DNA from: Gammaproteobacteria bacterium
GTDB lineage: Bacteria; Pseudomonadota; Gammaproteobacteria; JBCCGL01
NCBI GenBank assembly: GCA_965277715.1
Contig: OZ255836.1
Coordinates: 736,001 to 800,000, forward strand
Direction of reading: 5' to 3'
Length of the DNA: 64,000 bases
Of this stretch, positions 1 to 64,000 are shown one piece after another; the stretch's first letter is position 1, and every line of letters starts with the position of its first letter. The notes under the pieces were generated by a model. It had not been told where the DNA came from and ran no database searches. It saw only the letters and a list, made by a program, of their open reading frames with translations. The translations under genes and the position numbers were made by a program.

Positions 1-782
1 ACGGTGCGCTGCATAAAGTACACAAAATCCTGATCCAGCTCACGGAAAGTGGGTGTATCCGGAAACAGGGGCAGACGATTAGGGGTAAATGCCGCGAGGG
101 CTTTGGTTTTACCCGCTTCATAGAAGCCGAGTTGTTCAGAAGGGTTGTTAACGGTTGAATCGGCGTTGTTACCTGCCAGCTCTTTGGCTACCTTGCCGCC
201 CCCTTTGTAGGGGACATACTTCATATCCAGGTCATAGGCGGTATTCAGGAAGTCGGTTAGCAGGTTATCTTCAGAGTTCTTACCTGTACCGGCCATAATC
301 CATTTATTGCCTTTGGATTTTGCCGCTTTGACAAAGTCGGCCACGTTGTTAATGTCTTTGCGGTCTGAATTTACCCATAACAGAAAGGTGTCTTCTGCCA
401 TGCGGGCAACCGGCGTGAAGGTGGCAATATCGATACCGAGCTTCGGTTGGCGTAGCGGCGTGGTGTAAAAGCTGTTTAGCGTAAACATGATGGTGTGATC
501 GTCACCGTCCTTACCTTTCATGTGCACCAGCGCTTCAGCACCGGAGCCACCGGGCTTATTGACAGGGGTAAATGGCACAGGTGCCATATTTTCTGAGGCA
601 ATAATACTCTGCATCAGGCGCACAGCTTTATCAGCGCCGCCGCCTTTGCCTGCCATAACCACAAACTCGACGGGTTTTTTAGGTTCCCAGGCGGCTTGTA
701 CTATGGCGGGCAGGCTGATCAGCATAGTGCTGACACCCACCGCACAGACCAGTTTTTTCAAGGTGTGTTTCGATTTAAACAT
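1..782 (-). CDS. tctC: Tripartite tricarboxylate transporter substrate-binding protein (TctC/Bug family), 3' end runs off the window
   Basis: Not in the ORF track. Manual minus-strand translation from ATG at 782 gives MFKSKHTLKKLVCAVGVSTMLISLPAIVQAAWEPKKPVEFVVMAGKGGGADK...VNKPGGSGAEA...YVPYKGGG. This is a signal peptide plus typical Bug/TctC motifs, and the frame is open to the window edge. Confidence 0.9.
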   Translation of the reverse strand, partial: MFKSKHTLKKLVCAVGVSTMLISLPAIVQAAWEPKKPVEFVVMAGKGGGADKAVRLMQSIIASENMAPVPFTPVNKPGGSGAEALVHMKGKDGDDHTIMFTLNSFYTTPLRQPKLGIDIATFTPVARMAEDTFLLWVNSDRKDINNVADFVKAAKSKGNKWIMAGTGKNSEDNLLTDFLNTAYDLDMKYVPYKGGGKVAKELAGNNADSTVNNPSEQLGFYEAGKTKALAAFTPNRLPLFPDTPTFRELDQDFVYFMQRT

Positions 783-1081
783 TAGGATTTTTCCTCCACT
801 TGTTAATGGATCTGTTGACGATCCAAAAAATCGGCATTTCAGTGTGTAATACACTCAAACACCGCTTGTCGGGTTCCAGCGAGGGCGCCCGAACACTAGA
901 ATGCCGTATCAAGGCATTGTATTTATCGTATACCACGTTCTTTTCGCCATGGGCAATAAGTGCTCTTTAGAAAGCGCTAAACCGACCGAAGCATTTTCCA
1001 GGCGTAAACGCTTTATTGGCAAATTAACGATGATCGTCAGTTTGTCCGCCGTGCTGAATGTATTTTTATTTATGACAGATT

Positions 1082-1096
1082 TTGTATATTGTATAC
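1082..1096. promoter_or_regulatory. Possible GntR(FadR)-type operator in the divergent tctC/FAH promoter region
   Basis: TTGTATATTGTATAC contains the GTATAC core typical of GntR/FadR boxes. A second CGTATAC lies near 927. No cognate regulator is nearby in the window. Confidence 0.35.
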
Positions 1097-1253
1097 CATC
1101 TTGTCAAGATCAGACTCACAGACAAATGATCAATGACATAGCGATGTGCTGTTTTTCTAGTATAGAGTACATCTAAAAAACTTTTCGATTTTCAGATGTT
1201 TAAACCTGAAAACACAGTAATCAATAACTTTAAACAATGCGGAAGCGGCAGTG

Positions 1254-2033
1254 ATGATAAAAAAATGGGTGCGTTATGAACACGCTGGCCAACAAGGTTT
1301 TGGGCTGTTTGATGGTGAAATAATTCACTGTCACAGTGGCAGTATGTTTGATAACCCACACGCTGACGGAACAACACTGCGGTGTGAGGACGTGCGTCTA
1401 TTGTCACCCTGTCGGCCTGGAAAGATTGTCGCCATGTGGAATAACTTCCATCAGTTGGCAGCGGCACAGAACTGGGAACTACCGGAATTCCCTTTCTATT
1501 TTATTAAGCCAGGTAGCTGTGTTATAGGCCACCAAGGGGAAATCATTCACCCACAGGGTTACGATGGCCGGGTTATCTACGAAGGTGAATTGGGTATTGT
1601 GATGGGCAAAGCCTGCAAAGGTGTGAGTCGTGATGAGGCAGCCGATTATGTGCTCGGCTACACCTGTGTGAACGATGTGACAGCTATCCACCTGCTTTAC
1701 AAGTATGCTGCCTTCCCACAGTGGACCCGCTCAAAGAGCTTTGATACGTTTGGCGCGATTGGCCCCTGTATTACGGCACTGGACAACCCTGATTCACTGA
1801 TTGTAAAGACGCAGGTGAATGGCGAAGAACGCCAAAACTACCCTGTTTCTGATATGGTATTTTCACCTTTGGATCTGGTGAGTTTAGTATCCGGGGATAT
1901 GACGTTAAACCCAGGGGACGTGATTGCCTGTGGAACATCCTTAGGCGTAAAAACGATGAAACCCGATACCACGGTCGACGTGGTTATTGAAGGGGTTGGC
2001 ACGTTGACTAATTATTATATGACTGCTAGTTAG
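1254..2033 (+). CDS. Fumarylacetoacetate hydrolase (FAH) family protein
   Basis: Motifs FIKPGS, YEGELGIVMG, YTCVNDVTA, KSFDTFGAIGP, PGDVIACGT. ATG at 1254; GTG at 1251 is an alternative. Confidence 0.9.
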   Translation: MIKKWVRYEHAGQQGFGLFDGEIIHCHSGSMFDNPHADGTTLRCEDVRLLSPCRPGKIVAMWNNFHQLAAAQNWELPEFPFYFIKPGSCVIGHQGEIIHPQGYDGRVIYEGELGIVMGKACKGVSRDEAADYVLGYTCVNDVTAIHLLYKYAAFPQWTRSKSFDTFGAIGPCITALDNPDSLIVKTQVNGEERQNYPVSDMVFSPLDLVSLVSGDMTLNPGDVIACGTSLGVKTMKPDTTVDVVIEGVGTLTNYYMTAS

Positions 2034-2063
2034 CACATTAAGCAATGTAGAGGTATAAAGATA

Positions 2064-3653
2064 ATGAGAGATTATCAACTACCTGGCCGTTCGGCGGTGA
2101 TGAGCACTGAAGTTATGGCGGCGACCAGCCAGCCGATGGCAACCCAGGTAGCACTGCAAATCCTTCGCGATGGTGGTAATGCGTTGGATGCGGCGATTGC
2201 AGCGAGTGCGACTTTATCGGTAGTCGAGAGCTACTCTTCAGGGATTGGCGGGGATTGCTTTATTTTGTACCACGAGGCGGCGAGCGGTAAGTTGCACGCA
2301 TTGAACGGCAGCGGTCGATCACCCGCTGCGGCAACGCCTGATGCGATGCATTCACGCGGGCACACCAGTATGCCGGACAGTGGTATTTTACCGGTGACGG
2401 TACCCGGTGCTATCGATGCCTGGTATACGGCAAATCAGGCACTCGGCAGGCTCGATTTTGCCGAACTGCTGCAAGCGGCTATTGGCTACGCTGAACAGGG
2501 TTACGTGGTCAGCCCGGTGATTGCACACAACTGGCAAACCAGCGAATCGTTACTGGCACAAACCCCGGAAGCGGCCGCAGCCTATTTGGTTAATGGGAAA
2601 GCCCCTATGGTAGGGAGTGTACACCGGCAACCTGATTTAGCGAGAAGCCTGCAGGCGATTGCCAAACAAGGCCGCGATGCTTTGTATTGTGGTGAGATTG
2701 CCGAGGAGATTGTCCGCTTCAGCAATAGCCACAATGGTCTGTTGAGCCTGGATGATTTTTCCCAACACCGTTCTGAATGGGTCGAGCCAATCAGTAGTGA
2801 TTACCGGGGGTACACTGTTTGCGAGATTCCGCCAAACGGGCAGGGCATCACCACACTAATGGCATTGAATATAATGGCGCAAACCAATGTTGCCGATTTC
2901 GCGCATCTGGGTGCTGACCATGTACAGCTTCTCAGTGAGGCATTTTCATTGGCGATGGCCGAGCGTGACCGGTTTGTCAGTGATTCAGCCTTTAATACAT
3001 TGCCAGTGGAAAAACTGCTATCGGATGCATTTGCGGCGCAGCAGTTTGGCCGGATCAACTTTGCTCAGGCGTTATCCCAACCGGTAGCGTCTGCTCTACC
3101 TAACCATAAAGACACCGTTTACCTGACGGTGGTCGACAAAGACCGCAATGCGTGCTCCTTTATTAACAGTGTGTTCTATTCTTGGGGAAGCGGATTGGTG
3201 GCGGGTAATACGGGCATTAATCTACAAAATCGCGGGGGCGGTTTCACACTTGAAGAAGGGCATTTCAATCAGCTTGAACCAGGTAAAAGGCCGATGCATA
3301 CAATTATCCCGGCAATGGTATACAAGGCGGGAAAACCGGTGCTTAGCTTTGGCGTAATGGGGGGGCAGTACCAGGCGATGGGGCAGGCCTATGTATTGTC
3401 AAACTGGATTGATTACGCAATGGATATGCAGGCATCACTGGATGCTGCACGATTCTTTCTCTACGACGGTGAACTGTCAGTTGAGACCGGCGTACCGCAG
3501 GAAACGCGCCGTTTACTGGCTGAACGTGGCCACCGGTTGGTCGACGCAGATTCACCGCACGGGGGAGGGCAGGCCATCTGTATCGATTGGGAAAACGGTG
3601 TTTTACAAGGTGGTTCAGACCCCAGAAAGGATGGCCTGGCGGCAGGGTATTGA
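2064..3653 (+). CDS. ggt: Gamma-glutamyltransferase family protein (Ntn hydrolase)
   Basis: GGNALDAAIAA, GIGGDCF, PPNGQG, nucleophile Thr in DTVYLTVVD, KRPMHTIIP, GVMGG, DPRKDG. Confidence 0.92.
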   Translation: MRDYQLPGRSAVMSTEVMAATSQPMATQVALQILRDGGNALDAAIAASATLSVVESYSSGIGGDCFILYHEAASGKLHALNGSGRSPAAATPDAMHSRGHTSMPDSGILPVTVPGAIDAWYTANQALGRLDFAELLQAAIGYAEQGYVVSPVIAHNWQTSESLLAQTPEAAAAYLVNGKAPMVGSVHRQPDLARSLQAIAKQGRDALYCGEIAEEIVRFSNSHNGLLSLDDFSQHRSEWVEPISSDYRGYTVCEIPPNGQGITTLMALNIMAQTNVADFAHLGADHVQLLSEAFSLAMAERDRFVSDSAFNTLPVEKLLSDAFAAQQFGRINFAQALSQPVASALPNHKDTVYLTVVDKDRNACSFINSVFYSWGSGLVAGNTGINLQNRGGGFTLEEGHFNQLEPGKRPMHTIIPAMVYKAGKPVLSFGVMGGQYQAMGQAYVLSNWIDYAMDMQASLDAARFFLYDGELSVETGVPQETRRLLAERGHRLVDADSPHGGGQAICIDWENGVLQGGSDPRKDGLAAGY

Positions 3654-3750
3654 CGCACAGGCATTGAACTACTAACGGTGAGTTCAAACGGCAGGTAATT
3701 TCGCGAATGCTACGAAGGCTATGCGTGAGCGCCGGTACTGCAACATAAAT

Positions 3751-3788
3751 TTGCCGCACTACATTGAAGTATGCTATAAAGCGCCCGC
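3751..3788 (+). promoter_or_regulatory. rpsB promoter: extended -10 with GC-rich discriminator
   Basis: TTGCCG (3751-3756), 18 bp, TG-c-TATAAA (3772-3780), then GCGCCCGC. Same architecture as gammaproteobacterial rpsB promoters. Confidence 0.75.
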
Positions 3789-3833
3789 GCAAAAGGCGCC
3801 TATTTTCCCCTGGTTGAAACACACCAGGTATTT

Positions 3834-3920
3834 CACACGCACACCAGCAAGATTTAGCCGGGTGCCAACAGTGCTTCGGGACGGTTGGTTGGTTGTAATC
3901 GGTGTGCGGAGGTCTAACCC
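3834..3920 (+). ncRNA. rpsB 5' leader (t44/tff-like S2 autoregulatory RNA)
   Basis: CACACGCACACC...CCGGGTGCC...GGTGTGCGGAGGTCTAACCC. The closing stem CGCACACC/GGTGTGCG and the GGGT/AACCC pairing elements sit just upstream of the rpsB RBS. Confidence 0.8.
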
Positions 3921-3939
3921 ATACTAATGAGGTAATTTC

Positions 3940-4833
3940 ATGGCGAAAGTCAGCATGCGCCAAATGCTTGAAGCAGGCGTACACTTCGGTCACCAAACCC
4001 GTTATTGGTGCCCAAAAATGGCTCCCTATATTTATGGCGAGCGCAATAAAATTCATATCTTCAACCTCGAAAGCACCCTGCCGATGTTTGAGGATTCACT
4101 CAACTTCCTCGGTAAACTGGCATCCCGCCACGGTCGCATTATGTTCGTTGGCACTAAGCGTGCTGCGCGTGATGCCGTGCAGGAGGCCGCCCGTTCCTGC
4201 GGTATGCCGTATGTCAATCGACGCTGGCTCGGTGGCATGATGACCAACTTCAAAACCGTGCGTCAATCGATTAAGCGCTTAAAGGAAATTGAGGAAATGC
4301 TGGCCGATGGCGCTGTCGACCGCTTGAGCAAAAAAGAATCGTTGAGCCTGAGTCGCGAGCTGGAAAAGCTTGAACGCAGCCTGGGGGGTATCAAAGAGAT
4401 GGAAAGACTGCCAGATGCCCTGTTTGTTGTCGATGTCGGCCATGAAAAAATCGCTATTGCCGAAGCCCGCAAACTGGGCATTCCGATTGTGGCGGTTGTC
4501 GACAGTAATAGCCCTCCCGATAATATCGATTACCTGATCCCCGGTAACGATGATGCTATCCGCGCTATTCAGTTGTATGTAAGCGCAGCGGCAGAGGCGA
4601 TTCAGGAAGGCAAGGCATCGGTCAATGTACCTGGTAGTGATGAGTTTGTCGAAATAGACCCGGATCAGGAAGCCGCTACAAATAAAACCAGTACGAAAAA
4701 AGTCACGGTGAAATCAAAAAAAGTAACTGACGAGGTCGCCGCCTCAAGTGAGGAAGCAGCGGTTGAAGAAGTGCCTGAAGTTGCCGGGGCGACAGATGAT
4801 ACCGATGTTGAACAAGGTCGTGTCGAAGCGTAA
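3940..4833 (+). CDS. rpsB: 30S ribosomal protein S2 with acidic C-terminal extension
   Basis: [36 protein letters not shown]. Confidence 0.99.
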
Positions 4834-4884
4834 AAACAGACGTTTCCACTCCTCAGTTAGTTGATTAAATTTAGAGGCTTATAC

Positions 4885-5772
4885 ATGCAAATTACGGCTG
4901 GAATGGTCAAAGAACTGCGCGAACGTACTGGCGCAGGTATGATGGAATGTAAAAAGGCATTGGTTGAAACCGACGGTGATATCGATGTCGCTATTGAGCA
5001 GATGCGCATAGCGGGTCTTGCCAGGGCGGATAAGAAATCGGGGCGTATAGCGGCCGATGGCACTATCGCTATTTGTATCGCGGAGGATGGGAAATCGGCG
5101 TCGATGCTCGAAGTCAATTGCGAAACTGATTTTGTGTCAAAGGGCGATGGTTTTTGTGCTTTCGCGGGCGATATTGCCAGTCGGATACTCTCTGATGCCC
5201 CTAGTGATGTCGAGCGTTTGCTTGAACTGCCGATGGGCGGTGGTGAGCAAATCATCAATACGGCACGCCAGGCACTGGTTACTAAAGTTGGTGAAAATAT
5301 TCAGGTGCGTCGTTTCGTTCGCGAATCCACCGATAGCGGTGTGTTTGGTAGTTACTCGCACGGTGCGCGTATCGGGGTAATTGTCTGTGTGGAAGGTGGT
5401 GGCGATGCTGCACTGGCAAAAGATATCGCCATGCATGTCGCGGCCAGCAAACCGGAATGTATCTCCGAAGAAGGTGTACCCGCTGAATTACTGGCGAAAG
5501 AAAAAGCGATTTTAATCGCTGAGGCACAGGAGAGTGGTAAGCCGGATAATATCATTGAGAAAATGGTTGAAGGGCGTATCAAAAAATATCTGGCCGAAAT
5601 AACGTTGGTCGGGCAGCCGTTTGTCAAGAACCCCGATGTGACTGTGGGTCAGTTGTTGGCATCGTCTGGCGCCACCGTTGCCTTTTTCAAACGTTTTGAG
5701 GTGGGTGAAGGCATTGAGAAAAAGGAAGAGAATTTTGCCGATGAAGTTATGGCACAGGTGCATGGAAGTTAA
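4885..5772 (+). CDS. tsf: Elongation factor Ts
   Basis: MQITAGMVKELRERTGAGMMECKKAL, EVNCETDFV, FEVGEGIEK; ATG at 4885. Confidence 0.99.
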   Translation: MQITAGMVKELRERTGAGMMECKKALVETDGDIDVAIEQMRIAGLARADKKSGRIAADGTIAICIAEDGKSASMLEVNCETDFVSKGDGFCAFAGDIASRILSDAPSDVERLLELPMGGGEQIINTARQALVTKVGENIQVRRFVRESTDSGVFGSYSHGARIGVIVCVEGGGDAALAKDIAMHVAASKPECISEEGVPAELLAKEKAILIAEAQESGKPDNIIEKMVEGRIKKYLAEITLVGQPFVKNPDVTVGQLLASSGATVAFFKRFEVGEGIEKKEENFADEVMAQVHGS

Positions 5773-5800
5773 ACTTTCCACTGTGACAGAATAAGTGACG

Positions 5801-5826
5801 AAAAGCCGGGGTCTCCCCGGCTTTTT
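5801..5826 (+). terminator. Intrinsic terminator after tsf (probably bidirectional)
   Basis: AAAAGCCGGGG-TCT-CCCCGGCTTTTT, a perfect stem with a T tract. Confidence 0.9.
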
Positions 5827-5944
5827 AGTGTATGTAATAAAAATTTCTGAGTTAAAGCGTCACAAAACCGCGTAACAGGTCGCACCGGGAGGCTTAATTC
5901 AGTAAACTCCGAACAGTTTTTTTGAAGGTATTGAACACTATCTA

Positions 5945-6676
5945 ATGCGTGAATCAACAGATGGAAAATACAAGCGGTTATTGCTCAAACTGAGCGGTGA
6001 GGCATTGATGGGGGGTGAGAATTACGGCATCGATCCCGCCTATATCAAACGTATTGCCAATGAAATCAAACAGTTGGTGGAAATGGAGTTTGAAGTGGCG
6101 ATTGTTATTGGCGGTGGCAATATTTTTCGTGGTGCCGGTTTGGCTGAAGCGGGAATGGACCGGGTGACGGGTGATCATATCGGTATGTTAGCCACAGTGA
6201 TCAACAGCTTGTCACTACAGGATGCCCTGGAGCAGCTCGGTGTGTTTTGCCGCGTTATGTCAGCGCTGAAGATCAATGAGGTGTGTGAGGATTACCTCCG
6301 CCGCCGGGCCATACGCCATCTACAAAAAGGGCGTGTGGTTATTTTTGCCGCAGGCACGGGCAACCCGTTTTTTACCACCGATACTGCTGCCAGTTTACGG
6401 GCCGTGGAAATCGGGGCAGATTTGATGTTGAAAGCCACCAAGGTCGATGGCATATACTCTGCCGATCCGATGCAGGATGAACAGGCAGTACGCTACTCGC
6501 GTATCACCTATGCTCAGGTACTGACCGATAATTTGCAGGTGATGGATACGACAGCAATTGTCATGTGCCGGGATCACGACATCCCACTGTATATTTTTAA
6601 TTTGAACAATGAAGGTGATTTGATCCGCGCTGTGAACGGTGAAAGTGTTGGGTCCATCGTTGAACGAGGTGAGTAA
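5945..6676 (+). CDS. pyrH: UMP kinase
   Basis: [27 protein letters not shown]. Confidence 0.99.
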
Positions 6677-7233
6677 TGATTGACGATATTATCGAAGATA
6701 CAAAGCTGCGCATGGGAAAAAGTGTCGCCTCTCTGAGTCAGGATTTTGACCGTGTGCGCACAGGGCGTGCGCACACCAGCTTACTGGATCATATTACGGT
6801 TGAATATTACGGTAGTCTTGTGCCGCTCAATCAGGTCGCCAATGTGGGGGTCGATGATGCGCGCACACTATCGGTGACACCCTGGGAAAAGCCTATGGTA
6901 TCGGTCGTGGAAAAAGCCATTATCAACTCCGACCTTGGGCTCAACCCGACAACGGCGGGCACGGTTATCCGCATTCCACTGCCGCCGTTGACGGAAGAGC
7001 GCCGTAAAGACCTGGTTAAGGTGGTTAAGCACGAGGCGGAAAATGGCCGGGTGGCCGTGCGCAATATTCGCCGCGATGCAAACAGTGACCTGAAAACCCT
7101 GCTCAAAGACAAGAATATTTCTGAAGATGAAGAGCGCCGTGCGCAGGACAACGTACAGAAACTCACCGATAAACATATAAAACAAGTGGATGGCGCGCTG
7201 GCAGAGAAAGAGAAGGAATTGATGGACTTTTAG
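6676..7233 (+). CDS. frr: Ribosome recycling factor
   Basis: [26 protein letters not shown]. Confidence 0.99.
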
Positions 7234-7280
7234 CGGTTTTTCAATCGATTTTACCTGTCATTCATAACCAGACCGAATTA

Positions 7281-8033
7281 ATGCAATTTACCCAGGGCAT
7301 AACGCCATTGCCGCGACATATCGCCATTATCATGGATGGCAATGGCCGCTGGGCCAGGCACCAGGGTAAACCCAGAACTGCGGGCCATCAGGCGGGGCTT
7401 AAAGCGACCCGCAATGTGGTGCAAAACTGCGTTGAACTCGGCGTTGAATCGCTCACGCTGTTTGCGTTTAGCAGTGAAAACTGGCGCCGCCCGGATCAGG
7501 AGGTGAGCATATTGATGGACTTGTTTTTGCGCGCCTTGAAAAGCGAGGTTGAGCAGCTACACCAGAATGGTGTTCGCATACGGTTTATCGGTGACCTCAG
7601 CGCGTTTTCGACGAAACTACAAAAACAAATGCACACGGCTGAAAAAACCACCTGTGACAATACCGTGTTAAATTTATCGATTGCGGTTAATTACGGTGGG
7701 CGTTGGGATATTGTTCAGGCAACTAAACAAATCGCACTACTCGTTAAATCCGGTGATTTACTGCTGGAACAGATAGATACTGAGGCGCTGGGCAATCAGA
7801 TTATGCTGAATGATTTACCTGACCCGGATTTACTGATCCGCACCAGTGGAGAACGGCGTATCAGTAATTACCTGCTGTGGCAGATGGCTTATACCGAACT
7901 TTATTTTACCGACACACTGTGGCCAGATTTTGATAAACACGCGCTGCAACAGGCCATTGCCTGGTTTGCTCAGTGCGAGCGGCGCTATGGAAAAACAGGT
8001 GAACAAATGCAACAGGTGAGTCACCATGCTTAA
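7281..8033 (+). CDS. uppS: Undecaprenyl diphosphate synthase
   Basis: HIAIIMDGNGRWA, FSSENWRRP, RTSGERRISNYLLWQ. Confidence 0.98.
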   Translation: MQFTQGITPLPRHIAIIMDGNGRWARHQGKPRTAGHQAGLKATRNVVQNCVELGVESLTLFAFSSENWRRPDQEVSILMDLFLRALKSEVEQLHQNGVRIRFIGDLSAFSTKLQKQMHTAEKTTCDNTVLNLSIAVNYGGRWDIVQATKQIALLVKSGDLLLEQIDTEALGNQIMLNDLPDPDLLIRTSGERRISNYLLWQMAYTELYFTDTLWPDFDKHALQQAIAWFAQCERRYGKTGEQMQQVSHHA

Positions 8034-8841
8034 ACACCGGGTTATTACCGCCTGCTGCCTGGCATCGACGTTGCTATGGGCTGTCTATTATTGGTCATTT
8101 AATGCGTTTGCGGGTTTGCTTGCCCTGGTATCACTGGTGTCTTCGTGGGAGTGGTCACGCCTATGTGGTTTGCGCTCCAGTGTGCACCGTGGATTATATG
8201 CGCTGGTTGTGGGCACATTATCGGTTGCACCGGTCTTTTTTTTAATACGCGATCCTGCGCCGTTGTATGTGGCAGGTCCCGGTTTTTTGTTGTGGCTTAT
8301 TATCAGCCTGTTTTTACTGGGTGACCGGGTTCCACAACCGCTTAAAGACCGTATTGATCGCTGGAAAATGCTGTTTGCTGTGCCGTTGTTCTCTGTCGTG
8401 GTATGGGGGTTGGCATGGCTGCGCGATGGCGAACTGGGTAGCCCGCTGCTGTTTATTTACGTTTTCTGTATTGTCTGGCTCGCCGATATAGGGGCTTATT
8501 TTGTAGGCAAACGCTGGGGAAAACACAAACTTGCCCCCAATATCAGCCCTGGGAAAAGCTGCGAAGGCGCACTCGGTGGACTATTGGCCGTGGCTGTATG
8601 GGCCGTGTTATTTGTGTTGATTAATCCATTTCCTTTTTCTGGGGCGGCGCTGTTTTTGGCTTCGATGGTTGCGGCGGTCTTCTCGGTGTTTGGTGACTTG
8701 TTCGAGAGCTATATGAAACGCGCTGCGGGTGTCAAGGACAGTGGTGCAATTCTACCGGGGCACGGGGGCATTTTGGATCGCATTGACAGCTTGCTTGCAG
8801 CGGTGCCCGTGTTTATTTTTATTGTTGTTCTGGGTATTTAA
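8026..8841 (+). CDS. cdsA: Phosphatidate cytidylyltransferase
   Basis: Multi-TM protein; [34 protein letters not shown]. Confidence 0.97.
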
Positions 8842-10058
8842 TGCACACCCCGGAAACACAAGGCGCGAAAATGCAAGGTATTGCCATTCTCGGCGCAACC
8901 GGCTCAGTGGGGCTTAGTACGCTGGAGGTTATCGCCCGTCACCCACAGTTGTATCGGGTCGTTGGTTTAGCCGCCAATCGACAGGTTGAGCGTTTATTTC
9001 AACAGTGTGTGGCATTTCAGCCGGATTTTGCTGTTATGCAGGACGCCGATGCCGCCGAACAACTCCGCCGTAAACTGCAATCAGCCGGTATTGCCACGTG
9101 TGTGCAAAGCGGTGATACAGCGCTGTGTGATTTGGCTGCACATCAATCAGTGGACATTGTGATGGCGGCAATTGTCGGTGCGGCGGGCCTGATGTCGACA
9201 CTGTGTGCTGCCCGGGCCGGTAAACGGTTGTTGCTGGCCAATAAAGAAGCCCTGGTTATGTCAGGCCAGTTATTAATGGATGAAGTCGCTGCAAATGATG
9301 CCTGTTTACTGCCTATTGATAGTGAACATAACGCGATTTTTCAATGTGTGTCGCAAGCACAGAGTACGCCTGCGCTCAACGGCGTAAAAAAAATACTGTT
9401 AACCGCCTCTGGTGGGCCGTTTCGCACACTCAATGCAGCGGCACTGCAGCGGGTTACCCCTGAACAGGCGTGTGCACACCCAAATTGGGTGATGGGGCGC
9501 AAAATATCGGTGGACTCATCGACCCTGATGAACAAGGGGTTGGAGGTTATCGAAGCCTGTTGGTTGTTCGCTGTGGATGTCGACAGAATAGAGGTCATAT
9601 TGCACCCGCAAAGTGTTATTCATTCGATGGTGTCCTATGTCGATGGGTCGGTATTAGCCCAACTCGGCAACCCGGATATGCGCACACCGATTGCACACGC
9701 ACTGGCGTGGCCTAAACGCATTGAATCGGGGGTGGAACCTCCCGACTTTCTAACGCTTTCAGCCCTGACCTTCGATACACCTGACACGGATCGGTTTCCC
9801 TGTTTAAGATTGGCCATTGAGACGATGCGGGTAGGCGGTACGGCAACCACCATATTAAATGCCGCGAATGAAGTGGCGGTAGCCGCATTTTTGGATGGTC
9901 GCCTGGCTTTTACCGGGATTCCCGCCCTGATTGAAGATGTGTTGGGGCGAGTGCCTAACCGTGCCCAGCTTACCCTGGAAAATGTGCTGGAAGTGGATCG
10001 GCAAACGCGTGAAGTTGCTGAGGCGCGCCTAACCATTCGACCTGGACGTGTAGCCTGA
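8841..10058 (+). CDS. dxr: 1-deoxy-D-xylulose-5-phosphate reductoisomerase
   Basis: [38 protein letters not shown]. The ATG overlaps the cdsA stop (TAATG); ATG 8871 is an alternative start. Confidence 0.98.
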
Positions 10059-10060
10059 AT

Positions 10061-11431
10061 ATGTTCGATATTATTTTCAACACTATCGCTTTTATTATTG
10101 CACTCGGGGTGTTGATCACCTTCCATGAATTTGGTCATTATTGGGTGGCGCGTAAAGCCGGTGTCAAAGTACTGCGATTCTCAGTTGGTTTTGGCACACC
10201 GCTGTGGAAACGCACCGCTGGGGCAGACAATACGGAGTATGTGCTCGCGGCCATCCCTTTGGGTGGCTATGTGAAGATGCTGGATGAGCGTGAGGGTGAG
10301 GTTGCCGAGGATGAGCGGCACCGCGCATTTAACAATAAATCTGTGCTGAGCCGTTGTGCGATTGTCGTCGCTGGCCCTCTTGCCAATTTTCTGCTCGCCA
10401 TCGTCACCTACTGGTTGATGTTTGTGATTGGCATCAGCGGCATTGTACCGATTGTCGGTGAGATCGAACCGCATAGCATCGCAGCCAGAGCAGGGTTTGC
10501 TGAGCAGGACCGTATTGTCTCTATGGATGGTAAAACAGTGACTACCTGGGAGAGTGTTCGCTTTACGCTGCTCGACAGTAGCCTGGGCGGCGATGGAACA
10601 CGCGTTGCACTGGATGTTGTCGACGAACAGGGCCTGGCACAAACGCGTTATATCAATGAGGATTTCTCCCATCTGTTGGAACAACGGGGCGATCTGGTTA
10701 AAAATATCGGGTTGAGCTATTGGTGGCCACCAGTCGTGCCGGTGATTGCCAGTGTTCAGGCGGGTAGCCCGGCCGATGCAGCGGGTTTACAGGCCGGTGA
10801 TCGCTTTGTTGAACTCAATAAGCAAGCAATTCCAGGTTGGTCTGATCTGGTTAGGTTGGTACGTGCGCAACCTGGCCAACAGGTTGATGTTGTCATTGAG
10901 CGAAATGGTCAGTTGGAAACACTGGCGCTCACCATCGGTGAGCGTGATATTAACGGGGTGAAAACGGGTTTTATTGGCGCCCTGGTAGACCAATCCTCTG
11001 ATGCGCGTGAAAAAATGCGCGCCACAACACGCTATGGTTTAATTGATAGCCTGTCTGCCGCGTTACAGCGCAGTTGGGAAATGTCTGTATTGACGTTGCA
11101 CATGTTGGCAAAACTGGTTACCGGGCAGGCTTCGCTGAGCAATATCAGTGGCCCGTTGACGATAGCGCAATTTGCAGGTCAGTCTGCCGCTATTGGTTTT
11201 GACCACTACCTTAATTTTATTGCCATTATCAGTATTAGCCTCGGTATCCTCAATTTGTTACCCATTCCCGTATTGGACGGTGGGCACTTACTGTTCTATA
11301 TCATCGAATGGGTTAAAGGTGCTCCCTTATCTGAAAAAGTACAGTTATTTGGCCAGCAACTGGGTATTGCGTTATTGGTTGGATTGATGAGCCTGGCTTT
11401 TTATAATGACATTTGGCGCCTGATGCAATGA
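10061..11431 (+). CDS. rseP: RIP intramembrane metalloprotease RseP
   Basis: HEFGH, two PDZ domains, NLLPIPVLDGG. Confidence 0.98.
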   Translation: MFDIIFNTIAFIIALGVLITFHEFGHYWVARKAGVKVLRFSVGFGTPLWKRTAGADNTEYVLAAIPLGGYVKMLDEREGEVAEDERHRAFNNKSVLSRCAIVVAGPLANFLLAIVTYWLMFVIGISGIVPIVGEIEPHSIAARAGFAEQDRIVSMDGKTVTTWESVRFTLLDSSLGGDGTRVALDVVDEQGLAQTRYINEDFSHLLEQRGDLVKNIGLSYWWPPVVPVIASVQAGSPADAAGLQAGDRFVELNKQAIPGWSDLVRLVRAQPGQQVDVVIERNGQLETLALTIGERDINGVKTGFIGALVDQSSDAREKMRATTRYGLIDSLSAALQRSWEMSVLTLHMLAKLVTGQASLSNISGPLTIAQFAGQSAAIGFDHYLNFIAIISISLGILNLLPIPVLDGGHLLFYIIEWVKGAPLSEKVQLFGQQLGIALLVGLMSLAFYNDIWRLMQ

Positions 11432-11555
11432 CAACAACGTATCGATATAGTAATGGCATTGCAGGGGGGATTACCTCACGCTGGCGAGTGTCTTTTCAGC
11501 GGGCACTGTTGAAAAGCGCCACTCAATATACTACACACGAATCAGAAGCAGCCTT

Positions 11556-13850
11556 ATGAAAAAAAATAAACTGTGGCTACTGTTTGTCGCAATGGGGTTA
11601 CTCAGTGTGTCCCTGTTGGTCACTGCATCCGATACCTTTATTATTTCCACTATTGAAGTGCGTGGCAATACCCGTACCGATGTGGGTACCGTGTTGAACT
11701 ATCTGCCAGTAAAGAGCGGTGATGCCTTTGACGTCAGGGCAGATACCGGTCGGTCTATCCGGGCACTCTATGAAACAGGGTTGTTCGACGACATCAGCCT
11801 ACACCGAAATGGCGATACGTTGATCGTTGAATTGAGCGAGAGGCCGGTAATTGCGACAATCGATATCGAGGGCAATGAAAAAATAGACGATGATGCGCTG
11901 GAAGAATCCCTGAGAAATGAAGGTATCTTTCGTGGGCGCGTATTCAATCGGTCTGTGTTGGAAACAGTGCAGCGCGAATTGCGCCGTTTGTATGCCAGTG
12001 CCGGGAATTATTCGATGCGTATGGAAACCACCGTTGAAAAACTGGAGCGTAACCGGGTCGCTATTTCCATCAATATTTCTGAAGGCAAGGTGGCGACGAT
12101 TCGACACATTAATATCGTCGGCAATACAGTTTTCGAGGACGATGAGTTATTGGATCTGCTCGAATCAGGCCTTGAATCCTCAAACCCTTTCTCCAGTGCG
12201 GATGAGTATTCGCGTATCAAGCTTGAAGGTGATCTGGAGATCCTTCGCTCGTATTACCTCGATAGGGGGTATATCAATTTCACCATCAGCTCGACCCAGG
12301 TATCTATCTCCGCCGATAAAAAGGCGATTTACGTTACGATTAATATCGAGGAAGGGGAGCGCTACACGATTAATCAGGCTTCGCTGTCCGGTGATTTTTC
12401 TGTGCCCAGGGCTGAGCTTGAGTCACTGCTGGAATTCAGCGCGGGCGATACCTTCTCCCGACAGAATGTTATCCGCACGCGAGACGCGATTATCGATAGG
12501 CTTGGTGAGGATTCCTATGCGTTTGCCAACGTCAACGTCTCTACGGATATAGAGCCGGAGAGCAACGCGGTTGATATCACTTTTTTTATTGATGCGGGTA
12601 AGCGTGTTTATATCAACAGGATTGTTTTTACCGGGCACAGTGGCACCAGCGATTATGTTTTTCGGCGGGAAATGCGCCTGGTTGAGGGCGGGCGGTACTC
12701 GCCGAAACACCTGGATCGCTCGCGCATACGCCTGCAAAGGCTCGCCTTTATCAGTGAAGTCAATGTGGAAACCTCTCGTGTTGTCGGCAGTGACGACTTA
12801 ATTGATATTTATATACATTTGCAGGAAGGGGCCAGCGGTTCATTTACAGTCGGCCTGGGGGTTGGTTCCAATGGCCTGATATTCAATGCGGGTATCAGTC
12901 AGGATAATTTTCTGGGCACGGGTAACCGGGTCAGCTTTAATGTCAACAATTCCCGTAGCAACCGGCAATTGTCTGCTGAATATGGCGAATCATTCTATAC
13001 CGTTGACGGCATCAGCCGCACAATCAATGCGTTTCTGCGCGAACGGGATGCCACCGAGATCACCTCGACAACCGATTTTGTCGCCGATAGCTATGGCTTA
13101 GGTTTACGCTATGGTATTCCCTTAACTGAATTTTCTTCAATGAGTGCTGGTTTTAATTTTACTAATACACAGATTACTGCAACAGCGGGCACGTCAAATG
13201 AAATCAGAGCAGAACTCAGCCGGGAGGGCAACGATTTCGATATTTTTACCGTGGATCTCAGCTATGCATTTGATGATCGCAATCGTACCGTTTTTGCTGA
13301 AACAGGTAGCCTTCATCGCATATCCTTATCAGTGGCGGTACCTGGGAGTGATTCGGAGTTTTATAAACTTGGGTATCGTTTGGAATACTATTATCCATTG
13401 ACCAAAAAGCTGGTTTTTTCATTGAATAACCGCACGGATTTTGGCGATGGGTATGGCAGCGATCAGGAACAATTGCCTTTCTTTGAACGGTTTTTTGCTG
13501 GCGGTGTGCGTTCTTTACGGGGTTATCGACAGGGTAGCCTTGGACCACGGGATTCTACCAATGATGCTGCCGGTGGCGACTTTCGTTTCCTGAATACGAT
13601 TGAATTGATTTTTCCACCCACATTTTCGGATATTGAAGGCCAGACACGGGCGAGTTTTTTCACTGATTTTGGCAATGTCTATAACGATATTGATAATTTT
13701 AGATCCAGCGAGTTTCGCGCTACATACGGTTTTTCCTTTGTGTGGCTGGCGCCGATTGGCCCCTTAACATTCAGTCTGGCAAGACCCTACCAGAGTGAAC
13801 CCGGTGACTCGCTACAGACCTTTCAGTTTACCCTTGGGTCAGTTTTTTAG
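11556..13850 (+). CDS. bamA: Outer membrane protein assembly factor BamA
   Basis: Signal peptide, POTRA repeats, LRGY loop-6 motif, C-terminal FQFTLGSVF, synteny. Confidence 0.97.
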   Translation: MKKNKLWLLFVAMGLLSVSLLVTASDTFIISTIEVRGNTRTDVGTVLNYLPVKSGDAFDVRADTGRSIRALYETGLFDDISLHRNGDTLIVELSERPVIATIDIEGNEKIDDDALEESLRNEGIFRGRVFNRSVLETVQRELRRLYASAGNYSMRMETTVEKLERNRVAISINISEGKVATIRHINIVGNTVFEDDELLDLLESGLESSNPFSSADEYSRIKLEGDLEILRSYYLDRGYINFTISSTQVSISADKKAIYVTINIEEGERYTINQASLSGDFSVPRAELESLLEFSAGDTFSRQNVIRTRDAIIDRLGEDSYAFANVNVSTDIEPESNAVDITFFIDAGKRVYINRIVFTGHSGTSDYVFRREMRLVEGGRYSPKHLDRSRIRLQRLAFISEVNVETSRVVGSDDLIDIYIHLQEGASGSFTVGLGVGSNGLIFNAGISQDNFLGTGNRVSFNVNNSRSNRQLSAEYGESFYTVDGISRTINAFLRERDATEITSTTDFVADSYGLGLRYGIPLTEFSSMSAGFNFTNTQITATAGTSNEIRAELSREGNDFDIFTVDLSYAFDDRNRTVFAETGSLHRISLSVAVPGSDSEFYKLGYRLEYYYPLTKKLVFSLNNRTDFGDGYGSDQEQLPFFERFFAGGVRSLRGYRQGSLGPRDSTNDAAGGDFRFLNTIELIFPPTFSDIEGQTRASFFTDFGNVYNDIDNFRSSEFRATYGFSFVWLAPIGPLTFSLARPYQSEPGDSLQTFQFTLGSVF

Positions 13851-13937
13851 TGGTTAAATTAACAATACAGTCTTTCATCGACAACACTTTGCCTTATAAT
13901 TATGGTCTTATAGTGCGCGATTGACAGGAGTATAGGT

Positions 13938-14450
13938 TTGAGAACAATTTTTATTATTGGCCTGATTTGCGGTCTTTTTTCGACTCCGATAATGGCAAAA
14001 GAACTTGTTATTGGCTTTGTCGATGTGCCGCGCCTTATTGACAAATCACCTCAGTCACTGGCGGCGGGTACACGGCTTGAAAAAGAGTTTGCACCGCGTC
14101 AAAACCGGCTTAAGGCCGAACGTAGCAAACTCAAGAAAATGAGTGATAAGCTGGAAAAAGAAGCACTGGTGATGACCAATACCCAGCGCTCACAGTTGGA
14201 GCTGGATATTCGCAAGCTTGAGCGGAGTCTAAAACGCGACGAACAGGATTTTCGTGAAGAGCTGAATATCAAGAAGAATAATGAATTTAAAAAGGTGCGC
14301 CAACTGGTACTGAAATCGATCCTACAGTTCGCCAAAAGAGACGAATACGATTTGATTCTGAGTGAAGGCGTGGTATTTGCGCACAAACGCATTGATATCA
14401 CTGAACAGATTATCAAAATAATGACGGAACTTGATCGATCGGGTAGCTAG
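13938..14450 (+). CDS. skp: Periplasmic chaperone Skp/OmpH
   Basis: Signal peptide, IGFVD, coiled coil, YDLIL..V.F....DIT; TTG start with AGGAG RBS; lies between bamA and lpxD. Confidence 0.95.
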   Translation: MRTIFIIGLICGLFSTPIMAKELVIGFVDVPRLIDKSPQSLAAGTRLEKEFAPRQNRLKAERSKLKKMSDKLEKEALVMTNTQRSQLELDIRKLERSLKRDEQDFREELNIKKNNEFKKVRQLVLKSILQFAKRDEYDLILSEGVVFAHKRIDITEQIIKIMTELDRSGS

Positions 14451-14511
14451 TGTCTCGCAACCGGTTTATCCACAGTGATCGAGAGCACTCCCTAGGTTAG
14501 CCGAAAAAAAA

Positions 14512-15549
14512 ATGTCTATTACCAGCGGTGATATTGCCAACAAACTGGGTGTTTCACTGGTAGGTGATAAATCGGTAGAAATCACGCATGTTGCGCCACT
14601 CTATCGGGCGGGGGCGCAGTCGCTCACTTTTATTAATCATTCACGCTTTATACCTCAGCTCCAAAGCACTGGCGCCTCGCTGGTTATACTCAAACCTGAA
14701 TGGGCATTACACAATAGCAATGCCAGTATTATTGTCGATAACCCCTATGCGTATTACGCACGGGCCGCAACCATTCTCTATCCACGTGAGCGCCCTTCTA
14801 CGGGCATTCACCCCAGTGCGGTCATTGCCCCCAGTGCGACTATAAGCGGGCAGGTTTCTGTCGGTGTTAATAGCTCTATTGCCGATGGGGTCTCTATTGG
14901 TAAGGGTGTTGTGATTGGCGCTGGCTGCCGTATTAGTGAAAATGTGCGTATAGGTGACAATACTGTACTCAGAGGCAATGTCGTGGTCGAGCATGAGTGT
15001 CAGATTGGGCAGCAGTGCTTATTGCAGTCCGGTGTCGTCATCGGTAGTGATGGGTTTGGTTATGCACAAGACAACGGGCAGTGGGTGCCTATACCGCAGG
15101 TGGGTCGCGTATTAATCGGCGACCGGGTTGAAATTGGTGCGAACACCACGATTGATCGTGGCGCATTAGACGATACGGTGATTGAAGAAGGCGTGATACT
15201 CGATAACCAGATTCAAGTGGCGCACAATGTCTGTATCGGGAAAAACACAGCGATTGCTGGCTGCGTGGGCATTGCCGGCAGTGCAAAAATAGGCCAACGC
15301 TGTACTATAGGCGGCGCAAGCACGGTGCTGGGTCACTTGGAGATTGTTGACGATGTGCATATCAATGCGATGTCACTGGTGGCTTCATCAATTAAACAGC
15401 CGGGGTGTTACTCATCGAGTACCCCCCATGATGAAGCGAATCAATGGCGGAAAAATTTTGCACGTTTTCGCCACCTCGACAAAATGGCAAAACGCCTTAA
15501 AGCGGTTGAAAAAAAGTCGCAACAACTTGAACAAAAATTTAATTTATAG
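14512..15549 (+). CDS. lpxD: UDP-3-O-acyl-glucosamine N-acyltransferase
   Basis: Hexapeptide repeats, IGSDGFGY, EIGANTTIDRG, DNQIQVAHNV. Confidence 0.98.
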   Translation: MSITSGDIANKLGVSLVGDKSVEITHVAPLYRAGAQSLTFINHSRFIPQLQSTGASLVILKPEWALHNSNASIIVDNPYAYYARAATILYPRERPSTGIHPSAVIAPSATISGQVSVGVNSSIADGVSIGKGVVIGAGCRISENVRIGDNTVLRGNVVVEHECQIGQQCLLQSGVVIGSDGFGYAQDNGQWVPIPQVGRVLIGDRVEIGANTTIDRGALDDTVIEEGVILDNQIQVAHNVCIGKNTAIAGCVGIAGSAKIGQRCTIGGASTVLGHLEIVDDVHINAMSLVASSIKQPGCYSSSTPHDEANQWRKNFARFRHLDKMAKRLKAVEKKSQQLEQKFNL

Positions 15550-15638
15550 CGTGAGTTTGTAGACTGTTATTTGCCTGAATGCCAGTTAATTCAGCATTCT
15601 TAGTCATGGCTTCAGACGCAGGTTTTAGGGGACACAAT

Positions 15639-16088
15639 TTGCCAGATTTTACGATAAACGAAGTACTGAAATATCTGCCTCACCGCTACCCGTTTTTGTT
15701 AATTGACCGGGTGATGGAATACGAGCAGGGGGTTCGGCTCAAAGCGGTTAAAAATGTCACCTATAATGAGCCATTTTTTCAAGGACATTTTCCTATCAAA
15801 CCTATTTTTCCGGGTGTGATGATTATTGAGGCGATGGCTCAGGCAACGGCAATCCTCTCATTGCGCACACGTGGTGGGTATCCGGCTGAAGGCGAATTAT
15901 ATTTATTGGTTGGCATCGACAATGCACGCTTTAAACGCCAGGTGGAGCCGGGTGATCAACTGACTATCGATGTCAATATTGTGCGTGGAAAACGCGGTAT
16001 ATGGTGTTATCAGGGAGTGGCCAGTGTCGATGGGCAATTAGCCTGCTCGGCAGATTTAATGGGTGCATTTAAAAAGGTTGAGGTTTGA
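15639..16088 (+). CDS. fabZ: 3-hydroxyacyl-ACP dehydratase
   Basis: LPHRYPFLLIDRV, FFQGHFP, PGVMIIEAMAQ; likely TTG start at 15639 after AGGGG. Confidence 0.98.
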   Translation: MPDFTINEVLKYLPHRYPFLLIDRVMEYEQGVRLKAVKNVTYNEPFFQGHFPIKPIFPGVMIIEAMAQATAILSLRTRGGYPAEGELYLLVGIDNARFKRQVEPGDQLTIDVNIVRGKRGIWCYQGVASVDGQLACSADLMGAFKKVEV

Positions 16089-16855
16089 TTCACGCCTCCG
16101 CCATTGTCGACGCCACTGCAATTGTTGCCGATGATTGTGATATCGGACCGTTTTGCACAATTGGCGCAGGTGTGGAAATTGGCAGTGGTACAACAATACA
16201 TTCGCACGTGGTGATCAAAGGGCCGACCACCATTGGCAGGAACAATACCATCTATCAATTTGCCTCAGTGGGCGAAGCGCCACAGGACTTGAAATACGCA
16301 GGCGAACCAACGCGATTGATCATAGGGGACAATAATGTCATTCGCGAATACGTGACCTTACACCGTGGCACGGTGGATGGCGGGGGGGTTACCCGCCTTG
16401 GCAATGGCAACCTGTTAATGGCCTACGCCCATGTGGCGCACGATTGCATCATCGGCGACGGTGTTATTATGTCAAACGCCGCCTCGATTGCCGGGCATGT
16501 AACATTGGGAGACCAGGCCATTCTTGGTGGTTTTACCTGTGTCCACCAGTTTACCCGGATCGGCCCGCACAGTTTTTCTGGATTGGGCACAGTGATTAAC
16601 CGTGATGTCCCACCGTTTATTAGCGTTGCAGGCAACCATGCGCGTGCCGTTAGTATTAACAAAAAAGGGCTACAGAGGCGGGGTTTTAGCGATGAGACAA
16701 TTGCCGCTCTACACAAAGCATTCAGAGCGTTGATAAAATCGCGTTCGTCGCGTGTTCTGGCTTTAGAACAGCTTGACGCACTAATAACAACATTTCCCGA
16801 GGTTCGCCAGTTTGTCGACTTTATTGTCTCAAGCCAACGCAGCGTTGTGCGTTAA
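16085..16855 (+). CDS. lpxA: Acyl-ACP--UDP-GlcNAc(3N) acyltransferase LpxA
   Basis: Hexapeptide repeats, PQDLKY, MAYAHVAHDC, HQF. Confidence 0.98.
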   Translation: MIHASAIVDATAIVADDCDIGPFCTIGAGVEIGSGTTIHSHVVIKGPTTIGRNNTIYQFASVGEAPQDLKYAGEPTRLIIGDNNVIREYVTLHRGTVDGGGVTRLGNGNLLMAYAHVAHDCIIGDGVIMSNAASIAGHVTLGDQAILGGFTCVHQFTRIGPHSFSGLGTVINRDVPPFISVAGNHARAVSINKKGLQRRGFSDETIAALHKAFRALIKSRSSRVLALEQLDALITTFPEVRQFVDFIVSSQRSVVR

Positions 16856-16879
16856 CACACCCTATCGGCACCCCATTGC

Positions 16880-17833
16880 GTGAAAACACAAGCGCTTTCG
16901 AACATTCGAACGGCTGTTATTGGCGCGGGTTATCTCGGTAAATTTCACGCTGAAAAGTACGCAACACTACCACAGGCTTCACTGGTTGGTATTGCCGATA
17001 CGAATGCGGATAATGCGCGAAAGATTGCCGGTCAATATACCGTTCCCGCCTATACCGACTACCGCGATTTATTGGGTAAAGTTGATGCCGTCAGTATTGC
17101 TGCACCCACCACATTGCATTTTGAAATAGCCGAGGCCTGTCTACTCAGTGGTGTGCATGTATTGGTTGAGAAGCCGATTACAGTGACAATTGATGAAGCC
17201 GATGCCCTGATCGACATTGCGCGTCAAAAAAAATGCATACTGCAGGTTGGGCATATGCAGCGCTTTCACCCGGCCTTGTTGGAACTGGATACGCTGTTGT
17301 GCCGCCCTACATTTATTGAAACGCATCGTCTGGCACCGTTCAATCCGCGTGGTACTGACGTTAATGTGGTGTTGGACCTGATGATTCACGATATCGATAT
17401 AGTCTTGAATCTGGTCGATGCCGGTGTTGCCAGCATTGCCGCCAGTGGTGCCTGTGTTTTATCTGACTCTATCGATATTGCCAATGTGCGGCTCAATTTT
17501 GACGATGGTTGCGTGGCCAATATTACGGCCAGCCGGGTTAGCCAGAAGACCGAGCGCAAGATGCGTATTTTTCAGCAGCACCAATGCCTTTCGGTGGATC
17601 TGTACCAACACCGGCTGACGAATTATTTTCGCAGCCATCACCCGGATTCAGCGCAAACTGCCACGATTGCCAGCCACACCAGTGAATACCAAAACAATGA
17701 TGCGCTGAAAGTACAAATAGCGTCTTTTCTCGATTGTGTGCGGCATACCCGCAGGCCCTTAGTCGCTGGAGAGGATGGCCGTCGTGCGCTGGCGACGGCT
17801 ATGGAAATTACCCGTATGATTTCAGCGGATTAA
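16880..17833 (+). CDS. gnnA: Gfo/Idh/MocA oxidoreductase; UDP-GlcNAc 3-dehydrogenase GnnA
   Basis: GAGYLG, HVLVEKP, DLMIHDID; position between lpxA and lpxB next to a DegT aminotransferase. Confidence 0.82.
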   Translation: MKTQALSNIRTAVIGAGYLGKFHAEKYATLPQASLVGIADTNADNARKIAGQYTVPAYTDYRDLLGKVDAVSIAAPTTLHFEIAEACLLSGVHVLVEKPITVTIDEADALIDIARQKKCILQVGHMQRFHPALLELDTLLCRPTFIETHRLAPFNPRGTDVNVVLDLMIHDIDIVLNLVDAGVASIAASGACVLSDSIDIANVRLNFDDGCVANITASRVSQKTERKMRIFQQHQCLSVDLYQHRLTNYFRSHHPDSAQTATIASHTSEYQNNDALKVQIASFLDCVRHTRRPLVAGEDGRRALATAMEITRMISAD

Positions 17834-17845
17834 CTGGATATTACT

Positions 17846-18940
17846 ATGATCCCGATGGTCGACCTGCAAGGTCAATATCAAATACTGAAAACTGAAATAG
17901 ATGCGGCACTTGCCGTGGTGTTGGATAATGCCCATTACATCCTCGGCCCCAATGTCACTGCTTTTGAACAAGAAGCCGCCGCATACATTGGCTGCAAACA
18001 TGCCATTAGCTGTGCCTCCGGAACAGATGCGCTACAACTGGCACTATGCGCTGCGGGCATCGGTCCAGGCGATGAAGTGATTACCACACCGTTTACGTTT
18101 ATTGCGACAGCCGAAGCCATTTGTTACACCGGCGCTACACCCGTATTTGTCGATATTCTGCCGGGCACCTTTAATATTGACCCCGAGGCTGTTGCCGCAG
18201 CGATTACACCGAGAACGCGTGCAGTGCTCCCTGTACACTTATTTGGACAACCCGCTGATTTACTGGCGATCCAGGCAGTGTGTGAACAACACCAACTGCT
18301 ACTTATTGAAGATTGTGCCCAATCGTTTGGGGCTGCCATCAATGGCAGGATGACAGGTGCGTTTGGTTTATTTGGATGCTATAGCTTTTTTCCAAGCAAA
18401 AACCTCGGTTGCTATGGAGACGGTGGCCTACTGGTCTGCGATGATGATGATATGGCTGAGCAGTGCCGGGTGTTGCGCAACCACGGGAGTAAACAGCGTT
18501 ATTACCACGATGTGATTGGCTACAACAGCCGTCTTGACGAGATTCAGGCGGCGGTGTTGCGGATTAAATTACAACGAATCGATGCATATAACGCGCAGCG
18601 TCGCAGAGTGGCGGCCCGCTATACTGAAAAATTGACATCGGCTAATGTAGTGGCGCCGCTTGAAGACGGTATAGGGGTACATGTTTACCATCAATACACA
18701 CTATTGAGTGAGCGGCGCGAAAGGATCATATCGGCATTGCGCCATGCGGATATTGCCAGCGCGATTTACTACCCGGTGCCATTGCATCAACAACGTGCGT
18801 TTGCCGATAGTGCTATCACCGCGCAGGGTTTTGAGCATACAGAATATACCGCATCCCATTGCGTTTCCCTGCCGATGTACCCTGAATTAACTGAACAGCA
18901 GATTGAACAAATTACCGATCTAGTCGTAGCGTCTGCCTGA
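17846..18940 (+). CDS. gnnB: DegT/DnrJ/EryC1/StrS PLP aminotransferase; UDP-3-keto-GlcNAc transaminase GnnB
   Basis: ASGTDAL, EDCAQ, SFFPSKNLGCYGDGG, NSRLDEIQAA; lpxA-gnnA-gnnB-lpxB synteny. Confidence 0.82.
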   Translation: MIPMVDLQGQYQILKTEIDAALAVVLDNAHYILGPNVTAFEQEAAAYIGCKHAISCASGTDALQLALCAAGIGPGDEVITTPFTFIATAEAICYTGATPVFVDILPGTFNIDPEAVAAAITPRTRAVLPVHLFGQPADLLAIQAVCEQHQLLLIEDCAQSFGAAINGRMTGAFGLFGCYSFFPSKNLGCYGDGGLLVCDDDDMAEQCRVLRNHGSKQRYYHDVIGYNSRLDEIQAAVLRIKLQRIDAYNAQRRRVAARYTEKLTSANVVAPLEDGIGVHVYHQYTLLSERRERIISALRHADIASAIYYPVPLHQQRAFADSAITAQGFEHTEYTASHCVSLPMYPELTEQQIEQITDLVVASA

Positions 18941-18952
18941 CGGCCTGCTCGC

Positions 18953-20110
18953 ATGTTGCCGTTAACTGCCAATGTTATGGTGCTCGCCGGAGAGGCGTCC
19001 GGTGACTTGCATGCCGCCCGTATGGTGCAGGCTTTGCAGCAATGCGGCCAGGATATTCGCCTGCGCGGCATGGGAAGTGATCAGCTACGTGCCGTCGGCG
19101 TCGACTTACTCTTCGACTGCAAAAGCATCGCTGTCGTAGGTTTATTTGAAATACTCAGACACTGGCCGCAAATCAAACGTGCGCTGCACACCATCGAAGC
19201 GGCCATTGTGGAAGACCCGCCCGATTTATTGATATTGGTCGATTATGTCGAATTTAATCTACGTATGGCCGCTGTTGCCAAACGGCTGGGGGTTAAAGTG
19301 TTGTTCTACGTCAGCCCACAAATTTGGGCGTGGCGACCTGAGCGTATCAACAAAATTGGCACCCTGGTTGACATGATGGCGGTGATATTTCCCTTTGAAG
19401 TCAGCTATTACCAGCGTGCGAAGATTCCGGTTCGCTATGTTGGGCACCCCTTGAGTGGTCATGTTATGCCAGGCTGTTCTCGCGATGCGTTTATGCGTGA
19501 GCACAACATCCCCTCAGAAAAAAAAATTATTGGCCTGTTACCTGGCAGTCGTGCCAGTGAAATTCGCTATATCTTACCCGTATTGCTCGATACGGCGCGT
19601 TGCCTTAATCGCAATAGAGACGATATTGTTTTTGCCCTGCCACTGGCACCTAGCTTATCCCAGAGCGATATTGAACAATATATAAACAAGAGCGGTATAA
19701 AGAATATACTGTTGTTGGATGGCCGGGCCTACGATGTGATGCACTGTGCCGATAGCATCGCTATCGCCTCTGGCACCGCCACGCTTGAAGCGGCAATAAT
19801 CGGTGTGCCAATGGCCATAGTGTACAAAGTCAATGCACTGTCCTGGTTATGGATGAAACGCAAGCTGCAAATTGCACACGTCGGCCTGGCAAATATTGTC
19901 GCACAACGTGAAATTGTGCCCGAGTTTATTCAAACGAACTGTCGGGGAGAACTGATCGCCAAAGAGATCACCCGCCAATTGGACGAATCTGGTTACCGGA
20001 ATACCATGCTAAAGGCCCTGTCATCGGTCAGTACTTTATTGGGTGGCAAGGATACGGCGCAGGAAGTTGCGGCGTTAGTACTGGATATGTTGAAGGGATG
20101 TGAAGGGTGA
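18953..20110 (+). CDS. lpxB: Lipid-A-disaccharide synthase
   Basis: AGEASGD, YVSPQIWAWR, LLPGSRASE, SGTATLE. Confidence 0.98.
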   Translation: MLPLTANVMVLAGEASGDLHAARMVQALQQCGQDIRLRGMGSDQLRAVGVDLLFDCKSIAVVGLFEILRHWPQIKRALHTIEAAIVEDPPDLLILVDYVEFNLRMAAVAKRLGVKVLFYVSPQIWAWRPERINKIGTLVDMMAVIFPFEVSYYQRAKIPVRYVGHPLSGHVMPGCSRDAFMREHNIPSEKKIIGLLPGSRASEIRYILPVLLDTARCLNRNRDDIVFALPLAPSLSQSDIEQYINKSGIKNILLLDGRAYDVMHCADSIAIASGTATLEAAIIGVPMAIVYKVNALSWLWMKRKLQIAHVGLANIVAQREIVPEFIQTNCRGELIAKEITRQLDESGYRNTMLKALSSVSTLLGGKDTAQEVAALVLDMLKGCEG

Positions 20111-20129
20111 AGGGGGAGACAATGCGCTT

Positions 20130-20462
20130 TTATGGTTTCCATAGGAGTTCGTCCAGTGATTCGTGCCAGCCAAATCGATTCAATGATACTTTTCCGCCGA
20201 TAAACGCTACGCCTTCTTGAGTCAGTAATTTCTTTTGTAGTGCGTATTGTTCAGAATCTACCGGAAACGCCGATTCACCTTTCGCATTGACTATCCGGTG
20301 CCAGGGAAGGCGCATATGATCGGGCGTATGGCGCAATGCATAGCCGACTAAACGGGCGTGCCGGGGCAGGCCAACCATAGCCGCTATTTGCCCGTAAGTT
20401 GCGACGCTTCCATAGGGCACTTCGCCGATTTTGGCCCAGATTTTTTCATATTCAGCCTGCAT
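20130..20462 (-). CDS. atl: Alkyltransferase-like protein (ATL, YbaZ-like MGMT family)
   Basis: ATYGQIA, ARLVG, and PWHRI, where Trp replaces the alkyl-acceptor Cys of PCHRV. Confidence 0.9.
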   Translation of the reverse strand: MQAEYEKIWAKIGEVPYGSVATYGQIAAMVGLPRHARLVGYALRHTPDHMRLPWHRIVNAKGESAFPVDSEQYALQKKLLTQEGVAFIGGKVSLNRFGWHESLDELLWKP

Positions 20463-20478
20463 AGTTATATCTGACTAT

Positions 20479-21033
20479 CTATGTGTCAAAACGCGGTGTT
20501 AATGTGGCCAGAAAATGGCCCAGGTCGTTAGCAATAATGCGCTCGACTTTACTCCCGGCCTGTTCCAGTACAACCTCACCTGATTGATTGTCGATGGCCA
20601 GGCAATATTCACTTTCAGGTAGGGTAGTGGCAAAAAATACGGTGAAAGGGAGTTTTTGTTTGCGTTGCTGTAGAGCATGACCAATGATATTGCGCTGCAA
20701 ATTGTCATAATCATCCAGGTTCCAGATGCCGATTAAATTGAGGTCACCGTCAGATGATGTCGCTCCCAGTGTTGGAAACCAAAACTGACCGTAGTAAGTT
20801 TTAATATCGGGGTGCAGGGTGACTTCCAGTGCGCGTTCAAGCCCGTCAAATGATGTATGACTCTGGGGGGTTATCTGCCAGGTGATCTGGCCCTGATCAT
20901 CTGCTGTGCCGGTTTCACAGAGCGAGCGCCAATCTGGATCATAGTCAACGCGCGCAGGCGAATTGAAGCGGTTGATATGGTGTTGCTGGTAGTCGTGAAG
21001 AAATTGTTTAAGTGAGGTAGCCGTCGTAGTCAC
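20479..21033 (-). CDS. syd: SecY-interacting protein Syd
   Basis: YDPDWRSLCE, LERALEVTLHPDIK.YYG, WN.DD...LQ.NIIGH, TVFFA, DN.SGEVVLE, FL..LTP. Confidence 0.88.
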   Translation of the reverse strand: MTTTATSLKQFLHDYQQHHINRFNSPARVDYDPDWRSLCETGTADDQGQITWQITPQSHTSFDGLERALEVTLHPDIKTYYGQFWFPTLGATSSDGDLNLIGIWNLDDYDNLQRNIIGHALQQRKQKLPFTVFFATTLPESEYCLAIDNQSGEVVLEQAGSKVERIIANDLGHFLATLTPRFDT

Positions 21034-21081
21034 ATTTTATTCGCGGTGAAAACACAGCGTACAGTTTACATGAAACCAGGA

Positions 21082-22782
21082 CTATTCAGTATCGCCTCTT
21101 AGTGCACGAAATAAACCGATAAGCAGTAATAGCACCGACAGACTGCCGATTGATATTATGCCGCCGCCACCACCGCCACCACTGCTACTACTGTTGCTGC
21201 TACTTGTATTATTGGATGGGCTGGTAGCCGCTGGCTGTGTATCCTGCAGGCGGATAGTAATGTTTGTACTACTGGATGTTGCCATACCATCTGAGACAGT
21301 CACGCCGAGGGTAAATTCTGGTGTTTCGTCAATATCCAGTAGTTGGTTGTTAGCGATGGATAACTCACCTGTTTGTGGGTTAATGTTGATGGCCTGTTGC
21401 AGCGCCCCGCTGTCGATGTTGAATCCACTTAACGGGTCATTATTAAAATCATTTGCCTGCACAATGCCTATTACAGTGCCATTTGAACTGAGGTGATAAA
21501 CATCAAATACCTGGCCGGTAGTAATGATGGGTGCAAAATTCGCCGAATTAATAATAACCTCAGCACTGTCGGCGTTGTTGCTACTGTTGGTATCCAAAGC
21601 GATATTGTTAACATGTGCTGTGAGCACCAGGGGCAGACCATTCGGTGGTGCAGATAAAAATATATCGAGGCTGGTATTGGCACTTCCAGATAACAGATTG
21701 CGTTCGCAGATAACGTACCCGGATATAGGCAGGCAATACCACTGGTCACCATCACCATTTAGATACACACTATCTTCGGGAATAGGCATTATCAGCGTCA
21801 CCTCGCGTGCGCTAACACCCTGTAAATTGGTGATATGTGCCGATAGGGTGATCATTTCACCGGGATTGACCAGTGACGGCGTAACCTGTAAGGCCAATGA
21901 TAAATCAGTGGCATAGAGTAGCTCCAAAGCTTGTGAATCACCACTGCTAAGGCTAATTCGCTGACCGATGATGGCATTGGAAGGGTTGATTGGTGTAATC
22001 GTAGGGCTGCCGTTACTGGAAAAGAAAAACCGACCATAGTGCATGATAGAATCATAATCGTAGTTGCCAATATCGGCTGCATTGGAGAGCTGTTGCTGAA
22101 AATTGATTTCGGCGCCGCTGGTAATATTTTCCCAGTGAACGGTAATATAGCTGTTACGGTCACTGCGTGACTGCTCATGGTAGAGTCCCAACGCGTGGCC
22201 TATTTCGTGAATAATATTGCCTGTCGAACAACTATCGGCAAGCCAGATATTTTGTCGGCCACCCTGTTTACCGATAAATGATGCACACCCTGTCGACGGG
22301 ATAAATTCTATAAAGTCGGGGTATTGTGAGGCGTTAGTAGCTGTTCGCTCAATGAAGGTCATCGAGGTTCTACTCTCGATATGATCGATAGCGGTAGCGA
22401 TGCGTTGAGGGATAGGCCCACCAACAAGGCCGCTGTCGATCTGGTATGGCATGATATTTTCCCGCCATACAGAACCAATACTGGTCACCGCGATAGCCTG
22501 TGCGAAAAGATCCGGGTCGAGGCCATCAAATTGACTATTCAATTGTGCAGCGGTACCCAACACAATATCGCCTTCGACAACTGCCATTTCGTCGACAACA
22601 GTATAAATAACCGATGTTGTTTTACCCGTATTGGCGTGCCTCACCCAACCCTGGTTACTGACACCGGTCCCCCCATTGGCGAATTGCTCTGCGCTGGCAT
22701 CACTCGGCGATTCTGTTGCGTGAGCGCCCGTTATAAAGCAACCCAAAAGTAACGATACAGAAGACCACGCAAATTTGCGCAT
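21082..22782 (-). CDS. Secreted astacin-family (M12A) zinc metalloprotease with DUF11-like and cadherin-like domains and a GlyGly-CTERM anchor
   Basis: Signal peptide MRKFAWSSVSLLLGCFITGAHA; propeptide VEGDI; HEIGHALGLYHEQSRSDR; SIMHY Met-turn; C-terminal SSSGGGGGGG, hydrophobic helix, then basic residues. Confidence 0.9.
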   Translation of the reverse strand: MRKFAWSSVSLLLGCFITGAHATESPSDASAEQFANGGTGVSNQGWVRHANTGKTTSVIYTVVDEMAVVEGDIVLGTAAQLNSQFDGLDPDLFAQAIAVTSIGSVWRENIMPYQIDSGLVGGPIPQRIATAIDHIESRTSMTFIERTATNASQYPDFIEFIPSTGCASFIGKQGGRQNIWLADSCSTGNIIHEIGHALGLYHEQSRSDRNSYITVHWENITSGAEINFQQQLSNAADIGNYDYDSIMHYGRFFFSSNGSPTITPINPSNAIIGQRISLSSGDSQALELLYATDLSLALQVTPSLVNPGEMITLSAHITNLQGVSAREVTLIMPIPEDSVYLNGDGDQWYCLPISGYVICERNLLSGSANTSLDIFLSAPPNGLPLVLTAHVNNIALDTNSSNNADSAEVIINSANFAPIITTGQVFDVYHLSSNGTVIGIVQANDFNNDPLSGFNIDSGALQQAININPQTGELSIANNQLLDIDETPEFTLGVTVSDGMATSSSTNITIRLQDTQPAATSPSNNTSSSNSSSSGGGGGGGIISIGSLSVLLLLIGLFRALRGDTE

Positions 22783-23073
22783 AAAAAACAACACCATCAA
22801 GTGACTCTTTGTATCTATCGTCCTCTCTGGTATTTTCTTTAGCGTTTAGTACTGATTACGAGCGGATAACTGGTATTGGCCACGCGTAGCACAGCTAAAT
22901 AAATATACAATTTACTTTATATAAACATAGTAATTTTTTGAAAAAATTAAAAATGTAAACATTTGGCAATATAGCCATTTAACAATACAACAAGCGATTA
23001 ATTTTCCCTCTGGCAGGTGAGCTTTTTTACCAGGTATTGTAAGCTGTATACACATCGCCGGATAATTGTACTT

Positions 23074-23715
23074 ATGTGCCAATTTAATCAGCCCCCCCAC
23101 CTTTTGATTGCAGGTGTCGATGAAGCGGGGCGCGGGCCACTCGCGGGGCCAGTAGTGGCGGCGGCGGTGATACTCAACCCGGCTGCGCCGATTGAAGGGC
23201 TTGCCGATTCAAAAAAAATATCAGAAAAACGTCGTAACACATTGAACCAAGTAATAAAGAATCAATCGTCTGCCTGGTCTATCGGCATTGCCAGTGTGGC
23301 TGAAATTGATCAATTGAATATTCTATGGGCTTCCATGTTGGCGATGCAGCGCGCTGTGGCGGGGCTGTCAATACGGGCCGATTGGGTGAAGGTCGATGGT
23401 AACCGTTGCCCGGATATTGATATAGAATGCGAAGCGATTATCGGTGGTGATGCGCGGGTGGCGGAAATCAGCGCTGCGTCCATCGTCGCCAAGGTCGAGC
23501 GCGACAGATTGATGTATCTACTGCACACCGACTATCCCGACTATGGGTTTGATCGGCACAAAGGTTATCCCACACGTGCGCATCGCCAGGCGCTTTATGA
23601 TTTTGGCGTAACCCCTCATCACCGTAGCAGTTTTTCACCGGTCAACCAGATCATCGAGCAATCCACCCCTACACGCCAACAGACAATACCCCAACCGACA
23701 AAGGCCACAGAATAA
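23074..23715 (+). CDS. rnhB: Ribonuclease HII
   Basis: [35 protein letters not shown]; start chosen at ATG 23074 (uncertain). Confidence 0.97.
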
Positions 23716-23719
23716 TACG

Positions 23720-26700
23720 ATGGAAGCACGCTTCGTTCACTTGCATGTACACACAGGCTATTCACTGGTCGACAGTGTGATGCGCATCAAGCCTCTGATG
23801 CAGGCGGTTGCCCGTGACGCCCCCGCCGTGGCGTTGACAGACCTCAGCAATATGTTTGCCATGGTCAAGTTTTACCGTGCGGCAATTGCCGCCGGAGTGA
23901 AACCACTGATTGGCGTCGAAGTATGGGTGGCCGGGGAAGAACCCGCCGCCATACCGGACCGCATGGTGTTGTTATGCCAGAATGATACAGGTTATCGCCA
24001 TGTGACCGAATTGGTTTCACGCAGCTATCAGGAAGGGCAGATCAATGGTCGTGCGGTTGTACAAAAAGCCTGGTTCAGTGGCAAGACCGAGGGCGTGATT
24101 GCACTTTCAGGTGCGCGTTTTGGCGATGTGGGCAAAGCGATTCTCGCCGGTAACCGTGAAGATGCGCTAAAAAGACTGGCCGCCTGGATGGGGCTGTTCC
24201 CGGACCGTTTCTACCTCGAATTGCAGCGCACAGGGCGCGACAGTGAAGAGATGTACCTGCGAGGTGCAATGGCGCTTGGCAATATCATGCAGTGCCCGGT
24301 GGTAGCGACTAACGATGTCCGCTTTATTGAGTCGAGCGATTTTGAGGCACACGAGGCACGCGTCTGTATCCACGAAGGACGTACCCTGACCGACCCCCGC
24401 CGCCCCCACAACTACAGCAATCAACAATACCTGCGTTCCAGCGACGAAATGTTGCAGCTGTTTGCCGATATTCCCGAAGCCCTGCGCAATTCAGTTGAAA
24501 TTGCCAAACGCTGCAACTTGCATATTACTCTGGGAGAATCGGTGTTACCCGATTTCCCCGTGCCCCAGGGTATGACTGAAAGCGATTATTTTCGACAGCA
24601 GGCACAAGCCGGTCTGGAGCAACGTTTGATAGAATTGTTTGATACAAAATCAAATAATTTCAATGAATTAAGAGTTAATTATGATAAAAGACTTGAAGAA
24701 GAGCTTAACGTCATCCTCTCTATGGGGTTCCCCGGCTACTTTCTGATTGTCGCCGATTTTATCGATTGGGCGCGCAACAACGATGTCCCGGTGGGGCCGG
24801 GGCGTGGTTCTGGCGCGGGTTCACTGGTGGCCTACGCCCTGCGCATTACCGACCTGGACCCACTCGAATACGACTTGCTGTTTGAACGCTTTCTCAACCC
24901 TGAGCGCGTTTCCCTGCCAGACTTTGATGTGGATTTCTGCATGGAGGGCCGCGATCGTGTCATCAACTATGTATCAGAGAAATACGGCGTTGAGAGAGTT
25001 TCACAAATTATCACCTACGGCTCGATGGCCGCCAAGGCGGTGGTGCGTGATGTCGGCCGGGCTTTAGGCCACCCTTACGGGTTTGTCGACAGCATTGCCA
25101 AACAAGTGCCCTTTGAACTGGGCATGACATTGGGAAAGGCACTGCGCGAATCTGAAGACCTAAAATCCAGCTACGACACCAATGACGAAGTGCACGCGCT
25201 CATTGACCTTGCGCTGTCGTTGGAAGGCCTGCCGCGCAATGCGGGCAAACACGCGGGTGGCGTGGTGATCGCACCCTCCCGCTTGACCGATTTTGCCCCG
25301 CTCTATTGCGAGGCAGATGGTGCGGGTCTGGTAACGCAATTCGATAAGGACGATGTCGAATCTGTCGGTTTGGTCAAGTTCGATTTTTTGGGGTTGCGCA
25401 CCCTCACCATCATCGATAAAGCGATGAAAACGATTAACGCCGACAAAGCCGCCGGGCACACTATCGACATCAACCGCGTGCCATTAAACGATGCCAAAAC
25501 CTTTGCACTGTTGCAGCGCTACGAAACAACGGCTGTGTTTCAGCTTGAGTCACGCGGCATGAAAGATCTGATAAAACGCCTGCAACCGGATTGCTTTGAA
25601 GACATTATCGCCCTGGTTGCCCTGTTTCGGCCGGGGCCACTGCAATCTGGCATGGTCGATGACTTTATCGTACGCAAGAAAAACGAACGCAAAGGGGATA
25701 CCGGCAAGGTCGATTACCTGCACCCCAGCCTGGAGCAGGTACTCAAGCCCACCTATGGGGTGATTCTGTACCAGGAACAGGTCATGCAGATTGCCCAGGT
25801 ATTATCCGGCTATACCCTCGGCGGTGCCGATATGCTGCGCCGGGCGATGGGCAAGAAAAAGCCGGAAGTGATGGCACAGATGCGCAGCTCATTTGTGGAG
25901 GGTGCGATTGACAATGGCGTCGAGGGTGGCGAAGCGGGGCACATCTTTGACCTGATCGAAAAATTTGCCGGTTATGGCTTTAACAAATCGCACTCGGCCG
26001 CTTACGCCCTGCTGTCTTACCAAACAGCCTGGTTAAAGGCGCACTATCCCGCTGAATTTATGTGCGCGGTACTGTCAGCCGATATGGACAACACCGACAA
26101 AGTGGTGACCTTAATTGACGAGTGCCAGCACATGGGGTTGAGCATTGTACCGCCCGACGTCAACACCTCCGACTTTTCATTTACCGCCGTCAATGCCGAT
26201 ACTGTGCAATATGGCCTCGGTGCGATCAAAGGCATCGGTGAGGCGGCACTGACGCACCTACTCGAAGACCGCAAAGCCAATGGTCACTATCGGGATATGG
26301 ACGATTTTTGTCGGCGTATGGATCTTGGCCGTGTTAACAAACGCGTTATGGAGGCGCTGGTACGCTCGGGTGGTATGGATAGTCTGGGGGCAAATCGGGC
26401 CACTCTGATGAAACGCCTGCCCGATGCATTAAAAGCGGCCGAGCAGTACCACCACAACCAATCGGCAGGGCAGCATGACCTGTTTGGTGGTGCGTCCACA
26501 GATGAGGTCGTTTTTTCCTCGGCAACCGTTTGTGCAGCGGTGCCCGAATGGCAAGAGGCAATGCGCCTGGATGCCGAGCGGGAAACCCTGGGTCTCTACC
26601 TCACCGGGCACCCTATTGAACAGTTTATCGATGAATTATCTGCCTTCACCCACGGGCGGATTAAAGCGCAGTGTGAAAAAATAGACGATTCAGGTAGTCA

Positions 26701-27247
26701 CTCAGGCAGCCACTCAGGCAATAAGCGCCGTAAACGCGATACCGAGACAGTCGTCGCTGGCCTGGTCATTGCCGTGCGCAGCAAAAACCTCAGTGCTGGC
26801 GGCAAAATGGGCTTTGCCACACTGGATGACCGCAGTGGCCGCCTTGATGTTGTGATTGGTTCTGAGCTCTATGAAACCAGTAGCACCCTGCTGGTCAAAG
26901 ATACGGTACTGGTGGTGTGTGGTGATTTAGGGTACGACGACTTCAGCGGTGGCTACCGCGTGCGCGCCAAACAAATAATGGACATCAACGCAGCGCGGCA
27001 GCGCTTTGCCCGGCAACTGGTAGTGAATGTCGAACAGTCGCTATTTGGCAATGGTTTCCTCGATAAATTCCAGGAGACCATTACACCGTATACCGGTGGT
27101 GACTGCGCTATGGTGGTTCACTACACCAACGATACCGCCCGCGTGCCGCTGGCTTTAGGGGATGCCTGGCGTATTAAGCCGTGTGGTGAGTTGCTGGAAA
27201 AAATTGATGCACTGCATACCCGATGCAGTGCCAGGTTGGTGTATTAA
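23720..27247 (+). CDS. dnaE: DNA polymerase III alpha subunit
   Basis: PHP domain FVHLHVH, GRGSGAGS, PDFDVDF, KFDFLGL, YGFNKSH; no intein seen. Confidence 0.99.
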   Translation: MEARFVHLHVHTGYSLVDSVMRIKPLMQAVARDAPAVALTDLSNMFAMVKFYRAAIAAGVKPLIGVEVWVAGEEPAAIPDRMVLLCQNDTGYRHVTELVSRSYQEGQINGRAVVQKAWFSGKTEGVIALSGARFGDVGKAILAGNREDALKRLAAWMGLFPDRFYLELQRTGRDSEEMYLRGAMALGNIMQCPVVATNDVRFIESSDFEAHEARVCIHEGRTLTDPRRPHNYSNQQYLRSSDEMLQLFADIPEALRNSVEIAKRCNLHITLGESVLPDFPVPQGMTESDYFRQQAQAGLEQRLIELFDTKSNNFNELRVNYDKRLEEELNVILSMGFPGYFLIVADFIDWARNNDVPVGPGRGSGAGSLVAYALRITDLDPLEYDLLFERFLNPERVSLPDFDVDFCMEGRDRVINYVSEKYGVERVSQIITYGSMAAKAVVRDVGRALGHPYGFVDSIAKQVPFELGMTLGKALRESEDLKSSYDTNDEVHALIDLALSLEGLPRNAGKHAGGVVIAPSRLTDFAPLYCEADGAGLVTQFDKDDVESVGLVKFDFLGLRTLTIIDKAMKTINADKAAGHTIDINRVPLNDAKTFALLQRYETTAVFQLESRGMKDLIKRLQPDCFEDIIALVALFRPGPLQSGMVDDFIVRKKNERKGDTGKVDYLHPSLEQVLKPTYGVILYQEQVMQIAQVLSGYTLGGADMLRRAMGKKKPEVMAQMRSSFVEGAIDNGVEGGEAGHIFDLIEKFAGYGFNKSHSAAYALLSYQTAWLKAHYPAEFMCAVLSADMDNTDKVVTLIDECQHMGLSIVPPDVNTSDFSFTAVNADTVQYGLGAIKGIGEAALTHLLEDRKANGHYRDMDDFCRRMDLGRVNKRVMEALVRSGGMDSLGANRATLMKRLPDALKAAEQYHHNQSAGQHDLFGGASTDEVVFSSATVCAAVPEWQEAMRLDAERETLGLYLTGHPIEQFIDELSAFTHGRIKAQCEKIDDSGSHSGSHSGNKRRKRDTETVVAGLVIAVRSKNLSAGGKMGFATLDDRSGRLDVVIGSELYETSSTLLVKDTVLVVCGDLGYDDFSGGYRVRAKQIMDINAARQRFARQLVVNVEQSLFGNGFLDKFQETITPYTGGDCAMVVHYTNDTARVPLALGDAWRIKPCGELLEKIDALHTRCSARLVY

Positions 27248-27358
27248 CGCGTCGTTATCCAATATACCGGGGGTTTAGTGGGGCGCTGCAGGAACCTTAA
27301 CAGCAAAACCTCCGTACACCTCTAATCAGCACAAGCACTAAACCCGACAGGCGCTTGT

Positions 27359-27410
27359 TTGACAGTGTATATCGATACCAATATAGTAATACCAATGCTT
27401 TATCGATAAA
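27359..27410 (+). promoter_or_regulatory. Sigma70 promoter and two palindromic operators of the toxin-antitoxin operon
   Basis: TTGACA (27359-27364), 17 bp, TATAGT (27382-27387). Palindrome TATCGATA lies in the spacer (27370-27377) and TTTATCGATAAA at 27399-27410. Confidence 0.75.
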
Positions 27411-27417
27411 TATAACT

Positions 27418-27624
27418 ATGGTTGCTGTTACCGTTTCACCTAAATTTCAGGTGGTAATTCCCAAAGAGGTCAGAGAATCCATGGGCATTGTACCTGGACA
27501 AAAGGTGCAGATACTAACCTACAACAACTGTATTGAGCTTATACCCATCAAACCGATGGGCAAAATGAGGGGCTTCTTAAGAGGCATCGATGTCGTTATA
27601 GAACGAGACGATGACCGCTTGTGA
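27418..27624 (+). CDS. AbrB/MazE/SpoVT-type antitoxin (VapB-like)
   Basis: MVAVTVSPKFQVVIPKEVRESMGI.PG AbrB fold; overlaps the toxin start (GTGA). Confidence 0.88.
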   Translation: MVAVTVSPKFQVVIPKEVRESMGIVPGQKVQILTYNNCIELIPIKPMGKMRGFLRGIDVVIERDDDRL

Positions 27625-27998
27625 ATGTAGTGGACTCTTCAGCCTGGCTATCTTATTTTGCCGATGATGCCAACGCCGGTATTTTTTCTAATCCTATTGA
27701 AGAGACAGGTAAATTAATTGTCCCCAGCATTACCCTTGTTGAAGTATTTAAATGCCTTTTGCGCCAATCCGAAAAAATGCTTGCTCTGGAAGCTATCGCT
27801 CACATGCAGCAGGGCAGGGTGATCGCGTTAGATGACATTCTGGCAGTTAAGGCGGCACACTATGGTATTGAGTACAAATTGCCTTTGGCAGACAGCATTA
27901 TCTATGCAACAGGGCGTGAGTTTGGCGCATTAATATGGACGCAGGATGCGGATTTTGAACAACTGGAGGGTGTTAGGTACTATAAAAAAAATCCATAG
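27621..27998 (+). CDS. vapC: PIN-domain toxin VapC
   Basis: VVDSSAW, ..[18 protein letters not shown] acidic PIN residues. Confidence 0.9.
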
Positions 27999-28102
27999 AC
28001 CCGCTTAACAAAGCGCTATCACCACCCTTGTCCCTGCAAAATGTACTATCAGACACCCCCGCAGTGTATCATTGCCACCAAGTCTACTTACAATACTCAA
28101 CC

Positions 28103-29062
28103 ATGAATCCCAATTTCCTCGAATTTGAACAGCCCATCGCCGAACTCCAGGCCAAAATCGAAGCGCTACGCCACGCCAGTGACGACGCCAATATCAATAT
28201 CAATGAGGAAATCGCACGCCTGCAAAGCAAATGCCAATCGCTGACAGACAGCATCTTTGCCGACCTGACCCCCTGGCAAATCTCACAATTGGCACGCCAT
28301 CCACAGCGCCCCTATTCACTCGACTATATCCAACGTATCACCACCGACTTTCAGGTCTTGTGTGGTGATCGTGCCTACGCCGATGACGCCGCGATTGTCG
28401 CCGGGCTGGCGCGTATTGATGGTCGTGCCGTGGCCATCGTCGGTCATCAGAAAGGACGGGATACCAAAGAGAAACTCAAGCGCAACTTTGGTATGCCGCG
28501 CCCGGAAGGCTACCGCAAAGCCTTGCGCATTATGAAAATGGCAGAAAAATTTCATTTGCCGCTGATTACCTTTATCGATACACCGGGCGCCTACCCAGGT
28601 GTCGGTGCAGAAGAGCGTGGCCAGAGCGAGGCGATTGCACGCAATCTATTTGAGATGTCCAGCCTGCGCACGCCGATTATTTGCCTGGTGATTGGCGAGG
28701 GTGGTTCGGGCGGTGCGCTCGCCATCGGCGTCGGTGACCGGGTGATGATGATGGAGTACAGCACCTACTCGGTGATCTCCCCGGAAGGCTGTGCCTCGAT
28801 TTTATGGAAGAGCGCAGAAAAAGCCGCCGATGCCGCCGAGGCAATGGGGATCACCGCCGGTCGGCTGAAACAACTCAACCTGATCGACCATATTATCCCT
28901 GAGCCACTCGGTGGCGCCCACCGTGATATCGATACGGTAGCCGCGTCGATCAAACACGCCCTGCTGGATAACATTGAGCGGCTCAGCGCATTGCCCATTG
29001 ACGAACTGATCGAACAACGCCATAGGCGCCTGTCGTCTTACGGCAATTTCAAATCGACGTAG
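28103..29062 (+). CDS. accA: Acetyl-CoA carboxylase carboxyltransferase alpha subunit
   Basis: [38 protein letters not shown]. Confidence 0.99.
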
Positions 29063-29119
29063 CGCCGTGGCGCACCATACATTCGATTAATAAGACATTC
29101 AACGGATTAACCTGGGCCG

Positions 29120-30439
29120 ATGCTGTCGATGGCGGTGTGCAACAAACAGCCTGTTCTCAGTGCTATACAGCAGGCTGTAGAAACATCACCCACGCTAAAA
29201 CGGCTCTGCATCGCTTACAGCGGTGGCGTCGACTCACACGTGCTATTGCATGCAAGCCATGCACTCATACGGGCGGGCACCGTATCAATCCCCCTGCGGG
29301 CTGTGCATATCAACCACCAGCTACAAACGCAAAGCCCTGCCTGGAAACGGCATTGTGCCGCAGTCTGCCAGCAGCTTGGCATCGATTTTACAGGGATTGA
29401 TGTCGATGCATCAGCCAGCACGGGGCAAAGCCCGGAGGAGGCCGCCCGCGAGGCACGCTATGCCGCGATAAACAGGCAACTGTGCGCCGGTGATGCGCTG
29501 TTGACGGCGCACCACCGCAACGACCAGGCTGAAACGGTGTTGTTGCAAATGCTGCGCGGCAGTGGTGTAGCGGGCCTGGCCGCGATGCCGTCACAACAGC
29601 CGAGGGGGGAGGGTGTGCATCTGCGCCCCTTTCTCGATTTGCCACAAACGGTATTGGCAGACTACGCCGACACGCACGGCCTGCAATGGATTGAAGACCC
29701 CAGTAACCAGGCGACACACTACCAGCGTAATTACCTGAGACAGACACTGTGGCCACTGATTACTGCGCGCTGGCCGTCGGCTGATGCAACCCTGGCGAGG
29801 GTCGCCCACCACAGCGCCGAGGCGGCGGGTCTGAACGCAACGCTGGCCAATAAAGATAGCGAACAGGTGATCGATCGAGATCATTGTATCCACTTGGCCA
29901 GTCTTCTACAGCTTGATGCACCACGGCAGAGAAATGTAGTGCGCCACTGGCTGAAGCAGGCCAGTGGGCGCTTTCCATCGCAACGGCTTATGCAGACACT
30001 GCTGACAACCGTTGTCAATGCAAAGGGCGATGCACAACCCGCCGTGCAGCATGACACACTGACGGTTCGGCGCTACCGGGGGCGTTTGTACGCGCTGCCC
30101 TCATTGCCGACCTTGCCCCCCCACTGGTCGCTGGTTTGGCAGAACACACAACAACCGTTGGAAATTCCGGCACTGGGGCTCACATTGCCTGTGTCTTTAT
30201 TGTCGACTAGCGACGATGAATCGCTGCATAAAGGGCGGGTTGAGGTTACATTACGCCGGGGCGGCGAAACCATTTCATTGGCAGGGCGACCGCGCAAATC
30301 GCTAAAAGCCCTGTTGCAGGAAAAGGGCGTACCGCCGTGGCAGCGCAGCCGGTCACCGCTAGTGTATGTGGATGGCGTATTGGTTTGCATTTATATAACG
30401 CCAGATATAATATTTTTTAATAGTAGTGAAAACAAATAG
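29120..30439 (+). CDS. tilS: tRNA(Ile)-lysidine synthetase
   Basis: AYSGGVDS PP-loop, AR..RY, TAHHRNDQAET, DPSN, RN.LR; exact start uncertain. Confidence 0.96.
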   Translation: MLSMAVCNKQPVLSAIQQAVETSPTLKRLCIAYSGGVDSHVLLHASHALIRAGTVSIPLRAVHINHQLQTQSPAWKRHCAAVCQQLGIDFTGIDVDASASTGQSPEEAAREARYAAINRQLCAGDALLTAHHRNDQAETVLLQMLRGSGVAGLAAMPSQQPRGEGVHLRPFLDLPQTVLADYADTHGLQWIEDPSNQATHYQRNYLRQTLWPLITARWPSADATLARVAHHSAEAAGLNATLANKDSEQVIDRDHCIHLASLLQLDAPRQRNVVRHWLKQASGRFPSQRLMQTLLTTVVNAKGDAQPAVQHDTLTVRRYRGRLYALPSLPTLPPHWSLVWQNTQQPLEIPALGLTLPVSLLSTSDDESLHKGRVEVTLRRGGETISLAGRPRKSLKALLQEKGVPPWQRSRSPLVYVDGVLVCIYITPDIIFFNSSENK

Positions 30440-30477
30440 TTAATACTGTTTTAGCGGTTCTGTTACACGCGGCTTTA

Positions 30478-30506
30478 TTGTTCTGGGCGGGACAATTCCG
30501 TATACT
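30478..30506 (+). promoter_or_regulatory. Putative sigma70 promoter of pyrG-kdsA
   Basis: TTGTTC, 17 bp, TATACT, about 100 bp upstream of pyrG. Confidence 0.5.
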
Positions 30507-30571
30507 GTCTAACCGTCTTTTGCGCTCTCCTTTGAGGGTGTTTTAAAGCGTCACAAACGCAGTCGTTTTAA

Positions 30572-33072
<2,501 letters not shown>

Positions 33073-33382
33073 AAGGTGTTGGTCGTTAATGCGCTTGGGC
33101 TGAATGTTTAGCGGCGGTATTTAAAGCCAGTGCGCTTTAGGTGGTTGTTCTTATTAATACTTTCTATGCGCATTGCAAGTGACATCTAACCAGGCCGAAT
33201 GTCGCCTTGACTGTCCTCGGCTTCTTTAAAGGCTGAAAATGAACGCGGTACAGGCCGTGAGAATATTCTGCCAATCAATATCGGTGGGCGCCAACTGTTT
33301 CTGTGGAAGGCAGGCTGATGTTGATTGCTAATCGTTGATTGCTGGTGGGATGGGATTGTGGTTCTGGTGTTTGTTTTTATAA

Positions 33383-34714
<1,332 letters not shown>

Positions 34715-34780
34715 GCCTGTAACGTAACTGATTATTAGCGTAATAGGTTCTAAGGCTGTCCTGGTCCGGTGGCGGGGTCG

Positions 34781-35107
34781 ATGAAAGTGTTACTGGTCGT
34801 GCTGATCGTGCTGTTGGCGTCGCTGCAATACAAACTGTGGATTGATGAGGACGGCGTTCGCGAGGTGTGGCGTTTAACCCGGGAAGTGCAGGCACACCAA
34901 CGCGAAATTGCTGTGCTGCGTGAGCGAAATAACGCGCTCGCCGCCGAAGTCATCGACCTGAAAAGCGGCCTCGGTGCTATCGAGGAGCGCGCCCGTAGCG
35001 AGCTGGGCATGATCCGTGAAGGTGAAACCTTCTACCACCTTATCGGTAAGGAAGCGGATGCGGGTGCGCGCATCCAGCGGCGCGATACCACAACAGGGAC
35101 ACAATAA
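34781..35107 (+). CDS. ftsB: Cell division protein FtsB
   Basis: TM helix, LQYKLW, coiled coil, IEERARSELGMI..GETFY; between eno and ispD. Confidence 0.95.
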   Translation: MKVLLVVLIVLLASLQYKLWIDEDGVREVWRLTREVQAHQREIAVLRERNNALAAEVIDLKSGLGAIEERARSELGMIREGETFYHLIGKEADAGARIQRRDTTTGTQ

Positions 35108-35109
35108 CC

Positions 35110-35856
35110 GTGGCCACTGAACAACAGCACACCGCCCTGGCTGTGGTGCCTGCTGCGGGAATAGGGCGGCGCATGCGCAGTGACCTGCCCAAACAATACT
35201 TGCCACTGGCGGGCCGCACGGTCATTGAGCACACCTTGCAGGTACTTCTGGACAGTGCGCTGATCGAGCGCGTTATCGTCGGTATTGGGGCGGGGGATGC
35301 GGTCTGGCATACCTTGCCAATCGCCTCTCATCCTGATATCACGGCTGTAATCGGCGGGGGTGAACGTGTGCAAACGGTGCTCAACTGCCTCCAGTCGGTT
35401 CCCATTCAACACCACAGTCGCTGGGTTATGGTGCACGATGCAGTGCGCCCCTGCTTGAAAAACAGCGATATAGCGACACTATGGAACACCCTGCAATCCA
35501 GCGCGAGTGGTGGCTTATTGGCTGTGCCGCTGGTCGATACCATTAAGCGTGCAGACTGCCTAAGCGTGACTTCCCTGGATTCTGGTTTGCCAGTCAACGT
35601 GGCCACAACGCCTGACCGGCGCTACCTTTGGGCGGCGCACACCCCACAAATGTTCAGGCTGGGGGAATTGCTGTCGGCCTTACAGCAGGCGAGGCAACGC
35701 GGCTGTGAAATCACTGATGAATCATCGGCAATGGAGGCGCTTGGCATCGCGCCAACACTGGTTGCCGGTAGCGTGGAAAACCTGAAAATCACCCGACGGG
35801 AGGACCTGCCTTTGGCTGAATTTTATTTGCGCCGCCAACAACTGGGCTCAGTATGA
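35110..35856 (+). CDS. ispD: MEP cytidylyltransferase
   Basis: [28 protein letters not shown]. Confidence 0.97.
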
Positions 35857-36341
35857 TGCGCATAGGGCACGGTTACGATGTGCACGCCTTTACAGCGGGC
35901 GACCACATCATTTTGGGCGGCGTGCGCATTCCCCATACACATAGCCTACAGGCGCACTCAGATGGCGATGTGCTGATCCACGCACTGTGTGACGCCCTGC
36001 TGGGCGCCGCCGCGTTGGGGGATATTGGCCGCCACTTCCCGGACACCGATGCACAGTACGAAAATATCGATAGCCGCAAATTGCTGCGCACTGTCATGGC
36101 GGAACTCAGAGACGAGGACTATGCCCTTGGCAATGCCGATATAACCGTGATTGCACAATCGCCTAAGCTGGCCTGCTTTATCGATGCAATGTGTGCGAAT
36201 ATTGCCGCTGATCTCGGCGTGGCGAGCGGTGCTGTCAATGTCAAAGCAACCACCACCGAGCGGCTGGGATTTATTGGTCGCAAACAGGGTATTGCCGTTC
36301 ATGCCGTGGTATTGATAACGCGTTCCACACCTATAATTTAA
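35853..36341 (+). CDS. ispF: MECDP synthase
   Basis: [25 protein letters not shown]. Confidence 0.98.
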
Positions 36342-36381
36342 ATTAGATAAGTTATATAACTCTCTGAAAAAAATATTAAAA

Positions 36382-37395
36382 ATGATAATTGGTTCATTAA
36401 TGATTGATGTGCACGGCCTGGATTTAACGCCTGAAGACATTGACATCCTACAAAACCCACTGGTGGGCGGTGTTATCCTGTTTGCGCGAAACTACCGCGA
36501 TAAAGCCCAGCTCACCCGGCTGTGTGCCCGTATCCGTCAGGCCTGCCCCCGGCCTGTTTTGCTCGCCGTCGATCAAGAGGGCGGGCGGGTTCAGCGGTTC
36601 GGTGCACCCGATTTCACCCGTATCCCGGCGATGCAGCGTTATGGCGCGCTGTACGATACAAACCCTGACGCTGCCCGGGCACGTGCTGTCGATACAGGGC
36701 GTTTGATGGCTGCCGAGCTTATCGAAGCCGGGGTCGATTTTAGCTTTACCCCGGTGCTGGATCTCAATTACGGCGTCAGCCATGTAATCGGTGATCGCGC
36801 CTTCCATCGCGACCCCGCCGTTGTCTCACTGCTCGCCACCTGCCTGGTTGACGGCCTGCGACAGGGGGGCATGGCGGCCGTCGCCAAACACTACCCTGGG
36901 CACGGCGGTGTGGTGGTCGACTCTCACGTCGGCCTGCCTGTGGATAACCGCGATGTCTCAACCATCATTGACCAGGACCTTGCCCCCTTTAAGCGGCTAA
37001 TTGCGGCCGGCGTAGCAGGCATCATGCCCGCACACGTAATCTATGCACAGGCCGATGCGCAGGCCGCTGGCTTCTCCCATTACTGGTTACAAACACAGTT
37101 GCGCGGTGAGCTGCAGTTCGATGGGGCGATATTCAGCGATGATTTAAGTATGCAGGCGGCGCATGCAGCGGGTGGCGTCGTGGAGCGGGCCATAGCGGCG
37201 GCGGAAGCGGGTTGCGATATGTTGCTGTTGTGTAACGACAGGGCATCGGTCAAAACCCTGCTATCTGACTATCGCGACACCACCGCGACACCACAGCGGC
37301 AAGGTCGACTGCACGCTATGCAGGCGCGACCATTGAACACTGCCAGCCCCCCTGACTGCTGGCAGGCTATCCGAAAACAAATAACGAAACTCTGA
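36382..37395 (+). CDS. nagZ: Beta-N-acetylhexosaminidase (GH3)
   Basis: DQEGGRVQR, KHYPGHG...DSH, SDDLSM. Confidence 0.96.
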   Translation: MIIGSLMIDVHGLDLTPEDIDILQNPLVGGVILFARNYRDKAQLTRLCARIRQACPRPVLLAVDQEGGRVQRFGAPDFTRIPAMQRYGALYDTNPDAARARAVDTGRLMAAELIEAGVDFSFTPVLDLNYGVSHVIGDRAFHRDPAVVSLLATCLVDGLRQGGMAAVAKHYPGHGGVVVDSHVGLPVDNRDVSTIIDQDLAPFKRLIAAGVAGIMPAHVIYAQADAQAAGFSHYWLQTQLRGELQFDGAIFSDDLSMQAAHAAGGVVERAIAAAEAGCDMLLLCNDRASVKTLLSDYRDTTATPQRQGRLHAMQARPLNTASPPDCWQAIRKQITKL

Positions 37396-37405
37396 GAAAA
37401 ACACC

Positions 37406-38512
37406 ATGCTGGATGACACACTGGAAACAATCAAAGACCTGTTGGGCGGTGACTTCTGGATATTGGAAGTGTTCACCATCGTACTGCTGGTGTTAGTGAT
37501 CAATTTCTTTCTCAAGCGTTTTTTCAAACGGCTCGCTATGCAACTGTCGAAAACATCAAACCTGTGGGATGACGCCGTACTGGACGCCGCACGACGACCC
37601 GCCCTGCTGGTGGTATGGGTGCTCGGCTTGACCTTTGCTGCGCAGATTGTCGTCTCTGCAACGGATACAGAACTGTTTCAACTCGCTATACCCGCCCGTA
37701 TCGTGGGCATTATTGTCGCGATAGGCTGGTTTCTTACCCGGCTGATTCGCGACCTTGAAACGCGCTATATCAAGCATACCCAAAGCCTTCAATCTGAGCA
37801 CACAATAGACCGTTCAACGATTGAAGCGATGGGCAAACTACTGCGACTGGCCGTGGTTATTACCGCCGCTATTGTTACCTTACAGACCTTGGGATTCAGT
37901 ATTTCAGGTGTCCTGGCGTTTGGTGGTATCGGCGGGATCGCCGTGGGGTTTGCCGCCAAGGACATGCTCTCCAATTTTTTTGGTGGCCTGATGATATACC
38001 TAGACCGACCGTTCAGCGTCGGCGACTGGATACGCTCACCCGACAGGGAAATAGAGGGCACCGTCGAATACATTGGTTGGCGGTTAACGCGGATTCGCAC
38101 CTTCAACCTGCGCCCTCTGTACGTCCCCAACTCCATTTTTACCAGCATCGTCGTCGAAAACCCCTCGCGGATGCAGCACCGCCGTATCTATGAAACGATT
38201 GGCGTGCGCTACGACGATATTGCCCAGATCGAGGCGATTGTCAGTGATGTGCAAAAAATGCTGGTGGAACACCCCGAGATCAATGAACAGCAAACCCTGA
38301 TGGTCAACTTCAATGCGTTCGCCCCTTCATCAGTTGATTTTTTTGTCTACGCGTTTACGCACACAACCAGTTGGGCCAGGTTTCATTCGATCAAGCAGGA
38401 AATCCTGCTGTTAATCGCCGGGATTATCGACAGCCATCAAGCTGAGATTGCCTACCCGACGTCGACCCTGCACCTGGTTAGACAAACACCGGCAGATGAG
38501 GCGGCGTCTTGA
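37406..38512 (+). CDS. MscS-family mechanosensitive channel
   Basis: Multi-TM N-terminus, GGIGGIAVGFAAKD, PFSVGDWI, VPNS, IAYPT. Confidence 0.93.
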   Translation: MLDDTLETIKDLLGGDFWILEVFTIVLLVLVINFFLKRFFKRLAMQLSKTSNLWDDAVLDAARRPALLVVWVLGLTFAAQIVVSATDTELFQLAIPARIVGIIVAIGWFLTRLIRDLETRYIKHTQSLQSEHTIDRSTIEAMGKLLRLAVVITAAIVTLQTLGFSISGVLAFGGIGGIAVGFAAKDMLSNFFGGLMIYLDRPFSVGDWIRSPDREIEGTVEYIGWRLTRIRTFNLRPLYVPNSIFTSIVVENPSRMQHRRIYETIGVRYDDIAQIEAIVSDVQKMLVEHPEINEQQTLMVNFNAFAPSSVDFFVYAFTHTTSWARFHSIKQEILLLIAGIIDSHQAEIAYPTSTLHLVRQTPADEAAS

Positions 38513-39258
38513 GTCAGACGCTGACTACCACCGGCATTATTGGTGGCACCGGTTTGTCATCGATCGATGCCTGGGTAAGCACCCAAACGCAGGCAGTGGA
38601 TACGCCCTATGGCAGGCCATCGGCGCCCTTATCCGTGGGTGAACACAATGGCCAGCACCTGGTGTTTATGCCTCGCCACGGCACCGATCACAGCGTGGCA
38701 CCGCACCGAATTAACTACCGGGCCAACCTCTGGGCATTGCACCGCGCTGGGGTTTCACAGCTTATTGCCATCAACGCTGTAGGGGGTATTAGCGCGGCAT
38801 CACAACCGGCTGGTATCGTCATCCCCCACCAGTTGATCGACTACACCTATGGGCGTGCGCACACGTATTTTGATGGCGAGGATAATGCACTGGAGCACAT
38901 CGACTTTACGGCGCCGTATTCACCGCCTCTGCGAACCGCACTGATTGAAGCATCCAGAGCCTGTGGTACACCCTGTGTCGAAGAGGGCGTACATGCCGTT
39001 ACCCAGGGGCCACGGCTGGAGACCGCTGCCGAGATAGACCGCCTGGCACGCGATGGCTGTACCATAGTGGGCATGACCGGGATGCCTGAAGCGGCCCTGG
39101 CCAGGGAATTGGGTATGCAGTATGCCTGTTGTGCCGTGGTGGTAAACTGGGCGGCGGGCCGCTCACAGGAGACCATTGATATGGCATTGATACAGCAGAA
39201 TGTGATCAACGGGCAGGAAAAACTCAAGCTGATATTGTCAGCATTTTTCTGTGGCTAG
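38509..39258 (+). CDS. S-methyl-5'-thioinosine/thioadenosine phosphorylase (MTAP family)
   Basis: GIIGGTG, RHG...PH.INYRAN, QGPRLET.AE, GMT.MPEA.LARE; VVN rather than TD suggests a preference for MTI. Confidence 0.9.
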   Translation: MSQTLTTTGIIGGTGLSSIDAWVSTQTQAVDTPYGRPSAPLSVGEHNGQHLVFMPRHGTDHSVAPHRINYRANLWALHRAGVSQLIAINAVGGISAASQPAGIVIPHQLIDYTYGRAHTYFDGEDNALEHIDFTAPYSPPLRTALIEASRACGTPCVEEGVHAVTQGPRLETAAEIDRLARDGCTIVGMTGMPEAALARELGMQYACCAVVVNWAAGRSQETIDMALIQQNVINGQEKLKLILSAFFCG

Positions 39259-39352
39259 TATTATTAATATCAATAAGCTATGAAAACTTATTAAATTAGA
39301 GAATAACTATTTTTTTCGACGGGCAGCACAACAGACAGCGAGTCAACCCACC

Positions 39353-40846
39353 ATGGCACAGCAAGACTGTATTTTAGCGATTGATCAAGGCACGACCAGT
39401 ACCCGGTCAATGCTGTTTGACGCAGCGGGAAAAGCCATTTTTACCGCCCAGCGTGAATTTAAACAATACTACCCCGCCGACGGTTGGGTGGAGCATTCAC
39501 CGGAAGACATCTTTACCTCCGTACTGGCGACGACCCGAGAGGCCCTGGAGTATGCCAAAACACAGGGGTATCGGGTGGCGGCAATGGGCATAACCAACCA
39601 ACGTGAAACCACGGTGGTATGGGAGCGTTGCAGCGGCCAGCCAATCTATAACGCCATCGTATGGCAGGATCGGCGCACCAGCGATACCTGTGCGCGTATG
39701 CGTGCCGATGGTCAGGAGGCCGGTGTGCGCAGTAAGACAGGGTTGCTACTCGATCCATACTTTTCGGCCAGCAAAGTCACCTGGATTCTGGATAACGTCG
39801 AAGGGGCGCGCAACCGGGCAGAGAAAGGGGAATTGCTATTTGGCACCATAGACAGCTATTTAATCTACCGCCTGAGTAACGGCGCCCACCATGTGACCGA
39901 TGCAACCAACGCCAGCCGTACCAACCTGTTCAATATTGTCGACCAGACCTGGGACAATGAATTATTGCGCCTTTTCAACGTGCCCGCTGTGATGTTGCCC
40001 AGCGTCCTGGATTGTGCGGCAACCTTCGGCAGCAGTGATCCGGCAATATTGGGTGAAACAATCCCTATTCTGGGTGTCGCGGGTGACCAACAGGCGGCGG
40101 CAATCGGGCAGGGGTGTTTTCAGGTGGGCGATATTAAAAGCACCTATGGCACGGGGTGTTTTGCTTTATCGAATACCGGCGAGCATATTATCGAATCGAA
40201 AAACCGGCTGCTGACGACAGTGGCTTATCGTCTTGAGGGAAAAGTACACTACGCATTGGAAGGTTCTATTTTTGTTGCCGGTGCATCGGTGCAGTGGTTG
40301 CGTGATGAACTGCAGGTCATTGCCGATGCAACGGAAACCGAAGCGCTGGCCAGCGGGCTTGAGGGCAATCAAGGGGTCTATCTGGTGCCCGCATTTACAG
40401 GGATGGGGGCGCCTTATTGGGACCCGCAGGCGCGTGGGGCAATCTTTGGTATTACCCGTGCGACGGGGCGCGCTGAGTTTGCCCGCGCTGCATTGGAGTC
40501 GGTATGTTACCAAACGACCGACTTATTGGCGGCGATGGCGGAGGATGGGGTCAAGCCGGTTTCGCTCAAAATTGACGGCGGTATGGTGGCGAACAATTGG
40601 TTGGCACAGTTCCTTTCCAATATGGTCGATCTGCCGGTTGTGCGCGCCCCGATTCTGGAAACTACGGCTCTGGGGGTGGCGCGTCTGGCAGGTTTTAAAA
40701 CCGGGGTTTATGACAGGCTTTATAGGCCGGTTGCTGAGGGCGGTGCGCATGATGTGTTTCAACCGGATATGGCCGCTGGATTGCGTGACAAGTTGTTGGG
40801 TGAGTGGCACGATTCGGTCAAGAAGGTGCTCTCTAGCCCTGCTTAG
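39353..40846 (+). CDS. glpK: Glycerol kinase
   Basis: IDQGTTSTR, GITNQRETT, DPYFS, GDQQAA, TYGTGCF, DGGM. Confidence 0.97.
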   Translation: MAQQDCILAIDQGTTSTRSMLFDAAGKAIFTAQREFKQYYPADGWVEHSPEDIFTSVLATTREALEYAKTQGYRVAAMGITNQRETTVVWERCSGQPIYNAIVWQDRRTSDTCARMRADGQEAGVRSKTGLLLDPYFSASKVTWILDNVEGARNRAEKGELLFGTIDSYLIYRLSNGAHHVTDATNASRTNLFNIVDQTWDNELLRLFNVPAVMLPSVLDCAATFGSSDPAILGETIPILGVAGDQQAAAIGQGCFQVGDIKSTYGTGCFALSNTGEHIIESKNRLLTTVAYRLEGKVHYALEGSIFVAGASVQWLRDELQVIADATETEALASGLEGNQGVYLVPAFTGMGAPYWDPQARGAIFGITRATGRAEFARAALESVCYQTTDLLAAMAEDGVKPVSLKIDGGMVANNWLAQFLSNMVDLPVVRAPILETTALGVARLAGFKTGVYDRLYRPVAEGGAHDVFQPDMAAGLRDKLLGEWHDSVKKVLSSPA

Positions 40847-41222
40847 CAGTGTATCCAGTCTATTCCGTAAATGCTGGCATAACCACTTCAATCAACAACC
40901 TTAAAAAGATACGTTACCACCTCTCGCCCAGTCGGCGTGAAAATTGGGGCAGGCACAAAAATTTTGGATGATTTTGGGTGCGGTTGTGGTTTCAGCAGGC
41001 AACGATAAAAAGGGAATCCAGCTACTATGCTGAAAAATATCGTGCTGGTAAGCACGGCGCAAAGCATCAATTAACACCACAAGAGGCGGGTCGTTCTCAC
41101 ACACAGAAAAAAGCAAGATAGCGCTTCGTTAATACACAGGGGCTTAAAATGCCGTTTAAAATTTCCGCGCTGGATGGTGAGCAATTTAGGTTTAACCATA
41201 TATTTACTGTGTCGTGTGGTTA

Positions 41223-41708
41223 TTACAAACTCTCCCATGCCGACCAGTCGATGGTTCTACCAGGGTAAGCCGGGCTGGAAAACGGCCAGCTATTATCGAT
41301 CCAGGCTTTGGCGTGGGTGAAAAGGTGCTCATCCAACCCTGTGTTGGCTTCTGACTCGCGCACCCACAGCGTAACTTCAACATCGTAGCCCGGTTTTTGT
41401 GTGGGGTAGATATACAGGCAGCCAAGCACAGTGCTTTCATCGAGCGAAACCACCGTATAGGCAAATGACGTGCGCAACTGAAATTCAGTCTGGTGCCAAC
41501 CCAGCTCAATTAGATTTTGCTCCAGCGTGAGGCCGCGAGGCCAGTCACCATCCTGGCGAAAAATAGTGCGCAACCGCGTTTCGCTGCTGATAACGGCATC
41601 GTAGTCTTTGACCGCATCGTTAATAGTCAACGGGCGCAGGCGCATACGCGTTGTTTCCAACTGCCCAGGCACAATAAAATCGTCGGGTACAATGGCCAGG
41701 TTATACAT
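41223..41708 (-). CDS. GNAT (RimJ/RimL-like) family protein
   Basis: LETTRMRLRPL start, FAYTV...GCLYIYP, W.R motif. Confidence 0.75.
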   Translation of the reverse strand: MYNLAIVPDDFIVPGQLETTRMRLRPLTINDAVKDYDAVISSETRLRTIFRQDGDWPRGLTLEQNLIELGWHQTEFQLRTSFAYTVVSLDESTVLGCLYIYPTQKPGYDVEVTLWVRESEANTGLDEHLFTHAKAWIDNSWPFSSPAYPGRTIDWSAWESL

Positions 41709-41845
41709 GAATATAGGTATTCGCAGAATCTGAGTAATTGATTATTCTAAAAAAACCGTGTCGAAATAGCGACACTCGCGTCGCAAAAAACTGTGTAACA
41801 CTAAAGAACACCTCTAAAAATGCACTTTTACCGTGAGCCCTACAG

Positions 41846-43081
41846 ATGAAACTCAAAGATATCAATACATTTGTCACCGTTCCACCCACAGGGATCGGCG
41901 GTGCGTTTTGGGTACTGGTAAAAATTACCACCGATAATGGCATTGAAGGCATCGGTGAGTGCTACGGTATCCCCGTTTCAGGTGATATTGCCTGCCGTAT
42001 GGTTGAAGACACCTTTGCGCGCTTTATTGCCGGTGAAGACCCACACAATGTCGAGACGATGTTTCGGCGTGTCTACTCGGCTGGTTTTACGCAGCGCCCG
42101 GATGTGTCGATGATGGGCGTGTTTAGCGGTATCGAAATGGCGGTATGGGACATTCTCGGTAAAGCCAGTGAACAGCCGGTTTACAATTTGCTCGGTGGCA
42201 AATTTCACCAGCGCCTGCGCACTTACACCTACCTGTACCCAAAACAGACCACAGTCGATAGTCAGGCAACAGACGATGTGCCGGATGTTTACCACGACGG
42301 TGATGCAGCGGCACAGCGGGCACTCGACTACATCGAAATGGGCTTTACCGCTGTCAAACAGGACCCTGCAGGCCCATACAGTTTTCAAGGGGGCAGGGAG
42401 CTGTCACTGCGCGAATTGTCACGCAGTGAATACAGCGTAAAGCGGATTCGCGAAGCAGTTGGCGAGCGGGCCGATATTCTATTTGGCACCCACGGGCAAA
42501 TGACGACCTCCTCGGCAATTCGTTTGGCAAAACGCCTGGAACCCTACGACCCACTGTGGTTTGAAGAGCCGTGTCCGCCGGATCAAATGCAGGCGATTGG
42601 CAAGGTGGCGCAAGCTACATCGATTCCGGTAGCTACCGGTGAGCGCCTCACCACCCGTGTTGAATTTCACCAGGCACTGATGGCGGGGGTAGCCATTTTG
42701 CAACCGGATATTGGCCGCAGTGGCGGGATCTGGGAAACCAAAAAAATTGCAGTCATGGCCGAGCTTTACAACGCGCAAATTGCGCCGCATATCTACTGCG
42801 GTCCAGTGGCCCACGCGGCCGCCGCGCATGTGGCATTTAGCTGCCCTAATTTTTTGATACTGGAAACCATACAGACTGAATTTCACGATGCCATCTTGAA
42901 CAAACCACTGCGCTGGGAGGCGGGCTATATGCTTGCACCCAACGAACCGGGGCTGGGTATTGAACTCAATGAGCAAGTGATACTTGACCACCCTTACACC
43001 AGCGGTGGACGCCTGCACCTGGAGATGTGCCAAACCCCGCTAAGCTCCGCCAACACAAAAACCATTGTGGAGATTGAATAA
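41846..43081 (+). CDS. Mandelate racemase/muconate lactonizing enzyme family protein (substrate unknown)
   Basis: TTDNGIEGIGE, SGIEMAVWDILGK, WFEEP, ATGE, QPD, APH, PGLGIE. Confidence 0.9.
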   Translation: MKLKDINTFVTVPPTGIGGAFWVLVKITTDNGIEGIGECYGIPVSGDIACRMVEDTFARFIAGEDPHNVETMFRRVYSAGFTQRPDVSMMGVFSGIEMAVWDILGKASEQPVYNLLGGKFHQRLRTYTYLYPKQTTVDSQATDDVPDVYHDGDAAAQRALDYIEMGFTAVKQDPAGPYSFQGGRELSLRELSRSEYSVKRIREAVGERADILFGTHGQMTTSSAIRLAKRLEPYDPLWFEEPCPPDQMQAIGKVAQATSIPVATGERLTTRVEFHQALMAGVAILQPDIGRSGGIWETKKIAVMAELYNAQIAPHIYCGPVAHAAAAHVAFSCPNFLILETIQTEFHDAILNKPLRWEAGYMLAPNEPGLGIELNEQVILDHPYTSGGRLHLEMCQTPLSSANTKTIVEIE

Positions 43082-44265
43082 TGCACCTCGATTTTGGCCC
43101 GGAGCTGGATGCATTTCGCCAGGATGTGCGCGCCTTTATCCGCGAAAACCTACCGGATGATATCCGCAAAAAGTGCGAACAGGAACGTATGTACATGACG
43201 CCCGCCGATGCCAAACGCTGGCACCGGATTCTCGCCACGCGTGGTTGGGCATGCCCGCATTGGCCGGTGGACGCTGGTGGCCCCGGTTGGTCTGAAATGC
43301 AGCGCTATATCTTCGAGGAAGAACTGGCCTACGCGGATGCACCCCGCACCCCAGCCTCAGCGCAATTTATGCTGGGACCCACCTTATTGAAATACGGTAC
43401 TGAGGCACAAAAACAGCGTTTTTTAACCCCGGTGCTGGAAGAGGGTGTGATCTGGTGTCAGGGGTTTTCTGAACCCAATGCCGGGTCTGATCTCGCCGCG
43501 CTGCGCTGTTCGGCGGTGCGTGATGGCGATGAATACATCATTAACGGATCAAAACTGTGGACATCAGAAGGGCACTATGCCGAGTGGATGTTCGGCATTT
43601 TTCGCACGGACAATGGTGGTAAGAAACAGCAGGGTATCACCTTCTTATTGTTGGATATGGCATCGCCGGGTGTACAGGTCGATCCGGTGGTGTTGTTTAA
43701 TGGTGAGCACGAAGTCAATGCCACCTTTTTTACCGACGTGCGTGTGCCGGTTGCGCAGCGTATCGGTGAAGAAAATGACGGTTGGACGATTGCCAAATAT
43801 TTACTCAGCGCCGAGCGTTTAGGCATTGCCGAAGTGGCGCGTACAACGCGCACTCTGCAACGCCTGAAACAACTGGTGCAGCGACATCCCAGCAAAGCTG
43901 ACCCCGCCATTGAGCGGGCTGGAATGGCCGGGCGGATTGCGCAAATCGAAATAGAACTGCGCTGCCTGGCGCGGATGGAACAGCGAGTGTTGTCCGGGCA
44001 TGCCAGGCAGGGTACCGAAGAGGCCTTATTAAAAATCAAAGGCACGGATTTGCAACAGGCCGTGCTGGAATTACAACTCGATATAATTGGTCCCTATGCT
44101 CAAATCGACGCAGGCGAAGTCGACCCGGAAGCGGGGCCACCGGCTGGGCCGTGGGCTTGTGGTCACGCGGCCCGTGCCTATTTTGACTACCGTAAAGCCT
44201 CGATCTATGGCGGTTCAAATGAAACCATGCGCAATATTATGGCGAAAATTTTACTGGCGGCATAA
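43081..44265 (+). CDS. Acyl-CoA dehydrogenase (PimC/FadE-like large subunit)
   Basis: WCQGFSEPNAGSDLA, NGSKLWTS, IYGGSNE. Confidence 0.9.
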   Translation: MHLDFGPELDAFRQDVRAFIRENLPDDIRKKCEQERMYMTPADAKRWHRILATRGWACPHWPVDAGGPGWSEMQRYIFEEELAYADAPRTPASAQFMLGPTLLKYGTEAQKQRFLTPVLEEGVIWCQGFSEPNAGSDLAALRCSAVRDGDEYIINGSKLWTSEGHYAEWMFGIFRTDNGGKKQQGITFLLLDMASPGVQVDPVVLFNGEHEVNATFFTDVRVPVAQRIGEENDGWTIAKYLLSAERLGIAEVARTTRTLQRLKQLVQRHPSKADPAIERAGMAGRIAQIEIELRCLARMEQRVLSGHARQGTEEALLKIKGTDLQQAVLELQLDIIGPYAQIDAGEVDPEAGPPAGPWACGHAARAYFDYRKASIYGGSNETMRNIMAKILLAA

Positions 44266-44312
44266 CTTCAAAAACCTCTGTGGTTTTTAGGCTACAGCGG
44301 TGGGTAATATAA

Positions 44313-45455
44313 ATGATTGATTTTTCCCATTCACAAGAACAAATACTCATGGCCAACAGCCTTGATCGGCTGCTGCTGGATATTTATCCCTTTACCGGGC
44401 GTTTAAATATTGTGCAAGCGGGTTCAGACAAGATTCACCCAGGATTCAACGATACGCTATGGATGGCGTTAAGCGAGCTGGGCATCACCGCCATTATGGT
44501 GCCTGAAGCCTTTGATGGGTTGGGGGGGAATGCCGAAGATATCATGGTCATTATGCAGCAAGTGGGTAAACACCTGTTGGTAGCGCCATTATTGAGCAGT
44601 GCGGTATTGGGCACCCTGGCGTTATCGCAGGCGGCGACACAGCAGCAAAAAGAGCAGCGCTTGCCTGCACTGGCCAGTGGTGAGCAGCGCACGGCGCTGG
44701 CGGTGAGTGAACCACAGGGATACGGGCTGGCGGCGGTGTTTGCCACAACGGCACAAACAACCGCGCACAAGACCACCTTGTGTGGGCATAAATCACTGGT
44801 GCACTTTGGGCAAGTGGCCGACTACATTATCGTCGCGGCACAACAGGGCGATGAACAGGGGTTGTACCTGCTGGAGGCTAACAGCCCCGGTGTGAAATAT
44901 TGCCCCTACCGCACCCACGATGGTGGTGCTGCGCTCGATTTGCATCTTGATCACGCTCCGGTAGAACGATTGGGCGAGGGTGAAGATGCGGCACCACTTA
45001 TCCGCTACCTATGGGATCTGGGGGCAGTGGCGGTATGTGCCGAAGCGCTGGGGTGTATGGATGCAATCTACCAGCAAACGCGGGATTATCTGAAGATACG
45101 CGAACAGTTTGGTGCGCCGTTGGCCAGCTTTCAAAGCTTGCAGCACCGCCTGGTGGATATGCATATTGCCTGTGAGTTATCCCGTTCAATAACGTGTGAT
45201 GCGGTTTGGTCAATCGATCATGCCGAATCTGTTGAGCGCAATAAAGCCGTCTCGGCGGCCAAAGTGTTAATTGGCCAGCATGGTGTTCAGGTGGGGAAAG
45301 AGGGGGTACAGCTACACGGTGGTATCGGCATGACAATGGCGCTGCCCATTGGTCACTACCTGAAGCGATTGACGCTGATCAATCAGCAATTTGGCGATGT
45401 TGTCGAGAGGCTTAAACGCTATCAGAGGCTCATAATGAACGAAAGTAGAAAATAA
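44313..45455 (+). CDS. Acyl-CoA dehydrogenase (PimD-like small subunit)
   Basis: REQFG..LASFQ.LQH.L.DM, QLHGGIGMT; degenerate N-terminal FAD motif typical of the partner subunit. Confidence 0.88.
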   Translation: MIDFSHSQEQILMANSLDRLLLDIYPFTGRLNIVQAGSDKIHPGFNDTLWMALSELGITAIMVPEAFDGLGGNAEDIMVIMQQVGKHLLVAPLLSSAVLGTLALSQAATQQQKEQRLPALASGEQRTALAVSEPQGYGLAAVFATTAQTTAHKTTLCGHKSLVHFGQVADYIIVAAQQGDEQGLYLLEANSPGVKYCPYRTHDGGAALDLHLDHAPVERLGEGEDAAPLIRYLWDLGAVAVCAEALGCMDAIYQQTRDYLKIREQFGAPLASFQSLQHRLVDMHIACELSRSITCDAVWSIDHAESVERNKAVSAAKVLIGQHGVQVGKEGVQLHGGIGMTMALPIGHYLKRLTLINQQFGDVVERLKRYQRLIMNESRK

Positions 45456-45642
45456 AATACTTGGAGGAAATAGCCATTGTCTTGGAGTAAAAGCCAATTT
45501 AAAAAATTCTTATAACCGTGCTAATAAATGCGCGTAGATTTTTGCTTAGCCTGGGTACATTACACACTATGGCTGTCTCTCATTTTCAAAATACTGTTGA
45601 TGAGGGTCAGGAATTTACTCTGAGCCTAACCAATTGGAATTT

Positions 45643-46248
45643 TTAATCATTAAGCAACCGAATTTCAGCCGTTTCTAAATGTGGCAGATCCCGATGGCAG
45701 TTAGCGGGTATCTGAAAAAATGCCGTTTGAAGAATTTGCAGGATATCGCCGTGGGCGATTAACAGGCAGTTAATTCCGCAAAAACGATTCTCTAAATTTA
45801 AAATGACATCGACTGCCCGTTTGATGACAAAAGCCACTGTTTCAACATCGTCGGGAAGAGCTAGGCCACTTTTATCGGCGGCCCACACTTCGGCATAGCG
45901 ATGATCGGGGCCGAGTTCCAGTATGCCAAAATTGCGCTCGCGAAGTTGTCGGTTTATCTCAAAATAATGGGTGCATCCGAGCATTTGGTGGGCTAATTTA
46001 GCCGTTTCGCGGGCGCGTTTAAAATCTGAGCAGATAATGCGCGTCGAAGTGTCCAGTGTGCATAAAGCCAATGACGATTTTACCTGTTGCCGACCTGTTT
46101 CATTAAGTCCATAACCGTTAACACCGTAAGCGGGTTGGCTAACAATCAAACCTTCGCTATTAGCCATGCTTTGGCCGTGACGCATTGCGTAGTAACTATT
46201 TTTAAGCTTGGGTAAATAATTTATTGTTTGGTTTGCGTTATCTATCAT
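45643..46248 (-). CDS. Histidine phosphatase (phosphoglycerate mutase) family protein
   Basis: RHGQS, SDF.RA.ETA, LRERNFG, AHGD; ATG 46248 preferred, start uncertain. Confidence 0.88.
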   Translation of the reverse strand: MIDNANQTINYLPKLKNSYYAMRHGQSMANSEGLIVSQPAYGVNGYGLNETGRQQVKSSLALCTLDTSTRIICSDFKRARETAKLAHQMLGCTHYFEINRQLRERNFGILELGPDHRYAEVWAADKSGLALPDDVETVAFVIKRAVDVILNLENRFCGINCLLIAHGDILQILQTAFFQIPANCHRDLPHLETAEIRLLND

Positions 46249-46306
46249 GCGGGTGATTCGCTGTACGATTACATTAGGTGTTTGCAATGGGTGCTGATTA
46301 ATTTAG

Positions 46307-46349
46307 AAAACAGGGCGCCGCTAAACACAACTGTTTTAGCGGCGCCCTG
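46307..46349 (-). terminator. Intrinsic terminator downstream of TRAP dctP
   Basis: 15-bp perfect stem CAGGGCGCCGCTAAA/TTTAGCGGCGCCCTG followed by TTTT on the minus strand. Confidence 0.85.
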
Positions 46350-46408
46350 AGAGTAGCGCCCTGGAGAGTGACCCCGCAGCGTGAATATATGCGCGGGATC
46401 ATGCTCGT

Positions 46409-47494
46409 TTACGAATAACGATACGGGACGCCCGCTTTTTCCATCACGGCAGAGTAGTCTTTAAATGCTTTGACCACCTTTGCAGCACGCGGGCTGATAC
46501 TGGCCAGTTCGTTCCAGAATTCTGCTGAGTCAGCAACCACCGTATCCCATTCGTTGGCTGGAATCGTGGTGAGCTCCATCTTCTTGCCATTGACGCGAAG
46601 GTCTGCTTCACCCCCCCAATACCATACTTGGCGGTAGTAGTGTGAGGCGTCCATCGACATCTTGAACAGTTCCTGCAACTTAGGCGATATGCCCGCCCAA
46701 CTCTTGGAGTTGGCAAAATAGGAACCACACCAGGCGCCGGTGATATTGTTGAGTAGCGCGTAGTTGCAGGCATCAGCCCAGCCCACTTCGTAGGCTTCGG
46801 TGAAGCCACACCAGGCGACACCATCAAGCTCACCCGTCTGTAAAGCCACTTCAATATCATCCCACGGCAGGGTGACAGGAATCAGGCCATAGCGGGATAA
46901 GAATCTACCGGCGGTCGGCACACCAAATACCCGTTTGCCTTTCATATCGGCAAGGCTTCTGATGGGGTCTTTGGTGAAGATATGGCACGGGTCCCAGGCA
47001 CCGGCACCCAGCCACTCGACGCCTTTGACTTCATCGTAAGCTTCCTGCCAGATTTCATTCAGACCGTAGTACTTAAAAAGCACCGGAAGATCGAGGCTGT
47101 AGCGGGTTGAGAAGGGAAAGTAACCGCCAAAGACGTTAATGTCGACCGGCGAGGCCATTGTCGCATCATCGCTTTGCACGGCGTCGATAGTACCGTTTTG
47201 TACGGCGCGGAACAGCTCGTCTGTTGGTACTAGCTGGTCTGCATAGTACAGTTCAATTTCCATTTCGCCGTGGGCTGCACGGTTAAAGGATTCAATTTGC
47301 GGCAAAATAACATGCGCGCCCAGAGGTGCTCCCGAATAGGTTTGTAAACGCCATTTGATCGGGTTGGTGGCGGAGTAGACATAGGGGGCGCTGGATGCGG
47401 TGATTGCACCCGCTGTCGCGATGCCGGCTTTCTTAAGAAAATCACGTCGGTTGCTTGTCTCGGGGACAGTGGTTTTTGGCGTCTTGTCGTTCAC
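46409..47494 (-). CDS. dctP: TRAP transporter substrate-binding protein with Tat signal (TakP-like DctP)
   Basis: NRRDFLK twin-arginine signal, WRLQT, ALQTGELD. Confidence 0.9.
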   Translation of the reverse strand: MNDKTPKTTVPETSNRRDFLKKAGIATAGAITASSAPYVYSATNPIKWRLQTYSGAPLGAHVILPQIESFNRAAHGEMEIELYYADQLVPTDELFRAVQNGTIDAVQSDDATMASPVDINVFGGYFPFSTRYSLDLPVLFKYYGLNEIWQEAYDEVKGVEWLGAGAWDPCHIFTKDPIRSLADMKGKRVFGVPTAGRFLSRYGLIPVTLPWDDIEVALQTGELDGVAWCGFTEAYEVGWADACNYALLNNITGAWCGSYFANSKSWAGISPKLQELFKMSMDASHYYRQVWYWGGEADLRVNGKKMELTTIPANEWDTVVADSAEFWNELASISPRAAKVVKAFKDYSAVMEKAGVPYRYS

Positions 47495-47565
47495 ATTTAT
47501 TCCTCGCTTTGGTTTTGGCAGTGTGCCACTTTAGGAAAATGCGTTCCCACTACTCAGCAGCCGGA

Positions 47566-48888
47566 TTAGCGGCTGTATACGTATTCAGGCAGCCATAGGG
47601 CTATCTGCGGGAAGCGCATTACAACGATCAACCCAAAACTCATTACCAATACAAACGGTATGATGGATCGATAGATGTCTGGCAGGGTTATTTCCCTGGG
47701 GGCCATCGCACGCATAAGGAATAGGTTGTATCCGAATGGTGGGGTCATATAGGCAATCTGGCAGGTGATTGTGTAAAGCACACCATACCAGATAGGGTTG
47801 AAACCCAAGGCGATAACAAGGGGTACGTAAAGCGGCGCAACGATAACCAGCATGGCGGTATCGTCCAGGAACATACCCATAACAAGGTAGGAGAGCTGCA
47901 TCATTATCAGTACTTCCCAGGGCGTCAGGTTCCACTGTGTTATAAACAGGGTTTCGATTGCTTTGACGGCGCCGATACCATCAAATACTGCACCAAAACA
48001 CAAAGCGGCCAAAATAATCCACAGAAACATGCAGGACACACCTAAGGTCTTGTGCAAGGTATCTTCCAACACTTTTTTGGTTAAAGCGCGTTTGTAAAGT
48101 GCCGCGAAAACGGCACAGGTGGCGCCCACCGCTGAGCTTTCCACCAGGCTGGTGATCCCCATGACGAAAAGCCCGGTCATAAAAAAGAAAATAAGGAAGG
48201 GAATAATACCCGCCCGGAGCAATTTTAATTTCTCGGCCATTGGAATATCCCGTTCCTCTTTGGCGATGGTGGGGCCGAGATGTGGCTGTAGGCGACAGCG
48301 GATGTAAATATATAAAATAAACAGCGAGGCCATCATCAAACCGGGAATAGCGCCCGCCAGCCACAGTTTGCCAACCGGTTGGCGGGCGATCATGCCATAC
48401 AGCACCAGCACGACACTCGGGGGCACCAATATCCCCAGCGAGCTGCCCGCCTGAATTACCCCTGTGATCATTATTTTGTCATACCCCCTGCGCAACATTT
48501 CCGGCAGGGCGATACTGGCGCCGATGGCCATACCCGCGACGCTCAAGCCGTTCATCGCCGAGACAACCACCATCAGGCCTATTGTGCCAATGGCGAGGCC
48601 ACCTTTGATATTGCCAAACCAGACGTGAAACATTTTGTAAAGGTCGTTGGCAATGCCGGATTCTGATAATAGGTAACCCATGAAAACAAACAGTGGCAGT
48701 GTGAGTAATGGATACCAGTTAAACAGTTTAAAAGCTGCATTAAAGGGCATTTCAACGCCACCATCGCCCCATAACAGCAGGGCTGCAACGCTGGATACCA
48801 CACCGATAGCGCCAAACACCCGCTGCCCTGAAAGCATCATCAGGAGCATGGAGGTCACCATCAATATGGCGATGAGTTCATAACTCAT
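47566..48888 (-). CDS. dctM: TRAP transporter large permease
   Basis: LPEM.RRGYD, LGILVPPS, TPPFGYNLF. Confidence 0.93.
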   Translation of the reverse strand: MSYELIAILMVTSMLLMMLSGQRVFGAIGVVSSVAALLLWGDGGVEMPFNAAFKLFNWYPLLTLPLFVFMGYLLSESGIANDLYKMFHVWFGNIKGGLAIGTIGLMVVVSAMNGLSVAGMAIGASIALPEMLRRGYDKIMITGVIQAGSSLGILVPPSVVLVLYGMIARQPVGKLWLAGAIPGLMMASLFILYIYIRCRLQPHLGPTIAKEERDIPMAEKLKLLRAGIIPFLIFFFMTGLFVMGITSLVESSAVGATCAVFAALYKRALTKKVLEDTLHKTLGVSCMFLWIILAALCFGAVFDGIGAVKAIETLFITQWNLTPWEVLIMMQLSYLVMGMFLDDTAMLVIVAPLYVPLVIALGFNPIWYGVLYTITCQIAYMTPPFGYNLFLMRAMAPREITLPDIYRSIIPFVLVMSFGLIVVMRFPQIALWLPEYVYSR

Positions 48889-49397
48889 GAAATGCGTTCT
48901 CCTTTAACTTTTGCATAATCTTTGAAGAACAGGGAGGCGGTTTGTAAAATCATCAGGATAATGCCAAACACCATAATGACTTTTATCGGCACCATTGACG
49001 GGTTCCATTGGGAGAATTTCCGCTGCCCGTATTCAATGGCGTACATTGTGCTGGAAAGGGAGCCAATAAACAGGCAGACCAGGTAAGTCATAAGAAAGAA
49101 ACTGGTCACCATATCGAGAATTGCTTTGGTGCGTTCCGAGCAGCGGTCATAAATCAAATCCATGCGCACATGGTCATCGCATTTCATGGAATAGGCCCCG
49201 CCCAGAAAGTAGTAGGCCGTCATAGTGAACTGTGCCATTTCCACACACCAGGAGAGGGGGTAGTTGATAACATTGCGGGTGATTGAGCTGAGCAGGAGTG
49301 TGGCAATCATGATTAGCACCATATACATGGATAGCCTGCCGAACTTATCGGTGACGAAATCGACGTATTTGACATAGGCGATGATTATTTTAGGCAT
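48885..49397 (-). CDS. dctQ: TRAP transporter small permease
   Basis: 4 TM helices, HVRMD. Confidence 0.9.
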   Translation of the reverse strand: MPKIIIAYVKYVDFVTDKFGRLSMYMVLIMIATLLLSSITRNVINYPLSWCVEMAQFTMTAYYFLGGAYSMKCDDHVRMDLIYDRCSERTKAILDMVTSFFLMTYLVCLFIGSLSSTMYAIEYGQRKFSQWNPSMVPIKVIMVFGIILMILQTASLFFKDYAKVKGERIS

Positions 49398-49464
49398 AGT
49401 GTTTAGAGTATCCGAGCCGTTTTTTTATTACTTTACGCCTAACTCCGCGATTTTTCTACAGCGT

Positions 49465-49520
49465 AGTGGTGCTGCAAAAGCCCTTCTCCCAGTTCGGGAG
49501 AGGGACTTTTCCGACACCCT
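49465..49520. repeat. Palindromic hairpin element, copy 1
   Basis: AGTGGTGCTGCAAAAGCCCTTCTCCC-AGTTC-GGGAGAGGGACTTTTCCGACACCCT. The right arm read on the minus strand is AGGGTGTCGGAAAAG, shared with copies at 58536 and 63464. Confidence 0.6.
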
Positions 49521-49633
49521 TCGATAGGAGAAAGGGTCTGAAGCCCAATGGTACGAAAAGTTACTCTAAGAACCCTCTCTCTATAGACCTCTATCTAAGG
49601 CATCCTGATTCAGAGGACTCAATTCCCCCAAGA

Positions 49634-50446
49634 CTATAGTTCTATAAATCGATTCAGTATAGATTCTATGGCCTCTACCAACGCTTCACATTTTTTGCTA
49701 TTGACACTATCAGGATGCGGCGGTGAAAAGTCACCAAGGTCATTATCAAAGTACTGACCTGTAGCTGTGGAAAATTCATCACCTAGACTTGCACGAATCA
49801 AAATATCAACTCCAATGCCAAGATCTTTACCTTCTACACCAAAGCCTTCTTTGACCATCTTACTTGCGAGCATTGAGCCCGGATTAACAGCAATAATTGC
49901 TGGGCTATTACTTTCGAGTGAAAAGGCTAAATGACGAGACCACATGGTAATTGCCAATTTGCTTTGCGCATAAGCGCTAAACTGATCTTCTATATGATGC
50001 TCTCCTCGCATGGTATCAATATCTACAGGTGCTTGTGCTGCCGAGGATAAATTCACAATACGTCCCGTTTCGTTCATTAAAGGCAGTAAGCGTTTAGTGA
50101 GCAAGTACGGGGTAAGGGCATTTACGACGAAGCGAACATCTAATCCATCGTCAGTGATGGGGGCCTGGGTCTTATAAATACCGGCATTATTCACGATGAC
50201 ATCAATATATGAATGTTTGTCGCTGATAGCTTTGGCTAATGCATCGACGTCAACGAAGCTTGATAAGTCTGCTCGGTAGCTTTCAACCGTACCTGTTCCT
50301 AACGCGGTTAATTTATCCTCAACGGCTTTTAGCTTCTCGGCATTTCGGCCATGGATCAATAGGTGATGACCCTGTGCAGCCAGCTTCTTGACAGTAGCTA
50401 AACCGATGCCATCGGTGGCACCGGTGAATAGAATAGTTTTTGTCAT
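49634..50446 (-). CDS. SDR-family NAD(P)-dependent oxidoreductase
   Basis: TGATDGIG, NNAG, NLSS, YAQSK; ATG 50446 with AGGAGG RBS. Confidence 0.92.
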   Translation of the reverse strand: MTKTILFTGATDGIGLATVKKLAAQGHHLLIHGRNAEKLKAVEDKLTALGTGTVESYRADLSSFVDVDALAKAISDKHSYIDVIVNNAGIYKTQAPITDDGLDVRFVVNALTPYLLTKRLLPLMNETGRIVNLSSAAQAPVDIDTMRGEHHIEDQFSAYAQSKLAITMWSRHLAFSLESNSPAIIAVNPGSMLASKMVKEGFGVEGKDLGIGVDILIRASLGDEFSTATGQYFDNDLGDFSPPHPDSVNSKKCEALVEAIESILNRFIEL

Positions 50447-50464
50447 AGTAAACACCTCCTGATT

Positions 50465-51451
50465 TTATATTGTGACGACTACTTTCCCCATACCTTGGCC
50501 GCTCTCGGCATAGCGATGGGCTGCTGCGATCTCAGTCAGCGTAAACTGCTGCTCGGTCATAATAGGCTTGAGTCCACCGGACTCAACAATGTTTGCAATT
50601 TCGCTTAGTATATTGCTATGTGCTTCCCTGCCTTGGTTATGCAACATAGGAATCAACATAAACACTACGTGTAAAGATAAGCCTTTAATATGTGCGAGAG
50701 TTAAATCTAGCTCAACCATGGAAACGGTCGTGGCGATATCACCATTGAGTGCTGCGGCTTCCATAGAATTTAATAAATTCGACTCTCCTACGGTGTCATA
50801 AATAACATCGAAGCCTTTTCCATCTGTATATTTAGCGACATAGTCAGCAACTGTTTCAGTTTTGTAGTTAATGGCTGTTGCACCTAGCGCTTCAATCAAT
50901 GCCAGTTGCTTCTCTCCACCTCCGGTTGCATAAACATCGGCTCCAAGATGTTTGGCTAACTGCACTGCAATATGACCAACACCTCCGGAGCCTCCATGTA
51001 TGAGTACCTTATGGCTTTTTTTCACATTGGCGCGACTCAAGCCTTCATAGGCCGTTATCGCAACTAACGGTAATGCGGCAGCTTCAGCCATGCTTAGATT
51101 ATTAGGCTTATGGGCTATTAATCGTGTATCGGCCAGCATATATTCAGCCAGGCTACCGGCTAGATCACCGAGACCACCAGCACAGCCATACACTTCGTCA
51201 CCCACTAGGTAACCTGTGACACCCTCGCCAATGGCTTCAATCGTACCGGAAAAGTCCATACCGAGTACAGCAGGTAACGCAGGGGCAAAAGGCAGGCTTT
51301 CACCCGATTCACGAATCTTGTAGTCCACTGGGTTGATGCTGCTTGCTGCCACTTTTATTAACACATGCCCAGTTTTGAGCTTAGGCTTTTCGATATCAGC
51401 CGCTTCAAAAACATCGCTGCTGCCAAAATTGTTGATGATCATTGCTTTCAT
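50465..51451 (-). CDS. MDR-family NADPH:quinone oxidoreductase-like protein (lacks the Zn-ligand cysteines)
   Basis: SINPVD, LGMDFSG, HGGSGGVG, GKVV; ATG 51451. Confidence 0.9.
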   Translation of the reverse strand: MKAMIINNFGSSDVFEAADIEKPKLKTGHVLIKVAASSINPVDYKIRESGESLPFAPALPAVLGMDFSGTIEAIGEGVTGYLVGDEVYGCAGGLGDLAGSLAEYMLADTRLIAHKPNNLSMAEAAALPLVAITAYEGLSRANVKKSHKVLIHGGSGGVGHIAVQLAKHLGADVYATGGGEKQLALIEALGATAINYKTETVADYVAKYTDGKGFDVIYDTVGESNLLNSMEAAALNGDIATTVSMVELDLTLAHIKGLSLHVVFMLIPMLHNQGREAHSNILSEIANIVESGGLKPIMTEQQFTLTEIAAAHRYAESGQGMGKVVVTI

Positions 51452-51576
51452 TGTGTATCTCTCAGGCGGTATTGGTAATAACTGCACTTAGTATATTGAT
51501 ATTGATTTAATTTATAATATGCTTAGATATATAATAACTTTATAGTTTTTATTGATAATAATGATAAGCTATCCCC

Positions 51577-52476
51577 ATGAACATTGAGCACCTACGGCTA
51601 TTTGTTCGTATAGCGAATACCCATAACATTAGCCAGGCTGGGCATGAACAGGGGTTGTCACCTGCTGTCGCCAGTAGCTATATCAACAAATTAGAAAAGG
51701 GATTGGGTATACGTTTGATGCATCGCACCACCCGTAAAGTATCATTAACCGAAGATGGTGAAACCTTTCTACCCCACGCTGAAGATGTTTTAGCCAGTAT
51801 TGAATCAGCACATACCTCGGTAGGTGCCGGTAATAATTCGCCAACGGGGACTTTGCGCATTACTGCACCCGTATCGTTTGGTCGCATGCATCTCATGCCT
51901 GCCATGAAGGCTTTTATGCTGGCCTATCCGAACTTGAACATAGACTGCCGCTTCTCCGACAGCATTGTTGACCTGGTCGAGGGTGGTTTTGATATTGCCA
52001 TTCGCAACGCCCAGTTAAAAAGCTCCAGCCTGATTGCCAGAAAACTAGCACCAGACCATCGACTGGTTTGTGCCTCACCTGACTACATTGCACAATTTGG
52101 TGAACCGCAAACACCACAAGAGCTGCAACTGCACCAATGTATAATCTTGTCAGGCATGGACAATTGGCAATTTTCATCGCTCGATGAAACTATCTCCGTA
52201 AAAGTGAAAGGTAAATTTAAAGCTGATAATGGTGAGGCCATTCGAGACGCCTGTATTCAAGGTTTGGGCATTACCATTAATTCCAGCTGGAGTGCTTATG
52301 AATACCTACAACGTGGTGAATTAATACCAATACTAAAAGATTATCCGTTGTTATCTGATACAGCGATTTGGGTTGTGTACCCAAGCTCACGGCAGTTAGC
52401 GTCAAAGGTTCGAGCGTTTATAGATTTTTTTGCTACGGCCTATGGTCAAAAGCCATATTGGTCCTTTTTAGAGTAA
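51577..52476 (+). CDS. LysR-type regulator (CrgA/DmlR-like), divergent from the oxidoreductases
   Basis: N-terminal HTH, RTTRKVSLTEDG, DLVEGGFDIAIR, KVRAFIDF; the stop codon lies inside IRR. Confidence 0.93.
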   Translation: MNIEHLRLFVRIANTHNISQAGHEQGLSPAVASSYINKLEKGLGIRLMHRTTRKVSLTEDGETFLPHAEDVLASIESAHTSVGAGNNSPTGTLRITAPVSFGRMHLMPAMKAFMLAYPNLNIDCRFSDSIVDLVEGGFDIAIRNAQLKSSSLIARKLAPDHRLVCASPDYIAQFGEPQTPQELQLHQCIILSGMDNWQFSSLDETISVKVKGKFKADNGEAIRDACIQGLGITINSSWSAYEYLQRGELIPILKDYPLLSDTAIWVVYPSSRQLASKVRAFIDFFATAYGQKPYWSFLE

Positions 52477-52851
52477 CTTTTCATTCCATTGGGTTTCAGA
52501 CCCCGGGAACTACTGGACCTCCGCTTACAATACGTGCAAATGTAGGGCACACCTCAGCTGATCGGTACTGTCGTCACCGTTAAATCCGGCGGTCGCTGAT
52601 CCATATCCACGTTGAACTGCTCGGACGACCGAAGGAGGCACTAGGTCGCGCTAAGCTGGAGGGGCGCGAACCAATTATTGCACTTTATTCAAACACGGCA
52701 TATCGATTCGGCATAGACGGTGATGTTGACCGGCTATATCAACGCCAGCATAACTAAAGAGTGTTTCAATCAGCAGGAGACCAACGAATATTCTTTACCT
52801 AAGCACATCTAAATTACCTTTGATTTCATGCGCTGTTTTGGCAATTTCACC

Positions 52852-54366
52852 TTAGCCAATGAATGCAGATTTGTATTGATCCCTCAGAATGTTCTTTTGA
52901 ACTTTCCCCATTGTGTTTCGCGGAAGTGCTTCGAGTGTTACTAATTTTCTAGGGTGTTTGAATCGTGCAAGTGAATGCTTAACCGCATTCATTATCCCCT
53001 CGTGGTCGACTACACTTCCTTTTTTGGGCACTACAATGCCGATAACTGTTTCACCAAAATCTGGATGCGGGACTCCAATAACAGCACTCTCCATAACCCC
53101 GGGTTGTTCATCTAAAACCAGTTCGATTTCTTTTGGATAAATGTTATAACCTCCTGAAATGATTAGGTCTTTATCTCGGCCCACGATATGCAAGTAGCCA
53201 TCCGTGTCAAATTTACCCAGGTCGCCTGTAATAAAGAATCCATCTTCGCGGAGCTCAGCAGCCGTTTTTTCGGGCATTTGCCAATAACCTTTGAACACAT
53301 TCGGTCCACGCACTTCTATTTGACCTACCTCACCATCTGCAAGACGTTTACCACTAGCTGGCTCAACAATTCTTACGTCCACATTTGCAAGTGGAAACCC
53401 AACCGTGCCAGCGCGGCGCTCACCATTGTAGGGATTTGATGTATTCATATTTGTTTCTGTCATCCCATAGCGTTCAAGTATCTTATGTCCGGTTCGCTCT
53501 TCAAATTTCATGTGAGTTTCCGCTAACAATGGTGCCGACCCTGACACAAACAGCCTCATATGTTGGGTGAGATCTTTATCAAGTCGATCATCATCGAGCA
53601 ACCGAATATAAAATGTAGGCACGCCCATCATGACGGTCGACCGAGGTATGTTGTCTACAAACAAATCTACGTCAAATTTGGGCATAAAGATGATACTGCT
53701 GCCTGCAACCAAAGATACGTTTATGGCAACGAAAAGACCATGTGTATGGAATATAGGTAATGCGTGAATCAGTACGTCCTTGTCACCGAAATTCCACTCC
53801 TGAGCGAGCGTTTCGCTATTCGACAGTAAATTGTCCTGTGTTAGCATCGCACCCTTAGATCGACCCGTTGTACCAGAGGTATAGAGTAAAGCGGCGAGAT
53901 CATCGCCATCTCGGTCAGCTGTATCGAAAGTGTTAGACATGGTGTTGGCCCGCTCCATCAGGGTGCCTCCTCCATCTGCACCCAACGTTTCCAATTTAGC
54001 TCCAAGCTCACTTGAAAGAGCGCTTAATCCTTGCGAACGACTGGGATCGCAAATAATCAATGAAGCGCCACTATTCTCGATAAAATAGTGCAATTCATTG
54101 CTTGTATAAGCGATATTGAGGGGGAGAAGTACAAGGCCCGCCTGAGCACATGCGGCATATACGGCAAGCGCCTGGTGTGACTTCTCAACTTGTGTTGCTA
54201 CGCGATCACCGGGTTTCAGCCCGAGTTGGTTTGTTACATTCGCGATTTGCGCCGCGATCTCTAAAAATTCTTGGTGACCTAATGTGGTGCCATCCGGCAA
54301 ATGTAAAAAAGGCGATGTCTTTCCTTTGTGAACACCGAACAACTGGTCATATAGTGGATTTGCCAC
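52852..54366 (-). CDS. matB: Malonyl-CoA synthetase
   Basis: YTSGTTGRSKG, LPIFHTHGLFVA, ERYGMTET, LPRNTMGKVQK; GTG start MANPLYD with GGAAGG RBS; TRAP and GntR context. Confidence 0.9.
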   Translation of the reverse strand: MANPLYDQLFGVHKGKTSPFLHLPDGTTLGHQEFLEIAAQIANVTNQLGLKPGDRVATQVEKSHQALAVYAACAQAGLVLLPLNIAYTSNELHYFIENSGASLIICDPSRSQGLSALSSELGAKLETLGADGGGTLMERANTMSNTFDTADRDGDDLAALLYTSGTTGRSKGAMLTQDNLLSNSETLAQEWNFGDKDVLIHALPIFHTHGLFVAINVSLVAGSSIIFMPKFDVDLFVDNIPRSTVMMGVPTFYIRLLDDDRLDKDLTQHMRLFVSGSAPLLAETHMKFEERTGHKILERYGMTETNMNTSNPYNGERRAGTVGFPLANVDVRIVEPASGKRLADGEVGQIEVRGPNVFKGYWQMPEKTAAELREDGFFITGDLGKFDTDGYLHIVGRDKDLIISGGYNIYPKEIELVLDEQPGVMESAVIGVPHPDFGETVIGIVVPKKGSVVDHEGIMNAVKHSLARFKHPRKLVTLEALPRNTMGKVQKNILRDQYKSAFIG

Positions 54367-54389
54367 GATGAATATCCTTCCTACATTCA

Positions 54390-54578
54390 TTAAAAAGAAG
54401 CGGAACCCGCCAGGGCTTGAATATCAGCCGCCGCAAAGCCAGTCCTGCGATTTCTCCGTCAGAACCAACCAAAATCATAAGCCAACTCTTTTAAAGGTCT
54501 ATGGCAATGCCCCTGAGGCCTGAGCCGACGATGTGTCCGTTCAAAGAGAGTGGATAAAAAATCGGCTAACAAACTCAC
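54390..54578 (-). pseudogene. matA: Internally deleted, frameshifted malonyl-CoA decarboxylase remnant
   Basis: GTG overlapping the dctM stop reads MSLLADFLSTLFERTHRR...RPLKELAYD, then a frameshift to LVGSDGEIAGLAL, joined to AAADIQALAGSASF*. It occupies the matA slot between matM and matB. The resemblance to alphaproteobacterial MatA termini is from recall, not a search. Confidence 0.7.
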
Positions 54579-55891
54579 CGGACAGAACCCATAACGACAT
54601 CGGGCAGCCAAGTAGCCATCTCTGGAATCAGGCAGAGTAAAACAATCGCTAAAACCATACAGGCGACATAGGGCAATGAACCGGTAAGGATTGTTTTCAG
54701 CGAGATTTCCGGCGCGATACCGTTAATCACATAGAGGTTAAGACCCACTGGAGGCGAAATTAACCCAATCTCCATGTTAATGGTCAACACAACGGCAAAC
54801 CATATTGGGTCGAAGCCGGCTGTTACGATAATGGGCAGCAATATCGGCGCCGCCATCAAGATGACTGCGACAGGCGGTAAAAAGAAACCGGCAATTAGGA
54901 GAAACACGTTGACGGCGCCCATCAACACCCAGCGATTAACATCCAACGTGCCGATCCACTCTGCGATGGATTGGGTGATGAATAGCGAAGACAACATATA
55001 AGAAAACACACCAGCGGCGGCGATGATGAATAGAATCATCACTGACTCCTTCGTACTGTCGCGCAACACCACCCAGATTGAACGAGGGTGCCAAAGCTTG
55101 TAGATGACAATAGCAATCAACAGGCAAAGCAAGGCACCTACGGCAGCAGTCTCTGAAGGCGTTGCTACTCCGCCATACATGGCATAGAGCACACCAATAA
55201 TAATGAGGATAAACGGTAGCACCCGGGGGAGAATTTCAAAACGCTCTGCCCACGTGTACCTGACTGAGCCCATTTGTGCTCTGTTACCCGAACGCCAGGT
55301 TGAATACAAAGACCACGCCATGAACAATCCGACCAGCATCAGCCCTGGAATTACCCCGGCGAGAAAGAGGCGACCAATGGATGTTTCTGTGGCGATGCCA
55401 TAGACAATCATCGTTACCGATGGGGGAATAAGGATACCCAGTGTTCCCCCTGCAGCGATTGAACCGGCCGCCACTGCGTCGGGATAGCCTCGTTTACGCA
55501 TTTCTGGGATACCCATTTTCCCAATAGCCGCACAGGTTGCCGGAGAAGAACCGGACATTGCTGAAAATAATGCGCACGCACCAAGGTTAGAAATCACCAG
55601 TCCGCCAGGTACACGCGTTAGCCAACGCTCAAGTGCTTCATACAAATCTGCACCGGCCCGGGTAGAGGCAACAGACGCGCCCATAATGATGAACATAGGG
55701 ATCGACAACAGTGCAAAGTTGTCCAGTTTTCCGAAGAGGATTTCAGGCATCAATTCCAGAGAACGCAGCCCGTCGAAGGTGATCAGAAACCCGGCAGATA
55801 CGATTAACAGGCCGATCGCCACTGACACACCGGAGAACAATACGAGGATGGTAGTGATGGCAACCAATCCACCAAGAAGTAAGGGATCCAA
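54575..55891 (-). CDS. dctM: TRAP large permease (malonate, MatM-like)
   Basis: GSSPATCAAIG, GGTLGILIPPS, SPPVGLNLYV. Confidence 0.92.
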   Translation of the reverse strand: MDPLLLGGLVAITTILVLFSGVSVAIGLLIVSAGFLITFDGLRSLELMPEILFGKLDNFALLSIPMFIIMGASVASTRAGADLYEALERWLTRVPGGLVISNLGACALFSAMSGSSPATCAAIGKMGIPEMRKRGYPDAVAAGSIAAGGTLGILIPPSVTMIVYGIATETSIGRLFLAGVIPGLMLVGLFMAWSLYSTWRSGNRAQMGSVRYTWAERFEILPRVLPFILIIIGVLYAMYGGVATPSETAAVGALLCLLIAIVIYKLWHPRSIWVVLRDSTKESVMILFIIAAAGVFSYMLSSLFITQSIAEWIGTLDVNRWVLMGAVNVFLLIAGFFLPPVAVILMAAPILLPIIVTAGFDPIWFAVVLTINMEIGLISPPVGLNLYVINGIAPEISLKTILTGSLPYVACMVLAIVLLCLIPEMATWLPDVVMGSVR

Positions 55892-55893
55892 GG

Positions 55894-56439
55894 TTAGTCC
55901 TCCAACCCGAAGGGTTTATCTATTTCCAGTAATACAGCCACAAGATCAGCAATTAACTGGAGAAGAAAAAGCGCAAAGCCGACGGGGAGGGCGAGGTAAG
56001 GTATCCAAAGGCGAACACCCCAAACGGTGTCTGAGCGCCACCCCCGATCCCATGCGATATGCCAGTGCTCAAAACCGTACCAAAGCATCACCGCGACAAT
56101 TGAGATGGATAAAACGGATGTCAGAATGGCCATCACGTATCGAGGCCGACGTGAAAGTGATAAAGGAATCAGATCCACATTCACATGACCCCGCAGGCGT
56201 TGGACATAAGAAAGCCCAATAAGGGTTGCGGCAACCATCAGATAGATGACCGCTTCGGTCTGCCACACTGTCGAGCCATTCAATACAAAGCGCACCACAA
56301 TCATCTGACATGTAATTGTCACTGCCAGGACGATCATCGCTGCTGATAGCCAACCTGCCAGGGTAGAGATGCCCGCGACAAACCGAAGAAAACGGTTACC
56401 TCTCGTGTTCGAAACAGCAAATGAGGATTGTCCTGCCAT
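55894..56439 (-). CDS. dctQ: TRAP small permease (MatQ-like)
   Basis: 4 TM helices, GHVNVD. Confidence 0.9.
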   Translation of the reverse strand: MAGQSSFAVSNTRGNRFLRFVAGISTLAGWLSAAMIVLAVTITCQMIVVRFVLNGSTVWQTEAVIYLMVAATLIGLSYVQRLRGHVNVDLIPLSLSRRPRYVMAILTSVLSISIVAVMLWYGFEHWHIAWDRGWRSDTVWGVRLWIPYLALPVGFALFLLQLIADLVAVLLEIDKPFGLED

Positions 56440-56464
56440 GATCGTTATCCTGTTAAGTGCATGT

Positions 56465-56495
56465 AAGAAAAGGGGCGGTTATATGTGTCGCCCCT
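56465..56495 (-). terminator. Terminator or stabilising hairpin between matP and matQ
   Basis: Minus strand AGGGGCGA-CACATATAA-CCGCCCCT-TTTCTT. Confidence 0.6.
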
Positions 56496-56516
56496 CACAA
56501 ACTCTTACCAGGATGA

Positions 56517-57512
56517 TTACTCGACAGCCAGCGCCATATCCAGCAGCGCTTGTCCATCCTTAACTTCTTCAACGAAGGCTTTGTATGATGTGTCTTGGGC
56601 AATAGCACGCCACGCTGCGAAATCACTTGCGCTCATCTCTGCAATTTCAACACCTGCCTCGCGGAACTTGTCAGTCGAAGCCGCATCTTGTTTCTTCGCC
56701 TCTGCCAGGTAAAAAGCCTCCGCCTTTTTGGAGGCAGCCAATAGAGCGCTTTGTTGGGCATCATTTAACCCGTCGAACGTTCCTTTATTCATCAATAACG
56801 GCTGATACATAAACCAAAGGGCTACGTCACCAGCAGGTGTATAGCAGCTCACTTGCTCATAAATACGATAAGATACAAATGAGGAAGACGAGGTATTGGC
56901 AGCGTTTAGAACCCCAGTTTGCATGGCATTGTAGATTTCTGATGACGCCATTGATGCTATCGATGCCCCGGCTCCCGCTAACATCTGCTCAAAAGCTTTT
57001 CCTGCGGCTCGGGTTTGCAGACCCTTTACATGCTCTGGCTTGGTGATGCACTTGTCCTTTCCTGCAAAGCCACCGGCGAGATAACCATGGACCAGTACCA
57101 TGACATCATCTTCAGCCATTTTTTTCTCCAACGCCTTCATAAAGGGAGATTTACTCAGTCGTGCAGCGTGATCATGGTTTTTAACCAGACCTGGCATCAG
57201 CGTTAGGTTGTAAGCTGGTTGTTGCCCGCCCGCGTAGCTAAGGGGCAGTACCGTCATGTCTAGCTGGCCACGACTCAACGGCTTGTATTGTTCTCGCGGC
57301 TTGAACAGTGATTTTGAGCCAAATATCTTGATAGAGAGATCAACATTTGCTGCAGCAACCTCATCTGCAACGATCTTTGCTACCTTGTGGCGAATGTCTT
57401 TGTTCGACCACTGGTGCGAAAGCCGCAGTTCAGCGGCGTATGAAGATTGGACTGCTAACCCAAGTAATAGAGCAGTTATTGAGCAAAAAGCTGTTTTTGT
57501 TACTGATTTCAT
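56517..57512 (-). CDS. dctP: TRAP substrate-binding protein (MatP-like DctP)
   Basis: Signal peptide, LRLSHQW, KGLQTR, EIYNAMQTGV; ATG 57512 with GGAGG RBS. Confidence 0.9.
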   Translation of the reverse strand: MKSVTKTAFCSITALLLGLAVQSSYAAELRLSHQWSNKDIRHKVAKIVADEVAAANVDLSIKIFGSKSLFKPREQYKPLSRGQLDMTVLPLSYAGGQQPAYNLTLMPGLVKNHDHAARLSKSPFMKALEKKMAEDDVMVLVHGYLAGGFAGKDKCITKPEHVKGLQTRAAGKAFEQMLAGAGASIASMASSEIYNAMQTGVLNAANTSSSSFVSYRIYEQVSCYTPAGDVALWFMYQPLLMNKGTFDGLNDAQQSALLAASKKAEAFYLAEAKKQDAASTDKFREAGVEIAEMSASDFAAWRAIAQDTSYKAFVEEVKDGQALLDMALAVE

Positions 57513-57591
57513 TAATTCTTCCTCCAAGTAATTTACCCATCAATAAAGGTGTTGCACAAATATAAGCCAATGTTGAATACTATAGAAATGT

Positions 57592-57605
57592 TATTGTATA
57601 CACAA
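57592..57605. promoter_or_regulatory. MatR (GntR) operator
   Basis: TATTGTATACACAA in the divergent matP/matR spacer resembles the TTGTATACA(A) MatR box known from rhizobia. Confidence 0.65.
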
Positions 57606-57631
57606 GGTTGCACTATGTATTTGTTAGATAA

Positions 57632-58315
57632 ATGGATAAACTAATGACCATGAAGCCAAGAGCTGCAGATAACGTTGCGAAAGAGCTAGAAGAGCTTATC
57701 TTCAACGGCACATTTACGGATGGTGACAGGTTAGATGAAATCCGCTTGGCTGAACATTTTGGTGTTTCCAGAACGCCAATTAGAGAAGCATTTCAGAAAC
57801 TTGCATATTCCGGCCTGTTGGAACTAATTCCCAGGCAGGGCGCGTTTATACGCCAACCAGGACCCATTGATCTGATCGAGATGTTCGAGGTGATGAGTGA
57901 GATGGAAGCAATCTGCGCTCGTCTAGCCACTATCCGAATTTCAAATGAGGCGCTAAATGAGCTTTATCGTGCCAACGAGAATTGCAGATTAGCAGTGGAT
58001 GCCGATACTCCAGATCAGTATTACTTTGAGAATGAAAAGTTTCACAAGATCATTTACAAACAATCTGGAAATGGTTTTCTAGAAGCAGAAGCCATCAGGT
58101 TACACAACCGGTTAAAGCCATTTCGCCGCCATCAACTGCGGTTACGTGGACGGATGGCACAATCGTTAAGTGAGCACGAAATGGTAGTGTCCGCGATGAA
58201 GGAAGGTAATCCGGAAGCCGCCGCCAATGCGCTTCGTGATCACGTTGCTGTTCAAGGTGAAAAGTTTCAAAACCTGATGGCGATCCTGAAAGAGTCTTCC
58301 AAACAATCAGCTTGA
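57632..58315 (+). CDS. matR: GntR/FCD-family regulator (MatR-like)
   Basis: LAEHFGVSRTPIREA HTH, FCD residues N..FH and EH..H; divergent from the mat TRAP genes. Confidence 0.85.
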   Translation: MDKLMTMKPRAADNVAKELEELIFNGTFTDGDRLDEIRLAEHFGVSRTPIREAFQKLAYSGLLELIPRQGAFIRQPGPIDLIEMFEVMSEMEAICARLATIRISNEALNELYRANENCRLAVDADTPDQYYFENEKFHKIIYKQSGNGFLEAEAIRLHNRLKPFRRHQLRLRGRMAQSLSEHEMVVSAMKEGNPEAAANALRDHVAVQGEKFQNLMAILKESSKQSA

Positions 58316-58535
58316 TTGTTTCACCCTTCAGACCAACCCCAGCGAAACCAGCTGTGCCCTATATTTACACATGCTATAAGGTGACACCTACTGGTGTTTA
58401 ACGGGTTAGCTTAGCGTTATTCCAGCTCTTGTTGCAAACGCTGCACAATGTCTTCAAAGTGCTTTTTTCCAACGACAGTATAAAGCGCAAAAGAGACCGC
58501 CATTGCACGCATCCGGGGTGTCCATTGGCTATCGT

Positions 58536-58574
58536 GAGGGTGTCGGGAAGCACAGTAGTTTTCTGATACACCTC
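58536..58574. repeat. Palindromic hairpin element, copy 2
   Basis: GAGGGTGTCGGGAAGCAC-A-GTAGTTTTCTGATACACCTC, overlapping the stop of the 106-aa gene. Confidence 0.55.
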
Positions 58575-58893
58575 AGAGTGGCAGGTAACGCAGCCCCCGA
58601 GGGGTCAGCTTGAGCAGGTGATTACCCACACTGTCGCGCTCAATAATGTCGACCAGACGCCGTTTTTCCAAGCGATCCAGTACATTAAGCACATCTTTGA
58701 AATCCAGGTTTGCACTGTTTACCAGGTCGTGAAGCCGTACTTCTTCGTCATCCGTTTCGGAGAGTTGGCGCAGCACCGCCTCGCCAATTGTTTCGGCTGC
58801 CTCGTCGATATAGTCTTGTGCAGCGTATTTTTTCTGCTGGGGCTTGTCTGGGCGCAGCCAGGAGACATCCAGCTGTTTTAAAATTTGGATCAT
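58573..58893 (-). CDS. Hypothetical protein, probable winged-helix DNA-binding fold
   Basis: LHDLVNSANLDFKDVLNVLDRLEKRRLVDI...LKLTPRG resembles a MarR-like wHTH wing; AGGCG-like RBS upstream. Confidence 0.6.
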   Translation of the reverse strand: MIQILKQLDVSWLRPDKPQQKKYAAQDYIDEAAETIGEAVLRQLSETDDEEVRLHDLVNSANLDFKDVLNVLDRLEKRRLVDIIERDSVGNHLLKLTPRGLRYLPL

Positions 58894-58988
58894 AACTGAT
58901 CGCCTAAGGGGTAATATGCTGTGTGTTGAGTGTACACAACCTCTATCTGGAAAAAATAAATCTGCGCACCTTACTTCATTGTTTTTGG

Positions 58989-59894
58989 TTAAGTCGCTGT
59001 TGTTTTCGCTCTATCTTTAAAATACTCATCAACAACCCCGGCAAATAACAGGCTGATTCGTGACATCGGTTTATTGGCCGGATAGAGCAAGACCAGATCA
59101 CTGGGAATCGATGGTTGGAAGGGTTTAACCACCAGCTTGTGGTGAATTTGCCCATGGTCGAAAACCGGCCCAATCACGGCGATACCCAGCCCGGCGGCGA
59201 CCATCCCACACACCGCGTCGGTCGTGCGTGCCTCGATGTGCATTTCACGTTGGCAGCCCGCTTCGCTAAAGGCTCTATCGATGGCATGGCGGGCGACCGA
59301 ATCGGATTTAAACGAGATAAATTTTTCACCGTGCAGGTCGTTGACATCGATGCTGTGCTGATCTGCCAATGGGTGGTGTCTGGGCAGAATACAGACTGCA
59401 TTACCACAGGCGACTGACCGTGTGCTCAGCGCTGGATTGTCGACGGGTTGGGTGGACAGCCCCACATCGCATTGCTGGGAAACCACCCAGTCAAATACCC
59501 GCTGTGAGGCCTGTACTTCGAGTGAGATGGCAATATTTGGATAGGCATCAGAAAATTTTGCAATTAACCCGGCCATCAGCGTCGAGGTCAGGCTGGGAAT
59601 GGTGATTAAACGCAGGCGCCCCTGCTGGCAATTGCGTATCGAGACCGCTGTGCTGTCGAGCTGTTCGAGGCCAATAAACGCACGCTCCACCTCGTCGAAA
59701 AAGGCATGCCCCTCGTTGGTTGGGAACAGTTGACGGTTTGCGCGGGTGAATAATTTGAAGCCGATATGTTGCTCCAAATCAGCCAGTATACGGCTGACTG
59801 CGGGCTGTGAAACAAACAGCATATTGGCGGCCTGAGTGACCGAGCCTGTCACCATAATGGCGCGAAATGCTTCAATTTGTCGCAGTGTTACCAT
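58989..59894 (-). CDS. LysR-type regulator
   Basis: LRQIEAF...GSVTQAA..L..SQPAVSR, LF.R. Confidence 0.94.
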   Translation of the reverse strand: MVTLRQIEAFRAIMVTGSVTQAANMLFVSQPAVSRILADLEQHIGFKLFTRANRQLFPTNEGHAFFDEVERAFIGLEQLDSTAVSIRNCQQGRLRLITIPSLTSTLMAGLIAKFSDAYPNIAISLEVQASQRVFDWVVSQQCDVGLSTQPVDNPALSTRSVACGNAVCILPRHHPLADQHSIDVNDLHGEKFISFKSDSVARHAIDRAFSEAGCQREMHIEARTTDAVCGMVAAGLGIAVIGPVFDHGQIHHKLVVKPFQPSIPSDLVLLYPANKPMSRISLLFAGVVDEYFKDRAKTTAT

Positions 59895-60075
59895 AGGGTT
59901 TACCCGCTCCAGGTATTAACTATTCATAACATACAATAATCAATGCAAACAGATAAAGCATTAGTTTTTATAAATTGAGCTATACATAATCTATTTACAA
60001 GCCCTGTTTTTCGGGCGGGATAGTGGGGATTTACCCAAGTGGCAGAAAGATAGCTATTGGCAAAGAATCGTATCG

Positions 60076-61551
60076 ATGCGTGCTATAAAAAAATATACGT
60101 TGTTCATTGGTGGTGAGTGGTGTGATCCGCACACCGGTGCGTGGTTTGACGCTGAAAACCCCTATAACGGTGAACAGTGGTGTGCCATTGCGCGTGCGGG
60201 CGCGGAGGATGTCGATGCCGCTGTTGCGGCGGCGCATAGGGCCTTTACGCAGGGTGCCTGGCCACAAATGCACGCTGTCGAACGGGCGCGATTGCTGCGC
60301 CGGGCAGGCGATATATTACGCAGCCGCTGCCAGCAGATCGCCGAACTTGAGATTCGCGACATCGGCAAGCGAATCACCGAGAGTGAAGCACAGATTCACG
60401 CGACGGCCGATTGGCTGGATTACTACGCCGGTCTCGCCGACAAAATAGAGGGCCGTGTGATCCCGCTGCCGCGTGCCGATGTGTTTAATTACACACTGCG
60501 TGAACCCCTGGGGGTAGTCGCTGCCATCACGCCGTGGAATTCGCCGGTAATGATCGCGGTATGGAAAATTGCCCCCGCTTTGGCGGCGGGCAATACGGTG
60601 ATCGTCAAGCCCTCTGAGCACGCCTCAGCCTCGACGCTGGCACTGATGCAGGTGTTTGAGGCGGCGGGTTTTCCCGCCGGTGTCGTCAACACCATTACCG
60701 GCTTCGCCAATGAATGCGGGCAAGCGCTGGTGGCGCATCCCGGCGTTGCCAAAGTCACTTTTACCGGCTCGGAGACTGGCGGGCGGGCAATCAATCAATC
60801 GGCTGGTGCCTCGTTTAAACGCGTGACGATGGAGCTGGGCGGTAAATCGCCGCAAATCGTTTTCCCCGATGCGGATATAAGTAGCGCAGTCAATGGGGTT
60901 ATCTCTGGTGTGTTTCTCTCCAATGGCCAGACCTGCGTCGCCGGTTCGCGTTTGTATTTGCACCGCGATATAGCCGATACGTTTGTCCAGCAATTGACTG
61001 CCGCACTGGCCGATTTGCGCATGGGCGACCCATTTGATCCCGCCACACAGATTGGCCCTATCGCCAACCGTCAACAGTTCGATAAGGTGATGGGGTTTAT
61101 CGAAGAGGCCTGCGCTGCGGGTGCCCACTGCCTCTACGGTGGGCATGCGTGTCCTGACGTGGGGCAGGGCCTGTTTATTCAGCCGACCGTTTTTACCAAT
61201 GTCAGTGCCGATATGCGTATTATGCGTGAAGAGGTGTTTGGGCCGGTATTGGTGGTGAGTCAGTTTGACGATGAAGAAGACGTCATCGCCAGGGCCAACG
61301 ATTCGCCCTATGGCCTCGCCGCCGGGGTGTGGACGCAAAATCTGCAACGGGCACATTCGATAGTCAAGCGCATTAATAGCGGTACGGTGTACGTAAACAC
61401 CTACCGCGCCGTTGGCGTTAGCTCTCCTGTAGGTGGCTATAAAAACAGTGGGTTTGGGCGTGAAAATGGTATCGAGGCGATCGATGAATTTTTACAAACG
61501 AAAAGTGTATGGGTGGGCATTGGTGAGGGCGTGGCTCACCCTTTGAAGTAA
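60076..61551 (+). CDS. NAD(P)-dependent aldehyde dehydrogenase
   Basis: ITPWN, KPSE, FTGS, MELGGKSP, GQTCVAG, EEVFGPV, SGFGRE. Confidence 0.95.
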   Translation: MRAIKKYTLFIGGEWCDPHTGAWFDAENPYNGEQWCAIARAGAEDVDAAVAAAHRAFTQGAWPQMHAVERARLLRRAGDILRSRCQQIAELEIRDIGKRITESEAQIHATADWLDYYAGLADKIEGRVIPLPRADVFNYTLREPLGVVAAITPWNSPVMIAVWKIAPALAAGNTVIVKPSEHASASTLALMQVFEAAGFPAGVVNTITGFANECGQALVAHPGVAKVTFTGSETGGRAINQSAGASFKRVTMELGGKSPQIVFPDADISSAVNGVISGVFLSNGQTCVAGSRLYLHRDIADTFVQQLTAALADLRMGDPFDPATQIGPIANRQQFDKVMGFIEEACAAGAHCLYGGHACPDVGQGLFIQPTVFTNVSADMRIMREEVFGPVLVVSQFDDEEDVIARANDSPYGLAAGVWTQNLQRAHSIVKRINSGTVYVNTYRAVGVSSPVGGYKNSGFGRENGIEAIDEFLQTKSVWVGIGEGVAHPLK

Positions 61552-61725
61552 GTGGTGAGTGTTTACCAATGCCTTTACACAGGATAAAGTGTGCCCAAGC
61601 TGTAGTGTGTTTGACGATATGCCGGGTAATGGCCAATGAAGGTGGTTTTTATATGATCTACACAACACAAAAAGAAAACCAGCGGTGGATGGCCGGTTTT
61701 GCCGCCTGAATACGCCAACACCGGT

Positions 61726-62547
61726 ATGCTTGAACGCCTGCCGCCGGGCAGGCGGTCGAGGTTGTTCACGCGTAAATCACCCCTCATCGATGTTGTGCAA
61801 CTGTTGCTGTTGCTGGGCGGGGTCGCCTGGTTGATTTACGCCGGTGCCGCCGCTATGGAGTACAACTGGCAATGGTATCGCGTGGATAAATTTATCTACC
61901 GTATAGTCGACGGTGAGTTTATTCCCGGCCGTTTGCTACAGGGGTTGGTGATTACCTTCAAGCTGACAGCGTTTAGTATGTTGCTTACGCTGATCATTGG
62001 TTTAATCACTACTTTACTGCGGTTATCTGACTCTTTCTCTGGGCGTTTACTCGCCACGATTTACCTCGAAGCCATTCGCAATACACCGCTCCTGGTACAG
62101 TTGTTTATTTTTTACTTTGTGCTCTCACCTATTATCGGCATTGACCGGTTTTGGACGGGCGTGTTGTGCCTGGCTTTTTTTGAAGGGTCATTTGCCGCAG
62201 AAATTCTGCGCGCTGGCATTCAGTCGGTGCCGCGTGGCCAGCGCGAAGCGGCCGATGCGATTGGTTTGTCGCGGTTTAACCGATTTCGCGATGTGATTTT
62301 ACCCCAATCGATCCCGCTGATTTTGCCGCCGCTGACCGGTTTGATTATCAATTTAATCAAACACTCCGCCATTGTCAGTGTGATCGCGGTGGCCGACCTG
62401 ACAACCGAGGGGTTAAATATTATTTCAGAGACATTTATGGCCTTTGAAATCTGGTTCACCGTTGCTGCGATTTACCTCGTGGTGACAGTGTCACTTTCAT
62501 TTTTTGTCTCCTGGATCGAACGCTATTTTCGCCAGGGCTTTAAATGA
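61726..62547 (+). CDS. Polar amino acid ABC transporter permease
   Basis: RNTPLLVQL, AEILRAGIQSVPRGQREAA (EAA motif); start uncertain (61699 or 61726). Confidence 0.92.
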   Translation: MLERLPPGRRSRLFTRKSPLIDVVQLLLLLGGVAWLIYAGAAAMEYNWQWYRVDKFIYRIVDGEFIPGRLLQGLVITFKLTAFSMLLTLIIGLITTLLRLSDSFSGRLLATIYLEAIRNTPLLVQLFIFYFVLSPIIGIDRFWTGVLCLAFFEGSFAAEILRAGIQSVPRGQREAADAIGLSRFNRFRDVILPQSIPLILPPLTGLIINLIKHSAIVSVIAVADLTTEGLNIISETFMAFEIWFTVAAIYLVVTVSLSFFVSWIERYFRQGFK

Positions 62548-62604
62548 AGCCTGAAGCCGTCGTTTAACGACGATAATAATTCCATTGTACGGAGGAAATA
62601 TCTG

Positions 62605-63435
62605 ATGAAGTTTCAACGTTTAACAAAAACCATCGTCGCTGCTGTTGCGGCTTTGGCGATAACGGGGCTGGCGCAAGCGGGTGTCCAACAGGATTTGGCC
62701 TCTGCCAGTGTTATTGAAGAGATAAAGAAGCGCGGTAGCCTGCGCGTGGGTATGGCGACATTTGTACCGTGGGCGATGCGTGATAAACAGGGCAACCTGA
62801 TTGGCTTTGAAATCGATGTGGCGAAAAAAGTTGCCGCCGATATGGAGGTCGAGGTTGAATTTGTACCAACTGCCTGGTCGGGCATTATCCCGGCACTTAT
62901 CGCCAGGAAATTCGATGTGATTATTGGTGGTATGTCGGTTACGCCCGGCCGTAACCTGACGGTTAACTTTACCACCCCTTACGCGCACTCCGGTCAGCAA
63001 ATGGTCGCCAGCAAAAAAGCAGCCGGTGGTTTCAAGTTGGCAGATTTTAACGATTCGAGCGTTACCATTGCCTGTCGACGTGGTGCCACACCGTGCAAAA
63101 TTGCCCAGAATACGTTCCCCAAAGCCACCATCAACCGCTTTGACGATGATGCCCAGGCGATTCAGGAAGTGCGCAATGGCAATGCACACGCGGTTATTTC
63201 ATCGGCGCCCAAGCCACGTTTTTGGATGTTGAAAAACCCCGAGGTATTGTTTATGCCGACAGAAAACAATCTGTCTACGGGTGATGAAGCATTCGCTTTG
63301 CGCAAAGGTGACCCGGACGCGTTGAATTTTTTCAGCAACTGGATTTTGGTTAATACCAGCAATGGTTGGCTGAAAGAGCGTCACAACTATTGGTTTACCC
63401 AGCAGGACTGGGCCGACCAGGTGGCAGAGCAATAA
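62605..63435 (+). CDS. Polar amino acid ABC transporter substrate-binding protein
   Basis: Signal peptide, GFEIDVA, W.GIIPAL...KFD.IIGGMS.T..R. Confidence 0.93.
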   Translation: MKFQRLTKTIVAAVAALAITGLAQAGVQQDLASASVIEEIKKRGSLRVGMATFVPWAMRDKQGNLIGFEIDVAKKVAADMEVEVEFVPTAWSGIIPALIARKFDVIIGGMSVTPGRNLTVNFTTPYAHSGQQMVASKKAAGGFKLADFNDSSVTIACRRGATPCKIAQNTFPKATINRFDDDAQAIQEVRNGNAHAVISSAPKPRFWMLKNPEVLFMPTENNLSTGDEAFALRKGDPDALNFFSNWILVNTSNGWLKERHNYWFTQQDWADQVAEQ

Positions 63436-63463
63436 AGTAACGCGATTTAGCAATACCCTCGTC

Positions 63464-63508
63464 AGGGTGTCGGAAAATGCCGTAAACGCGGTGGTTTTTC
63501 GGCACCCT
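63464..63508. repeat. Palindromic hairpin element, copy 3
   Basis: AGGGTGTCGGAAAATGCCG-TAAACG-CGGTGGTTTTTCGGCACCCT between the SBP and the second permease. Confidence 0.6.
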
Positions 63509-63536
63509 TATTGATTGGGTTGTTATCGGATACACG

Positions 63537-64000
63537 ATGAATACGCAGCGACCACCACCACCGACAAAGCCAAAGCAGTTGATTAAGCCAATAGACTGGT
63601 TTGTTATTGTCTTTGTGCTGGCTGTTTCGGTGTTCGTTGTGTATCGCGTCGAGCATGTGTTGGTGTACACCTGGAACTGGCCGGTGGTGCTCGATTATGT
63701 GGTTAGCTGGGATGAGGAAACCCAATCGCTGGTGCCGAATTTACTCTTGAAAGGGATGTTTATGACCTTGCGGCTGGCATTTTGGGGCACTATCCTGGCC
63801 GCTGTTATCGGTATTTTAATGGGGCTGTGTCGCACCAGTAATAACCTGTTTTTGCGTACCCTGTCGCGTGTCTACGTCGAACTGATAAGGAATATCCCGC
63901 CGATTGTTTTTATTTTTGTGTTTTATTTTTTTATCAGCAGCCAGCTTACCCCGGTATTGGGTCTGGATGACTTTGCCCGCAATGCATCACCCACCGCTAC
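63537..64000 (+). CDS. Polar amino acid ABC transporter permease, 3' end runs off the window
   Basis: Not in the ORF track. Manual translation MNTQRPPPPTKPKQLIKPIDW...GMFMTLRLAFWG...YVELIRNIPPIVFIFVFYFF, open to the window edge. Confidence 0.9.
   Translation, partial: MNTQRPPPPTKPKQLIKPIDWFVIVFVLAVSVFVVYRVEHVLVYTWNWPVVLDYVVSWDEETQSLVPNLLLKGMFMTLRLAFWGTILAAVIGILMGLCRTSNNLFLRTLSRVYVELIRNIPPIVFIFVFYFFISSQLTPVLGLDDFARNASPTA

Follow-up and report, generated by a model that had tools for sequence, protein, structure and literature searches.

A malonate gene module between weak inverted repeats in a gammaproteobacterium, a possible old non-autonomous cassette beside a Tn3-type cassette

A compositionally foreign malonate (mat) module devoid of any transposase is bracketed by genuine yet weak 28-nt inverted repeats in the genome of a poorly sampled gammaproteobacterium, whose gene order is among the evidence for this affiliation. 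The module is probably an old mobile cassette, since it is flanked by these repeats and adjoins a second, transposase-less cassette of the Tn3 type. More specifically, and with somewhat less than even confidence, we regard it as the cargo of an old, putatively mobile non-autonomous cassette that resembles mobile insertion cassettes (MICs) and belongs to an unplaced family. The window, i.e., the whole stretch of 64,000 nucleotides that was analysed, contains the following features at this locus:

52510..52516, plus strand: left direct-repeat copy CTACTGG, its left side touching the 5-bp duplication of the Tn3-type cassette
52517..52523, plus strand: left spacer ACCTCCG, 7 nt, either an element tip or a coupling-like segment
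52524..52551, plus strand: left arm of the inverted repeat, 28 nt
52552..52851, no strand: intergenic 300 nt from the left arm to the matB stop codon, no gene
52852..54366, minus strand: matB, malonyl-CoA synthase (NF005702, 803 bits against a cut-off of 558; homologues of 504 aa)
54419..54578, minus strand: matA remnant, malonyl-CoA decarboxylase, about the first 53 codons left, in two frames
54575..55891, minus strand: matM, TRAP transporter large permease (DctM), 91.5% aa identity to the Ruegeria plasmid protein
55894..56439, minus strand: matQ, TRAP transporter small permease (DctQ), 78.3% aa identity to Ruegeria
56517..57527, minus strand: matP, TRAP transporter solute-binding protein (DctP), 84.0% aa identity to Ruegeria
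57632..58315, plus strand: matR, GntR/FCD-family regulator divergent from matP, 69.3% aa identity to Ruegeria
58353..58380, minus strand: right arm of the inverted repeat, 28 nt, starting 38 nt past the matR stop codon
58381..58387, plus strand: right spacer GTGACAC, 7 nt
58388..58394, plus strand: right direct-repeat copy CTACTGG, which makes up the loop and some of the stem of a small hairpin (6 bp)

The two arms, both located in non-coding flanks of the module, are identical at 22/28 positions and all six mismatches are transitions. Their similarity ends after 28-31 nt on both sides. The heptamer CTACTGG lies on the same strand in both copies, each 7 nt outside its arm, and the hairpin at the right copy spans spacer and flank. 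The direct repeat is not contiguous with the arms, and the intervening spacers are unrelated, matching at 2/7 positions as an inverted repeat (hand count). The arms have no unusual fold (z -0.65 to +1.9) and no match in an Rfam search. An earlier note on this DNA had reported these coordinates, letters, transitions and offsets, all of which proved exact on re-inspection.

Window-wide, such a pair of arms is no rarer than chance: four inverted pairs of at least 22/28 occur at a spacing of 300-20000 nt, about as many as expected, and a self-blastn of the window did not report the arm pair at E<=1. For these particular flanks, on the contrary, the similarity is above chance. Only 1/2000 shuffles of the two flanks reached 22/28, their local score of 17 was above 300/300 shuffles, and none of the random real pieces of the window matched the flanks at this score (0/5860 and 0/5856). 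Moreover, among 40 inverted pairs of at least 21/28, the mat arms are the sole pair with transition-only mismatches. Transitions make up 93/264 mismatches in 38 other such pairs, and at this background fraction of 0.35 the chance of 6/6 is about 0.002 by our own arithmetic. Judged from these controls and this mismatch pattern, the two arms very probably share a common origin and do not match by chance, in line with the earlier proposal of once-identical ends that decayed. A 7-mer direct repeat at an equal offset of 0-20 nt is found for 0.21% of random position pairs, and any common 7-mer within 27 nt for 3.0%; CTACTGG itself is about twofold over-represented in the window (9 found against 4.0 expected).

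The mat genes look alphaproteobacterial and the host is a gammaproteobacterium, as the earlier note had suggested, the latter in agreement with gene order. MatB shares 72-75% identity with proteins of the Roseobacter group, which provides the nearest named relatives of the cargo, and all genus-level names among its best 120 matches are alphaproteobacterial. A relative of MatB at 87% is encoded by another genome. Replicons of Rhodobacteraceae and Rhizobiaceae carry the same genes in the same order and orientation (matB-matA-matM-matQ-matP / matR), with 67-75% nucleotide identity to Rhodobacteraceae plasmids and, for plasmid unnamed3 of Ruegeria sp. SCSIO 43209, 67-75% nucleotide and 69-92% amino acid identity. 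Unlike in the alphaproteobacterial modules, matA is a mere 5' stub (its region measures 223 nt here against 1273 nt in the Ruegeria plasmid), which marks the module as old and decayed. GC3 is far lower than in those modules; it is 0.42-0.56 in the mat genes against 0.58-0.62 in the genes flanking the island described below, and the mat genes fit core codon usage less well. Homology to the Rhodobacteraceae modules ends at the coding limits (52870-58281), and the flanks are unrelated to those of the four alphaproteobacterial loci examined, which also differ among themselves. The inverted-repeat bracket is specific to this mat copy when compared with alphaproteobacterial plasmids: 0/400 shuffles attained the best inverted score of the two flanks here, against 298, 78 and 8 of 400 at three plasmid loci. 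Searches with the intergenic stretch 52552..52851 gave neither Rfam nor real plasmid matches, and none to the proteins that flank the module in Ruegeria. As previously claimed, no transposase or recombinase lies inside: Pfam identified no such domain in the five genes between the arms and four overlapping ORFs.

The left boundary of the module is not a host junction. It is located inside a larger foreign island, immediately against a previously overlooked cassette of the Tn3 family:

49476..49510, minus strand: strong hairpin and U-tract in the left host flank (z = -3.1)
49528-49532 and 52505-52509: 5-bp duplication of the Tn3-type cassette, GAGAA and GGGAA
49533..52504, no strand: Tn3-family cassette without transposase (38-bp repeats 33/38; 5-bp duplication 4/5)
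49533-49570: IRL of the Tn3-type cassette
49634-50455, minus strand: SDR, cargo of the Tn3-type cassette
50465-51487, minus strand: Zn-ADH, cargo of the Tn3-type cassette
51577-52476, plus strand: LysR1, cargo of the Tn3-type cassette
52467-52504: IRR of the Tn3-type cassette

The repeats of this cassette agree at 32-33/38 positions with the ends of a transposon annotated as Tn3-family on the Vibrio plasmid pVPH1. Together, the two modules form one compositionally foreign island of 9 kb, inserted between a host gene and the likely terminator of that gene. The hairpin 49476..49510 is probably the terminator of the orf106/LysR2 unit, from which the island now separates it by 9 kb. In an empty site made by script, the host flanks pair over 16 bp directly before this hairpin. 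On the right, the flank resembles the host in composition, and its other strand codes for a small wHTH-like protein. The gap between the two modules consists of 12 nt, GGGAA and CTACTGG, and GAGAA, the other copy of the 5-mer, touches the host flank. Since the adjoining GGGAA is the Tn3-type cassette's copy of a host 5-mer, the left CTACTGG is most simply host DNA as well, which fits what a target duplication requires. Both modules exhibit a similar low GC3, so they may also have come together by another route.

We infer that the arms are the ends of one element, that CTACTGG is its target duplication and that an enzyme acted in trans. The true ends of the element would then be 52517 and 58387, the 28-nt arms would be subterminal binding sites for a trans-supplied enzyme, and CTACTGG would be a 7-bp host target copied on insertion. 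The cassette would have entered a short, permissive stretch separating the 3' end of the orf106/LysR2 unit from its terminator, where the second transposase-less cassette, with ordinary Tn3-family ends, would have landed adjacent to it. To our knowledge, no described transposition chemistry predicts a direct repeat separated by 7 nt from the inverted repeats, so the prior for this geometry is low, of the order of the 0.2-3% chance of coincidence. The hairpin at the right CTACTGG, which may have its own purpose, and the over-representation of the heptamer could also weigh against a duplication.

The arms may instead be relics of outward-facing ends of IS or transposons that once flanked the module, either as a decayed composite transposon or as two separate insertions, the 7-mer repeat being coincidental. 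Seen outward from the mat side both arms start with TGTG, a TG-type tip being common to DDE elements, and the right arm agrees at 12/13 bases with the right-hand inverted repeat of E. coli K-12 IS2. Shuffles attain the score of this match in 0.6% of cases with the right arm and in 1.8% with the left; as one of 16 comparisons the match does not remain significant when corrected, and its offset relative to the tip differs. In the same outward frame, the arms are collinear with a third, weak inverted block (49508-49527 against 58529-58549; 18/20, one gap), although the chance probability of this block is only about 0.007-0.012. We consider this origin unlikely: neither an IS body nor a transposase fragment was found beyond either arm, the right flank is host-like with its wHTH-like protein on the other strand, the stop of similarity at 28-31 nt suits terminal repeats rather than truncated IS copies, and the plasmid collection, rich in IS copies, provided no real match. 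Equally improbable is that the arms are sites for a tyrosine recombinase supplied in trans by the host or by an integrative element, CTACTGG being the attL/attR crossover core and the module acting like a dif module or a cis-mobilizable element. Tn916-type elements have imperfect end repeats, each with a short adjoining segment that differs between the ends, which the non-identical 7-nt segments recall; they carry their own Int and Xis and do not duplicate their target, whereas the mat module has no recombinase and a 7-mer repeat beyond these segments. The arms would be 21 nt apart in a putative circle junction, whereas such sites usually have a gap of only 6-8 nt. The form of 28-nt inverted sites flanking a discrete module without its own recombinase recalls the dif (Xer) modules described in Acinetobacter plasmids, and an 11-6-11 split of the arms gives conserved 11-mers of 10/11 and 7/11 around a centre of 5/6 (hand count), one half being better conserved than the other as in those modules (PMC6449649). 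However, the arms match E. coli dif at 9-13/28 only, have an inner dyad symmetry of 3/5 and 2/5 against 5/5 in dif, and score 12/22 on the dif arms (hand count), which 977 of about 128,000 positions equal or surpass; neither is among the window positions with at least 14/22. Even with 1 mismatch allowed, the XerD-arm motif does not occur in the window, the host dif lies outside the window, and dif modules lack a direct repeat at their flanks. Around the 7-mer, dyad symmetry is present at the right junction (5/7) but lacking at the left one (2/7; hand counts).

Two further explanations appear far less probable still. The repeats would be meaningless if arms and 7-mer had been picked post hoc from 64 kb, which would suit the four pairs of at least 22/28, the silent self-blastn, the over-represented heptamer and the lack of a second copy in the window, plasmid collection or phage collection. 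The flank controls (0/5860 and 0/5856), the transition-only mismatches (about 0.002) and the equal-offset 7-mer (0.002) argue against it, as does the position of the arms in both non-coding flanks of a single foreign module, and the product of these probabilities is far below one per window. The arms could also be a functional motif, such as a protein- or RNA-binding site or an operator, and no end of an element. As the genes diverge, the same-sense 28-mer occurs downstream of both transcription units, in the 3' UTRs of matR and the matB operon, and a loosely similar AT-rich stretch was seen by eye in the matP-matR promoter region. Nevertheless, the left arm lies 300 nt beyond the matB stop codon, homologous alphaproteobacterial modules lack the motif, and besides the ordinary fold and the empty Rfam search, no ungapped match of at least 18/28 to either arm exists elsewhere inside the module.

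The preferred reading of a non-autonomous cassette has described counterparts. Transposase-less cassettes with imperfect inverted repeats that are moved in trans have been documented (PMC2600179; PMC4133298), among them the qnrS2 MIC of Aeromonas, reported with 22-bp inverted repeats with four mismatches and a 5-bp duplication (PMC2600179). MICs share with the mat module one or more genes without transposase within imperfect inverted repeats (here 28 bp with six mismatches) and a flanking direct repeat read as a sign of transposition in trans; their duplication touches the repeats (PMC2600179), whereas it is 7 bp long and 7 nt away here. They also differ in that the repeat family is here unplaced and known from one copy. 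The Tn3-type MICs of Xanthomonas are reportedly further Tn3-derived non-autonomous elements. TIMEs and TIME-COMP are described as Tn3-derived and non-autonomous (PMC4133298), and the neighbouring cassette 49533-52504 belongs to this class. The mat arms lack the GGGG outer end and the 5-bp duplication of Tn3 repeats and show no similarity to Tn3 ends in either orientation, at least 107/500 shuffles being as good over 12 comparisons. Members of the IS1111 family are described as having near-perfect subterminal repeats of 11-13 bp, left and right extensions of 7 and 3 bp, respectively, a DEDD transposase and a guide-RNA region, and no true target duplication (PMC11187229). The mat module shares the subterminal repeats and the 7-bp extension past the left one; its 28-bp arms at 22/28, extensions of 7 and 7, direct repeat and lack of a transposase do not fit this family. 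Some IS1111 members are said to target the ends of Tn21-type (Tn3-family) transposons (PMC11187229), whereas the mat site is 5 nt outside the Tn3 repeat, across the GGGAA duplication, and not inside.

The arm family is a single known instance. No other copy of the 28-mer occurs in the window at up to 3 mismatches, neither 72,556 plasmid records (only E about 1-9) nor 50,697 phage records gave a real match, and a scan of the genome contigs returned distant paralogues only (33-42%). Of the proposal that an unplaced mobile cassette was mobilised in trans, the homology of the arms very probably stands, while transposase-less cassettes mobilised in trans are as such a kind already described, the MICs. 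If the cassette reading is true, a mat-less junction would carry a single CTACTGG between ...CGATAG-GAGAA and TGTTTAACGGG. The Tn3-type neighbour, for its part, demonstrates that trans-mobilised cassettes have inserted at exactly this site.

The malonate (mat) module lies in a stretch of foreign DNA that it shares with a second module on its left, a Tn3-type cassette. GC3 is 0.38-0.42 in the genes of the Tn3-type cassette and 0.42-0.56 in the mat genes, against 0.60-0.62 in the TRAP genes to the left and 0.58-0.61 in orf106, LysR2 and the aldehyde dehydrogenase gene to the right, and the fit to core codon usage shows the same pattern. Both modules are foreign compared with the genes on either side, and these codon statistics make 49533-58394 one island of two modules. 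The left boundary that the earlier note gave for the mat cassette falls inside this island. Its main features are listed here.

Features of the island (coordinates, strand, what it is)
49528-52509: Tn3-type cassette with its duplications; repeats at 49533-49570 and 52467-52504 (33/38 identical)
52524-52551, plus strand: left arm, CTTACAATACGTGCAAATGTAGGGCACA
58353-58380, minus strand: right arm, reading CTTATAGCATGTGTAAATATAGGGCACA on the other strand
Minus strand: matB, malonyl-CoA synthase (NF005702, 803 bits; cut-off 558)
Between the arms: TRAP large permease, small permease and binding protein (matM, matQ, matP; Pfam and NCBIfam)
Divergent: matR, GntR/FCD regulator (Pfam and NCBIfam)

The host is gammaproteobacterial, as had been stated, and the nearest named relatives of its BamA belong to Granulosicoccus (about 53%). 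This BamA has a 100% match to one read-assembly protein only, the next standing at 69%, and the host lineage is barely sampled. In its first 35 kb the window shows the usual housekeeping genes, with rpsB-to-dnaE, accA and tilS. The sole Rfam match in the window is a t44 RNA (RF00127) at 3816-3918, upstream of rpsB, with a score of 44 bits that equals the gathering score exactly. A 40-nt palindrome (90% self-complementary) at 46311-46349, between a histidine-phosphatase gene and dctP1, is probably a terminator. Matches at 99% exist for both MatB and the aldehyde dehydrogenase. To the right of the island, orf106 (58417-58893, minus strand) has no Pfam family above cut-off and a weak match to HTH_45 (E = 0.006); its frame stays open for 51 codons beyond the stop codon, to 58417, which may reflect read-through, a broken longer gene or chance.

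The left module, which the earlier note overlooked, carries the strongest repeat of the window in self-blastn, an inverted pair of 39 nt at 49534-49572 and 52465-52503 (89.7%, E = 3e-7). Its 38-bp repeats are identical at 32-33 of 38 positions to the transposon ends of pVPH1 of Vibrio parahaemolyticus, where one copy of the matching repeat stands at the 3' end of a gene annotated as Tn3 family transposase and a second, inverted copy closes the transposon on its other side; the right repeat matches 74 plasmid records. The ends read GGGG outward and are flanked by a 5-bp duplication (GAGAA / GGGAA), and the cargo consists only of a short-chain dehydrogenase, a zinc-type dehydrogenase and a LysR regulator (LysR1). 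With 38-bp repeats, a 5-bp duplication and no transposase, as in non-autonomous elements of the Tn3 family, 49533-52504 is, judged by its ends and content, a Tn3-family cassette without transposase and an ordinary member of a described kind. Indeed, Tn3-derived elements lacking the transposase are already described in excerpts of PMC4133298. The cassette was not found as a unit on plasmids, where 14 records matched and none covered more than 27% of it. Its right duplication (52505-52509) touches the heptamer CTACTGG that stands to the left of the mat module.

The mat module itself looks alphaproteobacterial, in agreement with the earlier note. MatB is 72-75% identical to named malonyl-CoA synthases; among its best 120 matches in a large protein collection, one stands at 99%, one at 87% and the others at 75% or less, and all those that bear a genus name come from alphaproteobacteria, for the most part from the Roseobacter group. 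Gene by gene, the module is collinear with matB-matA-matM-matQ-matP / matR of Rhodobacteraceae and Rhizobium plasmids, and its DctP/Q/M genes and GntR regulator stand in a conserved order that matches four alphaproteobacterial plasmid loci. Nucleotide homology to Ruegeria sp. SCSIO 43209 covers 52870-58281 at 67-75% and stays within the coding limits, with amino acid identities of 72.8% for MatB, 91.5% for MatM, 78.3% for MatQ, 84.0% for MatP and 69.3% for MatR. Roseobacters are high-GC bacteria, and the low GC3 of the mat genes despite such relatives implies that the module spent a long time in a lineage of lower GC and was not transferred directly in recent times. The matA gene is a stub of about its 53 first codons in two frames (54578-54419): only residues 1-33 and 36-53 of Ruegeria MatA align to the window (E = 6.8e-5), which holds no second copy of matA. 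The module is thus predicted to form malonyl-CoA, and the decarboxylation step appears to be lost. The earlier note had seen no transposase or recombinase inside, and a Pfam search of the five genes and four overlapping ORFs also finds none. The 300-nt left spacer has no match from the proteins flanking the Ruegeria locus, shows nothing recognisable in six frames and finds plasmid matches at E ~1 only.

In the four alphaproteobacterial plasmids, the mat gene order is kept and the neighbouring genes differ each time. These differing flanks indicate that the module is reshuffled as a unit in those plasmids too. In the Rhizobium sp. CC-CFT758 plasmid, matR is followed after 109 nt by an IS110 family transposase gene (9023-10060 of locus L015); this element has no similarity to the arms. 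No inverted repeats were detected around the mat modules of the alphaproteobacterial plasmids. In three of these loci, 298, 78 and 8 of 400 shuffles did as well as the best inverted score between the flanks, against none of 400 in the window; the fourth locus was left out as matB is absent from its gene table. The arm bracket is no general property of mat modules.

The geometry of this bracket could be reproduced to the letter. The arms lie at the positions first claimed for them and are identical at 22 of 28 positions, all six mismatches being transitions, and CTACTGG stands on the same strand at 52510-52516 and 58388-58394, each copy 7 nt beyond its arm. The spacers touching the arms, ACCTCCG on the left and GTGACAC on the right, are unrelated to each other. 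The similarity of the arms extends inward to 31 nt with one further mismatch, and then ends.

How exceptional this is depends on the scale considered. The window holds four inverted pairs of at least 22/28 at spacings of 300-20000 nt, about the number expected by arithmetic, and self-blastn of the window does not report the arm pair at E<=1; arm similarity is unremarkable at window scale. Between these two flanks, 22/28 was reached in one of 2000 shuffles, the gapped local alignment score exceeded those of all 300 shuffles, and the arm score was attained by none of 5860 and none of 5856 real pieces drawn at random from the window. The arms are also the sole all-transition pair among 40 inverted pairs of at least 21/28. 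Transitions make up 93 of 264 mismatches in the other 38 such pairs and two of six in each of two other chance pairs at 22/28, and six out of six at the background rate of 0.35 has p ~0.002 (arithmetic). From this sequence comparison our conclusion is that the two arms share a common ancestral sequence. As for the heptamer, 0.21% of random position pairs show a 7-mer direct repeat at equal offset and 3.0% any 7-mer in common within 27 nt; on the other side, CTACTGG itself is found nine times in the window against 4.0 expected, about a twofold excess. Its repetition beside the arms is probably no coincidence, though this is uncertain.

The host flanks hold features that fit two insertions. Immediately beyond the island, the left host flank contains a strong hairpin with a U-tract (49476-49510, minus strand, z = -3.1). 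It probably terminates the minus-strand orf106/LysR2 unit, the host genes to the right, from which 9 kb of inserted DNA now separate it. A weak third inverted block pairs 49508-49527 with 58529-58549 in the host flanks (18/20 with one gap, chance ~0.01), and we count it as evidence for the contiguity of the flanks only. When the host flanks were joined by script, with one CTACTGG and one GAGAA, 49511-49527 paired with 58529-58546 over 16 bp, and in the minimum-energy fold this pairing stands immediately before the terminator hairpin. Two insertions would thus have entered a gap of about 60-230 nt that lies between a gene and the terminator behind it; the cassettes may lie side by side because few other nearby positions are tolerated, and the gap would be a small insertion hot spot. 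A search of genome contigs for related loci through LysR1, the gene beside the left repeat, gave seven loci at 33-42% identity, all paralogues in unrelated bacteria.

The arms were compared with the ends of several families of mobile elements. They have no similarity, in either orientation, to three Tn3-type repeats and, unlike Tn3-family elements, lack GGGG at either end and a 5-bp repeat. As to the multi-site ends of Tn7-like elements, no sub-repeats of either arm half occur within the ends. Tn916-type elements encode a tyrosine integrase and an excisionase, have coupling sequences and make no target duplication, whereas the mat cassette has no recombinase and is flanked by the 7-mer repeat. 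According to excerpts of PMC11187229, the subterminal repeats of the IS1111 family measure 11-13 bp and are nearly perfect, and beyond them the element extends by 7 bp on its left side and 3 bp on its right; members of the family make no true duplication and contain a DEDD transposase together with a non-coding guide-RNA region. The mat cassette has arms of 28 bp that agree at 22/28, with 7 nt to the repeat on both sides, and no transposase domain lies within the mat cassette. Further copies of the 28-mer were found neither in the window nor in the fetched comparison loci, and no real arm match was obtained among 72,556 plasmid records (best E 0.9-9) or 50,697 phage records (E = 6 or nothing).

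Our preferred reading, a tentative one and somewhat short of probable, sees the mat cassette as old, similar to a mobile insertion cassette (MIC) and mobilised in trans. It would run from 52517 to 58387, the subterminal 28-bp arms would be candidate enzyme-binding sites and CTACTGG would be a 7-bp target duplication, so that the empty site between orf106 and dctQ1 would read ...CGATAG-GAGAA-CTACTGG-TGTTTAACGGG..., with a single CTACTGG. Four main points argue for this reading, namely the homology of the arms, their precise placement in the non-coding DNA on both sides of a transposase-less foreign module, the 7-mer at equal offset, and the 12 nt that separate the foreign modules, which are most simply host DNA since GGGAA is the copy of the host 5-mer made by the Tn3-type cassette. 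The perfection of the 7-mer speaks neither for nor against the cassette, because a 7-mer would stay intact through 21% arm divergence from an identical start, if neutral, with p ~0.19 (arithmetic). As in a MIC, an inverted-repeat bracket (22/28) surrounds the mat cassette and no transposase is found in it; at variance with a MIC, the 7 nt touching the arms differ and the 7-mer repeat stands 7 nt away from the arms. The main weakness of the reading is that we know of no chemistry that predicts a duplication 7 nt from repeats with unrelated tips; a priori, such an offset duplication is roughly as improbable as a coincidence.

Other explanations give the arms a different role. Read outward from the mat side they begin with TGTG, and TG-type tips are common in DDE elements; the right arm also agrees with the right repeat of IS2 of E. 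coli K-12 at 12 of 13 bases, at a different offset and without significance after 16 comparisons, so that this match to an IS3-family end is a lead only. That the arms are relics of outward-facing IS ends, with the 7-mer there by chance, seems to us unlikely. They might instead be sites of a tyrosine recombinase, with CTACTGG as crossover core, as in a dif module or a cis-mobilizable element, and the 28-bp length and inverted orientation of the flanking sites are indeed those of dif modules. With E. coli dif as reference, however, the arms are not dif-like: they match it at 9-13 of 28 positions, although the dif of the host itself may differ, the inner dyad symmetry, 5/5 in dif, is weak in them (3/5 and 2/5), and neither of them is among the window positions scoring at least 14/22 on the XerC and XerD arms of dif. 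We consider this explanation improbable. Pure chance for both the arm pair and the 7-mer, which the ordinary number of such pairs at window scale might suggest and the flank shuffles oppose, is hardly credible. A Rfam search of the arms gave no family, the single weak match being to a snoRNA model (E = 0.33), and the arms fold no better than shuffles; a motif shared by 3' untranslated regions or operators likewise deserves very little credence. The rest of the probability goes to explanations that we have not thought of.

A wider claim follows the lines of the earlier note, which had proposed a mobile cassette type that it could not place. The arms indeed fit none of the families compared. The idea of cargo cassettes mobilised in trans is itself already known, and such transposase-less cassettes are described in excerpts of PMC4133298 and PMC2600179. 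A search of the open literature found no paper joining 28-bp inverted and 7-bp direct repeats with transposition, which leaves their absence unproven. It is doubtful, though conceivable, that there exist undescribed non-autonomous cargo cassettes with 28-bp subterminal repeats, 7-nt non-complementary tips and a 7-bp duplication or crossover core, moved in trans, one of which would have brought a malonate uptake module of Roseobacter type to a gammaproteobacterium that branches deeply.

The firm results are that an alphaproteobacterial mat module without matA adjoins a standard Tn3-type cassette in a small insertion hot spot that separates a gene from its terminator. At present the cassette reading is based on a single decayed copy from a lineage that is poorly sampled. 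If it is true, metabolic operons would travel between bacterial classes as transposase-less cassettes bounded by repeats of an uncatalogued type, and the offset between repeat and duplication would point to a mode of end recognition that is not described for MICs.
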